Below are positions 1 to 64,000 of a stretch of DNA of 64,000 nt, one piece after another. A program made the translations under genes and the position numbers. Numbering within the stretch: position 1 is the first letter of the stretch; each line of letters begins with the position of its first letter. The DNA comes from Candidatus Fimihabitans intestinipullorum (GTDB taxonomy: Bacteria; Bacillota_I; Bacilli_A; RF39; UBA660), in the NCBI GenBank assembly GCA_018714965.1, contig DVML01000007.1, positions 74,610 to 138,609 of the forward strand, in the 5' to 3' direction. Below the pieces are notes generated by a model that worked only from the letters and a program-made list of their open reading frames with translations, made no database searches and was not told the DNA's origin.

Positions 1-16
1 AATCGAAGAAGAATAA

Positions 17-46
17 GAGGTAGAGCGATCTACCTTTTTCTTTTTT
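17..46 (+). terminator. Rho-independent terminator of a gene upstream of the window
   Basis: GGTAGA-gcga-TCTACC hairpin followed by T-runs. Confidence 0.5.
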
Positions 47-179
47 GCAAAGAGAAAACTTGATTGAAAAACAAGGAAAAAACGAAGAAAAATAAGAAAA
101 AACATTGCTTTTATGTATAAAAAATGGTATTCTTAAAATGTAAGCAAGATAGCTTAACAAAATAGGGAGGTAAACGCAG

Positions 180-452
180 ATGACAAAAACATTATTAGTA
201 GACTATATTGCAGAAGAAACAGGATTAACAAAAGCTGATTCAGCACGTGCTTTAGAAGCAATGATGAATGGAATTGTAAAAGGATTAAAAGAAGACGGAA
301 AAGTTACTTTAACTGGGTTCTGTACATTTACTGCAGTAAAAAAAGCTGCTAAAACAGGACGTAACCCAAGAACTGGGGAAGCTGTTCAAATTCCTGCAAG
401 AGTTGCTGCTACAATCAAAGCTGGTTCTAAGTTAAAAGAAGCTTTAAACTAA
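180..452 (+). CDS. hup: HU family DNA-binding protein
   Basis: 90-aa ORF with HU/IHF arm signature GRNPRTGEAVQIPA; AGGGAGG RBS upstream. Confidence 0.9.
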   Translation: MTKTLLVDYIAEETGLTKADSARALEAMMNGIVKGLKEDGKVTLTGFCTFTAVKKAAKTGRNPRTGEAVQIPARVAATIKAGSKLKEALN

Positions 453-462
453 AAAAGTAAAG

Positions 463-485
463 AAGACACGTTGTGTCTTTTTTTC
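463..485 (+). terminator. Rho-independent terminator after hup
   Basis: AAGACAC-gtt-GTGTCTT hairpin plus T-run. Confidence 0.7.
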
Positions 486-525
486 ATAGAATAATTGTGA
501 TATGCTTACATTGTGAGGTGATAAG

Positions 526-1611
526 ATGCCAGTAGAAGTAAGACGAATAATTAAGAGGATCCTTGATGCTTCTTATGAAGCGTATCTCGTAGGTGGTTAC
601 CCGAGAGACTATTATAGGGGATTTGTATCTGACGACTATGATATTTGTACGAATGCGACACCAGAAGAGTTAAAAAAGTTATTTCCGCATCTTGAAGAGA
701 TACGTTTTGGATCTTGTCGATTAAAAGAAGGAACGTTCGAAGTAGAAATCACGACATATCGAGAAGAATATGAGTATCAAGCTCATCGTTTTATAAAGAA
801 TTATCGTTATGTGGATACATTAAGACAAGACTTAATGCGAAGAGACTTTGTGATGAATACATTATGTATGGATATAAATGGAAACTATATCGATCTTTTA
901 AATGCTAGAGAAGACATCGACAAAAGAATGATACGTACAGTAGGCGATCCATTTCAAAGATTGGAAGAGGATGCTTTAAGAATATTGCGCGCTGTTCGTT
1001 TTGCAACTACACTACACTTTGATATTGATCCTTCTTTGAAAGAAGCGATAATAGAAAAAAGAGATCTTTTAAAGGAACTATCTAAGGATCGCATCAAAAT
1101 GGAACTAGATCGTATTTTACAAGATCCAAGTGGATTAGAGTGGCTTTGTAAGTTGAAATTAGAAGAGGCATTGGAACTAGGTGAGTTTTCCAATGTGACA
1201 TGGGTAGATGATATTGATTTTTGCTGGGCGCAGTTGAATTGGAAAGCTTATCCAATGAGTCGTAAAAAGACAAGTAAAATAAGTGCAATTCAAAAATTAT
1301 TACACCAGAACTTATCGGATCCACTTGTTTTATATCAAACGGAAGATGAGTGGATAAGAAAACTGGCTATGATTAAGAATATATCCTATGAGGAGTTAAG
1401 TCGAAAAAAAGAATTATTGCCAATTCATGGAACGAAAGAAATTGCTGTTTCAATCGATGGTTTGAAACAAACATGTGCCACGTATTCTGATAAACTTATT
1501 TATCAGTGGTGGAAAGAGTTAGAAATACAAATTGTTCTTGGAGCAGTAGAAAATACCAAAGATGCGATTCACAGATTTATAGATCAAAAAATTTCTATAC
1601 ATCAGAAATAA
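526..1611 (+). CDS. cca: CCA-adding tRNA nucleotidyltransferase / poly(A) polymerase family protein
   Basis: Class II nucleotidyltransferase motifs GGYPRD, DYDICT, RRDFVMN, EDALRILRAVRF. Confidence 0.8.
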   Translation: MPVEVRRIIKRILDASYEAYLVGGYPRDYYRGFVSDDYDICTNATPEELKKLFPHLEEIRFGSCRLKEGTFEVEITTYREEYEYQAHRFIKNYRYVDTLRQDLMRRDFVMNTLCMDINGNYIDLLNAREDIDKRMIRTVGDPFQRLEEDALRILRAVRFATTLHFDIDPSLKEAIIEKRDLLKELSKDRIKMELDRILQDPSGLEWLCKLKLEEALELGEFSNVTWVDDIDFCWAQLNWKAYPMSRKKTSKISAIQKLLHQNLSDPLVLYQTEDEWIRKLAMIKNISYEELSRKKELLPIHGTKEIAVSIDGLKQTCATYSDKLIYQWWKELEIQIVLGAVENTKDAIHRFIDQKISIHQK

Positions 1612-1645
1612 AATAGAGTATAATAGTGAGACAAGGTGGTGAAAC

Positions 1646-2287
1646 ATGTTAGAGAAGATCATGCATATATTAGAACATGGTACATATCAAATACCAAGTT
1701 TATTAATTACAAATTATAAAGAGCTAAAGCTCTCAGATATAGAGTTTATTACATTGATTTATTTGATGAATACAGATAGTATGTTTGCACCAAAAGAGAT
1801 TGGAAATACACTTCATCTTTCTTTGGAAGAAGTATTAGAGACGATCAGTTCTTTGGAAGCAAAAGGATTTATAAAAATAGAGATGAAGAAAAGAAGAGAA
1901 GTAAGGGAAGAACATATCAACTTAGAAGGAATTTATCAGAAACTTGCTTTTTCCTATGTCGAAGAGCCGAAAGAAAAGGAAGCAGCACCTAATTTATTTA
2001 CCACATTTGAAACGGAATTTGCTCGACCTTTGTCGCCGATTGAATACGAGCTAATCAATGGATGGAAAGAGAATGACTTTTCGGATGAACTGATCACTCT
2101 AGCACTCAAGGAAGCAGTATATAATGGTGTGACAAATTTGCGATATATCGATAAAATTTTATACGAATGGAAGAAGAAAGGAATTCGTACGAAAGAGCAA
2201 GTGGAACAGTCTAGAGTGGCTTTTAAGTCGAAAAAAGAGGAGAAGCAGGAACTATTTGATTATGATTGGTTAGATGATAATGCTTAA
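1646..2287 (+). CDS. dnaD: DnaD-domain replication initiation / membrane attachment protein
   Basis: C-terminal DnaD/DnaB_2-like domain (LSPIEYELINGW...NLRYIDKILYEWKKKGI); dnaD-nth synteny as in Bacillus; 14-nt overlap with nth. Confidence 0.75.
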   Translation: MLEKIMHILEHGTYQIPSLLITNYKELKLSDIEFITLIYLMNTDSMFAPKEIGNTLHLSLEEVLETISSLEAKGFIKIEMKKRREVREEHINLEGIYQKLAFSYVEEPKEKEAAPNLFTTFETEFARPLSPIEYELINGWKENDFSDELITLALKEAVYNGVTNLRYIDKILYEWKKKGIRTKEQVEQSRVAFKSKKEEKQELFDYDWLDDNA

Positions 2288-2921
2288 GGATTTTACTGAA
2301 TATCTAGATGAATTAATTCCCAATCCTGCTTGTGAATTAAATTACCACAAAGACTATGAACTTTTAATGGCAGTCATGTTGAGTGCACAGACGACAGATA
2401 AAAGAGTAAACGAAGTAACTGCAGTATTGTTTCAAAAATATCCAACGTTAGAAGCTTTAAAAGATGCGGATCTGTCTGACCTTATGAAGATCATTCGACC
2501 AATTGGAACATTTCAGAAAAAATCGGCGAATGTCAAAGAGATAGCGCGAAGATTATTAGAAGATCAAGGTGGAAAAGTTCCACAAGATCGATCGTATTTA
2601 GAAACGTTACCAGGAGTCGGACGAAAGACAACAAATGTCGTTTTGGGAGAACTATTTCATGAACAATGTATTGCAGTAGATACTCACGTAGAAAGAGTGA
2701 GCAAACGACTCAAATTAGCTGCAGAACAAGACGATGTCCTTACTGTCGAAAAAAAGCTTACAAAAAAACTCAAAGGATATGATTTGTGGAAGATGCATCA
2801 TCAGATCCTACTGTTTGGTAGATACTATTGTAAGAGTCAAAATCCACAGTGTGAACATTGCAAAATGCAAGCATATTGTCGTTATTATAAGAAAAATCAA
2901 AAGAAAAAAGTCGCTTCTTAA
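2274..2921 (+). CDS. nth: Endonuclease III
   Basis: HhH-GPD motif LPGVGRKTTNVV and C-terminal 4Fe-4S motif CKSQNPQCEHCKMQAYC. Confidence 0.9.
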   Translation: MIMLKDFTEYLDELIPNPACELNYHKDYELLMAVMLSAQTTDKRVNEVTAVLFQKYPTLEALKDADLSDLMKIIRPIGTFQKKSANVKEIARRLLEDQGGKVPQDRSYLETLPGVGRKTTNVVLGELFHEQCIAVDTHVERVSKRLKLAAEQDDVLTVEKKLTKKLKGYDLWKMHHQILLFGRYYCKSQNPQCEHCKMQAYCRYYKKNQKKKVAS

Positions 2922-2935
2922 AGTGACTTTTATTT

Positions 2936-3481
2936 TTATAGTTTAAAATCGTTGTATATTTCATCGTTCATATTTTTTCCATCGAAGTAAGTTCTCTCTT
3001 TAAATTTACAAATTTTAGATACGATATTTGATGGAAATGCGCGGACTAATTTATTGTAGTCAGTAATAATATCATTATAATACTTACGATAAGCGTAAAT
3101 ATCAGTTTCAGTCTCATTTAAACCAATATCGATTTTCAAGAAGCTTTCTGAATTTTTTAATTCTGGATATTCTTCTTTATACTTATTAAATTCATTGATT
3201 GCTTCGTATAATTGACGATCTAGTTCAAAGTTTGTCAACTTTCTCGAGCGAAGTTTTACGATAATCCCTAAGATATCTTTATCGATATCGGTATTGGCTT
3301 TGATAATTCCGATTGATTTATTTAAAAGATCAAATCTCTTTCTCAAAGTAGAATCGATATTTGCCTCTGCTTCGTTGATTCGAATAATACAGCTTTGAAA
3401 GCGATTAAAAATATTGATATAGCAGATCAAAATAATACAAATTACGATACATAGTACCAAAGAATACATAAATAAGTCCAT
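2936..3481 (-). CDS. LemA family membrane protein
   Basis: N-terminal TM helix, LemA-like RKRFDLLNKS and C-terminal YNDIITDYNKLVRAFPSNIV. Confidence 0.75.
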   Translation of the reverse strand: MDLFMYSLVLCIVICIILICYINIFNRFQSCIIRINEAEANIDSTLRKRFDLLNKSIGIIKANTDIDKDILGIIVKLRSRKLTNFELDRQLYEAINEFNKYKEEYPELKNSESFLKIDIGLNETETDIYAYRKYYNDIITDYNKLVRAFPSNIVSKICKFKERTYFDGKNMNDEIYNDFKL

Positions 3482-3533
3482 ATGATCACCTTATTTCATT
3501 ATAGCAGAAATAGGGAGTAAGATCAATTGTTAT

Positions 3534-3881
3534 TTATAAATTTGGAACGAATTCAGGACTGTAATTAATACGTTCTTCGAATTCTACATAATCAAGATAA
3601 ATCATTTGTAACAAGTACCATTTACCCGTTTGTGGATCACTTAAGATAAGATGATCACGACCTGATTGTTCGATGATGCCATCAAATACTTTATCACGCC
3701 ATTCAGTAGAATCGGTAAATGTCATATAGACTCGTACTTTCTTTCCTTTGTTAAGACGTAGAATGTTTTCGATATAGGATTGTTCTATATCAAAAGCTCC
3801 AGATGTTATGGCAGTAGATTGATTAGGCACCTGCATAGGTTGCCCTGGAAATGCTTGATTTGGATAAAAATTTTGATTCAC
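3534..3881 (-). CDS. gerQ: Spore coat protein GerQ-like
   Basis: Q/P-rich N-terminus, then EQSYIENILRLNKGKK...GRDHLILSDPQTGKWYLLQMIYLDYVEFEE, as remembered for Bacillus GerQ/YwdL. Confidence 0.6.
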   Translation of the reverse strand: MNQNFYPNQAFPGQPMQVPNQSTAITSGAFDIEQSYIENILRLNKGKKVRVYMTFTDSTEWRDKVFDGIIEQSGRDHLILSDPQTGKWYLLQMIYLDYVEFEERINYSPEFVPNL

Positions 3882-3955
3882 TTTATCACCTCTTACTAAA
3901 ATGTATGTATAAATTATTAAAATATGATATACTGTTGTTAATTTGGAGGAGTTAT

Positions 3956-4660
3956 ATGAAATTAGAATTAAATCATATCGAAAAAAGATTCGACGATAAG
4001 GAAGTATTAAAGGATGTTTCTTTTACGTTTGAAGAGGGGCATATTTATGGGTTATTAGGGCGTAATGGAGCAGGAAAGACAACTCTTTTTAATTGTATCA
4101 ATGAGGATTTGAAAATAGATGCAGGAGAGTTTTATATCGAAGATAATAAAGGGAAAAGAAAAATTACGTCAGATGATATTGGTTATGTATTATCTACACC
4201 AATCGTTCCGGAATTTTTAACGGGAAGAGAGTTTTTAAAGTTTTTTATCGATATCAATCGACGTCGTATGAAAGAAGAAAAGACGATTGACGAATATTTT
4301 GAACTGATGAAAATAGACGAGGAAGATCGCGATAAACTCATGAAAGACTATTCTCATGGAATGAAAAATAAAATGCAACTTTTGGTCAATATTATTGCGA
4401 ATCCTAAAATATTATTGCTTGATGAACCACTAACCTCATTTGATGTCGTTGTGGCAGAAGAGATGAAAGGGCTATTAAAACAGCTAAAACATGACCATAT
4501 TTTGATTTTTTCTACACATATTATGGAATTGGCTTTAGATTTGTGCGATGAGATCGTCATATTAAATCACGGTGTATTAGAGGAAGTTGATCGTCATAAC
4601 TTAGAAAGAAATGCACTCAAAGATAAAATTATCTCTGCTTTGAAAGGAGAAGACGAATGA
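3956..4660 (+). CDS. ABC transporter ATP-binding protein
   Basis: Walker A GRNGAGKTT, Walker B LLLDEP; start moved to the ATG behind a GGAGG RBS (track ORF begins at 3851). Confidence 0.85.
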   Translation: MKLELNHIEKRFDDKEVLKDVSFTFEEGHIYGLLGRNGAGKTTLFNCINEDLKIDAGEFYIEDNKGKRKITSDDIGYVLSTPIVPEFLTGREFLKFFIDINRRRMKEEKTIDEYFELMKIDEEDRDKLMKDYSHGMKNKMQLLVNIIANPKILLLDEPLTSFDVVVAEEMKGLLKQLKHDHILIFSTHIMELALDLCDEIVILNHGVLEEVDRHNLERNALKDKIISALKGEDE

Positions 4661-6231
4661 TAGAAACATTTCTTTTGTCATTTCACCTTAAATTGACGTA
4701 TCGAAAAAATAGTATTATCTATGCATTCCAACAATTTCCTTTTATTGGAAAATATTTTTCTAACCATTTATATGGAAATGGTGGAATAGAAGCGTTGATT
4801 AGTGTGATTAGTGCATTCATTGAATTTATTTCTATTTTCCTTGGGAAATTTCTCTATATTTCGTTAATGGTGTTTTTACCCGCTTCTTTTTACAAGGGAA
4901 ACGAAGTATCATCTTTTCTCATTATCTTATTCTTTCTTACTATTGTAGGAACATGGTTGAATACAAATATGTTTAATCCTACTAAGGATAAGTATTATGC
5001 GATTGTCTTAATGCGAATGAATGCTAAAAAAGAGGCGATTTCAGAATATGGATATTTTCTTTTAAAGATGATCATAGGTATGTATCCATTTGTGTTCTTA
5101 TTTGGCTTTCTATCACATGTGCCTTGGCATTTATGCCTACTTGCGCCCTGGATGGTAGTTGGTTTAAAAGTCATATCGACGGCTTACAATCTGAATCTTT
5201 ATAAGAAAAGAGAATTAATTGTCAATGAAAATAAGCCAACCCCTGTCATTTGGATTTTCATTATATTATTTACGGTGCTTGCTTATATCGTTCCGTTATG
5301 TAAGATACTAGGAATAGAGTGGATTATGTTTTGTTGCTATTTACTTGTCATTATTCTTGGAATTATAATGTGGAAATACATTGTAGATTTCGACGATTAT
5401 TTTACAATATATAAGAAATTATTAACACCAGATCATGTGATCTTGAATGCGAAGAATACGCAGCAAGACACGTTGAGAAAAAACGCCTTAAATGCGATCG
5501 ACAATAAAAATCTGGCGACGAGTAATAAGAAGGGATATGATTTCTTTCACGAACTCTTTATTAAACGTCATCGCAAGATCTTGACGACATCTGCACATAA
5601 TATTGCTTTAGTTGCATTTGTTGTCACTTGCATTGCAGGTTTGGTGTTGGTTCTTGTGCCGGATGCAAAAAAGCCCATAAATAGTGTGATGATGAATTTC
5701 TTGCCATATTTTCTATTTATTATGTATTTGTTAAATCGAGGAAGTACGGTAACACAAGCGATGTTTATGAACTGTGATCATAGCATGCTGACTTACCGAT
5801 TCTATCGTCAACCTAAAACTATTTTGGAGTTATTTCGAAGACGTATTGTCGATATTGTAAAAATTAATCTAGAGCCTGCTTTCGTGATTGCACTCGCACT
5901 TCCATTTTTATTGTGGTTGAGTGGTGGAACTTCGGAAAGCTTAAATTATATTGTTTTATTTGTATCGATTATTTCTATGGCAATCTTTTTTTCAGTACAT
6001 CATCTCGTCATTTATTATTTGCTTCAACCATATAACATCAATATGGAAATGAAGAGCCCTGCTTACCAAGTCGTCAATTGGTCAACTTATTTCATTTGTT
6101 ATTATATGATGGATCTTAAGATGCCAACAATGGTATTTGGGACAGTTATGATAGTGTTTGCTGTAGCGTATGTTCTTATTTCGTTGTTTTTGGCATATCG
6201 ATATGCACCGAAGACATTTCATTTAAAGTAA
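4657..6231 (+). CDS. Polytopic membrane protein, probable permease partner of the preceding ABC ATPase
   Basis: 4-nt start/stop overlap with the ATPase gene; many hydrophobic helices; no family motif recognised. Confidence 0.55.
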   Translation: MIETFLLSFHLKLTYRKNSIIYAFQQFPFIGKYFSNHLYGNGGIEALISVISAFIEFISIFLGKFLYISLMVFLPASFYKGNEVSSFLIILFFLTIVGTWLNTNMFNPTKDKYYAIVLMRMNAKKEAISEYGYFLLKMIIGMYPFVFLFGFLSHVPWHLCLLAPWMVVGLKVISTAYNLNLYKKRELIVNENKPTPVIWIFIILFTVLAYIVPLCKILGIEWIMFCCYLLVIILGIIMWKYIVDFDDYFTIYKKLLTPDHVILNAKNTQQDTLRKNALNAIDNKNLATSNKKGYDFFHELFIKRHRKILTTSAHNIALVAFVVTCIAGLVLVLVPDAKKPINSVMMNFLPYFLFIMYLLNRGSTVTQAMFMNCDHSMLTYRFYRQPKTILELFRRRIVDIVKINLEPAFVIALALPFLLWLSGGTSESLNYIVLFVSIISMAIFFSVHHLVIYYLLQPYNINMEMKSPAYQVVNWSTYFICYYMMDLKMPTMVFGTVMIVFAVAYVLISLFLAYRYAPKTFHLK

Positions 6232-6317
6232 ATTTTATGTAGAATGTATGTCAAATAAGTGGAAATATGATCGTTCAAAATGAGAATCATGATATAATGA
6301 CTTGTGGAGGTGGAAAT

Positions 6318-6899
6318 ATGAAAGTGACAGTAGGAGTATCGAACCGTCATGTTCATTTGACAAAATCAGATTTAGAAACATTATTCGGAATTGGACACGA
6401 GTTAACGAAGGTAAAAGATATCAATCAGCCTGGACAATTTGCAAGTGCGGAAATGGTAACGTTAAAAACTGAGAAAAACGAAATCAAAAAAGTACGTGTG
6501 CTCGGGCCTATTCGTCCATATACACAAGTGGAGATTTCTAAGACAGACGCCTTTACACTTGGGTTAAAGCCACCAATGAGAGAATCTGGAGATGTTGTAG
6601 GAAGTGCTCCAATTACATTGATTGGTCCCAATGGAACGATCGACCTAAAAGAAGGCTGTATTATTGCAACGAGACATATCCATGCTACGAAAGAAGATGC
6701 AAAGAGATTGGGATTAGAAGGAATCGATAAAGTATCGGTAAGAGTAGGAGGAGAAAAAGGTGGAGTAATGGAAAACGTTTCCGTACGTGTCGCAGATAAT
6801 TCTTACTACGAAATGCATATCGATACAGATGATGCTAATGCACATTTTATTTCGAATGGTGATGAAGTGGAGATTATACTACCAAATGCTAAGAACTAG
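6318..6899 (+). CDS. pduL: Phosphate propanoyl/acetyltransferase PduL
   Basis: Two PduL repeats (VSNRHVHL... and ATRHIHA...); start at the ATG after a GGAGGTGG RBS. Confidence 0.85.
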   Translation: MKVTVGVSNRHVHLTKSDLETLFGIGHELTKVKDINQPGQFASAEMVTLKTEKNEIKKVRVLGPIRPYTQVEISKTDAFTLGLKPPMRESGDVVGSAPITLIGPNGTIDLKEGCIIATRHIHATKEDAKRLGLEGIDKVSVRVGGEKGGVMENVSVRVADNSYYEMHIDTDDANAHFISNGDEVEIILPNAKN

Positions 6900-7110
6900 A
6901 ATTAAGATATGTGATAAATGCAGAGGAACAAATGTGGAAACACTGGTTCCAAGAATTAAAGAGATTCTTCCTGATGCAGAAATTCAAATTGGATGTCAGA
7001 ATTTTTGTGGTATTGGTCAAACTAAGGCTTTTTTGATTTTGAATCATAAGCCAATAATTGCAGAGAACGAAGATGAGTTGATCGAGAAATTGAAAGAATC
7101 TTGTAAATAA
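6886..7110 (+). CDS. DUF1450 (YuzB-like) small Cys-containing protein
   Basis: CDKC...CQNFCG pattern and length typical of DUF1450; first in-frame ATG overlaps the pduL 3' end, so the start is uncertain. Confidence 0.5.
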   Translation: MLRTRIKICDKCRGTNVETLVPRIKEILPDAEIQIGCQNFCGIGQTKAFLILNHKPIIAENEDELIEKLKESCK

Positions 7111-7125
7111 GATTCTTTTTTAGAA

Positions 7126-7446
7126 ATGAGGTTAGAATTGAAAAAAGAGAACGAAAAGAAGGGGAGAACACAGTGGATCGGGATCGCAATTTTATCGATT
7201 GTACTTATTATTTTTCTGTGCTTTCTTTTTTATGTAACGGACGTGATCGGTACGTTTTGTGAAGAGCATTTAGGGGCGTGTCACAGGTCAGTGACAGATG
7301 CAAATAGTTTGTTTTCCATTCTTAGGTTGAAAGAATATAGTTGGGTAAAATATGTGATATTGGCAATCCCAATCATTAGTTTTTTGTTGTCGCTTATAAA
7401 TGTGATGCGTTTTAATAAACGAAAATGGAAGAACGAAAAGTGTTAA
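7126..7446 (+). CDS. Small membrane protein, unknown function
   Basis: 106-aa ORF with two hydrophobic helices; no recognisable motif. Confidence 0.4.
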   Translation: MRLELKKENEKKGRTQWIGIAILSIVLIIFLCFLFYVTDVIGTFCEEHLGACHRSVTDANSLFSILRLKEYSWVKYVILAIPIISFLLSLINVMRFNKRKWKNEKC

Positions 7447-7518
7447 TTTTCGTAAAGTAAATAGTGTAAATGTGTATTTTTACATGGATATCCTTTATAA
7501 TGAAAATAGAGGTGGGTT

Positions 7519-9630
7519 ATGGAAGAACAGATATTGGAGATACTTAGGCACGAGAAGAGAGCTTATTCTGTTTCAGAATTGGAAGATTTACTCGGCCTTG
7601 GTTCGGTGGAAGAACTAAAAGAATTATTAAAAACCTTAAATCGTTTAGAAGACCAATTAAAAGTATATCGTACAAATAAAAACAATTATATGTTATTTCA
7701 GAATAGTCATTTAAAGATAGGAAAGCTACTAGGAAATAAAAAAGGGTTTGGATTTGTCGATATCGAGGGAGACGATGATGTTTTCATCGCACCTTCACAT
7801 ATGAATAATGCAATTCACGGGGATACTGTCATCGTTGAAATTACTTCTCAAAAGGGAAGTGATTTGGAAGGTCGTGTCGTCAAGATTGTCGACCGTAAGT
7901 TAAAACAGATGGTTGGAGAATTTTACTATAAAGGCGGAAAAGGACATGTCGATTTAGATGACGATAAGGTAAAACTAAATATTGAGATCGATCAAGACAA
8001 GACACTAGGTGCTATGAATGGGCACAAAGTATTGGTAAAAATATTAAATAAATTAAAAGACAATAATTACAAGGGTCAAGTTGTAAAGATTCTAGGACAT
8101 AAAAACGATCCTGGAGTCGATATTCTATCGATTGTAGCAAAATATGAAATTAATGATACTTTTCCTGATGAAGTAATGGAACAAGTAGAGGGAATTGAAC
8201 TAGAAGTATCAGAAGAAGAAAAGAAAAATCGTCGTGATTTGAGAGATCATATGATTTTTACAATCGATGGAGACGATGCGAAAGATTTAGATGATGCAGT
8301 AGAATTTAAAAGACTTGAGAATGGTCATTATTTTTTAGGTGTTCATATCGCCGATGTATCTTATTATGTAAAAGAAAATACACCACTAGATAAAGAGGCG
8401 TTTGAACGTGGAACAAGCGTCTATTTAGCAGATCGAGTTATTCCGATGTTGCCGCATAAATTATCAAATGGAATTTGTTCGTTAAATGGTGGAGTAGATC
8501 GTTTAGCAATGTCATGCGAAATGGAAATCGACGAGAAAGGAAATGTCGTAGATTATGATATTTTTGAAAGTGTCATCAACTCTAAGAAGAGAATGACATA
8601 TAAATGTGTTAATCAAATATTAGAGAAAAATGAAATACCAGAGGGATATGAACCGTTTGTAGAATCGCTACATGGTATGGCAGAACTAGCCCATGTTTTA
8701 CGTAAAAATAAAGAAGAAAGAGGATATATCGATTTTGATATCGACGAAGCTAAAATCGTTGTAAATGAACAAGGTGAAGCTGTCGATGTCGTATTGCGTG
8801 AACGTGGTACGGGAGAAAAACTAATCGAAGACTTCATGATCGCTGCAAATGAAACGGTAGCAACACATATTTACTTTATGGAACTTCCATTTATCTATCG
8901 TGTTCATGGGGAACCGAATGAAGAAAAGATTAACAATTTTGTTCGATTTGTTGCTATGCTTGGATACAAGATTGAAGGAAAAGTAAAAGATATTCATCCA
9001 AAGACAATGCAGATGATATTGAATTCTTTGAAAGATAAAAAAGAGTTCCATATTTTATCATCTCTCTTATTACGTAGTATGCAAAAAGCTGTATACGATA
9101 AAAAGAACATTGGCCACTTTGGATTAGCTAGTAAGTGTTATACCCATTTTACTTCTCCAATCCGCAGATATCCAGATACGACAGTACATAGATTATTACG
9201 TACTTATCTATTTGAAAATCATATGGACAAAGATACGATCAACTATTGGGATCAAAAACTTATTTTTGTAGCAGAACATTCTTCTGAAAGAGAACGTGCA
9301 GCAGTCGCTTGTGAACGTGAAGTAGATGATATGAAGAAAGCAGAATATATGATGAAACATATTGGTGAAGAATATGAAGGAATCGTATCTAGCGTAATTA
9401 GTTTCGGAATGTTTGTCGAACTTGATAACCTAGTAGAAGGTCTTGTTCACATTGATACGTTGACAGATGATCAATACCACTTTGATGAAACGACGTTCGC
9501 ACTTGTAGGAGAAAGAAACAAACGAGGATATCGTTTGGGAGACCGCGTAAAAATCGTTGTTACAAATGCGAATAAGCAGACAAAAACAGTTGATTTTGAA
9601 TTAGTCAAAGAAAAGAAAGAAGTCGAGTAA
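7519..9630 (+). CDS. rnr: Ribonuclease R
   Basis: HTH and cold-shock-like N-terminus, RNB motifs TIDGDDAKDLDDAV and HFTSPIRRYPD, C-terminal S1 domain. Confidence 0.9.
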   Translation: MEEQILEILRHEKRAYSVSELEDLLGLGSVEELKELLKTLNRLEDQLKVYRTNKNNYMLFQNSHLKIGKLLGNKKGFGFVDIEGDDDVFIAPSHMNNAIHGDTVIVEITSQKGSDLEGRVVKIVDRKLKQMVGEFYYKGGKGHVDLDDDKVKLNIEIDQDKTLGAMNGHKVLVKILNKLKDNNYKGQVVKILGHKNDPGVDILSIVAKYEINDTFPDEVMEQVEGIELEVSEEEKKNRRDLRDHMIFTIDGDDAKDLDDAVEFKRLENGHYFLGVHIADVSYYVKENTPLDKEAFERGTSVYLADRVIPMLPHKLSNGICSLNGGVDRLAMSCEMEIDEKGNVVDYDIFESVINSKKRMTYKCVNQILEKNEIPEGYEPFVESLHGMAELAHVLRKNKEERGYIDFDIDEAKIVVNEQGEAVDVVLRERGTGEKLIEDFMIAANETVATHIYFMELPFIYRVHGEPNEEKINNFVRFVAMLGYKIEGKVKDIHPKTMQMILNSLKDKKEFHILSSLLLRSMQKAVYDKKNIGHFGLASKCYTHFTSPIRRYPDTTVHRLLRTYLFENHMDKDTINYWDQKLIFVAEHSSERERAAVACEREVDDMKKAEYMMKHIGEEYEGIVSSVISFGMFVELDNLVEGLVHIDTLTDDQYHFDETTFALVGERNKRGYRLGDRVKIVVTNANKQTKTVDFELVKEKKEVE

Positions 9631-9649
9631 AATTTACTCGATTTTTTTA
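9624..9649 (+). terminator. Rho-independent terminator after rnr
   Basis: CGAGTA-loop-TACTCG hairpin overlapping the stop codon, followed by TTTTTTT. Confidence 0.7.
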
Positions 9650-9793
9650 TTTCAACTATATTTTCAAAGAAACAAACCACTATGAAATAATAAACATAGG
9701 ATCAAAGTTGAGATAATTTTGAATTATAGTTCTAGACTATTAAAATGATATAAAAAATGATAAAATAATATGTAGAAAAGGAGTGACTTTTTT

Positions 9794-10894
9794 ATGATAA
9801 AACCAGAACCGTTAAAAAGAGGAGATAAAATAGCAATAGTTAGTTTATCAAGAGGATTATTAGGAATGCCATTTTGTAAACACGAATTGGAAATCGGTAT
9901 AAAAAGATTAAAGGAGTTTGGATTAGAACCTGTTATAATGCCTAATGCTCTAAAGGATTTAAAACACATAGAAGAACACCCTGAAGAAAGAGCATCAGAT
10001 TTAAAACAAGCATTTATGGATTCATCAATTAAAGCAATCATAACGGCAATTGGTGGTGATGACACTTATAAATTGATTCCTTATCTAATGGAAGATAAAG
10101 AATTTAAAGAAGCTGTTATAAATCATCCTAAAATATTTACTGGATTTTCTGATACTACTAATAATCACTTAATGCTAAACAAATTAGGATTGTCAACATT
10201 TTATGGACCTTGTCTATTAGTTGATTTAGCAGAATTAGATAATGAAATGTTACCTTACACACAAGAATATTTCGAAAAGTTTTTTAAAAATGAAGATAGT
10301 TTTCAAATAACATCGAGTCCTATATGGTATAGTGACCGTGAAAGTTATGATGTGAGTGAATTAGGAAAGCCAAGAATAGCTCACAAAGAAACTCATGGGT
10401 TTGAAACATTAAACGGTACGGGTATAGTTACAGGAAAATTATATGGAGGTTGTATAGAAAGTATATATGATGCTTTAACTGGAGATAGATATGGAGATGA
10501 ATCTTTTGTTTATGAAAAATATCAAATACTTCCAACCAATGAAGAATGGAAAAAAAAGATATTATTTTTAGAAACTTCAGAGGAACGTTCTACTCCAGAA
10601 AAGTTAGAAACTATGTTGATGGAATTAAAAAATAGGGGTATTTTGAATTTAGTTAAAGGTATAATTGTTGGAAAACCTATTGATGAAGTATATTATGATG
10701 AATATAAAGAAGTCTATAAAAAAATATTCGCAGATTTGAAAACACCTGTTATGTATAATGTTAACTTCGGTCATTCTGTACCTAGATGTATATTACCATA
10801 TGATGCTGAAACTATCATTGATTATGACAATAAGAAAATAATAGTTAATGAACCTATTTTTAATTGTTCGATTCAAGAAAAAATACAAAGATAA
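9794..10894 (+). CDS. S66 family LD-carboxypeptidase / MccF-like serine peptidase
   Basis: GDKIAIVSLS N-terminus, nucleophile motif GFSDTT, C-terminal FGHS; 366 aa is closer to MccF-type than to LdcA-type proteins. Confidence 0.7.
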   Translation: MIKPEPLKRGDKIAIVSLSRGLLGMPFCKHELEIGIKRLKEFGLEPVIMPNALKDLKHIEEHPEERASDLKQAFMDSSIKAIITAIGGDDTYKLIPYLMEDKEFKEAVINHPKIFTGFSDTTNNHLMLNKLGLSTFYGPCLLVDLAELDNEMLPYTQEYFEKFFKNEDSFQITSSPIWYSDRESYDVSELGKPRIAHKETHGFETLNGTGIVTGKLYGGCIESIYDALTGDRYGDESFVYEKYQILPTNEEWKKKILFLETSEERSTPEKLETMLMELKNRGILNLVKGIIVGKPIDEVYYDEYKEVYKKIFADLKTPVMYNVNFGHSVPRCILPYDAETIIDYDNKKIIVNEPIFNCSIQEKIQR

Positions 10895-11051
10895 TTTTTC
10901 ATTGGTATAAATAAGTATGAAAGAAAATCTATTTTATAAATACAAAAAACGTGGTGTATTAGTATTAGCAATGGAAGATTATATGTATTCTTTCGTTATT
11001 AGAAAAAAGTTGTAGATATCTACGCCATCCACTCCATTAAGACAAAAAAGG

Positions 11052-11078
11052 ACTTAGTTTTTACTAAGTTTTTTTTTC
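11052..11078 (+). terminator. Rho-independent terminator about 160 nt downstream of the S66 peptidase gene
   Basis: ACTTAGT-tttt-ACTAAGT hairpin plus T-run. Confidence 0.6.
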
Positions 11079-11174
11079 ATCATTTCGCGTAGTCATCTTA
11101 GGAAGAATCACTCCAAAGAATATAATTGAGTTTATTTTAAAAATCATTTATAATAAGATTAGGACGGTGAAACT

Positions 11175-11615
11175 ATGATAGAAATTAACAACCGCAAAGC
11201 AAAATTTGATTATGAAATAGTAGATACGATAGAAGCAGGAATCGCATTAAAAGGAACAGAAATAAAATCAATCCGAAATGGAAATGCGAATTTGAAAGAT
11301 AGTTATGCGATCGTTCGAAATGGAGAAGTATTTCTTTTAAATATGTTTGTAAGTGAATATAAAGAGGGAAATCAATTTAATCACGATGAAACAAGAACGA
11401 GAAAGTTATTACTACATAAAAAGGAAATCTTAAAATTACATGATAAAATTCGCTTAGAAGGATTTACTTTAGTACCTTTGAAATTATACTTTAAAGAAAA
11501 TCATGCGAAAATTTTACTCGGTATTGCGAGAGGAAAGAAGCAATACGATAAAAGAGAAAGTATTAAAAAGCGTGATTCTATGCGTGAAGCACGTGCAGCT
11601 ATGAAGAGAAACTAA
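11175..11615 (+). CDS. smpB: SsrA-binding protein SmpB
   Basis: [10 protein letters not shown]...[14 protein letters not shown] and basic C-terminal tail. Confidence 0.95.
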
Positions 11616-11635
11616 GTAAAATCTAGGAGGTATGT

Positions 11636-13798
11636 ATGACGAATTTGGAACAAAAAATGATAATAGCTTTATTATGTGTGAATGAGGCAGTACCTGTGCA
11701 ATATTTTGAACGGATGATGACGAAAGAGGAAGTAGACACAACGATTCATGCACTCATGGAGAAAAAAATTATCCACAGATCTCATCATGGCAATGGAAAA
11801 TATCAACTGACTGCGAATGCTTCCATCGAAGGGAATGTCGTCGCGTTAGATGAAAACTATGTGATTGTTGCACCATCTGGAGATCACAATATTTTTGTTC
11901 CAAGATCCCCTTATGAGCATATTAGAATCGGAGATACCGTACTTGTAAATGCGATTTATCACTTTGATGGAAAATGTTTAGGAAAGATTCAAAAAAGAGT
12001 GATTCATCATAAAAAAAATTTAGTTGGAATTCCAATTCAAATAGAAAACGATTATTATGTCAATTACAAAGGAACTTTGTATAAGATTAATATGACACGG
12101 AAAAAGGATGATATTTTAAAGAAAGTCATTCGTTATAAACTAGTAAAAAAGAAAAGATATCAATCAACTTATGCAGAGCTGATTAAAGTGATTGGATCTC
12201 CGACGGACAAGGGAATTCAAAATAGTATCGTGTTAAATAGACTCGGAATTCACGATCACTTTCCAAAGGCAGTTCAACTAGAGGTTAAGTCTTTTCCAGA
12301 TAAAGTGACAAAGAGAGATTTGTTTGGCCGAGTCGATTGCAGAGATCATTTGGTAGTGACGATCGATGATGCGGATACAAAGGATATGGATGATGCAATT
12401 GAGGTAACGAAAACCGAGGATGGATATCGATTGATCGTACATATTGCTGATGTTGCACATTATGTGAAATATGGTTCTAAGTTATGGAAAGAAGTTTTTT
12501 ATAGGGGAACAAGTATCTACTGTTCGGATCGAGTAGAACCTATGTTGCCGGAAGAATTATCCAACCACTTGTGTTCGCTGAAAGAAGGCGTTGATCGTCT
12601 TGCGATGTCTTGTGAACTATGGTTTGATAAAAAAGGAAACGTAGTAAAAAGAGATATTTACGAAAGTGTAATTCGTTCCGAAAAAAAGATGAGTTACCAA
12701 GCTGTGAATCAAGTATTTCAAGGTAACATACCGGATGATTATCTTCCATTTGTTTCAAATTTATCAGTGATGAAGGAATTATCAGATTTGATTCGTGGGA
12801 AGATGTTGAGAGAAGGATATTTAAACTTTAACATTCCTGAGACGAGAATCACAGCAGGGAAAGAAGTGGAACCTAATATTCGTTTGCGAACTCGTTCGAT
12901 TGCCGAAGACATGATAGAAAACTTTATGATCATTGCAAATGAAGAGGTTGCGAAATACTTTGTAGAGAAGAATGCCTTAGCTATCTATCGAATTTTAGAA
13001 CGCCCAAAGATGCAAAAAGTATTAAAAATTTTAAGAGAGTTAGAACTTTCTGGCTATCGTATGAATTTAGAGGTGCCGGAAAATATAACTCCTCATTTCA
13101 TACAATCGCTTTTAAATGATATTCATACAACTAAGGATAAAATTGTTCAAGAAACGCTTGTCCATGTCATGAATCGGGCGGAGTATTCCCTGGAGGAAAT
13201 GATGCATTTTGGTATCGGTTCGATCTATACGCATTTTACATCTCCGATTCGAAGAATCAATGATTTATGTATTCATATGCTATTAAAACAGCACATTAAG
13301 CAATGGGAATTCTCAGAGTATGATGACGAAGAATTAAGAGAGATTCTTTTAAACGTGGCAACGCAAGCGACAAAGACGGAAAGGATTGCTAATGTTGTAG
13401 AACAAACGGATAAAAAGTTATGCGAGGTAGAATATATGTTGCATCATAAAGAGGAAGAGTTTAATGCACAGATTATCAATATGAATGGGCATCGAATGAT
13501 CGTGCAGTTAGAAGATAGTTTGATCGAAGGGAATGTGTTCTATAAAGATGTAAACCAAGAATGGAAGTATTTTGATCAAAAGAAAACATTAGTGAGAAAA
13601 GATGGAACAGAATTAAAAGTAGGTGACTATATCAGAGTAGTATTATCTCCTGACTGTTATGGATTATCTACCGTTGATTTAGCAATGCATCCGATAAACG
13701 GGAATATCAAACTTTTAAATTTTTCGATTATTGGTGTTGGAAAAATGGAAAAAGAAACCAAGAAATTTCTGTGTAAGAAAAATTGCCAAAATGCATAA
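11636..13798 (+). CDS. RNase II/RNase R family exoribonuclease (second paralog)
   Basis: RNB motifs TIDDADTKDMDDAI and HFTSPIRRINDL; overall architecture parallels rnr at 7519-9630. Confidence 0.8.
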   Translation: MTNLEQKMIIALLCVNEAVPVQYFERMMTKEEVDTTIHALMEKKIIHRSHHGNGKYQLTANASIEGNVVALDENYVIVAPSGDHNIFVPRSPYEHIRIGDTVLVNAIYHFDGKCLGKIQKRVIHHKKNLVGIPIQIENDYYVNYKGTLYKINMTRKKDDILKKVIRYKLVKKKRYQSTYAELIKVIGSPTDKGIQNSIVLNRLGIHDHFPKAVQLEVKSFPDKVTKRDLFGRVDCRDHLVVTIDDADTKDMDDAIEVTKTEDGYRLIVHIADVAHYVKYGSKLWKEVFYRGTSIYCSDRVEPMLPEELSNHLCSLKEGVDRLAMSCELWFDKKGNVVKRDIYESVIRSEKKMSYQAVNQVFQGNIPDDYLPFVSNLSVMKELSDLIRGKMLREGYLNFNIPETRITAGKEVEPNIRLRTRSIAEDMIENFMIIANEEVAKYFVEKNALAIYRILERPKMQKVLKILRELELSGYRMNLEVPENITPHFIQSLLNDIHTTKDKIVQETLVHVMNRAEYSLEEMMHFGIGSIYTHFTSPIRRINDLCIHMLLKQHIKQWEFSEYDDEELREILLNVATQATKTERIANVVEQTDKKLCEVEYMLHHKEEEFNAQIINMNGHRMIVQLEDSLIEGNVFYKDVNQEWKYFDQKKTLVRKDGTELKVGDYIRVVLSPDCYGLSTVDLAMHPINGNIKLLNFSIIGVGKMEKETKKFLCKKNCQNA

Positions 13799-13822
13799 AC
13801 TATGGTATAATCTAGCTTACAC

Positions 13823-14207
13823 GGGGATGTCTAGGTTTCGACGGGATTACTAGGTCTTTTGTGGCAAGTCGGAGGTACACGTTACGTACAAACAGAAAAA
13901 TAACTGGAAAAAATTTAAAAAATGTATTAGCTAACATGTTCTCTACAAAGAGTGCTGTAGCTTTCGCCTAATTTAAGGAAAGGCATACGCTTCTATTTAT
14001 TCTTTGCCTACGAGAGTATATAGGGGTTCATCAAAGTAGGATATAGCAATTTTTCGTCTAAGAAAATTGTGGAACTTTATTAGACTTACGAAAAGATAAG
14101 TTGTTGATTCCTCACATCTTTTCGGACAATGAATGAATCAACTAAACTTGTAGAAGCAGAAGGGATGGTAGTTTCGGACATCGGTTCGAGTCCGATCATC
14201 TCCACCA
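13823..14207 (+). ncRNA. ssrA: tmRNA (SsrA)
   Basis: 5' GGGGAUG pairs with 3' CAUCUCC-ACCA including G3-U; T-arm GGTTCGAGTCC. Tag frame GGA 13906 to TAA 13971 behind AUAACU encodes (A)GKNLKNVLANMFSTKSAVAFA. TGgTATAAT extended -10 at 13803-13811. Confidence 0.9.
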
Positions 14208-14218
14208 ATTTGAAAATC

Positions 14219-14247
14219 ACTTGAGCTAGACATAGTTCAAGTTTTTA
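14219..14247 (+). terminator. Rho-independent terminator after ssrA
   Basis: ACTTGAGCT-loop-AGTTCAAGT hairpin (one G-U pair) plus TTTT. Confidence 0.65.
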
Positions 14248-14356
14248 TGTGCTTTTCAGTGTCTGAAAAACTACTGAAAGAATAAAAAAGCGTTTATATT
14301 TTAGATAAATAGTTAAAAGTGATTGAATCAAAAAAGTGTTTTTTTGAAAAGTTGTG

Positions 14357-14365
14357 TGTTATAAT
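14357..14365 (+). promoter_or_regulatory. Extended -10 promoter element for the retron transcript
   Basis: TGtTATAAT located 5-6 nt upstream of the a1 repeat. Confidence 0.45.
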
Positions 14366-14370
14366 GATTT

Positions 14371-14528
14371 TGCAGTAGTGATTGGAATTATTTCCTACTT
14401 TAACGAGTCGTTAAGGGACTAGATTGATGATAACGATAAAATTGTAATATTCCAAAGGACTAACCTACACGGTGTGTAGGCGCTTCGCTTTAAGTCCATT
14501 TCCATATTACAATATCGCTAGTACTGCA
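14371..14528 (+). ncRNA. Candidate retron msr/msd non-coding RNA
   Basis: Non-coding stretch directly upstream of the RT. Flanking inverted repeats TGCAGTAGTGAT / ATCGCtagTACTGCA, two short hairpins, then a long imperfect hairpin 14441-14513. Confidence 0.6.
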
Positions 14529-14547
14529 CACAGGGGAGGTAGCAAAA

Positions 14548-15504
14548 ATGTGGAAATACATTGGCACGAAAGAATGCAATGATTTTTTGCTATCTCTTCA
14601 TTTAATTGATTGTTTGGATCAGAGAAAATACATAAAAACTATATACTCTATTAGTAATAATATTGAAAAAAATTATAAAATTTATAAAATAAAAAAGAGT
14701 AATGGTGGGTATAGAACTATATATGAGCCCAATCCTCTTTTGAAACAAATTCAAAAACGTATTTTAACTAGTATACTCAATCATAAAGCGATATCAAGAT
14801 ACGCAAAAGCGTATCATAAAGGAACTCAATTAAAGGATAATGCATTTCCTCATGTTAACAAAAATATGATGTTGAAGTTAGATATTAAAAATTTTTTTGA
14901 GACGATCACATTTTTAGATATTTATAATTCTTGTTTTTCAATAGAATATTTTCCTAAGTCAGTTGGGATGATTCTAACTTACTTATGTACGTATGATAAT
15001 CACTTGACGCAAGGATCTCCCACATCTCCTTACATATCAAATTTAGTGATGCAAGAGTTTGATGAAGAATTAGGTAGTTGGTGTGATTTAATGGGAATAT
15101 CATATACAAGATATTCAGATGATATGACTTTTTCTGGACAATTTAATCCCAGAAAAATAATATCTAAAGTTAGAAAAATGTTGTATCGTTTGGGAATGGA
15201 ATTAAATGATAGTAAGACACACGTTGTGTACAAATCATCCAGCCAAAAAGTTACTGGTGTTGTAGTGAATGAAAAAATGCAAGTGAGCAAAAGGTACCGT
15301 AATAAAATACGACAAGAAATATATTATATTAAAAAGTTTGGATTGAATTCTCATTTGAAAAAATGTAATATTGATATTAATTCAATAACATATGTAAATA
15401 TATTGTACGGGAAAATTCTTTACGTTTTACAAATTAACGAAACTGATAAGGAATTTATAAAATACAAACAATTTATCAAAGATTTAAAAGGCAATATAGG
15501 TTAG
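14548..15504 (+). CDS. Retron-type reverse transcriptase
   Basis: 318 aa; motifs YRTIYEPNPLLKQIQKRI, NAFPH (NAxxH), LTQGSPTSPYISN, YSDD, VTGVVVN; GGGGAGG RBS. Confidence 0.85.
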   Translation: MWKYIGTKECNDFLLSLHLIDCLDQRKYIKTIYSISNNIEKNYKIYKIKKSNGGYRTIYEPNPLLKQIQKRILTSILNHKAISRYAKAYHKGTQLKDNAFPHVNKNMMLKLDIKNFFETITFLDIYNSCFSIEYFPKSVGMILTYLCTYDNHLTQGSPTSPYISNLVMQEFDEELGSWCDLMGISYTRYSDDMTFSGQFNPRKIISKVRKMLYRLGMELNDSKTHVVYKSSSQKVTGVVVNEKMQVSKRYRNKIRQEIYYIKKFGLNSHLKKCNIDINSITYVNILYGKILYVLQINETDKEFIKYKQFIKDLKGNIG

Positions 15505-15516
15505 AATTGCCTTTTT
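15487..15516 (+). terminator. Hairpin overlapping the RT stop codon (weak or partial terminator)
   Basis: AAAGGCAAT-loop-ATTGCCTTT 9-bp stem followed by only a short T tract. Confidence 0.4.
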
Positions 15517-15596
15517 AGATACAAAAATTACAGACATTTGCACAATATTCTTTTTTGTAGTAGTATATATAACAATTGAAAAAGGAATAAGTTTAT

Positions 15597-16274
15597 ATGG
15601 CGACAAAACTAGAGAAAATGAAATGGAAATTACATAGAAAAAAATATGATATACTGTTTAATTATGGAGTGAAGCATGGCCTAATTAAGTCTTATGATGA
15701 TAAGTTGATAGAAAGTTTAAGACATGTTTATTACGGAGGAATTTCAGCATCTATATTATTACTACATGAAGGGTTAAGTAATGGGAATTGTTATGATAGA
15801 GGAAGCTTGATCACTTTAGGTTTTAGTGATGATGATTTTCAAGTGGTGGATGCAGATATTGATAGTTTAAGATTGAATCCTAAATATATTGATGAATATA
15901 AAGAAAGTGATGAAGGTTTTATAAACCATTGTTTTGCAGAAAGAACGTTGAAAGATGGTACGACGTGGGTATATGATACCTCGATAGGATTAGTGTTTGC
16001 AAAAGATTTATACTATAAATTGGAAAACCCTAAAATTACAAAGATTAACAACAAAAGGGCGACATTAGAATTTTTATCTTATGAGTTGGGGCATAATGTA
16101 GATTTAAATAACGACAAATATGCTTTACCTATGATATTACCATATATCGAAAAACGATTAGAACCAACACAGCAATTTTATTTAGAACAATTAAAACAAG
16201 AAATAGAGCTACTAAAAAAAGAGGTTCAGTATGATCAAGTTTGCAAAAAAGTACATGCTGGTATAAAACTATAG
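15597..16274 (+). CDS. Hypothetical protein in the retron effector position; possible transglutaminase/papain-like Cys-His-Asp fold
   Basis: 225 aa with no TM helix and no NTPase motif; GNC65YDRG ... NH111CFAE ... WVYD127TS has spacing typical of transglutaminase-like cysteine peptidases. Confidence 0.5.
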   Translation: MATKLEKMKWKLHRKKYDILFNYGVKHGLIKSYDDKLIESLRHVYYGGISASILLLHEGLSNGNCYDRGSLITLGFSDDDFQVVDADIDSLRLNPKYIDEYKESDEGFINHCFAERTLKDGTTWVYDTSIGLVFAKDLYYKLENPKITKINNKRATLEFLSYELGHNVDLNNDKYALPMILPYIEKRLEPTQQFYLEQLKQEIELLKKEVQYDQVCKKVHAGIKL

Positions 16275-16352
16275 AATCTAAGTTAATGGATAAAGGAGCA
16301 GCGAATGTTTCATTCAAAAATGTTAGCTAAAGGATTTGAAGTCTTGATTATA

Positions 16353-16381
16353 TTGACTATTGATTAGATACTAACTATAAT
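16353..16381 (+). promoter_or_regulatory. Sigma-A type promoter for the NDK-fusion gene
   Basis: TTGACT, 17-nt spacer, TATAAT, about 20 nt upstream of the RBS. Confidence 0.5.
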
Positions 16382-16403
16382 AAAAAAACGAAAGGAAGAT
16401 GCT

Positions 16404-17405
16404 ATGAAAGAACGAACTTATGCGATGTTGAAACCAGATGGAGTAAAAAAAGGGTTGTTGAAGGAAGTTATTAGAAGGTTTGAGAAAGTGGGATTAACCG
16501 TATCCCATATCAAGGAAATGGAATTAGATGCTGGAATTGTAAAGCAACACTACGCTCACTTAGTAGACAAACCATTTTATCCGACGTTAGAAGCATTCAT
16601 GTTGTCAGGGCCAGTTGTTGCGATGATCGTAGAAGGAGAATCTGCTGTAAGTAAGGTAAGAGAATTGATGGGAGCAACGGATAGCAAGGATGCTTTACCA
16701 GGAACGATTCGTGGTGATTATGGAGATAAGACGTGTTGTACTTATAATATTATTCATGGATCTGATTCTTTAGAAAATGCAGAAATTGAAATCGATCGTT
16801 TTTATCCAGAATTACAACTAAAACCATATGGTGCGGAAGAATTGAAAGTGATTTTAAATGCTGTGCGATTAGTTAAAAGATTTCATATTACAGAAAATGG
16901 TGAAATTCATTCCGCAATGGCAGAAGAATATTTGAAGTGGTTGAATCAATATGCAGTTTATTGTTCGGAAGATAAACAAGAAGCATGGAAGAAGGATACG
17001 CATGATATCGTATATCGCCCAAAAGTGATAAAACCAATCTGTGAAAGAGATATGAAAGCACAACAAATAATTGCTAATGATGATTATGGAATTATTGATG
17101 ATCTATATAATTTTATGGATGCAGGAGAAATTATGAAGACTTATCATGAGACAGAGTCATGGCAAAAAGTTTATGAGGTGTTGAAAGGTCAAGGACATAG
17201 TGGATATACGTTTAGTGGTGTTGCAAGCATCATATTGGAGTATGCTTCGTTTGGAGTAGATTTTATCGATCGATACTGTCCTGAGAGAATCAATTATGAT
17301 GAAGAATTTAAAAAAGTATATATGGGTAGGAAGAAGCGGAATGAACATGTAGAATCATCTGGTTTGGAACCATCTTATGAGCTTATGCTTCGACCTAAAA
17401 AATAG
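16404..17405 (+). CDS. ndk: Nucleoside diphosphate kinase domain fused to a roughly 190-aa C-terminal domain of unknown function
   Basis: N-terminal ~135 aa is canonical NDK (YAMLKPDGV, catalytic NIIHGSDS); the rest matches nothing I recognise. Confidence 0.8.
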   Translation: MKERTYAMLKPDGVKKGLLKEVIRRFEKVGLTVSHIKEMELDAGIVKQHYAHLVDKPFYPTLEAFMLSGPVVAMIVEGESAVSKVRELMGATDSKDALPGTIRGDYGDKTCCTYNIIHGSDSLENAEIEIDRFYPELQLKPYGAEELKVILNAVRLVKRFHITENGEIHSAMAEEYLKWLNQYAVYCSEDKQEAWKKDTHDIVYRPKVIKPICERDMKAQQIIANDDYGIIDDLYNFMDAGEIMKTYHETESWQKVYEVLKGQGHSGYTFSGVASIILEYASFGVDFIDRYCPERINYDEEFKKVYMGRKKRNEHVESSGLEPSYELMLRPKK

Positions 17406-17509
17406 TAAAGAGAGATCTTTAGTGGAGCGCTTTTGTAAATTGAAATAGATAAAAGAACAAGCCAAATATAATAGTGGATATTACAATGGCGTTTTTCTTG
17501 GAGGAACCA

Positions 17510-18184
17510 ATGCTTGAATTAGAAAAATATGTACAAAAAGAGATTAAAATTGAACGAGTTAATTTTGAATGCGTTGATTTAAAAATTGTGCAAGATTTAG
17601 TGGAGTCATTAGAAAAAATGTTGGCGCTTTATCCTGAGATAAAGCCATTCATCCATGCGATAGGGACTAGACCGTTTTTGCAAAAATGCATAGATGAAAT
17701 CGAAATAAAAATGAAAGAAGAAGCAACGTTAGAAGAGCTTACACAAATGCGACAATATTTGGTTCAAAAAGAATCTTCCAATAATCCTATGATGCTTTTT
17801 CATTCGTATATGGATCAAGGGCAACCGTGTATTATGTTTGGATTAGAACCTTATTTGGAAGATTGTACACATCAAGAGCTAATCACTACAATAAAAAACA
17901 TCAAAAAACGCAATTCTATTACAACCGTGTACAATCCAAGTGTGATCATGTACCATGAATTTGGACATTGTCTTGATTTTTTATTAAGTGTAAGTTATGA
18001 TACAGAAATATTTTGTGCGATGATGCAAAAAGGGATAGATCCAGAAAGATATTGGTATACGGGGAGTGAATTATATGCAGATGCTTTTGCAGAATATTAT
18101 GCGAATCCTAATGCAGCTCCAATTTGTAATAAAGTTGTACAATATACCAACCGACAATATCATCGTCAATTTGTAAGGAAATGA
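17510..18184 (+). CDS. Putative zinc metalloprotease, HExxH (anthrax lethal factor/ATLF-like pattern)
   Basis: YHEFGHCLDF followed ~35 aa later by SELYADAFAEYY; start placed at the ATG behind GGAGG (track ORF begins at GTG 17474). Confidence 0.5.
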   Translation: MLELEKYVQKEIKIERVNFECVDLKIVQDLVESLEKMLALYPEIKPFIHAIGTRPFLQKCIDEIEIKMKEEATLEELTQMRQYLVQKESSNNPMMLFHSYMDQGQPCIMFGLEPYLEDCTHQELITTIKNIKKRNSITTVYNPSVIMYHEFGHCLDFLLSVSYDTEIFCAMMQKGIDPERYWYTGSELYADAFAEYYANPNAAPICNKVVQYTNRQYHRQFVRK

Positions 18185-18190
18185 TAAAGA

Positions 18191-18219
18191 AATCCTAAGT
18201 GAGATCACTTAGGATTTTA
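18191..18219. terminator. Bidirectional terminator between convergent genes
   Basis: AATCCTAAGTG-agat-CACTTAGGATT 11-bp perfect stem flanked by A/T runs. Confidence 0.7.
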
Positions 18220-18234
18220 TATTACATTGAAATA

Positions 18235-19581
18235 TTATTTTTTTTTGATGTGTGGAATTTCTATCTTTTGGTTAGAAAAGTTCCAATTCATTTGATAATC
18301 TGGCAATAATTTCGTTTTAATCGGCATCATTCTTGGAATTAAAATGACAGCTTCGAAACGCTTCATCATTTTTAACTCTTCTACTGTGATGAGTGGAATA
18401 ATCATGCCATGTTCTTCTTTATTACCACACATTTTACTAATTTCTTCTAGTGTTTCAATGTTGTTAGATAATAAATAAATTATATTTCGGAATGTCAATT
18501 TAATAATTTCAGCATCTTCTTTTCCATACAAGTTAGTAAGAGCTTGTAAACTTTGAATCACGGCAGTGATTCGAATAGAAAGACCACGTGCATAACTTGC
18601 GATATTATTGAAATCAACGATCGGCATAAGTTTATCAAACTCATCTAAGATAATATTCATACCATGATTTTTGTTATTGTATAGACGGATTACTTGATAA
18701 GCTTGATCTATGAATAGTGGAATAAAGGTACTACTATATGAACTAGTACCGCTAATCATAAATACCGCTGTCTTTTCTGTGACAATTGTTTTAAAGTCAA
18801 AATCTGTGCATGCCGTCATGTTAGAAAATTGAATTCTTGAAATATATTTTTTCAATTTCTGATTAGTAACAGATAAGATACTTCCTTTTGTTTCAGGTGG
18901 GGCTAATAAAGTCCCAACTAAATTCATATAAATTGTAGAAGTATGATCTAAGCTATCCATTAACTCTTTTGCCATGCTGATGTCTGATCCTTTTTTGTTT
19001 TCTTGCAACTCACAAGAAAATGTAAAAATTTTACGGAATGTAATATTTTCTTTTTTCTCGTTTTCGAATAAATATAGTACAAGTCCAGTAAAATAATCGA
19101 TAGATGTATTTATCCAGAATGGGTCCCCTTGATAATGAGGTTCTGCAAAGATGTAGTGGGCGATATGTTCTACTAATTCGAGTGCTAGATCTTGTTTACC
19201 TGCATGGTATAAGTCGTATGGAAAAGTAAATGGATTCCAACAGTTTCCTCTTTCTAAACGATCTAAATCTAAAATGATTGTTTGATAACCGCGTTCTTTT
19301 AATTCTCCAGATACAAGTTCGTATAATTCACCTTTGCAATCATTTACGATAAGTGATTTTCCTGTTTGAATTCCAAGACGAATTTCCGGTAACATACAAG
19401 CTTGCGTTTTTCCAGATCCTTGCGAAGCAATGACAAGAGTATGTCCTGTTTCCTCATTGACGTATAGTGTGTTTCCTTCATATCCCATAGGAATACCAGA
19501 AACCGTTTTATTTTGTTCTGGAATGACCGGTGTTAGAATCTTTGCTAACTCTTCCTTGCTTGACCATCTTGCATAATGCAT
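18235..19581 (-). CDS. VirD4/TraG/TraD-like type IV coupling protein family ATPase (soluble, orphan)
   Basis: Walker A SQGSGKTQ, Walker B NIILDEFDKL, coupling-protein-like RGLSIRITAVIQSLQALTNLYG; no N-terminal TM helices. Confidence 0.65.
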   Translation of the reverse strand: MHYARWSSKEELAKILTPVIPEQNKTVSGIPMGYEGNTLYVNEETGHTLVIASQGSGKTQACMLPEIRLGIQTGKSLIVNDCKGELYELVSGELKERGYQTIILDLDRLERGNCWNPFTFPYDLYHAGKQDLALELVEHIAHYIFAEPHYQGDPFWINTSIDYFTGLVLYLFENEKKENITFRKIFTFSCELQENKKGSDISMAKELMDSLDHTSTIYMNLVGTLLAPPETKGSILSVTNQKLKKYISRIQFSNMTACTDFDFKTIVTEKTAVFMISGTSSYSSTFIPLFIDQAYQVIRLYNNKNHGMNIILDEFDKLMPIVDFNNIASYARGLSIRITAVIQSLQALTNLYGKEDAEIIKLTFRNIIYLLSNNIETLEEISKMCGNKEEHGMIIPLITVEELKMMKRFEAVILIPRMMPIKTKLLPDYQMNWNFSNQKIEIPHIKKK

Positions 19582-19676
19582 ATTTCTCCCTCCTTTCTAA
19601 CCACAGTATAACACCTCTATAAACAAAAAGTTAAACAATAATGAACTTATGGTATAATAGTGCTAGGGTGGTTTTT

Positions 19677-20138
19677 ATGTATTCTGATGAACTGGTATGT
19701 GATATGTTGAATTACATTCATGATCATTTGTATGAAACGATATCGATGGATGAATTAAGTAGACGATTTTTTTACGATAAAAGTTATCTTATGAGAAAAT
19801 TTAAAAAAGCGTTAGGAATGACAATTGGTTATTATGTCAATGCGATGCGAATTTATAATAGCTTGTCTTCTTATCAAACGGGGGATTCCGTATTAAAAAT
19901 TGCGCTATTTCATGGTTTTCACTCTATCGAATATTATAGTGAGGTGTTTCGCTCAATGATGGGAGTGAGTCCTAGAACATATAAAAAGTTTGTTCAATAT
20001 CGCTATTATGAAAATGAAGATGAATACTATAAAATGACAACAACAGTTGTCCAACTACAGTCTTTAAAGAAATTTGTATCTGATTATCAGAGTCGTAGAA
20101 AACCAGTAAAATTACCGGTCAAGAAAATTCGTTTGTAA
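19677..20138 (+). CDS. AraC family transcriptional regulator
   Basis: Two HTH_AraC units (ISMDELSRRFFYDKSYLMRKFKKALGMT; GFHSIEYYSEVFRSMMGVSPRTYKK). Confidence 0.8.
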   Translation: MYSDELVCDMLNYIHDHLYETISMDELSRRFFYDKSYLMRKFKKALGMTIGYYVNAMRIYNSLSSYQTGDSVLKIALFHGFHSIEYYSEVFRSMMGVSPRTYKKFVQYRYYENEDEYYKMTTTVVQLQSLKKFVSDYQSRRKPVKLPVKKIRL

Positions 20139-20202
20139 TGATATTATCCTATCTATTTCAGTTGGATAGTGTTATAATGATAGTAAGAATAGAGGTGGAA
20201 AA

Positions 20203-20904
20203 ATGCCTTATATAGAATTAAAAGATGTTAAAAAAGAATATCAGATGGGTGAAGTAAAAATCACCGCATTAGCAGGGGTTAATTTTTCTGTGGAAAAAGG
20301 AGAATTGGTCGTCGTGCTAGGACCATCTGGAGCAGGAAAGACGACAGTGTTAAATATTCTTGGAGGAATGGATACGTGTGATAGTGGACATATTTTAGTA
20401 GATGGGAACGATATATCCAAATACTCACGTCGTAAATTAGTAGAATATCGGCGGTTTGATATTGGGTTTGTATTTCAATTTTATAATCTAGTTCAAAATT
20501 TAACCGCTTTGGAAAATGTCGAACTTGCAAGTCAGATTTGTAAGAATCCATTAGATCCTGTAAAAGTGATGGATCAAGTTGGTTTGAAGGGAAGGTTAAA
20601 AAACTTTCCTGCGCAACTTTCAGGCGGAGAACAACAGCGAGTTGCCATTGCACGTGCTATTGCGAAGAATCCTAAATTATTATTGTGTGATGAACCGACA
20701 GGTGCATTGGACTCTAAAACAGGTAAGAAAATTTTAGAATTGTTACAAAAGACATCTCATGAAATGGGAATGACGACAATCATCATTACGCACAATGCGA
20801 TGATTGCAGAAATTGCCGATCGAGTCGTCCGTATGAAAAACGGAAAAATTATCGAGGAGACATTGAACGATCATCCATTACCAGTTTCGGAGATTGATTG
20901 GTAA
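20203..20904 (+). CDS. ABC transporter ATP-binding protein (MacB/LolD-FtsE type)
   Basis: [35 protein letters not shown]. Confidence 0.9.
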
Positions 20905-23480
20905 TGAAATTACTATACAAAGATGCAATTCTAAAAATTAAAGAGTCCTTTGGAAGGTTTTTATCAGTTTTATTAATTGTAGCGTTAGGAGTCGGTTTTT
21001 TTGCGGGACTTAGAGAAGCAACTCCTGACATGTTCTATACTTTAGATCATTATTATGACGAACATAATTTAATGGATTTTAAAATTGTAAGTACTGCGGG
21101 ACTTACTGTGGATGATGTTCGTTCTTTAAAAGAACTTGAACATGTCGAAAAAGTGGTTCCAAGTTATTCTCTCGATGCACTAGAAGAAGGAAATGCAGTA
21201 AGAGTACATTCGCTTGAAGATGATATAAATCAAGTGGAACTAATAGATGGTAGAATGCCAACAGAAAAGAATGAATGTTTAGCTGACAACAAACATTACA
21301 AAGTGGGAGATACCATCACATTAGATTCAGAAAATGTGGGAAATCAATTAGAAGAGATAGAATATCGTGTAGTAGGTACAGTAGATTCTGTTTTATATGT
21401 AGGAGTTGAAAAAGGAATTTCTACGGTTGGAAATGGAAAATTAAATTCGTTTCTATTTGTACCAAAAGAAAACTTTAAAACACCATACTATACGGAAGTA
21501 TATTTAACTGCGAAAAATACAAAAGAGAAGGAATCTTATTCCAAGGCATACGAGGAAGAGAGAGAATATTTAAATCAAGAACTTTTAGAATTAAAACCGA
21601 TTCGTGAGACAAAACGATATGAAGAGTTAAAAGAACAAGCAGCAAGTCAGATCCTGCTATTAGAACAGTCAATCGCTTCGCAAAGACAAAAAATAACGGA
21701 AATGACACAATATGGTATTCGACCATCCCAAGCAGAAAGAGAGATTTGGAATCAACAAATTCAATTGATGGAAGAACAAGTAACACTAGCAAAACAAGAG
21801 CTAGAAACATTGCCGAAACCGGAGTGGTATCTACTAGACAGAACGGATCAAACAGGATATACTGCGCTTCGTGATGATATAAACAAAGTAGATGCGATCG
21901 CACAAGTTTTTCCGGTATTTTTTATACTTGTTGCAGCATTGATGTGCTTTAATACAATGACGCGTATGATCGAAGAAGAGAGGACGCAAATCGGAATTTT
22001 ATCTTCTCTCGGATACAGTCGTTTAAAAATTATTCACAGTTATATTTTCTATGTCTTAATTGCAACGATTTTAGGAGTTACGATTGGACTATTGGTAGGA
22101 TATACGACGATTCCAAATATTATTTACAATATTTATCACACGAATTATATTTTGCCTGATTTAATTGTGCAGGTAAAATGGGGACCATTTGCTCTGATCG
22201 TTGGAATTACTATTTTACTAATGTGTGTTGTAACGATATTTGCGGTTATGAAAGAATTGAGCGAAAAACCAGCGGTTTTACTTAGACCGAAAGCACCTAA
22301 GATGGGAAAGAAGGTATTATTAGAACGCGTTCCAATTTTATGGAAACACTTTACCTTTACATGGAAGGTTACGAGTAGAAATATCTTTCGTTATAAAAAA
22401 CGTGTATTTATGACGATCATTGGTATTTTAGGATGTACAGCATTACTTTTAACTGGTTTTGGTCTTAGAGATGACATCAATAGATTAGGTGACTTACAAT
22501 ATGGAGAATTGATTCACTATGATGCGATTGTTGGTTTAAAAACTCCGGCGACAACGATAGAGCCAGAATTGCACCAAGTATTAGAAACATCGAAAGTAGA
22601 AAAGACGATCCCATTATATCAAGAGACTATGAAGTTCTACGCAGGAGAAGAAAATCATGATGTATACATGATGGCGATGCCAAGTGATAGAGATATTTCT
22701 GATTTTATTACACTTCGATCACAAGATGATCAAAAGAAGGTAGAACTTAAAGATGATGGCGTCGTTATCACGGAGAAGATGGCACAACTATTGGGAGCGG
22801 AAAAAGATGGATTTATTAAGGTTCGCAACAGTCAAAATGAATTATTTGTGCTGCATGTAACAGATATCGTTGAAAATTATACTATGCATTACATTTATAT
22901 GAATGAAGTATATTACAGAGAAATTTTTGGATCTGATATGGAGTACAATGTCATTATGATAAAGGGCTTAGATGTAAAGGAAGATGCGTTTGCGCAAGAT
23001 TTGATCAATAGTGGAACGGTTACTTCTGTCAACTTTACAAGTGACAATACAGCGCTTTTCGATCGGATGGTAGATGGTCTCAATCAGATTATATACTTGA
23101 TTATTATTGCGGCCTCAATGCTTGCATTTGTCGTATTATACAATTTGACTGCGATTAATATCATGGAGAGAATGAGAGAGATTGCAACGTTGAAAGTACT
23201 TGGTTTTTACGACAAAGAGGTGTCAAGTTATGTATATCGAGAGACGTTCTTATTGACAGTGCTTGGAAGTTTCATTGGACTTATAGTTGGAATTGCGCTG
23301 CACCGATATGTGATGCTAGTTGCGGAGACAGATGATATTATGTTTTTGAAACAGATCGAGCCACTTAGTTATCTTTACGCTTTTGTGATTACGATACTGT
23401 TAAGTGCAGTCATTCAAATATTTACGTATTTTAAATTGAAAAAAATCGATATGATCTCATCTTTGAAGTCAGTAGAATAA
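20898..23480 (+). CDS. FtsX-like ABC transporter permease with duplicated FtsX domains
   Basis: 860 aa; overlaps the ATPase gene; two 4-TM FtsX-type modules each preceded by a large extracytoplasmic domain. Confidence 0.8.
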   Translation: MVMKLLYKDAILKIKESFGRFLSVLLIVALGVGFFAGLREATPDMFYTLDHYYDEHNLMDFKIVSTAGLTVDDVRSLKELEHVEKVVPSYSLDALEEGNAVRVHSLEDDINQVELIDGRMPTEKNECLADNKHYKVGDTITLDSENVGNQLEEIEYRVVGTVDSVLYVGVEKGISTVGNGKLNSFLFVPKENFKTPYYTEVYLTAKNTKEKESYSKAYEEEREYLNQELLELKPIRETKRYEELKEQAASQILLLEQSIASQRQKITEMTQYGIRPSQAEREIWNQQIQLMEEQVTLAKQELETLPKPEWYLLDRTDQTGYTALRDDINKVDAIAQVFPVFFILVAALMCFNTMTRMIEEERTQIGILSSLGYSRLKIIHSYIFYVLIATILGVTIGLLVGYTTIPNIIYNIYHTNYILPDLIVQVKWGPFALIVGITILLMCVVTIFAVMKELSEKPAVLLRPKAPKMGKKVLLERVPILWKHFTFTWKVTSRNIFRYKKRVFMTIIGILGCTALLLTGFGLRDDINRLGDLQYGELIHYDAIVGLKTPATTIEPELHQVLETSKVEKTIPLYQETMKFYAGEENHDVYMMAMPSDRDISDFITLRSQDDQKKVELKDDGVVITEKMAQLLGAEKDGFIKVRNSQNELFVLHVTDIVENYTMHYIYMNEVYYREIFGSDMEYNVIMIKGLDVKEDAFAQDLINSGTVTSVNFTSDNTALFDRMVDGLNQIIYLIIIAASMLAFVVLYNLTAINIMERMREIATLKVLGFYDKEVSSYVYRETFLLTVLGSFIGLIVGIALHRYVMLVAETDDIMFLKQIEPLSYLYAFVITILLSAVIQIFTYFKLKKIDMISSLKSVE

Positions 23481-23540
23481 CAGTTGATCATAGAAATAAT
23501 TTATAGGCATATAATATAGTGTATCTAGCAATAGATATGA

Positions 23541-23576
23541 GGGAAACTCGTAGTGTTACGGTTTCCTTTTTTTTTG
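23541..23576 (+). terminator. Rho-independent terminator after the permease gene
   Basis: GGGAAAC ... GTTTCC hairpin followed by TTTTTTTTT. Confidence 0.6.
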
Positions 23577-23675
23577 TCTAAAATTTCCAGTGTAAAGTGA
23601 TGTGTTCTTAAAGCTCTACTCTATACTTTGTCGACATATTTTGATATAATAATATAGAAGAATAGGAGGAATCAA

Positions 23676-26600
23676 ATGAAGAAAATATTAAACATACTGT
23701 TAGTATTTACCATATTATTTTCATGTTTTATTCCACCTTATGAATATCAAGAAGTAAAAGCGGATACTTATCCTCAATATGCGATTGTTAATTTTAGAAC
23801 AAAGTCTTGTGATGTGAATACATATTATACAACTGATACAGGACTTTCTGGATATACCAATGGTTGTTATGGGGCTGATGCAGCTTTTTTAGGGATTGAA
23901 AACGGAAAGGTAAAATTTAAATTGTCTGGGGTTGTCGGGTATGTTAATCCAAGCGAAGTTGAAATTCGAAATATGGACCCTGAGATTCCAACAACATATA
24001 TTTCTAATTATATCGTTGAAGATGGTAGGATAAAACATGTGATACAACAAAATGTGAATTATTACAATTCTGCAAATGTGATCTCAATTGGAAGGGCACC
24101 AGAAGGGCTAGCAAATGGTATTTATTATAGTTATGACGGAATATATTTTTACGAAGGTACTTTGAATGGTTTTAAAAAAATGATTGATGATTATAAAGAA
24201 GGTGCACATTATCGGGCGTTGAATGCAACAAAACCTTATTATAATTATTATCTATATTTGCCTGTTAGAACTATTAGCAATTATACAGTAGAAGATATTG
24301 CTTATGATTTATCTACTTATAATAGTAAAATGACTTCTTATCCACCTGCTTCAAATGAATCACACCTCTATGGAGAAGAATTATCTTTTATTGAGTATCA
24401 AGGAGAATATGGCGTTAATGCTATTATGAGTTTAAGCCTGGCTAAAAATGAAAGCAATATGGGAAGAAGTAAAATTGCTTATAACAAGAATAATTTATTT
24501 GGAATGGCAGCCTATGATAGTAGTACTGGCTCAGCTTTTAGTTTTAAGACAGTAAGGGAAGGAATTAAATATTTCAATAAAACTATGATTTCAGAGGGAT
24601 ATTTAGATCCTAAGGATAAAGGAAATCGTTATCATGGTGGTCATGTAGGAAATAAAGGCAGCGGATTTAATGTAAAGTATGCATCAGACCCTTATTGGGG
24701 AGAAAAGGAAGCGTCATATTATTATAATTTTGATCGCATTTATGGAAATCAAGATTATAATAAAGAAAAAATTGGAATAAAAACAAATGATCAAATATAT
24801 CCAATTAGAAAAGAACCAGATAACAATGCAACAATTTTATATCAAACGACGAATGAACGAAATATTCCGTTTGTTATTTTAGAAGAGGTCATGGTTGGAA
24901 ATCAAAAATGGTATAAAGTTCAAACGGATCCGACTTTAACAGAAGATAGGAGTCAAGTATTACAAGATAATGGAGCTTATAATTTTAATCAAAACTATGG
25001 ATATATTCGTGCTGATTATATAGGATATGTAAGCAATGGAAATGGTCAAAAAGCAAAATACACCATTGAGTTTAATCCAAATGGTGGACATTTTCCAGAT
25101 AGAACAGAGACTTCAAGTAAGAAAATTACTGTAGAAGAATATACAGTGCCACAAGTTCAAAGTCCTGTTAGAGATGGATATACTTTCGTAGGATGGAATG
25201 AAACTGTAATACCTGCACAAGAAAATAAGACATATGTTGCTGTATGGAAAAGTCCAACACCACAAAAATATAATATTATTTTTGATGCGAATGGAGGAAA
25301 ATTTAATGATGGAACGACAACGAAATCGCAAAGTGTTGAAGAAGGAAACAAACCAACAGTACCGGAATCACCTACTAGAGATGGTTACGTTTTTAAAGGA
25401 TGGGATAGTGAAATATCTTTAGTAACAGGAAATAAAACGTATACTGCAGTTTGGGAGAAAGTACCAAAAAAATATGAGATTACATTTGATGCAGACGGAG
25501 GAAAATTTAGTGACGGAAGTACTTCTAAAGTTGTAACGGCAATAGAAGGTGAAAAACCTCAAACAATTGAAAATCCAATTAGGGAAGGATATATTTTTAA
25601 GGGATGGAGTCCAGAAATTGTAAGTGCAACAAAAAATACGACATATACTGCAATTTGGGAAAAAGAAAAAGAAATCTACACTGTTACATTTGATGCAAAC
25701 GGTGGAAGTTTCGAAGATGGAAGTAAAAAGCAAGAGCAAAAGGTAGAAGAGGGAACGAAGCCTACAGAACCGAAAGCACCAACAAAGAAAGGATATCGAT
25801 TTATTGGTTGGGACCAGACTGTAACAGAAGCAGTAGAAAATGTGACATATAAAGCAGTATGGGAAGCAGTAAAAACATACGAAATTACGTTTGATGCAAA
25901 TGGAGGTAAGTTTGAAAATCAAAAAGATACATTAACTGTAAATGTTGAAGAAAATCAAAAACCTACAGTAAATATACCAACGAAAAAGGGTTATGTTTTC
26001 CAAGGATGGGATCCAGAAATTACAACTGCCACAAAAAATACAACATATAAAGCAATATGGAAAGAATTATCATTAGATGATTTAGGAGAAAAAAATGGAT
26101 TATTTTATGTTGATTCTTTTCAAAAACAAGATGGTAAATTAAAATTTAAAGGATATAATACAATTGAAGGCATTGATAATAATTTAGATACCAATATTGA
26201 GTATACATTAATATTTAAAAATGTTGAGACTCAAGAGGAAGTGTTATCTCAAAATGCAACGAGAATTACAAATAAGGAAAATCATCCGTTTGAAATATAT
26301 AGTGTAGACGGAAAAGATTATACTTACGCATGGTTTGAAATGGAGATTGATTTTAGTAAGCTTCCTGAAGGAAATTATATTATGTATATGGTTTCAAATA
26401 CTGATCAATACTATTCTAAGAAAACAGTAAATAATCTTACTAATAGTGTACAGAGTGCTAATTATAGCCAGGGAGATAAAAATATAATAATTCGAAACAA
26501 CTATAATTATGAAAATAGCCCAATTGAATTAATTGTCCGCAATAAAAGTAACATGAATGTTCAAAAAAATGTGGGAACATATTATAATCAATTTGATACT

Positions 26601-27032
26601 TATACAATATTTGAATTTACCCCTGATAATTTACTACACATAAGAGGTTTATCATATTCTTATGGAATGAATTTGAGCAACCAAGGTGTAACTAATCGAA
26701 GTTTATTATTCGAAAATGTTGAAACATATCAAGTTTATTCTAAAACGCTAGGATATATTACGAATGGTGATTATATGGCACCGTTACCTGAAAATGATTC
26801 TTTGGGAAAAGAAAGAGCTTGGTATGATAAATCAATTAATTTAAGTGATATTCCTAAAGGAACATACATATTATATACAACTACGACATCTCAAGGAAAG
26901 ACAGATATTTCGGAAATGACGGAGAAAATGGGACGCTCTTTGGAAGACGTAGTAAAAGTAATCGATGGAAAACGCTATTCTTTCCACATCAATTATGAAA
27001 GAGGAAGCAGAATTGAAATGGTAGTAGAGTAA
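23676..27032 (+). CDS. Secreted cell-surface protein: GH73 N-acetylglucosaminidase, SH3b-like domain and five Listeria-Bacteroides (Flg_new) repeats
   Basis: Signal peptide; GH73-like LAKNESNMGRSKIAYNKNNLFGMAAYD; five repeats of TFDANGGKF...GY.F.GW...TY.A.W. Confidence 0.8.
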   Translation: MKKILNILLVFTILFSCFIPPYEYQEVKADTYPQYAIVNFRTKSCDVNTYYTTDTGLSGYTNGCYGADAAFLGIENGKVKFKLSGVVGYVNPSEVEIRNMDPEIPTTYISNYIVEDGRIKHVIQQNVNYYNSANVISIGRAPEGLANGIYYSYDGIYFYEGTLNGFKKMIDDYKEGAHYRALNATKPYYNYYLYLPVRTISNYTVEDIAYDLSTYNSKMTSYPPASNESHLYGEELSFIEYQGEYGVNAIMSLSLAKNESNMGRSKIAYNKNNLFGMAAYDSSTGSAFSFKTVREGIKYFNKTMISEGYLDPKDKGNRYHGGHVGNKGSGFNVKYASDPYWGEKEASYYYNFDRIYGNQDYNKEKIGIKTNDQIYPIRKEPDNNATILYQTTNERNIPFVILEEVMVGNQKWYKVQTDPTLTEDRSQVLQDNGAYNFNQNYGYIRADYIGYVSNGNGQKAKYTIEFNPNGGHFPDRTETSSKKITVEEYTVPQVQSPVRDGYTFVGWNETVIPAQENKTYVAVWKSPTPQKYNIIFDANGGKFNDGTTTKSQSVEEGNKPTVPESPTRDGYVFKGWDSEISLVTGNKTYTAVWEKVPKKYEITFDADGGKFSDGSTSKVVTAIEGEKPQTIENPIREGYIFKGWSPEIVSATKNTTYTAIWEKEKEIYTVTFDANGGSFEDGSKKQEQKVEEGTKPTEPKAPTKKGYRFIGWDQTVTEAVENVTYKAVWEAVKTYEITFDANGGKFENQKDTLTVNVEENQKPTVNIPTKKGYVFQGWDPEITTATKNTTYKAIWKELSLDDLGEKNGLFYVDSFQKQDGKLKFKGYNTIEGIDNNLDTNIEYTLIFKNVETQEEVLSQNATRITNKENHPFEIYSVDGKDYTYAWFEMEIDFSKLPEGNYIMYMVSNTDQYYSKKTVNNLTNSVQSANYSQGDKNIIIRNNYNYENSPIELIVRNKSNMNVQKNVGTYYNQFDTYTIFEFTPDNLLHIRGLSYSYGMNLSNQGVTNRSLLFENVETYQVYSKTLGYITNGDYMAPLPENDSLGKERAWYDKSINLSDIPKGTYILYTTTTSQGKTDISEMTEKMGRSLEDVVKVIDGKRYSFHINYERGSRIEMVVE
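25056..26064 (+). repeat. Five tandem coding repeats of about 205-215 nt (Flg_new units)
   Basis: Repeated KY.I.FDANGGKF.DG...P....P.R.GY.F.GW......T....TY.A.W units read from the translation. Confidence 0.8.
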
Positions 27033-27042
27033 CAAGATAAAA

Positions 27043-27066
27043 GGAACAGTGACATGTTCCTTTTTT
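27043..27066 (+). terminator. Terminator after the surface protein gene
   Basis: GGAACA-gtgaca-TGTTCC plus TTTTTT. Confidence 0.65.
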
Positions 27067-27069
27067 GGT

Positions 27070-27099
27070 TAAAAAAACTGTACATTGAAATTGTACAGT
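27070..27099 (-). terminator. Terminator of the minus-strand PASTA gene
   Basis: ACTGTACA-loop-TGTACAGT; the A-run on the + side gives a U-run on the minus transcript. Confidence 0.6.
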
Positions 27100-27100
27100 T

Positions 27101-29203
27101 TTAGTTATTTATTGACGATTGTAACAACACGATTGTAACAACAATAGTATCACAAGTAGTAACCTGTGTTCCAGAGGTTACGGAACTACTGCAAATTGCT
27201 CCATTAGTAGCATTTCCATTAGGGCATGCTCCTACGTAATTAGGAGTGATATTTAAATATTTATTATTACTTGTATTTTTGATCATGGAATAAGTTTGAT
27301 ATCCTGTACTACCTGCACCGCCTAAAATGAAAGTATATGGAGTACAAACAGGTGTAGGCGTTGGATTGCTTCCACTATTTCCACTGCTACTATTATTATT
27401 TCCGCTATTATTTGATGCTGGACGTTGTCCATTACTTACAGTAAGTATGATGCTAGTTCCGCTAGTTACCTCACTTCCGTAAGATTTATTTTGATAAATT
27501 ATTGTATTTTTTGTTTTCGTAGAATATGCATAATTGAAAGAGCAATTTAAATTTGCGCTAGAACACATTTCTTTTGCTTTGGTGATGTTTACTCCAATAA
27601 AGTTTGGAATAGAAGTTGCTTTCCCTTTAGAAACGATAATTTCTATTCCTTGGCCTTCGTTAAGAGTTTCTCCAGCTTTGACAGAAATATCTATAATTTG
27701 ACCTGCCGGAAGATCAGAAAATTGTTCGATAATATTCAGTGTTAGTTGATGTTCATTTGCAAAAGATTTAATTTTTTCAAGATCGTTTTCTCCAAATGAA
27801 ATCATTTTTAATATTCCTTTTGAAGTGATGATATATACGATTTGCCCTTCTTCTAATGTTGCACCTTTTTCAACACTAGCTCGAATTACATTCCCAACTT
27901 TTATTGATGCATTATATTCACTTCCATAATGAATTGTGATATTATTTTTTTCAGCCCAAACGTTGATTTCTTCGATTGACATTTGAGTAAAATCTGGTGC
28001 TTTTATTTTCTTTCCTTTCGAGATGATAATTGTAACTGACATCTCTTTTTGATTGATCATAGTTCCTTCTTTAGGAGTTGTTGAAATTACGCGTCCTTTT
28101 TCGAAGTCATCACTAAATTCATATTTAATTTCATATTTAATTCCATTTCGTTTTAACCATAAAGTAGCGTCAAATTCTTTCATGTTGATTAAATCCTTCA
28201 TGGCAACGGGTTTTAAATCTTCTTCTCTTCCTAAAGAAAATTTAATTTTCAATTCATCGCTTCTTTTAATTTCACCTGTACGACTTTGTTCGATAACAGT
28301 ATCTCTCGTCTCTTCTGAAAATTCAAAGTCGATAATTACATTATTTAATTTGTTTTCTTCGATTATGTCTAAAACTTTGTCGATCTCCCAATGTATCATA
28401 TCTGGAATATTCACAGTGAGGTCATAATTAGGACCATTTGAAACAACAACATTTAAGGATTTGATATCTTTTACCAGCGTATTTGGTTCTACATTTTGAC
28501 TGATAACTTTGTTTGATTTTATTGAATCACTATAATCGTATTCGTAATTTAATTTTACGTTATGATTACTTGCCCAAGTGATTACTTTAGAAATTGTTTG
28601 ATTTGAGAAATCTTTAATATATGCCTGTTGTGGCAATTTTAAAAAGTTTGTTTCAACTGCAATGTGAAATCCGATAAAACCAATTAAAATAAAAGTTGTA
28701 AAAATAGTCATTTTTTTCTTGGCAGATTCTTTTGTAATTAAACTAGTCAATAAAAAGAAAATTGCAAATATGCTGATAAGAGTACTATTGATGATGATAT
28801 AGATTTGATCAATTTGATGGAATGACGTATATATACTATATGTTAGAAAAGAGACAACTAATAAGATAATGAGAAATAAATAGAATTTAGAAAATTTTCC
28901 CCAACCCTTTTTCTTAGTCGGTTCATGTAGTTGAAAATCTCTTTCATTTGAGTTTAGCTGCTTAGGCCTGCTCGTTGTGCTTTCCAATTTTTTGTCAGGC
29001 ATTTTGTATTTTTCTTGTTGTTTTTCTCTCAATTCTTTTTCCATCCGCTTTTTTTTATTTTTCTCTAATTCTTTAATTAATTGCTCTTCAAATTTCTTTT
29101 GTTTTGCGCGCTTTTTTTTCTCTTTGCGGCTCATTACATCAGTAAAGGAATTATCATCGTTTATAAGAGAATTAATCAGATCTTTTTTTCTTTTACTATC
29201 CAT
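27101..29203 (-). CDS. Membrane protein with six PASTA-like extracellular repeats and no kinase or PBP domain
   Basis: K/E-rich N-terminus, about three TM helices, six ~65-aa units ending in S.G/SKG (e.g. IPNFIGVNITKAKEMC...SIILTVSNG), S/N/G linker, Cys-containing C-terminal module. Confidence 0.7.
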   Translation of the reverse strand: MDSKRKKDLINSLINDDNSFTDVMSRKEKKKRAKQKKFEEQLIKELEKNKKKRMEKELREKQQEKYKMPDKKLESTTSRPKQLNSNERDFQLHEPTKKKGWGKFSKFYLFLIILLVVSFLTYSIYTSFHQIDQIYIIINSTLISIFAIFFLLTSLITKESAKKKMTIFTTFILIGFIGFHIAVETNFLKLPQQAYIKDFSNQTISKVITWASNHNVKLNYEYDYSDSIKSNKVISQNVEPNTLVKDIKSLNVVVSNGPNYDLTVNIPDMIHWEIDKVLDIIEENKLNNVIIDFEFSEETRDTVIEQSRTGEIKRSDELKIKFSLGREEDLKPVAMKDLINMKEFDATLWLKRNGIKYEIKYEFSDDFEKGRVISTTPKEGTMINQKEMSVTIIISKGKKIKAPDFTQMSIEEINVWAEKNNITIHYGSEYNASIKVGNVIRASVEKGATLEEGQIVYIITSKGILKMISFGENDLEKIKSFANEHQLTLNIIEQFSDLPAGQIIDISVKAGETLNEGQGIEIIVSKGKATSIPNFIGVNITKAKEMCSSANLNCSFNYAYSTKTKNTIIYQNKSYGSEVTSGTSIILTVSNGQRPASNNSGNNNSSSGNSGSNPTPTPVCTPYTFILGGAGSTGYQTYSMIKNTSNNKYLNITPNYVGACPNGNATNGAICSSSVTSGTQVTTCDTIVVTIVLLQSSINN

Positions 29204-29335
29204 ATAATCACCTTATAATATTATATCGTATTTTGTCAAAATAAGAAAGTAAAATACTATGCAATCTGTGGGAGTATACATTTGATTGATAGTGATCAAT
29301 AATTTAAAAAGACGTATCATATACTTTAAGGAAGA

Positions 29336-29364
29336 TTGATAATTCTGTTAAAATATAGTATAAT
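29336..29364 (+). promoter_or_regulatory. Sigma-A type promoter for prfA
   Basis: TTGATA, 17-nt spacer, TATAAT. Confidence 0.5.
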
Positions 29365-29395
29365 TTTTGTGCGAAAGGAAATCGGGAGGGATAAT

Positions 29396-30454
29396 ATGAT
29401 AGAGAGATTACAAGCAATTGAGACCCGTTATCAAGAAATTACTGAAGAAATTATGAAGCCAGAAAATATTTCAAATGTAAAAAAGACATTAGAATTAACA
29501 AAAGAACAGGCTTCTTTAAAAGAATCTTATGAAGCATATCAAGAATATAAAAAAATCTTAACTGGAATTGAAGAATCAAAGGAAATGCTACATGATCCAG
29601 AACTTGGAGAAATAGCTAAGGAAGAATTAGCGGAATTAGAGACGAAAAAAGTACAAATGGAAAAGCATCTAGAAATTATATTGCTGCCAAAAGATCCAAA
29701 TGATGGAAAAAATGTAATTGTAGAGATTCGTGGTGCAGCTGGTGGCGATGAAGCTAACATCTTCGCGGGAGATTTATATCGTATGTATACGAAGTATGCT
29801 GAAAAAGAAGGGTGGAAAACGGAAGTTTTGGAAGAGTATCCTTCAGAAGCGGGTGGATATTCATTGATCCAATTTATGGTCAAGGGTGATAACGTATATT
29901 CTAAATTAAAATACGAATCAGGAGCACACCGAGTACAAAGAGTTCCAGAGACAGAAACACAAGGGCGTGTTCATACATCGACGGCGACAGTCTTAGTGAT
30001 GCCAGAAGCTGACGAAGTAGATTCAGAACTAGACATGAATGATGTTCGAGTAGATATTACTCGTAGTAGCGGTTGTGGAGGACAAGGAGTAAATACGACC
30101 GATTCGGCAGTTCGTTTAACTCATATTCCAACAGGACTTGTCGTTTATTCACAGACAGAGCGTTCTCAAATCAAAAATAAAGAAAAGGCAATTAAAATCT
30201 TACAAGCACGTCTTTACGATTTGAAGATGCAAGAACATGAAAAAGAAGTCGGTGCGGAACGTAGAAGTAAGATAGGAACAGGAGATCGTAGCGAAAAGAT
30301 ACGTACGTATAACTATCCACAAAACCGTGTGACAGATCATCGTATCGGATTTACATTAAAACAATTAGATCGTGTGATGGAAGGTAATTTGCACGAAATT
30401 ATCGATGCTTTAATTAACGAAGATCAAGCGAGAAAATTAAGAGGGGAAGAATAA
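29396..30454 (+). CDS. prfA: Peptide chain release factor 1
   Basis: GGQ motif SGCGGQGVNTTDSAVRLTH and RF1-type P.T tripeptide region RVPETE; ATG behind a GGGAGGG RBS. Confidence 0.95.
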   Translation: MIERLQAIETRYQEITEEIMKPENISNVKKTLELTKEQASLKESYEAYQEYKKILTGIEESKEMLHDPELGEIAKEELAELETKKVQMEKHLEIILLPKDPNDGKNVIVEIRGAAGGDEANIFAGDLYRMYTKYAEKEGWKTEVLEEYPSEAGGYSLIQFMVKGDNVYSKLKYESGAHRVQRVPETETQGRVHTSTATVLVMPEADEVDSELDMNDVRVDITRSSGCGGQGVNTTDSAVRLTHIPTGLVVYSQTERSQIKNKEKAIKILQARLYDLKMQEHEKEVGAERRSKIGTGDRSEKIRTYNYPQNRVTDHRIGFTLKQLDRVMEGNLHEIIDALINEDQARKLRGEE

Positions 30455-30488
30455 ATGACTCGATCAAAGAGTCATTTTGATTATCGAA

Positions 30489-31211
30489 ATGAGTGATTTA
30501 GAGTATTTAAAGAAATATGGTAATCCGAAGACATTTCAAGAGGATGTGAAGCGCCTTGATGCGGGAGAGCCTGTACAATATATAGTAGGAAACGTAGACT
30601 TTTATGGAAACTTGATCGAAGTGACGCCTGATGTATTGATTCCTCGGTTTGAAACAGAAGAATTAGTAGACCGTGTCATTCGCTATTATAAAAAAGAGCA
30701 AAGGATACCACAGCGTATTTTAGATTTGGGAACAGGGAGTGGTTGTATTGCGATTACACTGAAAAAGGCATTCCCTGACGCTCAAGTAACCGCAGTTGAC
30801 ATTTCATCAAAGGCATTAGCCGTCGCAAGAAAAAATGCTCAAAGAAATGGTGTTTCCATTCGATTACTAGAGGGAAATTTTTTAGAACCCGTCGAAGGAA
30901 CTTTTGATTTAATTATTAGTAATCCGCCATATATTGATTTTGAAGAGCAAATTGATGAAAAGGTAAGAAAATATGAGCCATCTATTGCATTATATGCAGA
31001 CCATAACGGACTTTCATGTTATGAACATATATTAAAACACATTGAGAAATACACAGAAGATAATTCGCTAATAGTATTTGAAATAGGGTACTTACAAAAG
31101 AAAAGTTTAATGAATCTTGTAAAAGAACATTTTCCAAATAAAATCGTATGGTGTGAAAAAGATTTGAGTGGAAAAGATAGATTTCTATGGATTATGGATA
31201 AGAGGTGTTAG
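30489..31211 (+). CDS. prmC: Release factor glutamine N5-methyltransferase PrmC/HemK
   Basis: SAM motif LDLGTGSGCIA and NPPY; an alternative TTG start lies at 30477. Confidence 0.85.
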   Translation: MSDLEYLKKYGNPKTFQEDVKRLDAGEPVQYIVGNVDFYGNLIEVTPDVLIPRFETEELVDRVIRYYKKEQRIPQRILDLGTGSGCIAITLKKAFPDAQVTAVDISSKALAVARKNAQRNGVSIRLLEGNFLEPVEGTFDLIISNPPYIDFEEQIDEKVRKYEPSIALYADHNGLSCYEHILKHIEKYTEDNSLIVFEIGYLQKKSLMNLVKEHFPNKIVWCEKDLSGKDRFLWIMDKRC

Positions 31212-31213
31212 AA

Positions 31214-31672
31214 ATGGAGAAAAAAGGAAACAAAATTGAACAATTCATACATAAGAGTTTAGAAATAGCCCATGTAAAAGTAACAAAAAAAACAGAGAAA
31301 TTATTAGTTCAAATTTTTAAATTTGCTATCGTTGGTGTAATAGCAACATTGATTGATTTTGCATTCTTATATATTTTTAAGGAGTATTGTCATTTTCCAA
31401 CAATAATGGCAAATACGTTGTCTTTTGCAATTTCAGTTTTATATAATTACTGGGCAAGTATTCGTTGGGTTTTTGACGTAAATAAAGAAAAAGATGCAAA
31501 AAGAAATTTTGTGTTATTTGTAATCACTAGTACTATTGGATTAGGAATTAATGATTTAATTATGTATATTATTGCAGAATTATTACTTGTACATTACATG
31601 CTAGCTAAAATAGTAGCAACTGCTGTTGTCATGGTATTTAATTTTGTTACACGTAAAATGTTTCTAGAATAG
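31214..31672 (+). CDS. GtrA family membrane protein
   Basis: About 150 aa, four TM helices, FKFAIVGVIATLIDF N-terminus typical of GtrA. Confidence 0.75.
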   Translation: MEKKGNKIEQFIHKSLEIAHVKVTKKTEKLLVQIFKFAIVGVIATLIDFAFLYIFKEYCHFPTIMANTLSFAISVLYNYWASIRWVFDVNKEKDAKRNFVLFVITSTIGLGINDLIMYIIAELLLVHYMLAKIVATAVVMVFNFVTRKMFLE

Positions 31673-31701
31673 AAAAGCATAAAGTTTTGTGCTTTTCTTT
31701 T
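31672..31701 (+). terminator. Terminator after the gtrA-like gene
   Basis: GAAAAGCA-loop-TGCTTTTC plus T-rich tail. Confidence 0.55.
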
Positions 31702-31742
31702 CATATTCAATACTTTCATGTATAATGAATGTAGGTGGAATT

Positions 31743-32939
31743 ATGAAAAAAATATCAATTTTGTCATTACATTTAGGTTACGGTGGTGTTGAGAAGTCCA
31801 TCGCTGCTTTAGCTAATGTTTTGTGTAAAAACTATGAAGTTGAAATTATTTGTATTTATCAATTATATGAAAAACCAGCATTTACAATTGATGAACGAGT
31901 TAAGATTACTTACTTGATTCATAGTGATCTTCCAGTTAGAGTTGAGAAGTATAAGTTGTTATTATTTCGAAGGCAGTTTACTAAACTACTGAAACAATTA
32001 ACGACGGATTATTTTTCTAAATTTAAGTTTGTCAGCTTTTTCAAAGATGGAATCTCTGGGCTTCGCATGTATTCTAAACGCTTTTCAGAGACAAAAAAGG
32101 CAATTATAAGTAGTGATGCAGACATTATGATTTCGACAAGAACTTTTTTAAATGAATGGGCATCTCTATATGGAAATGACAATATGATTAAAATTGGCTG
32201 GGAACATAATCATCATCATAACAATGAAAAGTATGCAAATCAGGTTATTGAAAGTAGTGAAGCATTAGATTATCTAGTATTAGTATCGAAAGAATTAAAA
32301 AACTACTATGAGAAGAGATTAAAGGACAATAAATGTGAATGCGTTTATATTCCAAATATGATAGATAATATACCCGAAAGAAAATCAACATTAAAGAAGC
32401 CAAATATGATTTCAGTAGGTAGGTTATCTGTTGAAAAAGGATATATTGATTTATTGAAAATATTTAATCAGATTGCAAAAAAATATAATGATTGGCATTT
32501 AGATATTATTGGAGATGGTGATGAAAGAGAAAAGTTAGAAAAATATATTCAAGATAAAAAATTACAGAATCAAGTAACTCTTCATGGGTTTCAATCAAAA
32601 GATTATATAGATAAAATGCTTCATCAATCTTCTATATATTTGATGACTTCTTACACAGAGTCTTTTGGAATTGTATTATTAGAAGCAATGAGTCACGGAT
32701 TACCTTGTATTGCATTTGATAGTGCAGAAGGAGCGCGTGAAATTATAAAAGATGGAGAAAGTGGATGGCTGATAAAAAATCGTGATTTTGATAAATACGA
32801 ACGAGCAATCAGTACATTAATAGAAAATCAAAATATGAGAAAAAAAATGGGGAAGAGTGGAGCTTTGCTTGTAAATATGTACAGTAAAGATGTAGTAATG
32901 GAAATGTGGTTTCATTTATTAGAAGGGAAAGAAGTATGA
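31743..32939 (+). CDS. Glycosyltransferase family 4 (GT-B fold)
   Basis: MKKISILSLHLGYGGVEKS N-terminus; E..G.VLLEAMSHGLPCIAFD motif; start moved past the terminator to the ATG after GGTGG. Confidence 0.8.
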   Translation: MKKISILSLHLGYGGVEKSIAALANVLCKNYEVEIICIYQLYEKPAFTIDERVKITYLIHSDLPVRVEKYKLLLFRRQFTKLLKQLTTDYFSKFKFVSFFKDGISGLRMYSKRFSETKKAIISSDADIMISTRTFLNEWASLYGNDNMIKIGWEHNHHHNNEKYANQVIESSEALDYLVLVSKELKNYYEKRLKDNKCECVYIPNMIDNIPERKSTLKKPNMISVGRLSVEKGYIDLLKIFNQIAKKYNDWHLDIIGDGDEREKLEKYIQDKKLQNQVTLHGFQSKDYIDKMLHQSSIYLMTSYTESFGIVLLEAMSHGLPCIAFDSAEGAREIIKDGESGWLIKNRDFDKYERAISTLIENQNMRKKMGKSGALLVNMYSKDVVMEMWFHLLEGKEV

Positions 32940-33409
32940 AAAAGCGTGTTTTATTTATATCCTCAACGGGGGGACATTTATCAGAATTATTGCAGTTAAA
33001 AGCATTGTTTGCAAAAGTTGATTACCACATTATAACAGAAAAAACGAAATCAAATATGGCTTTAACAAATAAGTATCCTAATCGTGTTAATTTTTTGATG
33101 TATGGTACAAAAGATCATATTCTAAGTTATCCATTAAAACTTCTGATAAATTGTTTTAAAAGCCTTTATTTTTATTTAAAACTACGCCCTGACTATATTA
33201 TAACAACTGGAGCACATACTGCAGGGCCAATGTGTTGTATTGGAAAAATTTTTGGAAGTCACATTATATATATAGAGACATTTGCAAACAAAAAAACTAA
33301 AACAGTTACTGGAAGATTATTATATCCTATTGCAGATGTTTTCATTGTTCAATGGAAAGAAATGCTAGAACTATATCCAGATGCAATCTATGGAGGATGG
33401 ATCTACTAA
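32936..33409 (+). CDS. Alg14/PssD-like glycosyltransferase subunit
   Basis: VLFISSTGGHLSELLQL motif; ATGA overlap with the upstream GT gene. Confidence 0.7.
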   Translation: MKKRVLFISSTGGHLSELLQLKALFAKVDYHIITEKTKSNMALTNKYPNRVNFLMYGTKDHILSYPLKLLINCFKSLYFYLKLRPDYIITTGAHTAGPMCCIGKIFGSHIIYIETFANKKTKTVTGRLLYPIADVFIVQWKEMLELYPDAIYGGWIY

Positions 33410-33421
33410 AGGAGGAGAAAA

Positions 33422-34249
33422 ATGATATTTGTAACATTAGGAACGCAAGATAAAAGTTTTCGACGACTATTAGTTGAGATAGATAGGCTAATTGAAAAAG
33501 GGGTAATTAAAGATCGTGTTGTCGTTCAAGCGGGAGATACAGAGTATAAATCAAAATATATGGAAATTTTTGATTTGCTTCCAATGGATGAATTTGAGTC
33601 ATATATGAAAAAAGCTGATTTAGTAATTACACACGGTGGAATAGGATCTATACTGACAGCTCTAAATTATGAAAAAAAAGTAATAGCTGTGCCACGATTG
33701 GCTAAATACAAGGAACATACCAATGACCATCAATTACAAATTGTTGAAGATTTTAGTGCGCGAAAATATATTATGGGAGCTTTATCTGTTGACGAGTTAG
33801 AAAAAATTTTTTCTAAAGTAGAAAAGTTTAAACCCAAAAAATATAAATCAAACAACGAAACCTTCGTTTCTTTGATTCAAGATTATATTGAAAAGGATAA
33901 TCATATTAGTTGGTATCATCGATATTATTATTTTATTTGTCTATTTATACTAGGATTATTGATGAGTGTATGTGGGAGTATTATTTATCTATGCATAGAA
34001 TCTTTTCTTTCTCCTTTCCTTGCCATTTCTATTATTCTTGGAGTTGACTGCATTTATTTATGTCGATGGAATCAATATCATTTATGGTACCGTCTGATTG
34101 CTACTATTTTAACAATTGTGGTAGGAAATAGTGGAGTTTATATATTGAATTTGAAACATCTCAATAATGTTTTTCTTCTAATTTTATGTTCTGTTTTTGT
34201 TGCAATTTATTTATTGGTAGGAAAATGGAAAGAATGTGACGAAAAGTAA
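33422..34249 (+). CDS. Alg13/PssE-like glycosyltransferase (GT28 C-terminal type) subunit with a C-terminal multi-TM extension
   Basis: MIFVTLGTQ...ITHGGIGSI catalytic-subunit motifs, then a ~110-aa hydrophobic tail. Confidence 0.7.
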   Translation: MIFVTLGTQDKSFRRLLVEIDRLIEKGVIKDRVVVQAGDTEYKSKYMEIFDLLPMDEFESYMKKADLVITHGGIGSILTALNYEKKVIAVPRLAKYKEHTNDHQLQIVEDFSARKYIMGALSVDELEKIFSKVEKFKPKKYKSNNETFVSLIQDYIEKDNHISWYHRYYYFICLFILGLLMSVCGSIIYLCIESFLSPFLAISIILGVDCIYLCRWNQYHLWYRLIATILTIVVGNSGVYILNLKHLNNVFLLILCSVFVAIYLLVGKWKECDEK

Positions 34250-34253
34250 AAAA

Positions 34254-34291
34254 AGATATTCATGGAAACTACCTTAATATCTTTTTTTTTG
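34254..34291 (+). terminator. Terminator after the glycosylation cluster
   Basis: AAGATATT-loop-AATATCTT followed by TTTTTTT. Confidence 0.6.
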
Positions 34292-34316
34292 ATATACTAG
34301 ATAAGTAGGTGATTGT

Positions 34317-37300
34317 ATGCAAGATAAAATGAAAATATTACTAGATCAAATCAAATTACCAAAGGAAAGTTATTCTTACTATGAGAGTGCAACTTTGCAA
34401 AGAATTATTGGAAATAAAGCAAAAGACCAATATCATTTTTTAATAGAATTAGAAAGCACATTACCTGTGGAAAAATATGAGCAATTTTTGGAATACTTGC
34501 CAAAAGGATTTCCAACAATCCGTAAAGTAGACGTACGATTTACAGTAAAGCATATTTTAAAACAATATATACCAGAGTACTTTAAAAAGTATATATCAAA
34601 TTATGCAAAAGAGCATCCTTTATATGAAACATTTTTAAATGGACAACCGACACTTACAGATGGTACGTTAACAATAGTTGTTGGGTGTAAGGCCGAGAAG
34701 ATGCAATTAGAACATATTCAAAGTGAACTGATCAAATATTTTGAACATGCAGGGTTTGGAGAGATGCTATTGGAAATAGAAATCGATTCAACTCTTTCTC
34801 ATGCAGTTTATGATGAGATTATCGAAGAAATGCACGCACCATTACCAGAACATATGCCAGATCCAGTACCACCAACTGAAGAACCGAGAGAGCCGTCAAA
34901 AAAATTTTCTAAAAAAAGCTATTCACGAAAATTGATACAGGATACAGATGATCCTGATGTTATTGTTGGTCGTAAAATTGAAGAACAGATTATGCATATT
35001 GATCACATTTTAGGAGAAATGAATAGTGTTGTGTTTGAAGGTCACATCTTCGGAATGGAAGTTCGTGATACGCGGACAGAATTAAAGATTGTGACTTTAA
35101 AAATTACTGATTACACGGATAGTATCTATGCAAAGATGTTCGTAAATGATGCGGATGATTTTGCACATATCAAAAAGAATGTCAAAGTAGGAAACTGGTA
35201 TGTTTTCCGTGGAAATGCAAAAGATGATCAATATTCTAAAGAATTGACAGTTACGATTCGTGATATCAACGCATTAGATAGACCAGTGGAAGAAATCAAA
35301 GATGAAGCAGAGGAAAAGAGAGTAGAACTTCACGCTCATACGATGATGAGTCAGATGGATGGTGTTGTCGATGCCAAAAAATTAGTGAAGCAAGCACGTA
35401 AATGGGGACACCGTGCGATAGCAATTACTGATCATAACGGAGGACAAGCGTTCCCGGATGTCTACCATACGATCTGCGACATCAATAAGAATTTAGCAGA
35501 AGGAGAAGATCCATTCAAGGCTATTTACGGAACTGAATTAACGTTAATAGATGATACGGTCGATATTATTATTCGTCCGGATGATTCACCATTATTAGAG
35601 ACGACTTATGTAGTATTCGACCTTGAGACGACCGGATTCAACGCCGGAGGAAAAGATTCCATTATCGAAATAGGTGCTGTTAAAATCTGTAATGGAGAAA
35701 TTTTAGATCGCTTCGATCAATTGATAGATCCAAAGAGAAAACTACCAGCTAAAATAGTGGAACTTACGAATATAACAGATGAGATGTTAGTTGGAATGCC
35801 ATCGGAAGAAGAGGCTGTGCGTGATTTTATCGCGTGGTTCGGAGATTTACCAATGGTTGCTCACAATGCCAAATTCGACGTATCATTCCTTGAAATGGCA
35901 TATAAAAAATATAACTTAGGAACTTTTGAAAATACCGTTCTCGATACATTAGAGTTATCTCGAACGATGGATAATAATTTTGCACGTCATGGACTATCTG
36001 CATTAGTCAAGAGATATAACGTGCCATGGGATGAAGATGCTCACCATAGAGCAGACTACGATGCAGAAGGAACAGCGCTCGTCTTACACAAGATGTTGAA
36101 AAAATTAAACGATCGTAATTATGAAACATTGCGTGATTTAGAAAAGATCGTATCGAAAGATGAAATTCACAAATATGGACGTTCTCATCACGTCAATATT
36201 TTGGCAAAAAATAAAACAGGGCTCAAAAACCTATTCAAAATTATTAGTTATGCCAATACGAAATATTTATATAAAACACCGCGTATTCTTCGTAGTGAGA
36301 TCGAAAAACACAGAGAAGGATTGCTCATTGGAAGTGGATGTTATGAATCAGAAGTCTTCAAAGAAGCGAGAAGTAAGAGCGACGAGGAGTTAACGAACAT
36401 TATTAACTTTTACGACTATGTAGAGGTACAACCACTCGATTGCTATGATCACTTGTTACAGATGAACGATTTCGCATCAAAACGAGAATTGATAGATCAC
36501 ATCAAAAAAATTGTACGTGTTACGGAAGAAGCAGGAAAAATTATCGTGGCAACTGGAGATGTACATCACTTGACAAAAGATGACAAGATATATCGTGAAA
36601 TCATTGTCAACCAAAAAGTTCCAGGTGGTGGAAGACATCCTCTAGCACGCAGCAACATTAAAGAGATTCCAAGTTATCACTTTAGAACGACGACGGAAAT
36701 GTTAGAGGATTTTGCTTTCTTAGGAGAGGAAAAAGCGAAGGAAATCGTCGTAAAGAATACGAATATGATTGCTGATATGGTAGATATTATCGAAGTAATT
36801 ATCGAAACTGGAGGAGTCCCATTTTCTCCAAAAATCGAAAATTCTGTAGAAACGGTAAATGAACTTGTATATGGAAGGGCACATGAATTATATGGAGATC
36901 CTCTCCCTAAGATTATCGAAGAGAGAATTGAACAAGAATTAAAGGGAATCATCGGTGGTGGATTCGACGTTATCTACTTAATTGCCCAAAAACTTGTAAA
37001 GCATTCAAATGACGATGGTTATCTCGTAGGAAGCCGAGGATCTGTAGGATCAAGTTTCGTCGCTACGATGATGGGAATTACAGAGGTAAATCCACTTCCT
37101 GCACATTATATCTGTCCAAATTGTAAGCACAGTATTTTTGAAGAGGACGGAGAAGCATTGGGAGCAAAATATTCCAGCGGATTTGACCTTCCAAATAAGA
37201 AATGCCCAAAGTGTGGTACGTGGATGCACAAAGAAGGACAAGACATGCCATTCGCGACATTCCTCGGATTCAATGCCGATAAAGTACCTGATATCGATTT

Positions 37301-38732
37301 GAACTTCTCAGGAGATTACCAATGGAAAGCACATGAATATACAAAAGTACTATTCGGAGTAGATAATGTATATCGTGCTGGAACGATTGGTACCGTTGCC
37401 GAGAAAACAGCATTTGGATTTGTAAAAGGATATTGTGAAGATAAAGGAATTCATATGAGATCTGCCGAGATCGAACGTCTAGCAGCTGGTTGTACTGGGG
37501 TAAAAAGAACGACAGGACAACACCCAGGTGGAATCGTCGTTATTCCAGGATACATGGATGTATTCGATTTTACACCGTTCCAATATCCAGCAGATGATGC
37601 GACATCTTTGTGGCGTACGACTCACTTTGACTACCATGCAATCGATCAAGACGTATTAAAATTGGATATTTTAGGACACGTCGATCCAACGCAGTTACGT
37701 ATGTTACAAGACCTATCTGGTATGGATGTGACCAAAGTTCCACTCGATGATAAAGATACGATGGATATTTTCTGTTCTCCAAAGCCATTAGGTGTTACGA
37801 AAGAACAAATTATGTGTGAGACGGGAACTCTTGGAATTCCAGAGTTTGGAACACCGTTTACGATTGGTATGTTACAGGATACGAAACCGAAGACATTTGC
37901 CGAGTTGATCAAGATTTCTGGTCTTTCTCACGGAACGGATGTATGGCTTGGAAACGCACAAGAATTGATTCGAAACAACGTCGTTCCATTTGCTAAAGTT
38001 ATCGGATGTCGTGACGATATCATGGTATATCTTATGTACAATGGACTAGAACCAATCAAAGCATTTAAAATTATGGAGTTTGTCCGTAAAGGAAAGGCAA
38101 GTAAAGATCCGGAAACATGGAAAAAATATGAAGCAGAAATGAAGGAAGCGAAAATCGCCGATTGGTTTATCGATTCATGTTCTAAGATTAAGTACATGTT
38201 CCCGAAGGCCCATGCAGCTGCCTATGTTATTAGTGCATTCCGTATTGCTTGGTTTAAAGTTCACCATCCGAATTGGTATTATGCATCTTATTTCTCTGTT
38301 CGATGTACAGATTTTGACATTGAAACGATGATCAAGGGATATGATGCAATTAAAAATCGAATTATAGAAATCAATAATATGGGAAAAGGTGAGGCAAGTA
38401 ATAAAGACTTAGAAGTTGTCGAAGTTTTGAAAATTGCCTTAGAGGCAACCGCACGTGGTATTACGTTTGGAAATATCGATCTAAAACGAAGCGATTCTAT
38501 GAAGTTTGTAATCGACGAAGATGGAACGACTTTAATTCCACCATTTAGAACGATCGACGGATTAGGAGATACAGTTGCGAAAAAAATTGTAGAAGAAAGG
38601 GAAAAGGCTGAATTCTTGAGTATCGAAGATTTACAAAAGAGAGCTAAGGTTTCAGGAACATTGATTGAAAAAATGAGAATGATGGGAATCTTAGACGGCA
38701 TGGAAGAGTCAAGTCAATTAAGTCTTTTCTAA
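34317..38732 (+). CDS. polC: DNA polymerase III PolC-type alpha subunit
   Basis: 1471 aa; PHP domain (VELHAHTMMS), DEDD exonuclease (VVFDLETTG), zinc-finger CPNC...CPKC, polymerase core. Confidence 0.95.
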   Translation: MQDKMKILLDQIKLPKESYSYYESATLQRIIGNKAKDQYHFLIELESTLPVEKYEQFLEYLPKGFPTIRKVDVRFTVKHILKQYIPEYFKKYISNYAKEHPLYETFLNGQPTLTDGTLTIVVGCKAEKMQLEHIQSELIKYFEHAGFGEMLLEIEIDSTLSHAVYDEIIEEMHAPLPEHMPDPVPPTEEPREPSKKFSKKSYSRKLIQDTDDPDVIVGRKIEEQIMHIDHILGEMNSVVFEGHIFGMEVRDTRTELKIVTLKITDYTDSIYAKMFVNDADDFAHIKKNVKVGNWYVFRGNAKDDQYSKELTVTIRDINALDRPVEEIKDEAEEKRVELHAHTMMSQMDGVVDAKKLVKQARKWGHRAIAITDHNGGQAFPDVYHTICDINKNLAEGEDPFKAIYGTELTLIDDTVDIIIRPDDSPLLETTYVVFDLETTGFNAGGKDSIIEIGAVKICNGEILDRFDQLIDPKRKLPAKIVELTNITDEMLVGMPSEEEAVRDFIAWFGDLPMVAHNAKFDVSFLEMAYKKYNLGTFENTVLDTLELSRTMDNNFARHGLSALVKRYNVPWDEDAHHRADYDAEGTALVLHKMLKKLNDRNYETLRDLEKIVSKDEIHKYGRSHHVNILAKNKTGLKNLFKIISYANTKYLYKTPRILRSEIEKHREGLLIGSGCYESEVFKEARSKSDEELTNIINFYDYVEVQPLDCYDHLLQMNDFASKRELIDHIKKIVRVTEEAGKIIVATGDVHHLTKDDKIYREIIVNQKVPGGGRHPLARSNIKEIPSYHFRTTTEMLEDFAFLGEEKAKEIVVKNTNMIADMVDIIEVIIETGGVPFSPKIENSVETVNELVYGRAHELYGDPLPKIIEERIEQELKGIIGGGFDVIYLIAQKLVKHSNDDGYLVGSRGSVGSSFVATMMGITEVNPLPAHYICPNCKHSIFEEDGEALGAKYSSGFDLPNKKCPKCGTWMHKEGQDMPFATFLGFNADKVPDIDLNFSGDYQWKAHEYTKVLFGVDNVYRAGTIGTVAEKTAFGFVKGYCEDKGIHMRSAEIERLAAGCTGVKRTTGQHPGGIVVIPGYMDVFDFTPFQYPADDATSLWRTTHFDYHAIDQDVLKLDILGHVDPTQLRMLQDLSGMDVTKVPLDDKDTMDIFCSPKPLGVTKEQIMCETGTLGIPEFGTPFTIGMLQDTKPKTFAELIKISGLSHGTDVWLGNAQELIRNNVVPFAKVIGCRDDIMVYLMYNGLEPIKAFKIMEFVRKGKASKDPETWKKYEAEMKEAKIADWFIDSCSKIKYMFPKAHAAAYVISAFRIAWFKVHHPNWYYASYFSVRCTDFDIETMIKGYDAIKNRIIEINNMGKGEASNKDLEVVEVLKIALEATARGITFGNIDLKRSDSMKFVIDEDGTTLIPPFRTIDGLGDTVAKKIVEEREKAEFLSIEDLQKRAKVSGTLIEKMRMMGILDGMEESSQLSLF

Positions 38733-38740
38733 GGTGATCT

Positions 38741-39304
38741 ATGGATAAGGAAAACACAAAAACAATAACTCGTAAAAGACTCATCGGATCAAATTACGTG
38801 GAAGAACTAGAATATTATGATTTCAATTTATATCCTCTTCATTTGATTGAACCAGGATATCAATTGTTCGTCGTTCCCACTGATACGATCAATGAAGCTT
38901 GTTATATCGTTAGAAAGGGTGACTTTTCAGCAAGCCGTGTAAGCCATGCGGATTACGCAAGAGAACTTGTAAGAAGTGAACCATTTGCAATGCAAGAGGA
39001 ATTAGATTATCAAAGATCTAACGGGACAACAGCAAGATGGAAAGATTATCAAAAAGAGTATTTTAATAACGAATTAGAATATCTCATAGAGAAAAAGGGA
39101 TTTATTCTATTTTCGCCACCACAAATAGCGAAGAATGTTTCTGCGACAATGCCTCCGGTCTTCATACCGGATATGGATTTACTTACTACGCAAGAAATCC
39201 ATAACTTTTTCTATTTATTAGATATCAACCCTAATTTACATATAGATAAAGAGATACAAGATAAATTGCTAGCTAAAATAACGACGAAAAACAAGAGTCG
39301 ATAA
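38741..39304 (+). CDS. Hypothetical protein, probably co-transcribed with polC
   Basis: 187-aa ORF 8 nt after the polC stop with AAGGTGA RBS; no motif recognised. Confidence 0.45.
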   Translation: MDKENTKTITRKRLIGSNYVEELEYYDFNLYPLHLIEPGYQLFVVPTDTINEACYIVRKGDFSASRVSHADYARELVRSEPFAMQEELDYQRSNGTTARWKDYQKEYFNNELEYLIEKKGFILFSPPQIAKNVSATMPPVFIPDMDLLTTQEIHNFFYLLDINPNLHIDKEIQDKLLAKITTKNKSR

Positions 39305-39326
39305 AAGAGATGTGCAAGCATCTCTT
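39305..39326 (+). repeat. Left copy of the 22-bp target duplication (terminator hairpin)
   Basis: AAGAGATGTGCAAGCATCTCTT, identical to 40349-40370. Confidence 0.8.
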
Positions 39327-40348
39327 CTTAAATTAAAATTTCAACCGCACCACTTGGTGCGGCTTTTTGATACAATAAAAAGAGCCCCACCCGGCAAGGA
39401 GGACTCATAAATGAATTATACACAATTAACAGAAAAAAAGAAAGCCCAAATTGATATATTATTGCAACAAGGACTATCAATGAGAAAGACAGCAGAAATA
39501 TTAAACATACACCATTCCACAATTTCCAGATATAAAAGAGGTATATATAGAAAAAGAAAAATAGATATAAATAAGAAATATGAAGTATTTATTAAGTATT
39601 TGTTTGATCATTATGATAAAAGGCATCACTCAATAGAAGTATGTATACATAATTTTAAAAAGCGATATAAAGGAGCTAGATGTCCTTCGGTGCAACAAAC
39701 ATATAAATGGATAAGAGAAGGTAAAATATTTTTAACAAGAGATAAACTATGTTATAAAAAACGAAGAAGTAAAAATAATAATATGATGGCACATACTGTA
39801 TGGAATATGAAAAATAAAACAATTTTACCAATTAGATTAAGACCTAAGTACATAGAAAAAAGAGATGAAATAGGACATTTAGAAATAGATTCCATTGTTG
39901 GACTCAAAAGTGAACAAGCGTCAATCATATCAATAGTAGATAGATGTACAAGATATTTATGGCTTATAAAAGCGGAATATAAGCAAGAATACTATGTAGC
40001 CAATTTAATATATAATTACATAATAAAAAACAATATAACAGTGAAATCAATTACAACGGATAATGGTTTAGAATTTAATGTATTAGGAATAACAGCAAAA
40101 AAACTAGGAGTAAAACTTTATAAGTGTGATCCATATTGCTCATTTCAAAGAGGAACAAACGAAAGAGCGAATGCATTAGTAAGAAGATGGATACCAAAAG
40201 GAAGTTCAATGAAATTAGTTCCACAAATTTATCTTGATGATATCTGTTTTGAAATAAATACAATGCCACGAAAAATATTTGACTTTAGATCTTCTTGTGA
40301 TGTAGAATTAGATTATTAAAAATGGTGCGGTTGAAATATTAAAAAAAG
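39327..40348 (+). mobile_element. IS30 family insertion sequence (IS1630-like behaviour)
   Basis: About 1.02 kb; terminal inverted repeats share a perfect ATTTCAACCGCACCA core (39338-39352 / 40323-40337); single DDE transposase; flanked by a 22-bp direct repeat. Confidence 0.85.
39411..40319 (+). CDS. IS30 family transposase
   Basis: N-terminal HTH (LSMRKTAEILNIHHSTISRY), DDE triad context HLEIDSIVG / ITTDNGLEF / NERANALVRRW. Confidence 0.9.
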   Translation: MNYTQLTEKKKAQIDILLQQGLSMRKTAEILNIHHSTISRYKRGIYRKRKIDINKKYEVFIKYLFDHYDKRHHSIEVCIHNFKKRYKGARCPSVQQTYKWIREGKIFLTRDKLCYKKRRSKNNNMMAHTVWNMKNKTILPIRLRPKYIEKRDEIGHLEIDSIVGLKSEQASIISIVDRCTRYLWLIKAEYKQEYYVANLIYNYIIKNNITVKSITTDNGLEFNVLGITAKKLGVKLYKCDPYCSFQRGTNERANALVRRWIPKGSSMKLVPQIYLDDICFEINTMPRKIFDFRSSCDVELDY

Positions 40349-40370
40349 AAGAGATGTGCAAGCATCTCTT
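40349..40370 (+). repeat. Right copy of the 22-bp target duplication
   Basis: AAGAGATGTGCAAGCATCTCTT followed by TTTT; the intact original terminator of gene 38741-39304. Confidence 0.8.
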
Positions 40371-40376
40371 TTTTAT

Positions 40377-40419
40377 AGGCCGTATGTTATTTGAAAAGCA
40401 GGCAAATAACATACGGCCT
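40377..40419. repeat. 17-bp perfect inverted repeat
   Basis: AGGCCGTATGTTATTTG-aaaagcagg-CAAATAACATACGGCCT; no U-run on either side. Confidence 0.6.
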
Positions 40420-40425
40420 AGCAAA

Positions 40426-40818
40426 TTATAATAATGCGGTATCGGCAATCGTAAATCCATTAGAAGAATCGTGAGTGACGATATAATAGCCGACAATTGC
40501 GGCAAGAAAGGCAAGTGCCGAATTAAATTCTTGTAAATATAAATTCGTTGCCCTTTTTCCTTCTTTTTTTGCGATTTGAATATTTCCATATCCTACGTAA
40601 AGATAAATCAATACGACGATGATGATTAAAACACTGTTGAAGTAACTTAATTTTCTCGCATATTCATCCGAAAAGAGACGTGGTTGATCAGAAAGAGAAA
40701 GTATTTTGTCATAGGTTAGAATGATAGATATGACAACGGTAAGAAGAAATCCCATTGCGGCAATCAGTTGTATCGTAAGTAGTTCGATTTGTTGTTCTGT
40801 CGTATCATTCTGCTGCAT
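40426..40818 (-). CDS. Small membrane protein, unknown function
   Basis: 130 aa with three or four TM helices; 14-nt overlap with the upstream deacetylase gene. Confidence 0.5.
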   Translation of the reverse strand: MQQNDTTEQQIELLTIQLIAAMGFLLTVVISIILTYDKILSLSDQPRLFSDEYARKLSYFNSVLIIIVVLIYLYVGYGNIQIAKKEGKRATNLYLQEFNSALAFLAAIVGYYIVTHDSSNGFTIADTALL

Positions 40819-42115
40819 CGAATTTTGCCCTTGCTCGAATTTTTTTGACTGTCTCTAATTCACTTGCAGTCACAAATTGATAACCTTGTTCTTTCAAAGA
40901 CGGTATGATGATTTTTAATGCCTCATAAGAACGTTTATGTGTATCGTGCATTAAGATAATCGATGTATCTTGACAAGATTTTAAAACACGATTTGCGATC
41001 GTATTTGCATTTTTGATCTTCCAATCAGATGAGTCGACAGTCCACATGATAGGGGTTAAATTCACTTGTTTTTTTAAATCATCGTTTACCGCACCATAAG
41101 TAGGACGAAATACGCGCGGAGTAAATCCCGTTAATTTTTTGATTGCATTCTGTGTCAAGGTAATTTCTTCTTGTAGACCATCATGATCTAATTTGGTTAG
41201 CCATTTATGTGAAAAAGAGTGATTTCCAATTTCATTTCCATTTTTCAACATCGTTTGGACCGTTTCTTGGTATCGATTAATTTTATTTCCAATTAAGAAG
41301 AAAGTAGCTGTTACCTCTTCTTTTTTTAAGAGATTTAAAATTTGTTCTGTATAATAGCTAGGCCCATCGTCAAAGGTAAGTGCGATGACTTTTTTATTAG
41401 GATCGATTACTTTTTCCGGTATGGAAATTACATCGTGTTCTTCTTCTTCAAAAACGCCACGTTCGAATTCGATGTTTAAACCAATCTTATCTAAAGGAAG
41501 TGCTATAGAAATGATATCTTCATATCCGGCTGTCAATTGATTTGGATTGTAGTACAAAATAAGATAATCTTCTGTTAATGTAAAGAGGGAAAACTTATCA
41601 AAATCAGGTACCATCATTTCTGAAAACTTTTCCATTAAAATACAGTCTTTATACTTTGAAAGTAACGCCTCTTTGATGAGGGCTAGAATTTTTTTTAATT
41701 CCTCTTTCGAAATGAAGTCTTCGAGTGTCAATATTTTTTTCTCCTTCTGATCTAAGACGTATGTATGAATTTTATTGTTTGAATGTTCTAATGCATCTGA
41801 TTGTGACATTGTCGTGAGAGTAATTATTACATATCGTTCATGTAGTATATTATAAGTATAAGATAGATTAAATTCGGACGGTGTTGAGAGAGATTTTGTA
41901 TCTCTTTGAAATTTTTGATAATCGAGATCGACATCTTTCTTTATTTGCGCATCCAATTTTTCATGATTGGTAATAGGGTAATTGATTGCTACTTTTTGAT
42001 ATTCCGTTTGCCGAATCATCGTTTTTACTTTTTCTCGTACGATCGCTTTATCTTCACAACCGACAAAAATAATGATAGACAAGAGTAGTAAAACTAGTTT
42101 TTTCACACATATCAC
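40805..42115 (-). CDS. Lipoprotein with polysaccharide deacetylase (NodB) domain
   Basis: Lipobox LSIIIFVGC; NodB motifs ALTFDDGPS and HSFSH; N-terminal half resembles DUF3298/RsiV-type domains. Confidence 0.8.
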   Translation of the reverse strand: MICVKKLVLLLLSIIIFVGCEDKAIVREKVKTMIRQTEYQKVAINYPITNHEKLDAQIKKDVDLDYQKFQRDTKSLSTPSEFNLSYTYNILHERYVIITLTTMSQSDALEHSNNKIHTYVLDQKEKKILTLEDFISKEELKKILALIKEALLSKYKDCILMEKFSEMMVPDFDKFSLFTLTEDYLILYYNPNQLTAGYEDIISIALPLDKIGLNIEFERGVFEEEEHDVISIPEKVIDPNKKVIALTFDDGPSYYTEQILNLLKKEEVTATFFLIGNKINRYQETVQTMLKNGNEIGNHSFSHKWLTKLDHDGLQEEITLTQNAIKKLTGFTPRVFRPTYGAVNDDLKKQVNLTPIMWTVDSSDWKIKNANTIANRVLKSCQDTSIILMHDTHKRSYEALKIIIPSLKEQGYQFVTASELETVKKIRARAKFDAAE

Positions 42116-42206
42116 CTGTTAAAATATATTCAAAACTAGTTAAAATCAATACAAAATAATTTTTATACGGAATATAAGAAAATAGGAGAGGAAGGGTGTA
42201 TGATAA

Positions 42207-42563
42207 ATGGAACAATTATTTCCGGCTAAATTACTCGATTTACTTGTCATCAGTGTTACGTTTAGTATGATTAGTATGGTATTCATACAGAAGTGTAAAT
42301 CGATGAAGTTCGTCAGAAAAAAATGGCAAGTATGTTTGTTAAATTTCTTATTTTCTTTTCTTGTCGGAATGCCGTTTGCGAATGTTTTTTACGACGTTTC
42401 ATGGTTGGATTCGATATGGGTAGGACTGTTTACTTTTGTAGGGGCTCCATCTATATATGATGCGTTAAAAAATCAAAAAATTTTTAATTACAAGCCAAGC
42501 TCGCTACAGGATACGATAGCGATACCAAAAGAAAATGAAATTATGGTACCAAAAGATGATTAG
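42207..42563 (+). CDS. Small membrane protein, unknown function
   Basis: 118 aa with about three hydrophobic helices. Confidence 0.4.
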   Translation: MEQLFPAKLLDLLVISVTFSMISMVFIQKCKSMKFVRKKWQVCLLNFLFSFLVGMPFANVFYDVSWLDSIWVGLFTFVGAPSIYDALKNQKIFNYKPSSLQDTIAIPKENEIMVPKDD

Positions 42564-42629
42564 TTCATCTTTTTTCTTTTCAAACCAATTGATTTATGCT
42601 ATGATAATACTATAAAGTGAGGGACTGAA

Positions 42630-43952
42630 ATGAAGCAGGAAGGATATGTAAATGCAGAAGGAGCACCAATTGTACATAAGGAAATTGATAAAAAAACTTT
42701 AATGATTCGAATCGGTATTGTTGCTCTTGTTGTCTTTATTATCATTTTTATTTTTATTATCGTACAAAAGAGTAGTAAAAATAAGAAATGCAATAAAATC
42801 GAAGATACGATCGAGAGTGCAGCACTTTCTTCTGCAAGAGAACAAAAAATATTACCAACGGTAGAAGGAAAATCTGTTACATTGGATATCGATGATTTAA
42901 TTAAAGACGGTACGCTATCGAGTGAAGAAGCAAACAATGGAAAAGATGCTTGCAAAGGAAAAGTGACGATTACAAAATATAAAGAAGATTATCATATGGC
43001 AGTGAATCTAACTGGTTGTGGTTTCTGTGCGACAGAAGAAAGATATGGAAACTGGAAAGAATCAGATAAAATGCCATCTGGGAATGTGTATGTAGAGTTG
43101 GTACCTTCTTATAATTATTACACGTTTGAAACTAATTACGGTATGTGGAGTGATTATTTGACGGAAGATCAATTGGAATCTAAGAAAGATAAAAAATATA
43201 AGATAAACTTACCAAAACAAATGGATTTGATTCCAGAAGCACCAGTGGATGCACATATTGTAACGATCGAAGAGGAGAAAAAAAATTACTATCGTTATCA
43301 GGATAAAATGTGGAAATTCTATTCTAACCCGAATGCGAATTGTTCTGCATATAGTTCCGAGCAGCCAAGCGGATATGCAACAAAGGATGAAACATCACAA
43401 ATCGAATCGGATCCATCTCCATGGTCACTTTCTTACCCGGATGAAAAAGACTATCGTTCTATTACGAGAGAGATCGGATACCGTTGGTATTATATGGATG
43501 GTAAAAAGAAAGTATATTGGAAAAATGGGAAGTATGCAGTAGAGCAACCTGGAGAAAAATACACTGAAAAAGATAATGAGTCTCCAATGTATTCTTATAC
43601 GGATTTAATGTGGCGTTGGTGTAACGGTGCAACAAGACGGTACATATCGTATAGTTCTGTTACGAATTCAAGTTTCCCATATCGTGATGATGAAACGATG
43701 ATTACAACGTCATGGTCTAGCTACGATGAAGAATCAAGACTCGATGATACGAATCGTGGATACCGTACAGAAGAAATCCAAGTGAGATCACGTTTTAGAT
43801 ATAAATACGATATTTATTCTTTACCATTATTAGATAATTACGTAAGTGCAAGTAAATTTGAACAGACGGTTGGAACGACATTAGAAGAATTTGTAAAACA
43901 ACCAAATGTAAAAGTAGAAGTAAAATACACATATAAATATAGAAAAGCGTAA
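42630..43952 (+). CDS. Membrane-anchored, W/Y-rich extracellular protein of unknown function
   Basis: One N-terminal TM helix, then 380 aa with recurring aromatic segments (YRYQDKMWKFY, GYRWYYMDG, YTDLMWRWCNG, RFRYKYDIY). Confidence 0.5.
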   Translation: MKQEGYVNAEGAPIVHKEIDKKTLMIRIGIVALVVFIIIFIFIIVQKSSKNKKCNKIEDTIESAALSSAREQKILPTVEGKSVTLDIDDLIKDGTLSSEEANNGKDACKGKVTITKYKEDYHMAVNLTGCGFCATEERYGNWKESDKMPSGNVYVELVPSYNYYTFETNYGMWSDYLTEDQLESKKDKKYKINLPKQMDLIPEAPVDAHIVTIEEEKKNYYRYQDKMWKFYSNPNANCSAYSSEQPSGYATKDETSQIESDPSPWSLSYPDEKDYRSITREIGYRWYYMDGKKKVYWKNGKYAVEQPGEKYTEKDNESPMYSYTDLMWRWCNGATRRYISYSSVTNSSFPYRDDETMITTSWSSYDEESRLDDTNRGYRTEEIQVRSRFRYKYDIYSLPLLDNYVSASKFEQTVGTTLEEFVKQPNVKVEVKYTYKYRKA

Positions 43953-44029
43953 AACATCCTATGGGATGTTTTTTGTATTGGATCAATTGTAAAATCATGG
44001 GATTTTACGAGCTCGGCGCATGAAATAGC

Positions 44030-44297
44030 TTGATTCTTAGTTAAAATAATGATATATTATTATTGTAATAATAGAAGGAGGAGAATATGAAGTCAAATTC
44101 AAAAGGATTTACGTTGATTGAGTTGTTAGCAGTTATCGTAATCTTAGCAGTTATCGCATTGATCGCAACACCTTTAATTATGGGAGTAATCGACGATGCT
44201 AGAAAAGGATCAGCTAAGAATGGTGCTTATGGTTATGTCAAAGCAATGGAAAATACAATTGCTACTGAAATGATCAAAGATACGAAGATTTCACCAG
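44030..44297 (+). repeat. Copy 1 of a ~268-bp tandem duplication (promoter, RBS and pilin 5' region)
   Basis: Aligns with 44634-44901 at a constant 604-nt offset, with about a dozen mismatches by eye and a perfectly identical run of about 100 nt. Confidence 0.8.
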
Positions 44298-44536
44298 CTA
44301 AAAACCAAACAACAGTTGGAAAAGTTGTATTTGATACACGTGGTAATGATGGGGTTGTTACTCCAGGTACAGTGGATAAGGCGAAACCAATCGATTATAA
44401 AGGAACGGCACCAGATCGCCACACTTTAAAGATCGTAAACGGAACTGTTGGACAAGATTCAACAATCACAATTTCTGGATACAGCTTTAAAATGGATGCC
44501 AACGGTGAATGGCAAGAAGATACAGCTACAGAATAG
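44087..44536 (+). CDS. Type IV pilin/pseudopilin-like protein (prepilin-type N-terminal methylation domain)
   Basis: MKSNSKG|FTLIELLAVIVILAVIALIA class III signal peptide. Confidence 0.85.
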   Translation: MKSNSKGFTLIELLAVIVILAVIALIATPLIMGVIDDARKGSAKNGAYGYVKAMENTIATEMIKDTKISPAKNQTTVGKVVFDTRGNDGVVTPGTVDKAKPIDYKGTAPDRHTLKIVNGTVGQDSTITISGYSFKMDANGEWQEDTATE

Positions 44537-44633
44537 TTGAAGGTATAAAAGTTGAATATGAAAAGGGGGGCTATCCTCCTTTTTTTGCTGTTTAAAAAAG
44601 TGATGTGTTTTACAAAGAGTTGTGTCAAAGATC

Positions 44634-44901
44634 TTGATTCTGAGTTAAAATAATGGTATATTATTATTGTAATAATAGAAGGAGGAGAATATGAAGACAA
44701 ATTCAAAAGGATTTACGTTGATTGAATTATTAGCAGTTATCGTAATCTTAGCAGTAATCGCATTGATTGCAACACCACTTATCATGGGAGTAATCGACGA
44801 TGCTAGAAAAGGATCAGCTAAGAATGGTGCTTATGGTTATGTCAAAGCAATGGAAAATACAATTGCTACTGAAATGATCAAAGATACGACAATTTCACCA
44901 G
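44634..44901 (+). repeat. Copy 2 of the ~268-bp tandem duplication
   Basis: See 44030-44297. Confidence 0.8.
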
Positions 44902-45155
44902 ACTCGCCACAAACAGTAGTTGATACAGTTTCCTTTACACCATTAATGAATAGTGGGGCAGCTGGAAATAAAAAGACAGCAAATATCAATTATAAGGGAA
45001 CAAAACCAGATCGTCACAATTTAGTAATTACAAACGGAACTGTTGGAAATGGTTCATGTATTACAATTTCAGGATACTCATTCTCTATGACAAATGGTGA
45101 ATGGCAAGATGCTACAAATTGTACAGTGCCACCAGCTGCGGGTAGTGGAGAGTAA
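44691..45155 (+). CDS. Type IV pilin/pseudopilin-like protein, paralog of 44087-44536
   Basis: Same prepilin leader; first ~66 aa nearly identical to the paralog, middle region divergent, C-terminal block (NYKGT.PDRH...NGTVG...ITISGYSF.M..GEWQ) related. Confidence 0.85.
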   Translation: MKTNSKGFTLIELLAVIVILAVIALIATPLIMGVIDDARKGSAKNGAYGYVKAMENTIATEMIKDTTISPDSPQTVVDTVSFTPLMNSGAAGNKKTANINYKGTKPDRHNLVITNGTVGNGSCITISGYSFSMTNGEWQDATNCTVPPAAGSGE

Positions 45156-45275
45156 TTTATCGAATTAAAAGGAGGGGATTCTCCTTTTTTCTTTGCATTA
45201 AAGTTTTGTGAAAAATAAGTGGATCTCGTTTTATTCTTCTATAAAGCATGGTATAATAATAAAACGGAGGTTGTT

Positions 45276-46190
45276 ATGAAGGAATTAATCATAGGGTCAC
45301 ACGTTTCTTTTCAGAAAAATACACAACTTGTGGGAAGTGTAAAAGAAGCGATTAGTTATAGAGCGAATACATTTATGTTTTATACGGGAGCTCCACAAAA
45401 TACAGCGCGCTATCCGATCGATGATAGGTTGACGCAAGAAGGATATCAATTGATGGAAGAAAATGGGATCGATCCAGTAGATGTCGTCGTGCATGCACCG
45501 TATATCATCAATTTAGCAAATACTGCAAAACCTGATAATCACAGGTTCGCAATTCAATTTCTAAGGGAAGAGATGGATCGTTGCGCGAAATTAGGAATGA
45601 CACGTCTCGTTTTACATCCTGGAAGTCACGTGTCACAGACAAGAGAAGAGGGAATTCAAAATATCATCGATGGATTAAATCAGGTATTGACGAAGGAAGA
45701 AGTTACTTATATTTGTCTTGAGACGATGGCTGGAAAAGGAACGGAAATCGGAAATTTAGATGAACTGAAGCAGATTATAGAAGGAGTAGAACATTCGGAA
45801 TATTTGAAAGTATGCATCGATACTTGTCATTTGAACGATGCTGGATATGATATGACAAAATTTGATGATTTTTTAAGTGAATTCGATGAAAAAATTGGTA
45901 TCGATCGTATCGGATGTGTTCATGTGAACGATAGTAAAAATGTTTGTGGAGCGCATAAAGATCGTCATGAGAATATTGGTCTTGGGACGCTTGGTTTTGA
46001 TACGTTATACAAAATTGTGACACATCCAAAATTAAAAGATGTTCCTAAAATATTAGAAACACCTTACGTGACGAAAGAAGATAACGCCAAAGAGAAAGTA
46101 TATCCGCCATATCGATTTGAAATAGATATGTTTCGAAATGGTAAGTATGATACAGAGTTATTAGAACATATTAGAAATTTTTATAAGTAA
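45276..46190 (+). CDS. nfo: Endonuclease IV
   Basis: IGSHVS..., metal-ligand contexts HAPYIINL, LHPGSH, CIDTCH; start at the ATG behind ACGGAGG. Confidence 0.9.
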   Translation: MKELIIGSHVSFQKNTQLVGSVKEAISYRANTFMFYTGAPQNTARYPIDDRLTQEGYQLMEENGIDPVDVVVHAPYIINLANTAKPDNHRFAIQFLREEMDRCAKLGMTRLVLHPGSHVSQTREEGIQNIIDGLNQVLTKEEVTYICLETMAGKGTEIGNLDELKQIIEGVEHSEYLKVCIDTCHLNDAGYDMTKFDDFLSEFDEKIGIDRIGCVHVNDSKNVCGAHKDRHENIGLGTLGFDTLYKIVTHPKLKDVPKILETPYVTKEDNAKEKVYPPYRFEIDMFRNGKYDTELLEHIRNFYK

Positions 46191-46444
46191 GATTGATATT
46201 TTTCTTTAAAGTACTGATATAATTCAATCATTTTCTGATAAGTCTCGGGTCTAACTTCAGATTTTACCGCTTGAAATAGAGTTGTTGGATCTCCATATAA
46301 GACGGTTTCCCAATTTTGTTTGACATGATGGTAAAATAATTTTACTTCGTTTTCCGATAGTTTAATTCCTTGGGACATCGCAAAGTTTATAATATCTTTT
46401 TTAGTTATGTTTTGAATATACTTTCGAATGAAAAAATGATACAT
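46181..46444 (-). CDS. Small DUF2624-like protein
   Basis: 87-aa ORF, convergent with nfo and overlapping its 3' end by 10 nt; weak remembered resemblance to DUF2624. Confidence 0.35.
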   Translation of the reverse strand: MYHFFIRKYIQNITKKDIINFAMSQGIKLSENEVKLFYHHVKQNWETVLYGDPTTLFQAVKSEVRPETYQKMIELYQYFKEKYQSYL

Positions 46445-46526
46445 GATCTCACCTCTATTTATTATATGTGAGAGCTTGTAATAATGAACGAAGAATAGGA
46501 GTACACTATAGATAAGGAGTGATAAG

Positions 46527-47144
46527 ATGTATCGATTGATGAAATTGCCATATAGTTATGATGCGTTTGAACCGTTACTTAGTTATCAGACAATTTATTT
46601 ACATCATGATAAATTGTATACGAGTTACTTAGAACGTCTAAACAAATTATTAAAAGAATTAAATTATGATTATCGCTATTCTATGGTGGAACTATTGGAC
46701 CATTTGGATATTTTTCCCGTAGATCAAAGAGATCAAGTTTTGTTTTTACTAGGTGGGGTATTGAATCACGAACTATATTTTACATCTATGAGTCCTGAGA
46801 AAAATGTAGAACCAACGGGAGAACTAAGGAAACAGATTGAAAAACGATATGGTTCATGGGATGCATTCCAAATCGAAGTGATGCGTAAAGCCAATTTGAT
46901 GGTTGGAAGTGGCTATACATTTATCGTTGTAAATAAAAATCATGAAATAGAAGTGATCAATCTAAGCAATCAAGAGACGCCATATAGTTATGGTATGACA
47001 CCGATTGCCGCTCTTGATTTATGGGAACATAGCTATTATTTAGATGATTATTATAAACGCAATCAATATATTTCAGACTTTTTTTCTATCATTGATTTTA
47101 AAGAGATAGGAAAACGTTATGAGAAGACGATCAAAGAGAATTAA
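46527..47144 (+). CDS. sodA: Fe/Mn superoxide dismutase family protein (divergent)
   Basis: LPYSYDAFEP, LNHELYF, DLWEHSYYLDY; metal ligands present but the HHxKHH box reads HHDKLY. Confidence 0.8.
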   Translation: MYRLMKLPYSYDAFEPLLSYQTIYLHHDKLYTSYLERLNKLLKELNYDYRYSMVELLDHLDIFPVDQRDQVLFLLGGVLNHELYFTSMSPEKNVEPTGELRKQIEKRYGSWDAFQIEVMRKANLMVGSGYTFIVVNKNHEIEVINLSNQETPYSYGMTPIAALDLWEHSYYLDDYYKRNQYISDFFSIIDFKEIGKRYEKTIKEN

Positions 47145-49215
47145 TACACATCAAAATATACGTTATAGTTATTACAATAAATACAAGGATATGAAAGAAG
47201 TCATAGAAAAAAGATACAATATATTGATGATTTTAATTATCGTAATTATCATGATAATGATTGCAAATTTATTTTATGTTCAAATTATTCAAAACGAATA
47301 TTATATCAATCAAGTAGAGAAATTGACAGAGAATACAGTAGAAGGAAGTAGTGCACCACGAGGTAGAATTTACGATCGCAATCATCGTTTGATTGTCGAT
47401 AATATACCTGTGAAAGTGATTTATTATAAAAAGCCAAATGGAGTAACGACAGAGCAAGAGTTAGCACTTGCCATGAAAGTAGCAGAGTATATCAGTGTAG
47501 ATTATACAAAGCTGACAGATAAGCAATTGCGCAATTATTGGGTATTAAAAAATCCAGAAAAGGCAGATGCTAAAATTACAAAGAAAGAAAGACAAAAGGT
47601 AAAAGAGAGAAAATTAACTTCTAAGGATATCGAAAATTATAAATTAGAGAGGGTAACGGAAGAAGAGCTTGCTCAATTGACTGATATCGATCGCGAGGCT
47701 GCATATATTTATGCACTAATGAATACAGGATATTCTTATGCGGAAAAAGTGATTAAAAAAGAAGGAATTACGGATGAAGAGTATGCTAAGATTAGCGAAA
47801 ATGTAGCTAATTTAAATGGAATCAATACGCGTTTGGATTGGGAGAGAAGTTATCCTTATGGAGAAGTGTTTAGAACGATATTAGGAAGTGTTTCGACAAG
47901 TGAAAGTGGAATTCCATACGAGCTTAAGAACTATTATCTATCAAAAGGATATAGTTTAAATGATCGTGTTGGAACAAGTTATTTAGAGTATCAATACGAA
48001 GACGTTTTAAAAGGGGAAAAGAACGTATACGAGATTACGAATTCTGGAGAGTATAAGCTTGTAAAAGAAGGATCAAGAGGAAATGATATCGTTCTTACGA
48101 TCGATATTGAATTGCAAAAAGAAGTGGAACGTATTTTAACCGAAGAGGTATTGAAGGCAAAGACTGAGCCAAATACAAAATATTACGATCGTTCTTTTGT
48201 CGTAATTCAGAATCCAAAGACCGGAGAAATTCTCGCAATGGCTGGAAAACAAGTGAAACAAGAAGCGGATGGAAGCTACAAAGTATACGATTATACACCG
48301 GGAATTACAACTTCGCCGGTTGTTGTAGGATCCGTCGTTAAGGGAGCATCTCACATTGTTGGATATAATACAGGAGCGCTCAAAATAGGGGAAAAACGAT
48401 ATGATACTTGTATCAAGATTGCGGCGACTCCGATTAAGTGTTCTTGGAAGTATTTGGGAAATTTGGATGATATTACAGCATTGAAATATTCTTCTAATAC
48501 ATACCAATTCAATACAGCAATTAAAGTTGGAAAGGGAAATTACGTATACGATAAACCGTTATCGATCGATAAGACAGCATTTGATATTTATCGTAATACT
48601 TTTGCTCAATTTGGTCTTGGTGTAAAAACTGGGATCGATTTACCTGTTGAAAGTTTAGGATACAAGGGTAAGAGTGAAGTAACTGGACACTTACTGGATT
48701 TTTCTATTGGACAGTATGATACATATACACCAGTGCAGTTGTCACAATATATAGGAACGCTTGCTAATAATGGTACGAGAGTAAGACCTTACCTACTAAA
48801 AGAAGTTTATAAGCCAGAGAAAAAGCCACTACAAAATTTACTCAGTCAAACTTCACCTGAAGTACTCAATAAAGTGGACACAAAGCAAGAGTATTTGGAT
48901 CGAGTGGAAGAAGGATTTAAAGAGGTTATGACGACAAATGGAACGGGTAGTGGATTTATGAATTTAGCGTATAAGCCAGCTGGAAAAACAGGAACATCGC
49001 AGAGTTTTGTCGATACAGATGGAGATGGCGTTGTCGATCTTGAAACGATTACCAATACATTCGTCGCATATGCTCCTTATGATGACCCTAAAGTGACGTT
49101 CACAGTGATTTCACCAGATATCTATTATCAAGGAGCACCGTCATCGTATGAGTCGACAGTTAATAAACGTATTTCACAACAGGTATCAAATAAATATTTT
49201 GAAATGTATCCATAA
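47119..49215 (+). CDS. Penicillin-binding protein 2-type transpeptidase
   Basis: N-terminal TM helix; SVVK (SxxK), SSN (SxN), KTGT motifs; alternative start at 47191. Confidence 0.85.
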   Translation: MRRRSKRINTHQNIRYSYYNKYKDMKEVIEKRYNILMILIIVIIMIMIANLFYVQIIQNEYYINQVEKLTENTVEGSSAPRGRIYDRNHRLIVDNIPVKVIYYKKPNGVTTEQELALAMKVAEYISVDYTKLTDKQLRNYWVLKNPEKADAKITKKERQKVKERKLTSKDIENYKLERVTEEELAQLTDIDREAAYIYALMNTGYSYAEKVIKKEGITDEEYAKISENVANLNGINTRLDWERSYPYGEVFRTILGSVSTSESGIPYELKNYYLSKGYSLNDRVGTSYLEYQYEDVLKGEKNVYEITNSGEYKLVKEGSRGNDIVLTIDIELQKEVERILTEEVLKAKTEPNTKYYDRSFVVIQNPKTGEILAMAGKQVKQEADGSYKVYDYTPGITTSPVVVGSVVKGASHIVGYNTGALKIGEKRYDTCIKIAATPIKCSWKYLGNLDDITALKYSSNTYQFNTAIKVGKGNYVYDKPLSIDKTAFDIYRNTFAQFGLGVKTGIDLPVESLGYKGKSEVTGHLLDFSIGQYDTYTPVQLSQYIGTLANNGTRVRPYLLKEVYKPEKKPLQNLLSQTSPEVLNKVDTKQEYLDRVEEGFKEVMTTNGTGSGFMNLAYKPAGKTGTSQSFVDTDGDGVVDLETITNTFVAYAPYDDPKVTFTVISPDIYYQGAPSSYESTVNKRISQQVSNKYFEMYP

Positions 49216-49273
49216 GATATTTGACAATTTGAATAATTGTGATATATTATTGAATGGAACTTTTAAAAAGTCT

Positions 49274-49301
49274 TTGAAAATAACAAATTATTTGTTATAA
49301 T
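49274..49301 (+). promoter_or_regulatory. Promoter for rpmG
   Basis: TTGAAA, 16-nt spacer, TGtTATAAT. Confidence 0.5.
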
Positions 49302-49331
49302 GTTATTACGCGTGCAAAGGAGGTAACACAC

Positions 49332-49499
49332 ATGGCAAAAAAAGGAGAAAATAGAGAACGCATTACATTACAATGTACAGAGTGTAAAAGAGAAAACTAT
49401 CGTACTGAAAAAAATAAAAAGAATACAACAGAACGTTTAGAATTAAAAAAATACTGTGCAAACTGTAAAACGACGACAGTACATAAAGAGAAAAAATAA
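49332..49499 (+). CDS. rpmG: 50S ribosomal protein L33
   Basis: Absent from the ORF track (55 aa). Hand translation: [55 protein letters not shown], with AAGGAGG RBS and CxxC...CxxC. Confidence 0.9.
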
Positions 49500-49525
49500 A
49501 ATAAGGGTAGAAACCTTATTTTTTG
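49498..49525 (+). terminator. Terminator after rpmG
   Basis: ATAAGG-loop-CCTTAT plus TTTTT. Confidence 0.6.
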
Positions 49526-49543
49526 GGTAAAGGAGAAAAAAGT

Positions 49544-50101
49544 ATGATTAACATTAACGATATTAAAAACGGAATGACGATTGGATACGATGGATGCATC
49601 TATCAAATTATTGAATTTTTACACGTAAAGCCTGGAAAGGGACCAGCTTTCGTTCGTACAAAGTTAAAGAACTTAAGAACAGGAGCAACGATCGAGAAGA
49701 CATTTAACTCTAATATCAAGGTAGAAAAGATTCATATTGATAAGCAAGAAATGCAATTCTTATATTCATCTGGAGATACTTATACATTCATGAATATGGA
49801 GACATATGAACAAGTGGAACTTTCAAAGGATCAACTTGGAGATGATGTAAATTATTTAAAAGATGGTCTCGATGTTACAGTTATTTTCTATCAAGGAGAA
49901 ATGTTAGGACTTATGCTTCCTGATAAAATCGAAGTAGAAGTAACAGAAACGACGAGTGCAGTAAAAGGAAATACGACAAATAACGCACAGAAAGATGCTA
50001 CAATCGAAACAGGATTACTTGTAAAAGTACCATTATTTATCGAACAAGGAGAGAAAATCTTAGTTTCTACGAAAGATGGAAAATACGTATCACGTGCATA
50101 A
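49544..50101 (+). CDS. efp: Elongation factor P
   Basis: MININDIKNGMTI...KPGKGPAFVRTKLKNL; start at the ATG after AGGAGA, downstream of the rpmG terminator. Confidence 0.95.
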   Translation: MININDIKNGMTIGYDGCIYQIIEFLHVKPGKGPAFVRTKLKNLRTGATIEKTFNSNIKVEKIHIDKQEMQFLYSSGDTYTFMNMETYEQVELSKDQLGDDVNYLKDGLDVTVIFYQGEMLGLMLPDKIEVEVTETTSAVKGNTTNNAQKDATIETGLLVKVPLFIEQGEKILVSTKDGKYVSRA

Positions 50102-50171
50102 AGGGCAATGAGATTCATTGTTCTTTTATTTTTGGTTGTAGTATAATACTGGTATGATGTAGGTGATCGAT

Positions 50172-50756
50172 ATGAAAAAAATAACTTATATTACGGGAAA
50201 TCAATACAAAGTAGTTGGAGCGAAAGGATTTTTAGAACCTCTTGGATTTGAAATTGATGCAAAAGATATTGATTGTCCTGAAATTCAAGCAGATACGATG
50301 GAAGAAGTTGCAAAATTTTCGTCTAAGTATGCTAGTGACTTATTAAAGAAAAATACGTTGAAAAACGATTCCGGTTTGGTTATTCCATCATTGAAAGGAT
50401 TTCCAGGTGTATATACGAAATATGTAGAAAAAACACTTGGAGTAGATGGAGTTTTAAAGTTGCTAGATGAGATAGAAGATCGAAGTGCATATTTTATAGA
50501 AGTGCTTGCTTACACCGAGTATGGGAAAGAACCTGTTACATTTACCTCTAAGACGGAAGGAACGATTGCAAAAGCACCGAGTGGAGAAAATGGATGGAGT
50601 TGGGATTTTATATTTATACCGAAGGGAGAAAATAAAACATTAGCCCATTATCCAGATGATGAGAGATGGAAATTTTGGGATAGCACGGCTTATGTTCAAC
50701 TTGCTAATTACTTGAGAGATCAAGGAAGATTAGAAAAGATAGAGCGAAAGAATTAA
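50172..50756 (+). CDS. Non-canonical purine NTP pyrophosphatase (Ham1/RdgB family)
   Basis: ITGNQYK and NDSGLVIPSLKGFPGVYTKY motifs. Confidence 0.75.
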   Translation: MKKITYITGNQYKVVGAKGFLEPLGFEIDAKDIDCPEIQADTMEEVAKFSSKYASDLLKKNTLKNDSGLVIPSLKGFPGVYTKYVEKTLGVDGVLKLLDEIEDRSAYFIEVLAYTEYGKEPVTFTSKTEGTIAKAPSGENGWSWDFIFIPKGENKTLAHYPDDERWKFWDSTAYVQLANYLRDQGRLEKIERKN

Positions 50757-50822
50757 GCCTATAACACTTGCCTCAAATAAAAGGAAATAGTATAATACAT
50801 ATAAATTAGGAGGAGGTTGTGT

Positions 50823-51497
50823 ATGTTAGAAACGAAGAAACAAGGATTACTAATCGTAATTTCAGGTCCAAGTGGTGCTGGAAAAGGGACGATTTGTGCA
50901 GAATTATTAAAAAGAAATAAAAATTTATGGAAATCCGTATCGATGACGACGCGTAAGCCGAGAAAAGGTGAAGTGGATGGAGTTGACTATTTTTTTGTAT
51001 CTAAAAAAGAATTTAAGGAAAATATAAAAGAGAATGGGCTTTTAGAACATGCTATCTATGCAGATGAGTTTTATGGAACTCCGCGTTCTTATGTATTAGA
51101 ACATTTGAACAAGGGAGAAGATGTCATTTTGGAAATCGAAATACAGGGAGCACTACAAATTAAAGATGTCTATCCACAAGGGCTATTTATTTTTATTTTA
51201 CCTCCTAGTATGAGAACACTAAAAAAGCGTTTGGAAAATCGAGGAACAGAGACAAAGGAAAAGGTGTTAAAAAGATTCAAACGTGCTTATCAGGAAATTA
51301 ACGAGGTAACTAAGTATAATTATGTTGTTACAAATGATACTGTGGAAAATGCAACGAATAAGGTGGAAGCAATATTGATGGCAGAAAAATGTCGTGTCGA
51401 CCGTATTGAAGAGGTATACTTAGACACAGTAGAAGAAGAGTTACATGAGTCTCTTGTCGATAATAAAGAATTAAGTAATGAGGTTAAAGATTTTTAA
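50823..51497 (+). CDS. gmk: Guanylate kinase
   Basis: P-loop ISGPSGAGKGT and TTRKPRKGEVDGVDYFFV. Confidence 0.95.
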   Translation: MLETKKQGLLIVISGPSGAGKGTICAELLKRNKNLWKSVSMTTRKPRKGEVDGVDYFFVSKKEFKENIKENGLLEHAIYADEFYGTPRSYVLEHLNKGEDVILEIEIQGALQIKDVYPQGLFIFILPPSMRTLKKRLENRGTETKEKVLKRFKRAYQEINEVTKYNYVVTNDTVENATNKVEAILMAEKCRVDRIEEVYLDTVEEELHESLVDNKELSNEVKDF

Positions 51498-52375
51498 TGG
51501 AAATAGAAAAATATATAGAAGAAGCTTCATCGATGCCAGTATCTGCTCGTGGAGAAAACAGTGAGTGTTATTTGTTTCCTGATGTAGCATTATTGTATGG
51601 AGCGTATTATGAAGAGCATTTAAAGATAATGCAAAGGGAGAATGAAAAATTATGGAATCGAGGAATGATGGTTCCATGTGTAATAGAGTATTGTTTTACT
51701 GATGAAAATAGCAATCAGAAATATCGAGAAGGTTGGCTATTAGAAACGAGAGTCAAGGGAAAACCGTTGCATCAAACTTGTCCATTCCCATTGATTTTTC
51801 GTCCGACAACGAGAGAAGAAGTCGTATATAATTATGAAAAAGAGGCTCACAATGCAATGATATATGAGCGTGAACTAGAAAAATTAGCAACCGCCCCTCA
51901 GGTACATTACGATAAGTTTTTATCCGATATGTTAGAGTTAGGACAACATGAGTCATTGTGTTATGATGCTACGTATGCTTCTAATTTTCAATACGATTCA
52001 AAAGAGGGATTTGGATTTGTAGATTTAACACCGAGACATGTGATCGATACTCCTGATGTCGTTTGCTATTCTTATTTAAAAGTGCTGCTGGGAAAAGGAA
52101 ATATTTTAAAAGAGGATCGAGAGTTTGTAGAGACATGGATCGATCAGATTCTCATGAAATGTTGGATAGCAATGCAAAATAATCCGACTTTAAATAATCT
52201 TTATCGAAACATCGATGAATTAAAAGAAGATTGTTATTATAGACAGTTTCGAAAACTAGGCTTCATATTAACTCCTTTATCTTCTATGGAAGATTATGTA
52301 AATCGTGGAGAACAAGTGATCGAAACGTTAAAGAAAATGAATTTAATCAAAGAAGAAGATAAAAAAGTGTTATAA
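51497..52375 (+). CDS. Hypothetical protein, translationally coupled to gmk (weak kinase-like pattern)
   Basis: TAATG stop/start overlap with gmk; GWLLETRVKGKPLH and YDATYASNFQY...FGFVDL resemble APH/choline-kinase-type motifs only loosely. Confidence 0.4.
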   Translation: MEIEKYIEEASSMPVSARGENSECYLFPDVALLYGAYYEEHLKIMQRENEKLWNRGMMVPCVIEYCFTDENSNQKYREGWLLETRVKGKPLHQTCPFPLIFRPTTREEVVYNYEKEAHNAMIYERELEKLATAPQVHYDKFLSDMLELGQHESLCYDATYASNFQYDSKEGFGFVDLTPRHVIDTPDVVCYSYLKVLLGKGNILKEDREFVETWIDQILMKCWIAMQNNPTLNNLYRNIDELKEDCYYRQFRKLGFILTPLSSMEDYVNRGEQVIETLKKMNLIKEEDKKVL

Positions 52376-52378
52376 TTG

Positions 52379-52407
52379 TTGACAAAGTACATAGAATTAT
52401 GTATAAT
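52379..52407 (+). promoter_or_regulatory. Consensus sigma-A promoter of the infC-rpmI-rplT operon
   Basis: TTGACA, 17-nt spacer, TATAAT. Confidence 0.7.
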
Positions 52408-52409
52408 GT

Positions 52410-52556
52410 AATGGAATTGAAAAAAGGAAAGCAGAAGGAATCCACTTCTCACCCGATAGCTAAAGTTATGGGTAACAAGCCAAAAAGAGATATTATTGAC
52501 TATATAATATAACGATGTTTGGAAGATAAGTGGATACCTAGTATTCACTTTTTTTA
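52410..52556 (+). promoter_or_regulatory. infC operon leader with terminator/attenuator hairpin (L20-leader candidate)
   Basis: ~145-nt untranslated leader ending in AAGTGGATAC-cta-GTATTCACTT plus TTTTTT (52528-52555), immediately before the infC RBS. Confidence 0.55.
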
Positions 52557-52570
52557 TGGAGGTGTCAGTT

Positions 52571-53101
52571 ATCGCAAATAAAGAGAGAGATTTGTTTATC
52601 AACGAACAAATAAGAGCAAAAGAGGTTATGTTGATTGGTCCGAATGGGGAACAATTGGGAATTAAACCATTAAAAGACGCTCTAACATTAGCATCTTATG
52701 CAGGGTTTGATCTTGTTTTAATGAGCCCAAATGCCAAACCACCGGTTTGTAAGATTATGGACTACAATAAGTTTAAGTATGAAAAGAAAAAACAAAACAA
52801 GGAAAACTTAAAAAAGCAACGCGAGAGAAACTTAGAGATGAAAGAGTATCGATTAACAGTATCGATCGATGTTCACGACTTTAATACGAGAGTGAAAAAT
52901 TCATCTAAATATTTGGAAAAAGGTCATAAGATCAAAGCATCTATACGTTTCAAAGGTAGAGAGATGGTTCATATCGATCGCGGAAAAGATGTATTACATC
53001 GTTTCGCAGAAGCATTGAGCGAAATTTCTACAGTAGAACAAAAACCTGTATTAGATGGTCGTGTGATGACAATGATACTTGCGCCAAAGAAGGAAAAGTA
53101 G
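52571..53101 (+). CDS. infC: Translation initiation factor IF-3
   Basis: INEQIRAKEVMLIGPNGEQLG...; GGAGGTG RBS at 52558-52564 is spaced for ATC 52571. The track's ATG 52556 overlaps the RBS and has no SD of its own. Confidence 0.85.
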   Translation: MANKERDLFINEQIRAKEVMLIGPNGEQLGIKPLKDALTLASYAGFDLVLMSPNAKPPVCKIMDYNKFKYEKKKQNKENLKKQRERNLEMKEYRLTVSIDVHDFNTRVKNSSKYLEKGHKIKASIRFKGREMVHIDRGKDVLHRFAEALSEISTVEQKPVLDGRVMTMILAPKKEK

Positions 53102-53112
53102 GAGGGACATAT

Positions 53113-53313
53113 ATGGCTAAAAAGACACAAAAAACACACAAGGGAACAGCTAAAGTTTTAAAAGTAAGACCTGGTGGAACAGTAAAAATTGGAAAACCTG
53201 GAACGAGACATAACACAGGAAAGAAAAATGCTGCATCTAATAGAGCCGGAAGAAAGGGTTCATTATTAAGTAAAGCAGACATGAACAGATTAAAAAGTTT
53301 AATTAAAAAGTAA
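53113..53313 (+). CDS. rpmI: 50S ribosomal protein L35
   Basis: 66-aa basic protein, KTHKGTAKVLKVRPGG. Confidence 0.9.
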   Translation: MAKKTQKTHKGTAKVLKVRPGGTVKIGKPGTRHNTGKKNAASNRAGRKGSLLSKADMNRLKSLIKK

Positions 53314-53332
53314 GATTTAGAAGGAGGATATT

Positions 53333-53881
53333 ATGCCAAGAGTAAAAAATGGAACAATTCACCGTGCACGTAGAGCAAAGGTTTTAAAAGAAGCAAAAGG
53401 TTATTTCGGAAGTAAACACAGATTATATAGAACAGCAAAAGAACAGGTGATGCATTCACATAAATATGCATATAGAGATAGAAGACAAAATAAAAGAGAG
53501 TTCAGAAAATTATGGATTACAAGAATCAACGCAGCTTGCCGTATGAACGACATTAGTTATTCTAAATTCATCAATGGATTAACAAAAGCTGGTGTTACGG
53601 TAAACCGTAAGATGTTAGCTGAAATTGCAATCGATAACCCAAAGAGCTTTGCATCTTTAGTTACAATTGCAAAAGACGCTTTAGAAGGAAAGAAATTCGA
53701 GGAGACTAAAGCTCCAAAGACTGTGAAGAAGGAAGAAAAACCTGCTAAAAAAGAAAAGAAAGAAGAAGCAACAGATTATTCTAAAATGACAGTTGCAGAA
53801 CTTCGTAAGATTGCAAAGGAAAAAGGTGTAGAAGGAACTTCTACAATGAAAAAAGCTGAATTGTTAGACGCTTTAAAATAA
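53333..53881 (+). CDS. rplT: 50S ribosomal protein L20 with C-terminal K/E-rich linker and Rho_N/HeH-like domain
   Basis: First ~118 aa are canonical L20 (MPRVKNG...[24 protein letters not shown]); extension ends in [31 protein letters not shown]. Confidence 0.9.
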
Positions 53882-53905
53882 GATGCCAAATGGTATCTTT
53901 TTTTG
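53881..53905 (+). terminator. Terminator after rplT
   Basis: AGATGCC-loop-GGTATCT plus TTTTTTT. Confidence 0.6.
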
Positions 53906-53977
53906 TTTACATTCGCTTTTTCTTTCATAGGTGAGAATTTGTAGAAGTGTGCTATAATGTTGGTAGGGGGAGTTTGT

Positions 53978-54559
53978 ATGTATCAGAATTATGTTGAGTT
54001 AAAAAATCAGATGGAGCAGGTAAAAGCAGAAAAGGAAGAATTAGCAAGAGCTTTTAAAGCAAAAGAGATCGATCTTGGCTTGGAGGAGTATTATGCTCAG
54101 ATGCAGGATTTACAGTTAAAAGAAAATCAAAGTAAAGCTTCTGTAGAGGAGTATCGCAAGGAACACAAGTTAGAAATTTCACGGGAGATGTTAAAAAGTT
54201 ATTTTGGATATGAACTCAATCCTGAGTATATCAAATCTATTCGTCCAGATGGAATGGCGATGCAAGTGGATGTGAAAGAAGAAAAAAGCATTAAACAGTT
54301 AGATAACGAGATTTTCAGTTGCTTGAAACGCGCGCGTGAAATGTTTCAAAAACATGAGATAGATGAATTTACATATACGGAAATTTTAAGCGCGGTTGCA
54401 ACAGTGAAAAAGGATATTTATCAGACACTTGGAGTAAAAGATGAGACAAAAGAAGCAAATGCGTCTATGCAACATTCAGGAGGGCCTTCATTACCTCTAG
54501 TATTAGGGCTTATCTTACTTATTGTTGTCATTGGAGTATGCTGGTTTTTATTGTTTTAA
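53978..54559 (+). CDS. Coiled-coil protein with C-terminal TM anchor, unknown function
   Basis: The track's ATG 53957 lies inside a TATAAT box, so the start is placed at the ATG after AGGGGGAG; hydrophobic C-terminus LPLVLGLILLIVVIGVCWFLLF. Confidence 0.45.
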   Translation: MYQNYVELKNQMEQVKAEKEELARAFKAKEIDLGLEEYYAQMQDLQLKENQSKASVEEYRKEHKLEISREMLKSYFGYELNPEYIKSIRPDGMAMQVDVKEEKSIKQLDNEIFSCLKRAREMFQKHEIDEFTYTEILSAVATVKKDIYQTLGVKDETKEANASMQHSGGPSLPLVLGLILLIVVIGVCWFLLF

Positions 54560-54586
54560 AATCTTTTCTTGAGAAAGGAGCAGCTC

Positions 54587-55081
54587 ATGAGGGAATTATA
54601 TATCGATTTTGATGGTGTCTTAATGGATACCATTACCACTTCTTATCGTTTATTAGACGAACAACAAGTAGATTTGGATAACTATGATGAAGTTTTAAAA
54701 TTTTATCAAACTTTGAATTGGGAACAAGTAATTGAAATTACCCCTATTTTATACGATAGTATGGATCGCTTAAAAAGAATGAAAGAATCAAATCGTTTTA
54801 ATATCTCTGTTTTAACTCATGTCAATAGCGTTCCTGAAATTGTAGAAAAAGTAAAATTTATACGGAAATATTTTGATGATATTACGATTATTGCTTGCCC
54901 TAAAGAACTTAGTAAAACCAAGATGGTACATGCAAAAGATGCAATTCTGATCGACGATTATTCTGAAAACCTAAGAGAATGGAAGGCAGCTGGAGGAATT
55001 CCAGTAAAGTTTTCTCCAACGAAAAAGACAACAGAATTTTTATGTGTTGATCGAATTGATCAAGTGTTAGACATTTTATAA
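54587..55081 (+). CDS. HAD superfamily 5'(3')-deoxyribonucleotidase-like protein
   Basis: HAD motif I YIDFDGVLMDT; small cap-less size; LIDDYSENL motif. Confidence 0.5.
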   Translation: MRELYIDFDGVLMDTITTSYRLLDEQQVDLDNYDEVLKFYQTLNWEQVIEITPILYDSMDRLKRMKESNRFNISVLTHVNSVPEIVEKVKFIRKYFDDITIIACPKELSKTKMVHAKDAILIDDYSENLREWKAAGGIPVKFSPTKKTTEFLCVDRIDQVLDIL

Positions 55082-55097
55082 TTTTTTGTATACAAAA

Positions 55098-55123
55098 AAG
55101 AACAACTACTCATAGTTGTTCTT
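55098..55123 (+). terminator. Terminator-like 11-bp hairpin after the HAD gene
   Basis: AAGAACAACTA-ctca-TAGTTGTTCTT; weak T tract. Confidence 0.4.
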
Positions 55124-55152
55124 ATATAAATATTTACCAAATGAGGTGACAT

Positions 55153-56220
55153 ATGGAAAAGGAATTATTCGATATATTTTTTGAAATAGTTGAGGGTGCT
55201 AAGATTGGTAAAATTCCGACAGCATTATTTTATGTTCAAGCAGGATTTGAAACGGTAATCAAAGATCGTTTTTCTAACGTAAGTGGAGATGGCAATCATA
55301 TACTTTACATCGATGATTTTAATCAGTTTATGAATACTCTGAAGCGATACTTTGAAATTGTAATGAATACAGATCATATGTGGTTCCGAGTTTCGGAGGA
55401 GAAAAATCATTCTTACTTAAGAATTAATCTTGTATATTTACTTGCAAATATGACACCACAAGATTTTCAAAAGCCTACTGAATTTGTGAATCGCTATATT
55501 GAATTTTTAAATGATCGGACGTTTTCACAACCGATGACGATGGAATATGCTCCTTTAGACTGTAAGATTCATATAGAGAGAAAAGAGCAACCAGCGGGAC
55601 AAGAAACGCCATATGCACTTTCAGTTACAATGGAAAAAGAGTATCCGGAAGGTGTAGCTCATTATACGTTGCCGTTAATTAGATATGGGGTTGCAAACAA
55701 TCGATTATATCTTTACGCCATTCAAGGAAAAAATAACGAGGATATAAAAGAGATAGATAGAAAATTTGCCAAAAAGGCAAATCGCTATTTTTATAAAATG
55801 AATAAAAATTGTCGCGAGGAATTACAAGATGTTCCGTTATCTTTCATGTTTGCTTCTACCATTTTATTAAAATGTATGCAAGAAGCAGGGATAGAAGATA
55901 TAGTGATTGCAAAGTCATTGCCATTAAAAGTGGAAATGAAGAAAAATGTATTTGGAGATATGACAAAATATAAAGGTTTTAGTGCTAGTAAGTTAAAAGC
56001 ACTTGGCGTTATTACAAACGTAGAAGAGATCGAATATAATCTTACAACTCGTTTCTTACATGTGGTAGAGCGTTTGCGGGAACAAATAGACGGAATTTCC
56101 TTCAAAGGAGAGAATAATAGCTTTTTAACGGCGGATGTGAATGAAAAAATGTTATTCTCGGAAAATGAAGTATATCAATCATTGTTAGATTCTACAGTGA
56201 CTTATCAAAAGAGAAAGTAA
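55153..56220 (+). CDS. Hypothetical protein (first gene of a two-gene operon)
   Basis: 355-aa soluble ORF with GAGGTGA RBS; no recognisable motif. Confidence 0.45.
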   Translation: MEKELFDIFFEIVEGAKIGKIPTALFYVQAGFETVIKDRFSNVSGDGNHILYIDDFNQFMNTLKRYFEIVMNTDHMWFRVSEEKNHSYLRINLVYLLANMTPQDFQKPTEFVNRYIEFLNDRTFSQPMTMEYAPLDCKIHIERKEQPAGQETPYALSVTMEKEYPEGVAHYTLPLIRYGVANNRLYLYAIQGKNNEDIKEIDRKFAKKANRYFYKMNKNCREELQDVPLSFMFASTILLKCMQEAGIEDIVIAKSLPLKVEMKKNVFGDMTKYKGFSASKLKALGVITNVEEIEYNLTTRFLHVVERLREQIDGISFKGENNSFLTADVNEKMLFSENEVYQSLLDSTVTYQKRK

Positions 56221-56234
56221 AGGAGATAAAAAGA

Positions 56235-57245
56235 ATGCAGCAATTAAACAATATAGCGAGATTAAAAGATTTGTATGGAGATGAATTTGATGAAAAACAT
56301 TTAATTACTGTGTTTGACATCAATGGAAATCCATTTCAAATGATAGGGGCATCATATCCTGAAATCAATGCTTTAGAAGGTGGATATATTATTACACCGA
56401 ATGGTAAATTTATTACAGTGCGAGATTTTCAAGAACACGATGATGTATTTTCCCTTTATATCAATTATTATAAAGGAACTCCAGAGTCGACAGAACAGTG
56501 GGGAAGTTATGAATGTACGAAAATGTTGAACGACATGAAACATATTGTATATTTTGGCGTTAAAACGAGGTATACGACAGAGATTGTTACGGGAAAAGAA
56601 GCACAAAACTATTTGAAGGATGCTCGTATTTCTAATATAGCAAAAGGGTATGGAGTACTTTCATTTCCGAAGGATCGCGATATAACCAATGAACAAAAAT
56701 TAGCGACACAATTACTACTGTTTACTAATGATAGGCAGACAGGAGAAAAAGCTTCTAAAGTACTAGACATTAGCTATGGAAATATGGAAGAAAATATCGT
56801 TTATGATCACCGTGATATGTTAAATGTGTTTCAACCAAAAGAAGAAGCAGGACTACACTTGCCGAAAGAAGATATTAAATATGCTCTGGGATGTTTTAAT
56901 CGAATGGTTGTGACTGATATGAAAAAATTAAATCGCGTAAAGTCGGAATTGCAACAGTACGATGAAAAGACAAATATGGATGTTAAGATAGTGTTGAGAG
57001 ATCTTTACCGGCATATTGAATCATCAGATCTTTCTGCATTAGAAAAAGGACGCGAATTTGCAGAAGTCATTCGTATTGCACAATCGTATGACGATCCTAC
57101 TGTATACGGATATATGATGGGGGAAGATGAAAAGTTAAGAATTGCAAATGAAAAGTTATTCTTTAAATTAAATCGATACCAAAATTGGGTAGAATATATT
57201 CAAAAAGGAAAGATTGTTCAAAATCATACAGCATATAAAAAATAA
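56235..57245 (+). CDS. Hypothetical protein (second gene of a two-gene operon)
   Basis: 336-aa soluble ORF 14 nt after the previous stop, with AAGGAGA RBS; no recognisable motif. Confidence 0.45.
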   Translation: MQQLNNIARLKDLYGDEFDEKHLITVFDINGNPFQMIGASYPEINALEGGYIITPNGKFITVRDFQEHDDVFSLYINYYKGTPESTEQWGSYECTKMLNDMKHIVYFGVKTRYTTEIVTGKEAQNYLKDARISNIAKGYGVLSFPKDRDITNEQKLATQLLLFTNDRQTGEKASKVLDISYGNMEENIVYDHRDMLNVFQPKEEAGLHLPKEDIKYALGCFNRMVVTDMKKLNRVKSELQQYDEKTNMDVKIVLRDLYRHIESSDLSALEKGREFAEVIRIAQSYDDPTVYGYMMGEDEKLRIANEKLFFKLNRYQNWVEYIQKGKIVQNHTAYKK

Positions 57246-57276
57246 TTAGCACTCACTATTGACGAGTGCTAATTTT
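57246..57276 (+). terminator. Terminator after the two-gene operon
   Basis: TTAGCACTC-loop-GAGTGCTAA plus TTTT, followed by TGtTATAAT (57279-57287), a promoter element for clpB. Confidence 0.7.
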
Positions 57277-57331
57277 AGTGTTATAATGTGATTGTTTGGT
57301 AAATAGACCAAATGAAAAGGAGGGGATACTT

Positions 57332-59446
57332 ATGAATAATAATCAAAATCCATACCAAGAAAATTTGGAAAATGTATTGGAAAAATACGGTAGAGATATT
57401 ACTGCCGGAGTACGTGATGGCAAACAGGACCCTGTCATCGGCCGCGATGATGAGATTCGTAGTATCACTCGTATTTTATCGAGAAAGACGAAGAATAATC
57501 CAGTGTTGATAGGAGAACCTGGAGTCGGAAAAACAGCCATTGTAGAGGGACTTGCACAGCGTATTGTAAGAGGGGATGTTCCAGATAGTTTGAAGAACAA
57601 AACTGTGTGGGAACTCGATATGGGAGCATTGATTGCCGGAGCAAAATATCGTGGAGAATTCGAAGAGCGTTTAAAAGCAGTTTTGAAAGAAGTAAAAGAA
57701 TCTGAAGGGAAAATCATCATGTTTATCGATGAGATTCACATGATTGTAGGAGCTGGAGCACTCGAAGGAGCAATGGATGCTGGAAATATGTTAAAGCCAA
57801 TGCTTGCGCGTGGTGAAATTCGAGTGATTGGAGCAACAACGTTAAACGAGTATCGTAAATATATCGAAAAAGACGGAGCCTTAGAGAGACGTTTTCAAAA
57901 AGTGTTGGTCAGTGAACCAACCGTAATTGATACGATTACGATTTTACGAGGATTAAAACAACGATTTGAAGTTTATCATGGAGTTAACATCAAAGATAAA
58001 GCTTTAGTTGCAGCTGCGACACTTTCCGATCGATATATTACAGATCGTTTCTTGCCTGATAAAGCGATCGATTTAGTGGATGAGGCCTGTGCGACGATCA
58101 AGGTACAGATGGATTCTGTACCAACTGCACTTGATACATTGACACGTGATATCATGCGTTTGGAAATTGAAAAACAAGCTTTGAAAAAAGAGAAAGATGA
58201 GCTTTCGAGAAAAAGATTAGAAGAGATCGATCAAAAGCTTGCTGGTATGAAAGAACGTGAAGCTAAATTCCGTAAAGATTGGGAAAATGAAAAGCATATC
58301 AACGAAAAGATTAGCAAGAAAAAAGAAGAGATCGAGCATGCGAAGTTCGAGTTAGAACAAGCAGAGAATCGTTATGATTTAGAGACTGCTGCACGTCTTC
58401 GTCATGGTTCTATTCCAAAATTAGAATCAGAGTTAGAAGAGTTGCGAAAAATAGACAGCTCTAAGATTTTAGGGGATACCGTAACCGATGAAGATATCGC
58501 AGGAATTATCTCAAAGTGGACGAATATTCCAGTACAAAAATTAGTAGGTGGAGAAAGAGAAAAACTACTTCACTTAAATGAAAATATGAAAAAGAGAGTC
58601 AAAGGACAAGACGAAGCACTTGAGCTTGTAAGTGAAGCGATTATTCGCGCACGTGCAGGAATTAAAGATCCGAATCGACCAATTGGTTCTTTCTTATTCT
58701 TAGGTCCAACTGGTGTTGGAAAAACAGAAGTAGCACGTACACTTGCTTACGAATTATTCGATGATGAACGCCATATGGTACGTATCGATATGAGTGAATA
58801 TATGGAAGCGCATTCTGTTTCTCGTTTAGTTGGAGCACCTCCTGGATATGTTGGATATGATGAGGGTGGACAACTTACAGAAGCAGTACGTAGAAACCCT
58901 TATAGCATCGTATTATTTGATGAAATTGAAAAAGCTCATCGTGACGTATTTAATATCTTACTTCAAATTTTAGACGATGGGCGCATCACAGATTCTCAAG
59001 GAAGAACGGTCGATTTTAAAAATACGATCATTATCCTAACTTCTAATTTAGGAAGTGAGTATATTTTAGATAAAGAAGAGAACAGTGAAGAACTCGTCAT
59101 GGATGCAGTAAGACATACATTTAAACCAGAGTTTATCAATCGATTAGATGAGATCATTGTATTTCATTCTCTATCGAAAGATGTCGTATATGATATCTTA
59201 GATAAAATTATTTCTGAGATCGAATATCGTTTACGTGATCAGAAAATAAAGATTACGTTAACAGAGAATGCAAAAGATTATATCATAGACCAATCTTACG
59301 ATGAAAACTATGGAGCGCGTCCGATCAAACGTTATGTAAGTCGTCATCTTGAGACGTTGATTGCAAATAAACTAATTCAGGACGAAATCAAGTTTAATTC
59401 GGAGATTATCGTCGATATAAAAGATGGAAATCTCTATATAAAATAG
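57332..59446 (+). CDS. clpB: ClpB-type AAA+ disaggregase lacking the N-terminal domain
   Basis: Two AAA+ modules (GEPGVGKTA; GPTGVGKTE) separated by a long coiled-coil M-domain; begins directly at the NBD1 lead-in (LEKYGRDIT). Confidence 0.9.
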
Positions 59447-59475
59447 GAGGAATCACTTCCTCTTATTTTTATTTT
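59446..59475 (+). terminator. Terminator after clpB
   Basis: GAGGAA-tcac-TTCCTC plus T-rich tail. Confidence 0.55.
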
Positions 59476-59545
59476 GTCATATTGTAAAATAACGAGATAT
59501 GTGCTAAAATGAAAACAATGCAAAGGTGAAGTAAGGAGGGATTTC

Positions 59546-60067
59546 ATGGAAAAATACATTCCAGATGTATATCAAAAAAGTATTTACACCATCGATTATC
59601 AAAAATTGAAATCCAGTGGAATTCATTGTTTATTATTCGATTTAGATAATACATTGGTTCCAGCTAGCGTAAAAGTGCCGAATAAGAAAATAAAAGAATT
59701 ATTTGAAGATTTGAAGGAACAGGGATTTCAATTAATTTTATTTTCTAATAGTCCAAAAAAAAGAGTAAAAGCATTCGCAGATCAATTAGCGATCGGATAT
59801 ATTTCTAGTGCGATGAAACCACTAAGTGCAAAGTTTCAGAAAGTGATGAAAAAGTATCATTATGAAGAGAGTGAAGTTGCAATTATCGGGGATCAAATGC
59901 TTACAGATATTCTTGGAGGAAATAAAGCAGGAATCACGACAGTTTTAGTTAATCCAGTAAGTAAGCATGATATGGTATTTACGAAAGTGAATCGTTTTTT
60001 AGAAGAAAGAATTATGCATAAACTTCGCGAGAAAGATTTGTTTGTGAAAGGAAAGTATTATGACTAA
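59546..60067 (+). CDS. yqeG: YqeG family HAD phosphatase
   Basis: LLFDLDNTL and IIGDQMLTDILGGNKAG motifs; yqeG-yqeH synteny. Confidence 0.8.
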   Translation: MEKYIPDVYQKSIYTIDYQKLKSSGIHCLLFDLDNTLVPASVKVPNKKIKELFEDLKEQGFQLILFSNSPKKRVKAFADQLAIGYISSAMKPLSAKFQKVMKKYHYEESEVAIIGDQMLTDILGGNKAGITTVLVNPVSKHDMVFTKVNRFLEERIMHKLREKDLFVKGKYYD

Positions 60068-61052
60068 GTATTGTGAAGGGTGTGGAGCAGTACTACAAAC
60101 AACTGATCGTAATATCGAGGGCTATGTGAGCGATATGGAACATACGTTGTGTGAACGTTGTTTTCGTATACGAAATTATAACGACTATAAGAGTATTGCA
60201 AAGGATAATACAGAATTCATGACGTTATTAGAAAAAATTAACGAAACGAACGACCTTGTAGTCCTTGTTGTAGATTTAATGCACATTCATCCGGATATTC
60301 AAAAAATAGCTCGTGCATTACATAATCCACTTCTTTTAGTCCTTACTAAGCGAGATTTGTTGCCACGAACGACTTACGATTCTAAACTACTTCAATATGT
60401 AGATCGTTTTCAGATCCCATTTGTCGATAAAGTGATGATTAGTAGTAGAAAAAATGATCATATGGATGAACTTTACGAAAAAATTCAAAAGTATCAAACC
60501 AGTCCTAACGTCTATGTTGTCGGACTTACGAATGCAGGAAAATCTACGATGTTGAATCAGATGATTTATAATTATAGCGACGTAAAAAGAGAGATTACGA
60601 CGAGTATGTTACCGTCGACGACGATGAATTTTATCACCATTCCAATTTCAGAGGAATTGACTTTTATCGATACTCCTGGAATTTTGGATCAAGGTAATAT
60701 GCTGGAATATATCGACTATCCAACGATGAAAAAAGTCGTACCAAGATCAGAGATTCGTCCACGAACTTATCAGATTAAGGATGCGCAGACGCATGTGATT
60801 GATTCGTTACTTCGCGTCGATTATAAAACACAAAATAGCGTAACTTATTATATTTCTAACGTGTTAAAAATAGAGAGATATTATAAAGATACGGATCGTT
60901 TACAAGAGTTAGAACGCCATGAAATTACTGTTTGCGAACGTGAAGATGTAGTGATTTCTGGATTTGGATTCATCAAAATTATGAAACCTTGTAAATTGAC
61001 ACTATTTACATTAAAAGGTGTGAGTGTATATACGAGAGATTCTTTGATTTAA
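60060..61052 (+). CDS. yqeH: Ribosome biogenesis GTPase YqeH (circularly permuted)
   Basis: N-terminal zinc ribbon CEGCGA...CERCFR, LTKRDLL (G4) preceding GLTNAGKST (G1). Confidence 0.85.
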   Translation: MTKYCEGCGAVLQTTDRNIEGYVSDMEHTLCERCFRIRNYNDYKSIAKDNTEFMTLLEKINETNDLVVLVVDLMHIHPDIQKIARALHNPLLLVLTKRDLLPRTTYDSKLLQYVDRFQIPFVDKVMISSRKNDHMDELYEKIQKYQTSPNVYVVGLTNAGKSTMLNQMIYNYSDVKREITTSMLPSTTMNFITIPISEELTFIDTPGILDQGNMLEYIDYPTMKKVVPRSEIRPRTYQIKDAQTHVIDSLLRVDYKTQNSVTYYISNVLKIERYYKDTDRLQELERHEITVCEREDVVISGFGFIKIMKPCKLTLFTLKGVSVYTRDSLI

Positions 61053-61118
61053 TTAGGAATTTCTCTTTTTTTTTTTCGCTCTTTGGTATATAATATTAGA
61101 AGAATAGAGAGGGATTCT

Positions 61119-62894
61119 ATGTTAGGAAAAATTATCGGAATGGAAGGAAATATCGTACTTGTAAAGTTAAGTGTCGATTTAAATACTTCCCAAAACTTAA
61201 TTAACTTATACGCTTTGATGCAAGATACTGAGAAAATCAGTGTAGGTGAAATATCCGATATCAAAGATGGAGTAGCATATGTCAACTTACAAGGTGAGAT
61301 GATTAACAATCGATTTGTATTTGGAGTTGTTAGAAAGCCTGCTTTTAATGCGAGAGTTACGCTTGTTCCAAAGGAAAACATCGGTACGATCATCAGTGTA
61401 GATGACTATAATGAGAAAAAAGATTTAATCTTGGGAGAGAGTGCTGTTTATGCTGGACAACAAGTTGCAGTTAATATCAACGGTTTCTTCGCGAACCACT
61501 TTGCTATTTTTGGAAATACTGGTAGTGGTAAATCTTGTAGTGTTGCTCGTGTAATTCAAAATATCTTCGAGAAAAAAACAGTGGTTCCTTATCGTGCTAG
61601 TCTATTTATCTTTGATGCGTATGGAGAATACCATTCAGCATTCAAAGAACTTTATAAAAAAGCGCCAGAAGTAAGTTTCAAAGCATATACGACGAATCCG
61701 GATGTCGGGGATAGTGAGATGCTTAGAATTCCATTATGGTTACTAAGTGTAGACGATGTTGCTATTTTGCTTGGAGCAGAGAAACATTCACAGTTACCTA
61801 TTATCGAAAAAGCGTTAAAGCTTGTTACGATTTTTGGACGTGAAGAAAGTTTAGTTATCAAGCATAAAAACGATATTATCGCACGTGCTGTTTTGGATAT
61901 TCTTTCAAGTGGACGTCCACCAGCTCAAATTCGTGACCAGGTAATGTCTGTATTATCCTACTATAATACGAAGGAATTAAATTTGGATTCTATCATTTAT
62001 CAACCTGGATATTCAAGACCATTAAAGCAATGTCTATTCATCGATGCGACAGGGAAAATTCGTGATATGGAATTACTTACGAGCTTTATAGAGTCGTTCT
62101 TAGCAGAAGATCTAGAGTTAACACTTCCTGACGGAACATTTATGTACAATTTAAAAGATTTAAAAATGGCATTTGATTTTGCCTTAATTGCAGAAGGTGT
62201 CTTAAAAAGTGAGAAAATTTTCGACGATGTCAACATGTTGAAAGTAAGATTACACTCTTTAGTAAATGGTGAATATGGAGCTTATTTTGATTATCCAAAA
62301 TTTGTAACAAAGCAACAATATATTCATGAATTATTAACAGCACCGAACGGAAGAAAAGCACAGATTGTCAATTTTAATATCAACTACGTAGATGACCGTA
62401 TGGCAAAGAATTTAACTAAGATTTATTCGAAGTTATTATTCGACTATGCGAAAGAATTAGAACAACGTGCATCGTTTCCTTTCCATATTATTCTAGAGGA
62501 GGCTCACCGTTATGTACAAAACGATAACGACATCAACCTTCTCGGATATAATATTTTCGAACGTATCACGAAAGAGGGACGTAAATACGGAGTTATTTTA
62601 GGATTAATTTCTCAGAGACCGAGTGAGTTATCTGAAACCGTTATTTCGCAGTGTAACAATTTCTTAATTTTGAAGATGTTACACCCGAAAGATGTTGGAT
62701 ATATTAGAGATATGGTTCCAAACGTAACAGATGATATCATACGTAAGATTAAAATTTTACAACCGGGAAGTTGTATGGCATTTGGAAATGCCTTCAAAGT
62801 TCCAGTGCTTGTTAAATTTAAAATGCCAGATCCAGAACCATCATCTAATAGCTGTGATGTTAGCAACATTTGGTTTATCGAAAGAAAAGCGTAA
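61119..62894 (+). CDS. HerA/FtsK-like (DUF87) P-loop ATPase, orphan
   Basis: N-terminal barrel-like region, Walker A FGNTGSGKSCS, Walker B HIILEEAHRY, LISQRPSEL; the track's TTG 61083 lies inside a TGgTATATAAT promoter-like element, so the ATG at 61119 is used. Confidence 0.7.
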   Translation: MLGKIIGMEGNIVLVKLSVDLNTSQNLINLYALMQDTEKISVGEISDIKDGVAYVNLQGEMINNRFVFGVVRKPAFNARVTLVPKENIGTIISVDDYNEKKDLILGESAVYAGQQVAVNINGFFANHFAIFGNTGSGKSCSVARVIQNIFEKKTVVPYRASLFIFDAYGEYHSAFKELYKKAPEVSFKAYTTNPDVGDSEMLRIPLWLLSVDDVAILLGAEKHSQLPIIEKALKLVTIFGREESLVIKHKNDIIARAVLDILSSGRPPAQIRDQVMSVLSYYNTKELNLDSIIYQPGYSRPLKQCLFIDATGKIRDMELLTSFIESFLAEDLELTLPDGTFMYNLKDLKMAFDFALIAEGVLKSEKIFDDVNMLKVRLHSLVNGEYGAYFDYPKFVTKQQYIHELLTAPNGRKAQIVNFNINYVDDRMAKNLTKIYSKLLFDYAKELEQRASFPFHIILEEAHRYVQNDNDINLLGYNIFERITKEGRKYGVILGLISQRPSELSETVISQCNNFLILKMLHPKDVGYIRDMVPNVTDDIIRKIKILQPGSCMAFGNAFKVPVLVKFKMPDPEPSSNSCDVSNIWFIERKA

Positions 62895-62904
62895 AAAAGT
62901 TCTA

Positions 62905-63858
62905 TCATACGATAGAACTTTCTTTTTTATAATAATATCCTTGATAAGTATTGCGCCTTGCGAATTCTTTATCGATTTCGTTCATGACGCAAAATTTCTT
63001 TAAGAGCCAAAGAGGTTCGATGAGATCCTCTTTTTTTGGATCTCCTGTAACTCTATGGATGACGATATTAGGATCGAGGCGCTCCAGTTGATCACATATG
63101 ATATCTGCATATTCTTCTCTTGTTAAGACATGAAAAGGTTTCTTTTTATAAAGTGTGGCAAGTGGAGTATCTTTGATGATATGCAGCATATGTATTTTAA
63201 CTCCTTGGATATTGAGATGATTGAGGTACTTTGCTGTTTCAACCATCATTTCTTTTGTTTCGTATGGTAATCCATTGATAATGTGAACGACGACATTGAT
63301 GTTTCGCTCTCTTAATTTTTTCACCATCGTTTCAAAACATTCTAGTGTATGGCATCGATTAATAAGATGAATCGTTTCTTCGTGAATTGATTGCAATCCT
63401 AACTCTACTGTGAGATAAGTTCTTTTTGAAAGTTCTTCTAGGTAGTCTAGACATTCGTTCGTAATAGAATCAGGTCTCGTTGCAATGGAAAGTCCAATGA
63501 CTCCTGGTTGTTTCAAAATCAATTCATATTTTTCTTTTAAAACAGAGAGGGGGGCATACGTATTGGTACGTGCTTGAAAATATCCGATATATTTTCCATT
63601 CGGCCATTTCTTTTGCATCATTAAAACACCATCTTGAAATTGTTTTAACAAGTGATCGTTTTTTCTTCCAGCAAATTCACCACTTCCGAGCTTAGAGCAG
63701 TAAATACATCCACCAGTTCCAACAGTGCCATCGAGATTCGGACAGGAAAAGCCTCCATTTAAACTAATTTTAAATACTTTAGTATGGAATTTTTGCTCGT
63801 ATGCATAGGTAAGAGTGTGATATCTTTTGTTCGTATTCGAGTATAAAAATGGATTCAT
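62905..63858 (-). CDS. TIGR01212 (YtqA/YhcC-like) radical SAM protein
   Basis: GGFSCPNLDGTVGTGGCIYCS cluster motif and family-typical length. Confidence 0.8.
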   Translation of the reverse strand: MNPFLYSNTNKRYHTLTYAYEQKFHTKVFKISLNGGFSCPNLDGTVGTGGCIYCSKLGSGEFAGRKNDHLLKQFQDGVLMMQKKWPNGKYIGYFQARTNTYAPLSVLKEKYELILKQPGVIGLSIATRPDSITNECLDYLEELSKRTYLTVELGLQSIHEETIHLINRCHTLECFETMVKKLRERNINVVVHIINGLPYETKEMMVETAKYLNHLNIQGVKIHMLHIIKDTPLATLYKKKPFHVLTREEYADIICDQLERLDPNIVIHRVTGDPKKEDLIEPLWLLKKFCVMNEIDKEFARRNTYQGYYYKKESSIV

Positions 63859-64000
63859 GTGAAACCTCCTTCATTTCTTATAATATCATTTCTCGAACTT
63901 TTTTTGTGAAAAAATAATGAAAAAAGCGAAAAAAGGACAAAAAACCTTTATATTATAAGGCAATTGTGATATGATGAGTAAGGAGGTAGAATATGAAAAA

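Follow-up and report, generated by a model that had tools for sequence, protein, structure and literature searches.

The genome of Candidatus Fimihabitans intestinipullorum carries a reverse transcriptase (RT) gene next to ssrA, with structured non-coding DNA on one side of it and a gene encoding a 225-aa protein on the other. A preliminary description took this arrangement for a retron and placed the 225-aa gene in the effector position of what could be an undescribed tripartite subtype. The locus therefore raises two questions, namely whether it is a genuine retron and whether it has an effector. Positions below are counted along the whole stretch of DNA that was analyzed (the window, 64,000 nucleotides), and the features of the locus are as follows.

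13823-14207, tmRNA gene (ssrA), identified by ARAGORN and Rfam (164 bits)
14219-14242, terminator-like hairpin of ssrA
14254-15522, plus strand, inserted segment that is missing from a retron-less sister lineage (blastn and junction alignment)
14254-14359, plus strand, left-end 106 bp of the insertion, with no homologue in the other fetched retron loci
14357-14365, plus strand, extended -10 promoter element TGtTATAAT, lacking a good -35 (sequence reading)
14371-14528, plus strand, retron ncRNA (msr-msd), bounded by a1 (14371-14377) and a2 (14522-14528)
14371-14377 and 14522-14528, a1/a2 inverted repeat, TGCAGTA and TACTGCA
14378, plus strand, candidate branching (priming) G immediately 3' of a1, an invariant alignment column
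14384-14416, plus strand, two msr hairpins, GGAA/TTCC at 14384-14395 and CTTTAACGA/TCGTTAAGG at 14398-14416 (stem also given as 14400-14414)
14441-14513, plus strand, long msd hairpin, the predicted msDNA template (covariation of helices 6-8)
14457-14461 with 14493-14497, and 14464-14470 with 14474-14480, inner stems of the msd hairpin
14521, opposing G immediately 5' of a2, also an invariant alignment column
14535-14539, plus strand, ribosome-binding site GGAGG of the RT gene (sequence reading), conserved in the 46-sequence alignment
14548-15504, plus strand, retron RT of 318 aa with no fused extra domain (PADLOC, Pfam RVT_1)
15486-15515, plus strand, terminator-like hairpin and U-run overlapping the RT stop codon (-9.6 kcal/mol, z = -2.8)
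15597-16274, plus strand, resident 225-aa gene outside the retron, in the same orientation and 92 nt past the RT

The extent of the retron was defined by comparison with the closest genome locus (L001), which displayed 92-94% nucleotide identity to the window. This locus keeps the genes found upstream of the retron (smpB, an RNB-family gene (rnr) and ssrA) as well as the 225-aa gene and those following it (NDK-fusion, HExxH and T4SS-coupling-protein-like genes), and it contains no retron. In blastn, positions 11131-14253 of the window matched 2803-5925 of L001 and positions 15523-20000 matched 5927-10403, with a single L001 base between the two aligned blocks and about 1.26 kb of the window missing there. 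As the sister lineage has the same locus without the retron, this segment of about 1.26 kb (14254 to about 15515) is an insertion. Its right edge falls within the interval from about 15508 to 15522, where the junction alignment is ambiguous. Ten independent contigs, GCA_902493485.1 among them, have the empty site, and at least 22 contigs have the filled one. As both states recur in this way, they are not artefacts of assembly. The inserted cassette comprises the promoter, ncRNA, RT and terminator, and it separates the ssrA terminator from the 225-aa gene, which was already there.

Homology to other retron copies was limited to 14360-15507, that is, from the -10 box through the RT stop, and the same short unit was seen in loci L026, L034, L038 and L050. 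As to the origin of the left-end segment (14254-14359), a blastn-short search with 14254-14365 matched same-species loci only. No recombinase, transposase, integrase or prophage was found at the insertion site. The junctions showed a vague A-rich resemblance, which we do not claim as a target-site duplication, and a second copy of the ssrA 3' end, which would mark the other end of an island, is absent from the window. A search of IMG/VR for carriage by phages returned no relative above 45% identity.

The RT encoded by the cassette contains the motifs YRTIYEPNPLLKQIQKRI, NAFPH, LTQGSPTSPYISN, YSDD and VTGVVVN, and thus both hallmarks of the retron clade, region X (NAxxH) and the VTG motif. These motifs, like all the coordinates of the preliminary description, were found in the sequence as given. 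That description had also considered that the RT might group with non-retron reverse transcriptases; in the PADLOC profile search, retron models came out on top. A total of 55 PADLOC retron RT models matched the protein. The best was RT_Ec107-like (3.4e-125, 415.5 bits, covering profile positions 2-306 of 307), followed by RT_III-A (349.1 bits, 6e-105) at a margin of 66 bits. The protein also matched Pfam RVT_1, and the nearest solved structures, by search of PDB sequences, were retron RTs throughout, with Ec86 at 3e-35. The dN/dS of the RT versus its relatives was about 0.11, and the gene is under purifying selection.

When folded as a single sequence, the ncRNA gave a minimum free energy of -43.7 kcal/mol (z = -2.78), equalled by 2 of 200 shuffles, which is only moderately beyond chance. 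The comparative support is decisive. Relatives of the RT were collected from 92 loci (45-100% identity to the RT), 46 distinct upstream regions of homologous RT loci were aligned, and the fold proposed in the preliminary description, an a1/a2 stem enclosing two small msr hairpins and one long msd hairpin, was mapped onto the alignment. Across the 46 sequences, standard pairs occupied 91.7% of the pair cells, compared with 34-45% when the 3' partners were slid. Compensatory changes on both sides were found in 28 of 45 pairs, and none of 500 shuffles reached the observed covariation. Such changes affected 4 of the 7 pairs of the a1/a2 stem, 6/10, 5/5 and 5/7 pairs of msd helices 6, 7 and 8, and 3/3 and 4/8 pairs of the msr hairpins (helices 3 and 5), which were 95.5% and 100% paired. 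RNAalifold independently recovered the a1/a2 stem, the second msr hairpin and the msd tip. The covariation in homologous loci thus backs the layout as originally drawn.

At the inner end of the a1/a2 stem, G14378 and G14521 face each other, and both are invariant in all 46 sequences. Retron ncRNAs have been described as carrying "two opposing G residues" at this very position (PMC7736814), and by analogy G14378 and G14521 probably represent that pair. The msr motif YTTTRRYGAGTCRYYAARG occurred in one copy per RT locus, including one in the window. In most of 64 distinct upstream regions, TATAAT, usually preceded by TGn, was located 5-10 nt ahead of a1. A hairpin at the equivalent position after the RT was present in locus L021 (-12.7 kcal/mol, z = -4.0). 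At -9.6 kcal/mol the RT terminator of the window is weak, and transcription may continue through it into the 225-aa gene. Taken together, the class of the RT, the conserved and covarying RNA fold, the opposing invariant Gs and the selection on the RT make the retron call secure, and the locus is a genuine retron.

The search for an effector was extended to the relatives of the RT, and specifically to 86 loci outside this species with 45-82% identity. Most of these RTs stood alone among housekeeping genes, such as those for MetRS, a Mur ligase, 3-hydroxyacyl-CoA dehydrogenase, a CofD-like protein and an epimerase, and PADLOC gave no match for these neighbours. No neighbour family was common to most of the 86 loci. 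The only recurrent neighbour was a 288-aa ABC-type ATPase (AAA_15/AAA_21), encoded in 19 of the 86 (about 22%), whose gene ends 207-215 nt before the RT, ahead of the ncRNA. In L021 this gene occupies 2926-3792. An effector may therefore exist in the lineage after all, and the copy in the window could be a truncated derivative.

According to this alternative, the cassette would be what remains of a three-part system that lost the 288-aa ATPase, being now either a relic or dependent on an ATPase encoded elsewhere. We consider it rather unlikely, although several observations speak for it. The 19 ATPase genes precede the RT in at least six different flanking contexts, and the DNA homology between contexts has the ATPase start and the RT stop as its exact limits. 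The best PADLOC matches of the ATPase were the defence ATPases mad3, PtuA and AriA, at about 1e-15, and the pairwise identities of ATPase and RT were correlated (r = 0.89). In addition, the homology of the window starts right where the ATPase gene would end. However, ATPase orthologues of 74-86% identity occur without any RT beside ligA and genes for HD-domain, DUF2207_C and DUF5680 proteins, and the ATPase is more conserved than the RT. Both features would be expected if the ATPase were a conserved host gene and marked the site of an old insertion. Moreover, 67 of the 86 relatives lack the ATPase, many of them flanked by housekeeping genes, and in the window no homologue was found beyond weak matches to ordinary ABC-transporter ATPases. 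The 288-aa ATPase may be either a partner of the retron or a conserved gene of the host beside which an old insertion took place.

The upstream ATPase was not adopted as the effector, because of the orthologues found without an RT beside housekeeping genes.

The 225-aa ORF is real, with about 95 clusters of homologues, none of which is annotated. The preliminary description had seen no recognizable effector signature in its product, and PADLOC, Pfam, NCBIfam and PHROGs gave no match. A profile search of PDB sequences returned nothing at E<=10. The protein was modelled at a pLDDT of 90, and Foldseek of this model against PDB and BFVD gave nothing significant (all matches E>0.04). The weak top Foldseek matches were papain-like or transglutaminase-like thiol enzymes; they agree with the conserved Cys/His/Asp and were not counted as evidence. 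The residues conserved in the family (Cys65, His111, Cys112, Glu115 and Asp127) suggest that the protein may be a thiol enzyme. The genomic contexts of family members are usually variable, and the next gene is often a paralogue or a related one of 203-234 aa.

It is very unlikely that the 225-aa protein is the effector of a tripartite retron of an undescribed subtype. The gene does follow the RT closely and in the same orientation, behind a weak terminator, and its product is unmatched in the four family libraries and has a confident, novel-looking fold with conserved Cys65, His111 and Asp127. However, the gene and its 5' region are present in the sister lineage that lacks the retron, and the unit common to retron copies stops at the RT stop. 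The co-occurrence of the 225-aa family with RTs across genomes, which the preliminary description had put forward as a check, gave the same answer. Among 20 genome loci with 225-aa homologues, 13 of which had upstream sequence long enough for an RT, none contained an RT by tblastn; hmmsearch with RT profiles (E<=10, 168 kb, with positive controls) likewise gave 0/20, and the conserved msr motif was found in none of the 20. In the opposite direction, a 225-aa homologue within 4 kb of the RT was lacking from all 86 RT loci of other organisms. There is thus no synteny between the two families in other genomes. Furthermore, a toxin restrained by a retron would not be expected to persist alone in many genomes. 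The effector role first assigned to this gene is largely refuted; the gene is an unrelated resident neighbour. The proposal of an undescribed tripartite subtype falls with it, since the 225-aa gene is unlinked and the RT best fits the described Ec107-like group.

It is extremely improbable that the RT is instead of the group II intron, DGR, Abi or UG/DRT type, with the upstream hairpins being incidental. Weak cross-matches to group II intron maturase and Drt2 models (55 and 52 bits versus 216 for a retron model) speak for this reading. Against it, retron models score more than 150 bits higher, the NAxxH and VTG motifs are present, and the RNA ahead of the gene is laid out as in retrons, covaries strongly and has two invariant Gs facing each other. 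In addition, neither an intron RNA domain nor a DGR template/variable repeat is present, and Rfam (scan of 13700-16500 in E-value mode) found only the tmRNA and no retron RNA family.

The segment from about 14254 to 15515 is therefore very probably a self-contained, stand-alone Ec107-like retron cassette, consisting of an extended -10 element, the msr-msd, the 318-aa RT and a terminator. A single transcript would start a few nucleotides past 14365. In this transcript, a1 (14371-14377) would pair with a2 (14522-14528), setting G14378 opposite G14521. The RT, translated from the same RNA, would recognize the conserved msr hairpins and prime from the 2'-OH of G14378. Copying of the msd hairpin would then begin at about 14520 and proceed back to about 14440, for a predicted msDNA of roughly 80 nt. 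For the synthesis of msDNA and the identity of the priming G, we infer these steps from the established biochemistry of retrons.

In the canonical retron scheme, a complex of RT and msDNA restrains a toxin, and its release leads to abortive infection. No effector gene or fused domain was found to co-occur with the RT, which has no extra domain in PADLOC or Pfam. With no effector in the cassette, it cannot alone run this scheme of toxin restraint and release. Selection on the cassette must act via a partner in trans or via the RT/msDNA itself. The absence of an effector was read within 64 kb of the genome, and an effector encoded in trans elsewhere is compatible with it. It is possible, and we put this forward tentatively, that gut Bacilli and Mycoplasmatota contain a large lineage of bare ncRNA-RT units of about 1.2 kb, to which the window copy would belong and which move without a mobility gene and are maintained by strong purifying selection without an effector in cis. 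Such units might have an RT/msDNA role needing no effector, or an undescribed trans or modular partner, for which the 288-aa AAA_15 ATPase is the candidate. If this ATPase were indeed the partner, it would define a new retron type.

With only ncRNA and RT, the cassette very probably belongs to the "orphan" retrons already known from the Ec107-like group, and the tempting lead of a new class of retron effector is removed. As a natural case of an "orphan" retron it is a clean one: the insertion is defined against the empty site, covariation validates the ncRNA, candidate Gs for priming and template are identified, and the RT is under purifying selection. The persistence of retrons without effectors was raised as a question in the 2020 classification (PMC7736814). 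The present lineage is abundant in the gut and occurs with and without the upstream ATPase, which would allow matched constructs for this question. What remains novel is the question of orphan retrons and the association with the ATPase among the relatives.

Among known systems, type I-A retrons (Ec78/Ec83) combine the RT with a PtuA-like ABC ATPase and an HNH protein. The likeness to them comes only via the 288-aa ATPase of the relatives, which has weak PtuA similarity. The window has neither an ATPase nor an HNH gene, and the ATPase of the relatives is about half the length of PtuA, has no HNH partner, precedes the ncRNA and in some loci is not accompanied by an RT. Type III-A retrons, in which the RT is joined by a PRTase-like protein with or without a winged-helix protein, are closer, since RT_III-A was the second-best model for the RT. 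However, the window has no adjacent PRTase-like or winged-helix partner. Upstream are smpB, the RNB-family gene and ssrA; the five downstream proteins gave no type III-A match in PADLOC, and no PRTase was found among the flanking genes in PADLOC, Pfam or NCBIfam.

For the Ec107 (Retron-Eco5) branch of RT clade 2, Mestre et al. (2020; PMC7736814) described (msr-msd)-RT cassettes that stand alone, without any associated protein cluster, and left their function open. This branch shares a node with PRTase-linked RTs, and clade 2 is mostly gammaproteobacterial (PMC7736814). Our placement of the RT as Ec107-like is by best HMM score and architecture rather than by a tree and is to be read as probable, the host being a member of the Mycoplasmatota and clade 2 mostly gammaproteobacterial. 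Several differences were found. The catalytic box is YSDD in the window RT and YCDD in Ec107, and the host is a gut Mycoplasmatota MAG instead of one of the Gammaproteobacteria. The window cassette adjoins ssrA, while Ec107 is located between pyrE and ttk, and some relatives of the window RT have an upstream ATPase gene, which is not reported for the Ec107 branch. As for similarities, Ec107 took the place of 34 bp of intergenic sequence and has no mobile element close by (PMC6868368), and the window cassette is likewise an intergenic insertion with no integrase, transposase, prophage or established target duplication. As in the Ec107 branch, no conserved associated protein was found among the relatives of the window RT. 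The RT fits the RT_Ec107-like model best and over its full length, with 318 aa and no fused domain, and the cassette, like those of the Ec107 branch, is composed of msr-msd and RT only, within about 1.2-1.3 kb.

The smpB gene in the window is flanked by two genes of the RNB family (RNase R/II-like), at 7519-9630 and 11636-13798. The first encodes a protein of 703 aa with OB, CSD, RNB and S1 domains, while the second encodes a 720-aa paralogue that is 33% identical to it and carries the RNB domain only. An S66 peptidase gene is located between them in the window and is missing in some strains (loci L027 and L029). The ssrA gene lies directly 3' of the gene encoding the 720-aa paralogue. The leftmost 106 bp of the retron insertion (14254-14359) are AT-rich, and no homologue of this segment was found in other retron loci. 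Small inverted repeats were identified at this end:

14253-14269 and 14328-14347: small inverted repeats, left end of the insertion

The 225-aa gene located 3' of the RT belongs to a family of about 95 clusters, all lacking annotation, from MAGs of gut Bacilli/'Tenericutes'. Cys65 and Asp67 are invariant in this family, and His111, Cys112, Glu115 and Asp127 are nearly so. The AF2 model of the protein is confident (pLDDT 90) and gave no significant structural match. A paralogue or a related gene of 203-234 aa is often found directly 3' of the family gene. Loci of the family were as follows:

15597-16274: the 225-aa gene of the window
L007, 5914-7412: family locus
L018, 6184-7444: family locus
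L005, L006, L009, L011, L014 and L020: further family loci

Three more genes follow in the window:

16404-17405: fusion of a nucleoside-diphosphate kinase (NDK) domain (residues 1-136) with a C-terminal extension (about 195 aa)
17474-18184: 236-aa ORF with HEFGH, an HExxH-type motif
18235-19581, minus strand: 448-aa homologue of VirD4/TraG-type T4SS coupling proteins (T4SS-DNA_transf, 7e-47)

The NDK-fusion gene is preceded by a promoter-like site (16353-16381, 11/12 matches), and its C-terminal extension matched no family. The 236-aa ORF had no matches in Pfam, PADLOC, NCBIfam or PHROGs. The retron-less sister lineage keeps this ORF beside the NDK-fusion gene, and the coupling-protein homologue as well; no further conjugation genes were detected among the few ORFs scanned near the latter.

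In the 81%-identical relatives (L021-L026), the retron borders on a serine recombinase gene of convergent orientation, together with Mob/relaxase genes, and these surroundings look like an integrative mobilisable element:

4001-4960: RT
4955-6085, minus strand: serine recombinase

About one-fifth of the related retron RTs are preceded, 207-215 nt upstream and in several unrelated contexts, by a gene for a 288-aa ABC-type ATPase (AAA_15/AAA_21):

L021, 2926-3792: 288-aa ATPase
L033, L036, L043-45, L048, L059-64, L096, L100 and L113-116: further loci with the ATPase

In L026 an IS110 transposase takes the place of the ATPase, and homology with L021 begins at the ncRNA (L021 position 3813). Orthologues of the ATPase with 74-86% identity also occur without an RT. 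There are two readings of the ATPase: a retron partner not yet described, or a host gene that marks an old insertion. Its top PADLOC matches were mad3, PtuA and AriA (about 1e-15).

Follow-up and report, generated by a model that had tools for sequence, protein, structure and literature searches.

The window, that is, the whole stretch of DNA analysed here, is 64,000 nucleotides long and comes from Candidatus Fimihabitans intestinipullorum (contig DVML01000007.1); positions are given in its numbering unless the handle of another locus precedes them. The gene under study is located at positions 15597-16274 of the plus strand and codes for a protein of 225 residues, predicted to be a cytoplasmic papain/transglutaminase-like Cys-His-Asp enzyme of an unnamed family. 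Its translation contains the three motifs GNC65YDRG, NH111CFAER and WVYD127TS. The corresponding codons, all on the plus strand, are TGT at 15789-15791 (Cys65, putative nucleophile), CAT at 15927-15929 (His111, putative general base) and GAT at 15975-15977 (Asp127, putative third member of the triad). A transmembrane segment is absent from the protein (maximum Kyte-Doolittle 19-mer of 0.93), as are the P-loop and HExxH motifs that were looked for. A pattern of the type C-(35..60)-H-(12..25)-D is present in 65% of shuffles of this protein; the spacing alone is thus uninformative and the support for the triad comes from its conservation and from the predicted structure.

Upstream of this gene, smpB (11175-11615) and an RNase R-like gene (11636-13798) precede the tmRNA gene ssrA (13823-14207, plus strand), which was detected by ARAGORN and by the Rfam family RF00023 (164 bits). 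The terminator scan placed the intrinsic terminator of the tmRNA at 14219-14242 (plus strand). Two RNB-domain (RNase R/II-like) paralogs sharing 33% identity are found on either side of smpB in the related locus L001 (660-2771 and 3308-5470), the second being the equivalent of the window gene 11636-13798.

A retron block of 1,269 bp (14254-15522, plus strand) begins 47 bp after the tmRNA (14207-14254) and consists of one non-coding RNA, a reverse transcriptase (RT) gene and a terminator. The extended -10 box of the non-coding RNA (TGTTATAAT, 14357-14365, plus strand) is the point where the homology to other retron modules starts in the alignment A3. The non-coding RNA (msr-msd, about 14371-14528, plus strand) is closed by an a1/a2 stem and further displays a pair of small hairpins and a long msd stem, with a folding energy of -43.7 kcal/mol (z = -2.9), and is near-identical in the loci L053, L057, L058 and L065. 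The RT (14548-15504, plus strand) was assigned by PADLOC to RT_Ec107-like (3.4e-125, the runner-up being RT_III-A) and by Pfam to RVT_1, and the motifs NAFPH, VTG and YSDD were read from its translation. A hairpin (AAAGGCAAT...ATTGCCTTT) followed by a T-run (15487-15516, plus strand) overlaps the RT stop codon and is likely the RT terminator. With a retron-type RT preceded by a structured RNA that bears an a1/a2 stem, the element is, judging from its sequence, an ordinary orphan Ec107-like retron.

The 225-residue gene has the same orientation as the RT and starts 92 nt downstream of the RT stop codon. In between, we find a putative promoter of its own, TTGCAC-17-TAGTAT (15538-15566, plus strand), made of the hexamers TTGCAC (15538-15543) and TAGTAT (15561-15566). 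This promoter is weak by consensus, and the consensus scanner lists neither it nor the hairpin 15487-15516: the loop of the hairpin is longer than 8 nt, and TTGCAC agrees with the consensus at only 3 of 6 positions. A previous sequence-only reading had described the open reading frame, the three motifs, the position of the Cys codon, the hairpin and the two hexamers; re-reading of the sequence found all of them in place, and the hydropathy profile and motif check bore out its statement that transmembrane segment and P-loop are lacking.

Downstream, a gene at 16404-17405 (plus strand) codes for a nucleoside-diphosphate kinase (NDK) domain (residues 1-136), to which a C-terminal part of about 195 residues without any family match is fused; it has a strong promoter match of its own (16353-16381) and is kept in the retron-less relative. 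The next gene (17474-18184, plus strand) codes for a protein of 236 residues with the sequence HEFGH (HExxH) and a faint match to Peptidase_M91 (E 0.14), which may represent an uncharacterised zinc metallopeptidase. It is followed by a lone gene for a TraG/VirD4-like type IV coupling protein (18235-19581, minus strand), whose ortholog in L001 displays the domains T4SS-DNA_transf, TrwB_AAD_bind and TraG-D_C. As no other conjugation genes are found nearby, this gene may be the remnant of an element integrated near ssrA.

Conservation and neighbourhood of the family

At 90% identity, the family of the 225-residue protein forms about 95 clusters, and at 50% identity it has 346 representatives. Almost without exception, the members are about 230 residues long and stem from metagenome-assembled genomes of gut Bacilli/'Tenericutes'. 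The alignment of the 47 closer relatives (A1) reveals that Cys65 is invariant and that His111, Glu115 and Asp127 are each conserved in at least 90% of sequences. From the alignment of 89 diverse relatives (A2), we observe that Cys65 is conserved in 77 sequences, His111 in 81, Glu115 in 68 and Asp127 in all 89, so that the conservation of the triad, which had been proposed as a check on the initial reading, holds to a large extent. The Cys is missing from 12 members of A2 (about 13%), and 7 of these 12 also lack the His. Such a joint loss is as expected of a functional dyad.

Homologs were checked at 47 loci, 39 of them from genomes of different GTDB species. The annotated surroundings are heterogeneous and mostly housekeeping (ScpAB and thioredoxin; MutS and UvrC; PolA with Fpg and pyruvate kinase; adenylosuccinate synthetase), and housekeeping neighbours were also found at three loci beyond the 47. 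Clustering of the neighbours in 40 loci brings out only two recurrent kinds, paralogs from the family itself and, in five loci, serine recombinases; these 40 loci contain no conserved operon partner that would give a clue to the substrate. An association with thioredoxin, suggested by L004 and L006, did not generalise across loci.

In 15 of the 40 loci, a tandem paralog is located immediately 3' of the family gene. It is either a second copy of the family or a member of the divergent cluster c1 (Cys71, His104 and Asp119), which is related to the family at an hhalign probability of 97.5% (E 5.9e-12). The loci concerned are L015 (5914-7412); L027, L028, L033, L036 and L046; and L010-L014, L017, L018, L022 and L031. 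Both copies usually retain the triad. In L046, the first copy is without Cys and His and the second has both, and the sequence P0095 looks like a chimera of the family and c1. Neither a second family copy nor a c1 paralog was found in the window. In L010-L013, L015 and L061, which contain the closest non-orthologous relatives (72-73% identity), the homolog comes straight after a serine recombinase gene, which suggests that some members of the family travel at the edge of integrative elements.

This position behind recombinases and the frequency of tandem paralogs give some weight to an alternative in which the family would be a conflict module borne by mobile elements (toxin, defence or anti-defence) and independent of retrons. 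The window gene abuts the 3' end of the tmRNA, a classic island site, with the orphan TraG/VirD4-like gene 2 kb away, and several of the weak fold matches described below are toxins (CdiA-CT 8ssm, 9l5u), both of which are in line with such a module. However, many of the loci are plainly housekeeping, PADLOC gives no match for the 225-residue protein, no direct repeat of the tmRNA 3' end marks the bounds of an island in the window, no recurrent immunity-like partner was seen, and the usual retention of the triad by both tandem copies also argues against it. We regard a conflict module as unlikely, although first among the alternatives, and retain the reading of the gene as a resident gene coding for an enzyme.

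Predicted fold and comparison with named enzymes

The AlphaFold2 model of the full 225 residues has a pLDDT of 91 and a pTM of 0.87. In this model, Cys65 is the first residue of the helix 65-75, His111 is included in the strand 110-117 and Asp127 ends the consecutive strand 123-127; the core is flanked by a helix on its N-terminal side and by a helical bundle on its C-terminal side. When the core was predicted alone (residues 28-156; pLDDT 89.8), Cys65 was again the first residue of its helix. The model thus displays two characteristics of the papain/transglutaminase-like fold, namely a nucleophilic Cys at the N-terminus of an alpha-helix and the His and Asp on consecutive strands of an antiparallel sheet.

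Searches of the PDB with Foldseek, using the full-length and core models, detected no significant match (best E 0.047, TM at most 0.44). Re-prediction of the core raised the TMq to about 0.4, with E-values still above 0.04. The top-50 lists of both models contain mostly papain-like enzymes, none of them significant: NTAQ1, CtaG, Josephin clippases, a papain-like toxin, C39 peptidase domains and phytochelatin synthase. The search against the viral BFVD models was uninformative. No match to the 225-residue protein was found by scans of Pfam, NCBIfam and PADLOC, nor in the PDB sequences by phmmer and family-profile searches, including among transglutaminase-like chains. Among the relatives, Tox-PLDMTX (papain-like fold), Transglut_core (best 0.0028) and Acetyltransf_2 are some of the commonest Pfam matches below the threshold. 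The papain/transglutaminase-type Cys-His-Asp arrangement first read from the sequence is therefore moderately borne out by the conserved triad and its placement on helix and strands, and is not matched by a significant fold hit (E of 0.047 or above). The fold class is probably papain/transglutaminase-like, with no significant match to a named family, and the enzymatic nature of the protein is moderately supported.

The best-probability Foldseek neighbour (up to 0.80) is NTAQ1 (PDB 3c9q, 4w79 and 8jj*; triad Cys28-His81-Asp97), with a TMq of 0.37-0.44 to the core, i.e. below 0.5. Both proteins have the Cys at the start of a helix and a spacing of 16 from His to Asp, and FIYDLD in NTAQ1 resembles WVYDTS. 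In contrast, the spacing from Cys to His is 46 in the 225-residue protein and 53 in NTAQ1, and the former also has an extra helix at its N-terminus and, at its C-terminus, a bundle of helices of about 70 residues. NTAQ1 is known as a eukaryotic family, whereas the relatives of the 225-residue protein come from gut Bacilli. The hhalign comparison of A2 with the single human NTAQ1 sequence, which had been checked against PDB 3c9q, aligned 29 columns at E 0.06 and a probability of 0.9%, with His facing His and Asp facing Asp. This comparison gave no significant sequence or profile homology to NTAQ1 (Nt_Gln_amidase).

The transglutaminase-like superfamily (PF01841 Transglut_core; papain-like peptidase clan) reportedly has the signature G-x-C, H-x-[FWY]-x-E and W-x-x-D-T, and the order of the motifs in the 225-residue protein fits it. 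The context H-x-F-x-E and W-x-x-D is conserved in the relatives. The gathering threshold of PF01841 was not reached: the query has no match even at E up to 10, and the matches of relatives, found in 2 of 89 (best E 0.0028), are below the gathering threshold.

By E-value, the top full-length Foldseek match is CtaG of closthioamide biosynthesis (PDB 9qu*/9qv*; E 0.16). CtaG is a papain-like ligase with the triad C11, H128 and D144, and illustrates that the fold is able to form amide bonds and not only to cleave them (PMC12865890). The His-to-Asp spacing of 16 is common to both proteins. However, a TM of 0.13-0.17 and an rmsd of about 18 A over the full alignment indicate no real global similarity, and no carrier-protein or biosynthetic genes are located near the 225-residue gene.

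The lack of a significant match to characterised enzymes in Pfam, the PDB and Foldseek would also agree with a protein in which the Cys, His and Asp are structural and which acts in binding or as a scaffold. Such a pseudoenzyme could be reconciled with the relatives that are devoid of the Cys (about 13%), as the fold tolerates its loss, and with the chance occurrence of the C-H-D spacing in shuffled sequences. It is less compatible with the model, where the Cys at a helix N-terminus and the His and Asp on neighbouring strands are arranged as for catalysis in this fold, with the tendency of Cys and His to go missing together and with the conserved context of the motifs. This alternative seems to us rather improbable, and the 225-residue protein is considered below as a candidate enzyme.

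The retron block, its empty site and its relatives

In GCA_902493485.1 and CALEBF010000014 (loci L001 and L009), which represent a sister lineage, the gene codes for a protein 97% identical to the 225-residue protein. The order at both loci is smpB, RNase R, tmRNA, 225-residue gene, NDK fusion, a gene for 224 residues and TraG, without any RT; the tmRNA is here the resident upstream neighbour of the gene. With blastn, the window segments 11131-14253 and 15523-22000 align at 92-93% nucleotide identity to adjacent L001 positions (5925/5927). The two flanks abut in L001, and the segment 14254-15522 (1,269 bp) is therefore the only difference. It contains exactly the non-coding RNA, the RT and the hairpin. 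The tmRNA terminator is identical in L001, i.e. kept at the retron-less site, and the right edge of the block (15522) falls between the RT hairpin and the promoter-like region of the 225-residue gene, which is retained at the empty site. The retron-plus and retron-less copies of this gene have a dN/dS of 0.14, indicating purifying selection. From this comparison, the block appears to be an insertion of an orphan retron; we infer this polarity, and formally the relative could have lost the block. At the edges of the block, a search for target-site duplications and terminal repeats brought up only AT-rich noise.

With the RT as tblastn query, none of the 47 loci (0/47) gave an RT within 6 kb of its homolog. 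Conversely, the contigs with a 100%-identical RT all have the 225-residue gene downstream, but they correspond to one locus of one lineage. The nearest other RTs have about 81% amino acid identity, and their module, 83% identical in nucleotides to window 14355-15512, spans from the TGnTATAAT -10 box (blastn start 14355) to just past the RT stop. It is found in three settings: directly behind a gene for a 288-residue AAA_15/AAA_21-type ATPase, in elements that also carry a relaxase, TnpV and a large serine recombinase; after that ATPase again, in a different chromosomal context; and alone, between an IS3 transposase and tRNA-Gly/ffh. No homolog of the 225-residue gene lies beside the module in any of these three settings.

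Both orphan copies of the non-coding RNA and RT, in the window and in L065 (5957-6195), neighbour the 3' end of a tRNA-like gene; about 160 bp separate the RT stop of L065 from the 3' end of tRNA-Gly(gcc) beyond it. Neither an integrase nor repeats were detected near these two copies.

The 288-residue ATPase (AAA_15/AAA_21/SMC_N-type) consistently precedes the close relatives of the RT (L053-L060, about 2926-4960; L066/L067, 3926-5960), with its stop codon about 10 nt before the -10 box of the non-coding RNA. The pairing occurs in at least two flanking contexts unrelated to each other, Tn4451-like mobilizable transposons among them. In PADLOC, the matches of this protein are confined to generic ATPases (mad3, PtuA, AriA, ATPase-Toprim_I-B), and in the window the search for it returned only generic similarity to ABC ATPases. 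Judging by this recurrent order of genes, the Ec107-like 'orphan' branch may have in it a partner not described before. The branch of Ec107 (Retron-Eco5) has been described as one of orphan retrons with no dedicated partner protein (Mestre et al. 2020). The block resembles Retron-Eco5 by its RT (3.4e-125 to the PADLOC model) and by a size of about 1.3 kb for non-coding RNA and RT only. It differs by its host, a low-GC gut member of the Mycoplasmatota/Bacilli, and by the ATPase often found upstream of its close relatives. This likeness concerns the neighbouring element and not the 225-residue gene.

The protein could also be taken as a member of an unannotated, lineage-restricted Cys-His-Asp family that might be a new conflict system or, less likely, was co-opted by the orphan retron. 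In the co-opted variant, the less likely of the two, the 225-residue protein would stand in, either in cis or in trans, for the missing ATPase partner of the Ec107-like retron. This view as a whole appears distinctly improbable to us.

The sequence-only reading had taken the 225-residue protein for a possible effector gated by the retron, which corresponds to a tripartite retron where the protein would be restrained by the RT-msDNA and freed on phage infection; although the gene follows a genuine retron immediately, on the same strand and 92 nt past the RT stop, has a plausible catalytic triad and adjoins every identical RT found, this role is very improbable in view of the one lineage and one locus from which the identical RTs come, the intact gene under purifying selection at the retron-less site, the 0/47 loci with an RT, the pairing of the nearest RT relatives with an ATPase or nothing beside unrelated genes (ffh, relaxase), the terminator hairpin, block edge and conserved promoter region between RT and gene, and the orphan status of the Ec107 branch. 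Adjacency to a retron RT or non-coding RNA conserved across genomes, as expected of an accessory protein, was not observed, nor a linked presence and absence, the sister lineage having the gene without non-coding RNA or RT. The occurrence of the gene without RT neighbours elsewhere, which that reading had named as evidence against itself, was found both in the sister lineage and at the 47 loci. The role of effector is thus not supported; the comparison of loci points instead to a resident gene beside which a bare retron (non-coding RNA and RT) happened to land.

Status of the gene and proposed activity

The explanation that we prefer, and consider probable, is that of a resident gene of a gut Mycoplasmatota/Bacilli lineage, apparently transcribed on its own and coding for a soluble cytoplasmic enzyme of the papain/transglutaminase-like type, to which the neighbouring retron is unrelated. 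It is founded on the collinearity with the retron-less relative, the absence of RT beside the homologs, the conservation of the triad and the location of its residues on the predicted secondary structure. The 1.27-kb Ec107-like block of non-coding RNA and RT would have entered between the tmRNA terminator and the promoter region of the gene.

For the activity, the thiolate of Cys65 at the helix N-terminus would be activated by His111, itself oriented by Asp127. The thiolate would then attack the carbonyl of an amide, a peptide or a thioester, leading to an acyl-enzyme that could be hydrolysed or transferred. The protein would accordingly act in the cytoplasm as an amidohydrolase, a peptidase or an acyl-transferase. 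It probably represents a new addition, as yet unnamed, to a fold superfamily that is already known.

The adjacency of a gene to a retron RT is insufficient to call it an effector, and here one retron-less sister genome and a reciprocal check of the contexts overturn such a call. This bears on the automated annotation of defence systems, especially in the Ec107-like 'orphan' branch. For the retron clade of the window RT, the conserved 288-residue ATPase may be the true partner and constitutes a lead. A second lead is the family itself, an unnamed group of probable papain/transglutaminase-like enzymes in poorly studied gut Bacilli with small genomes.
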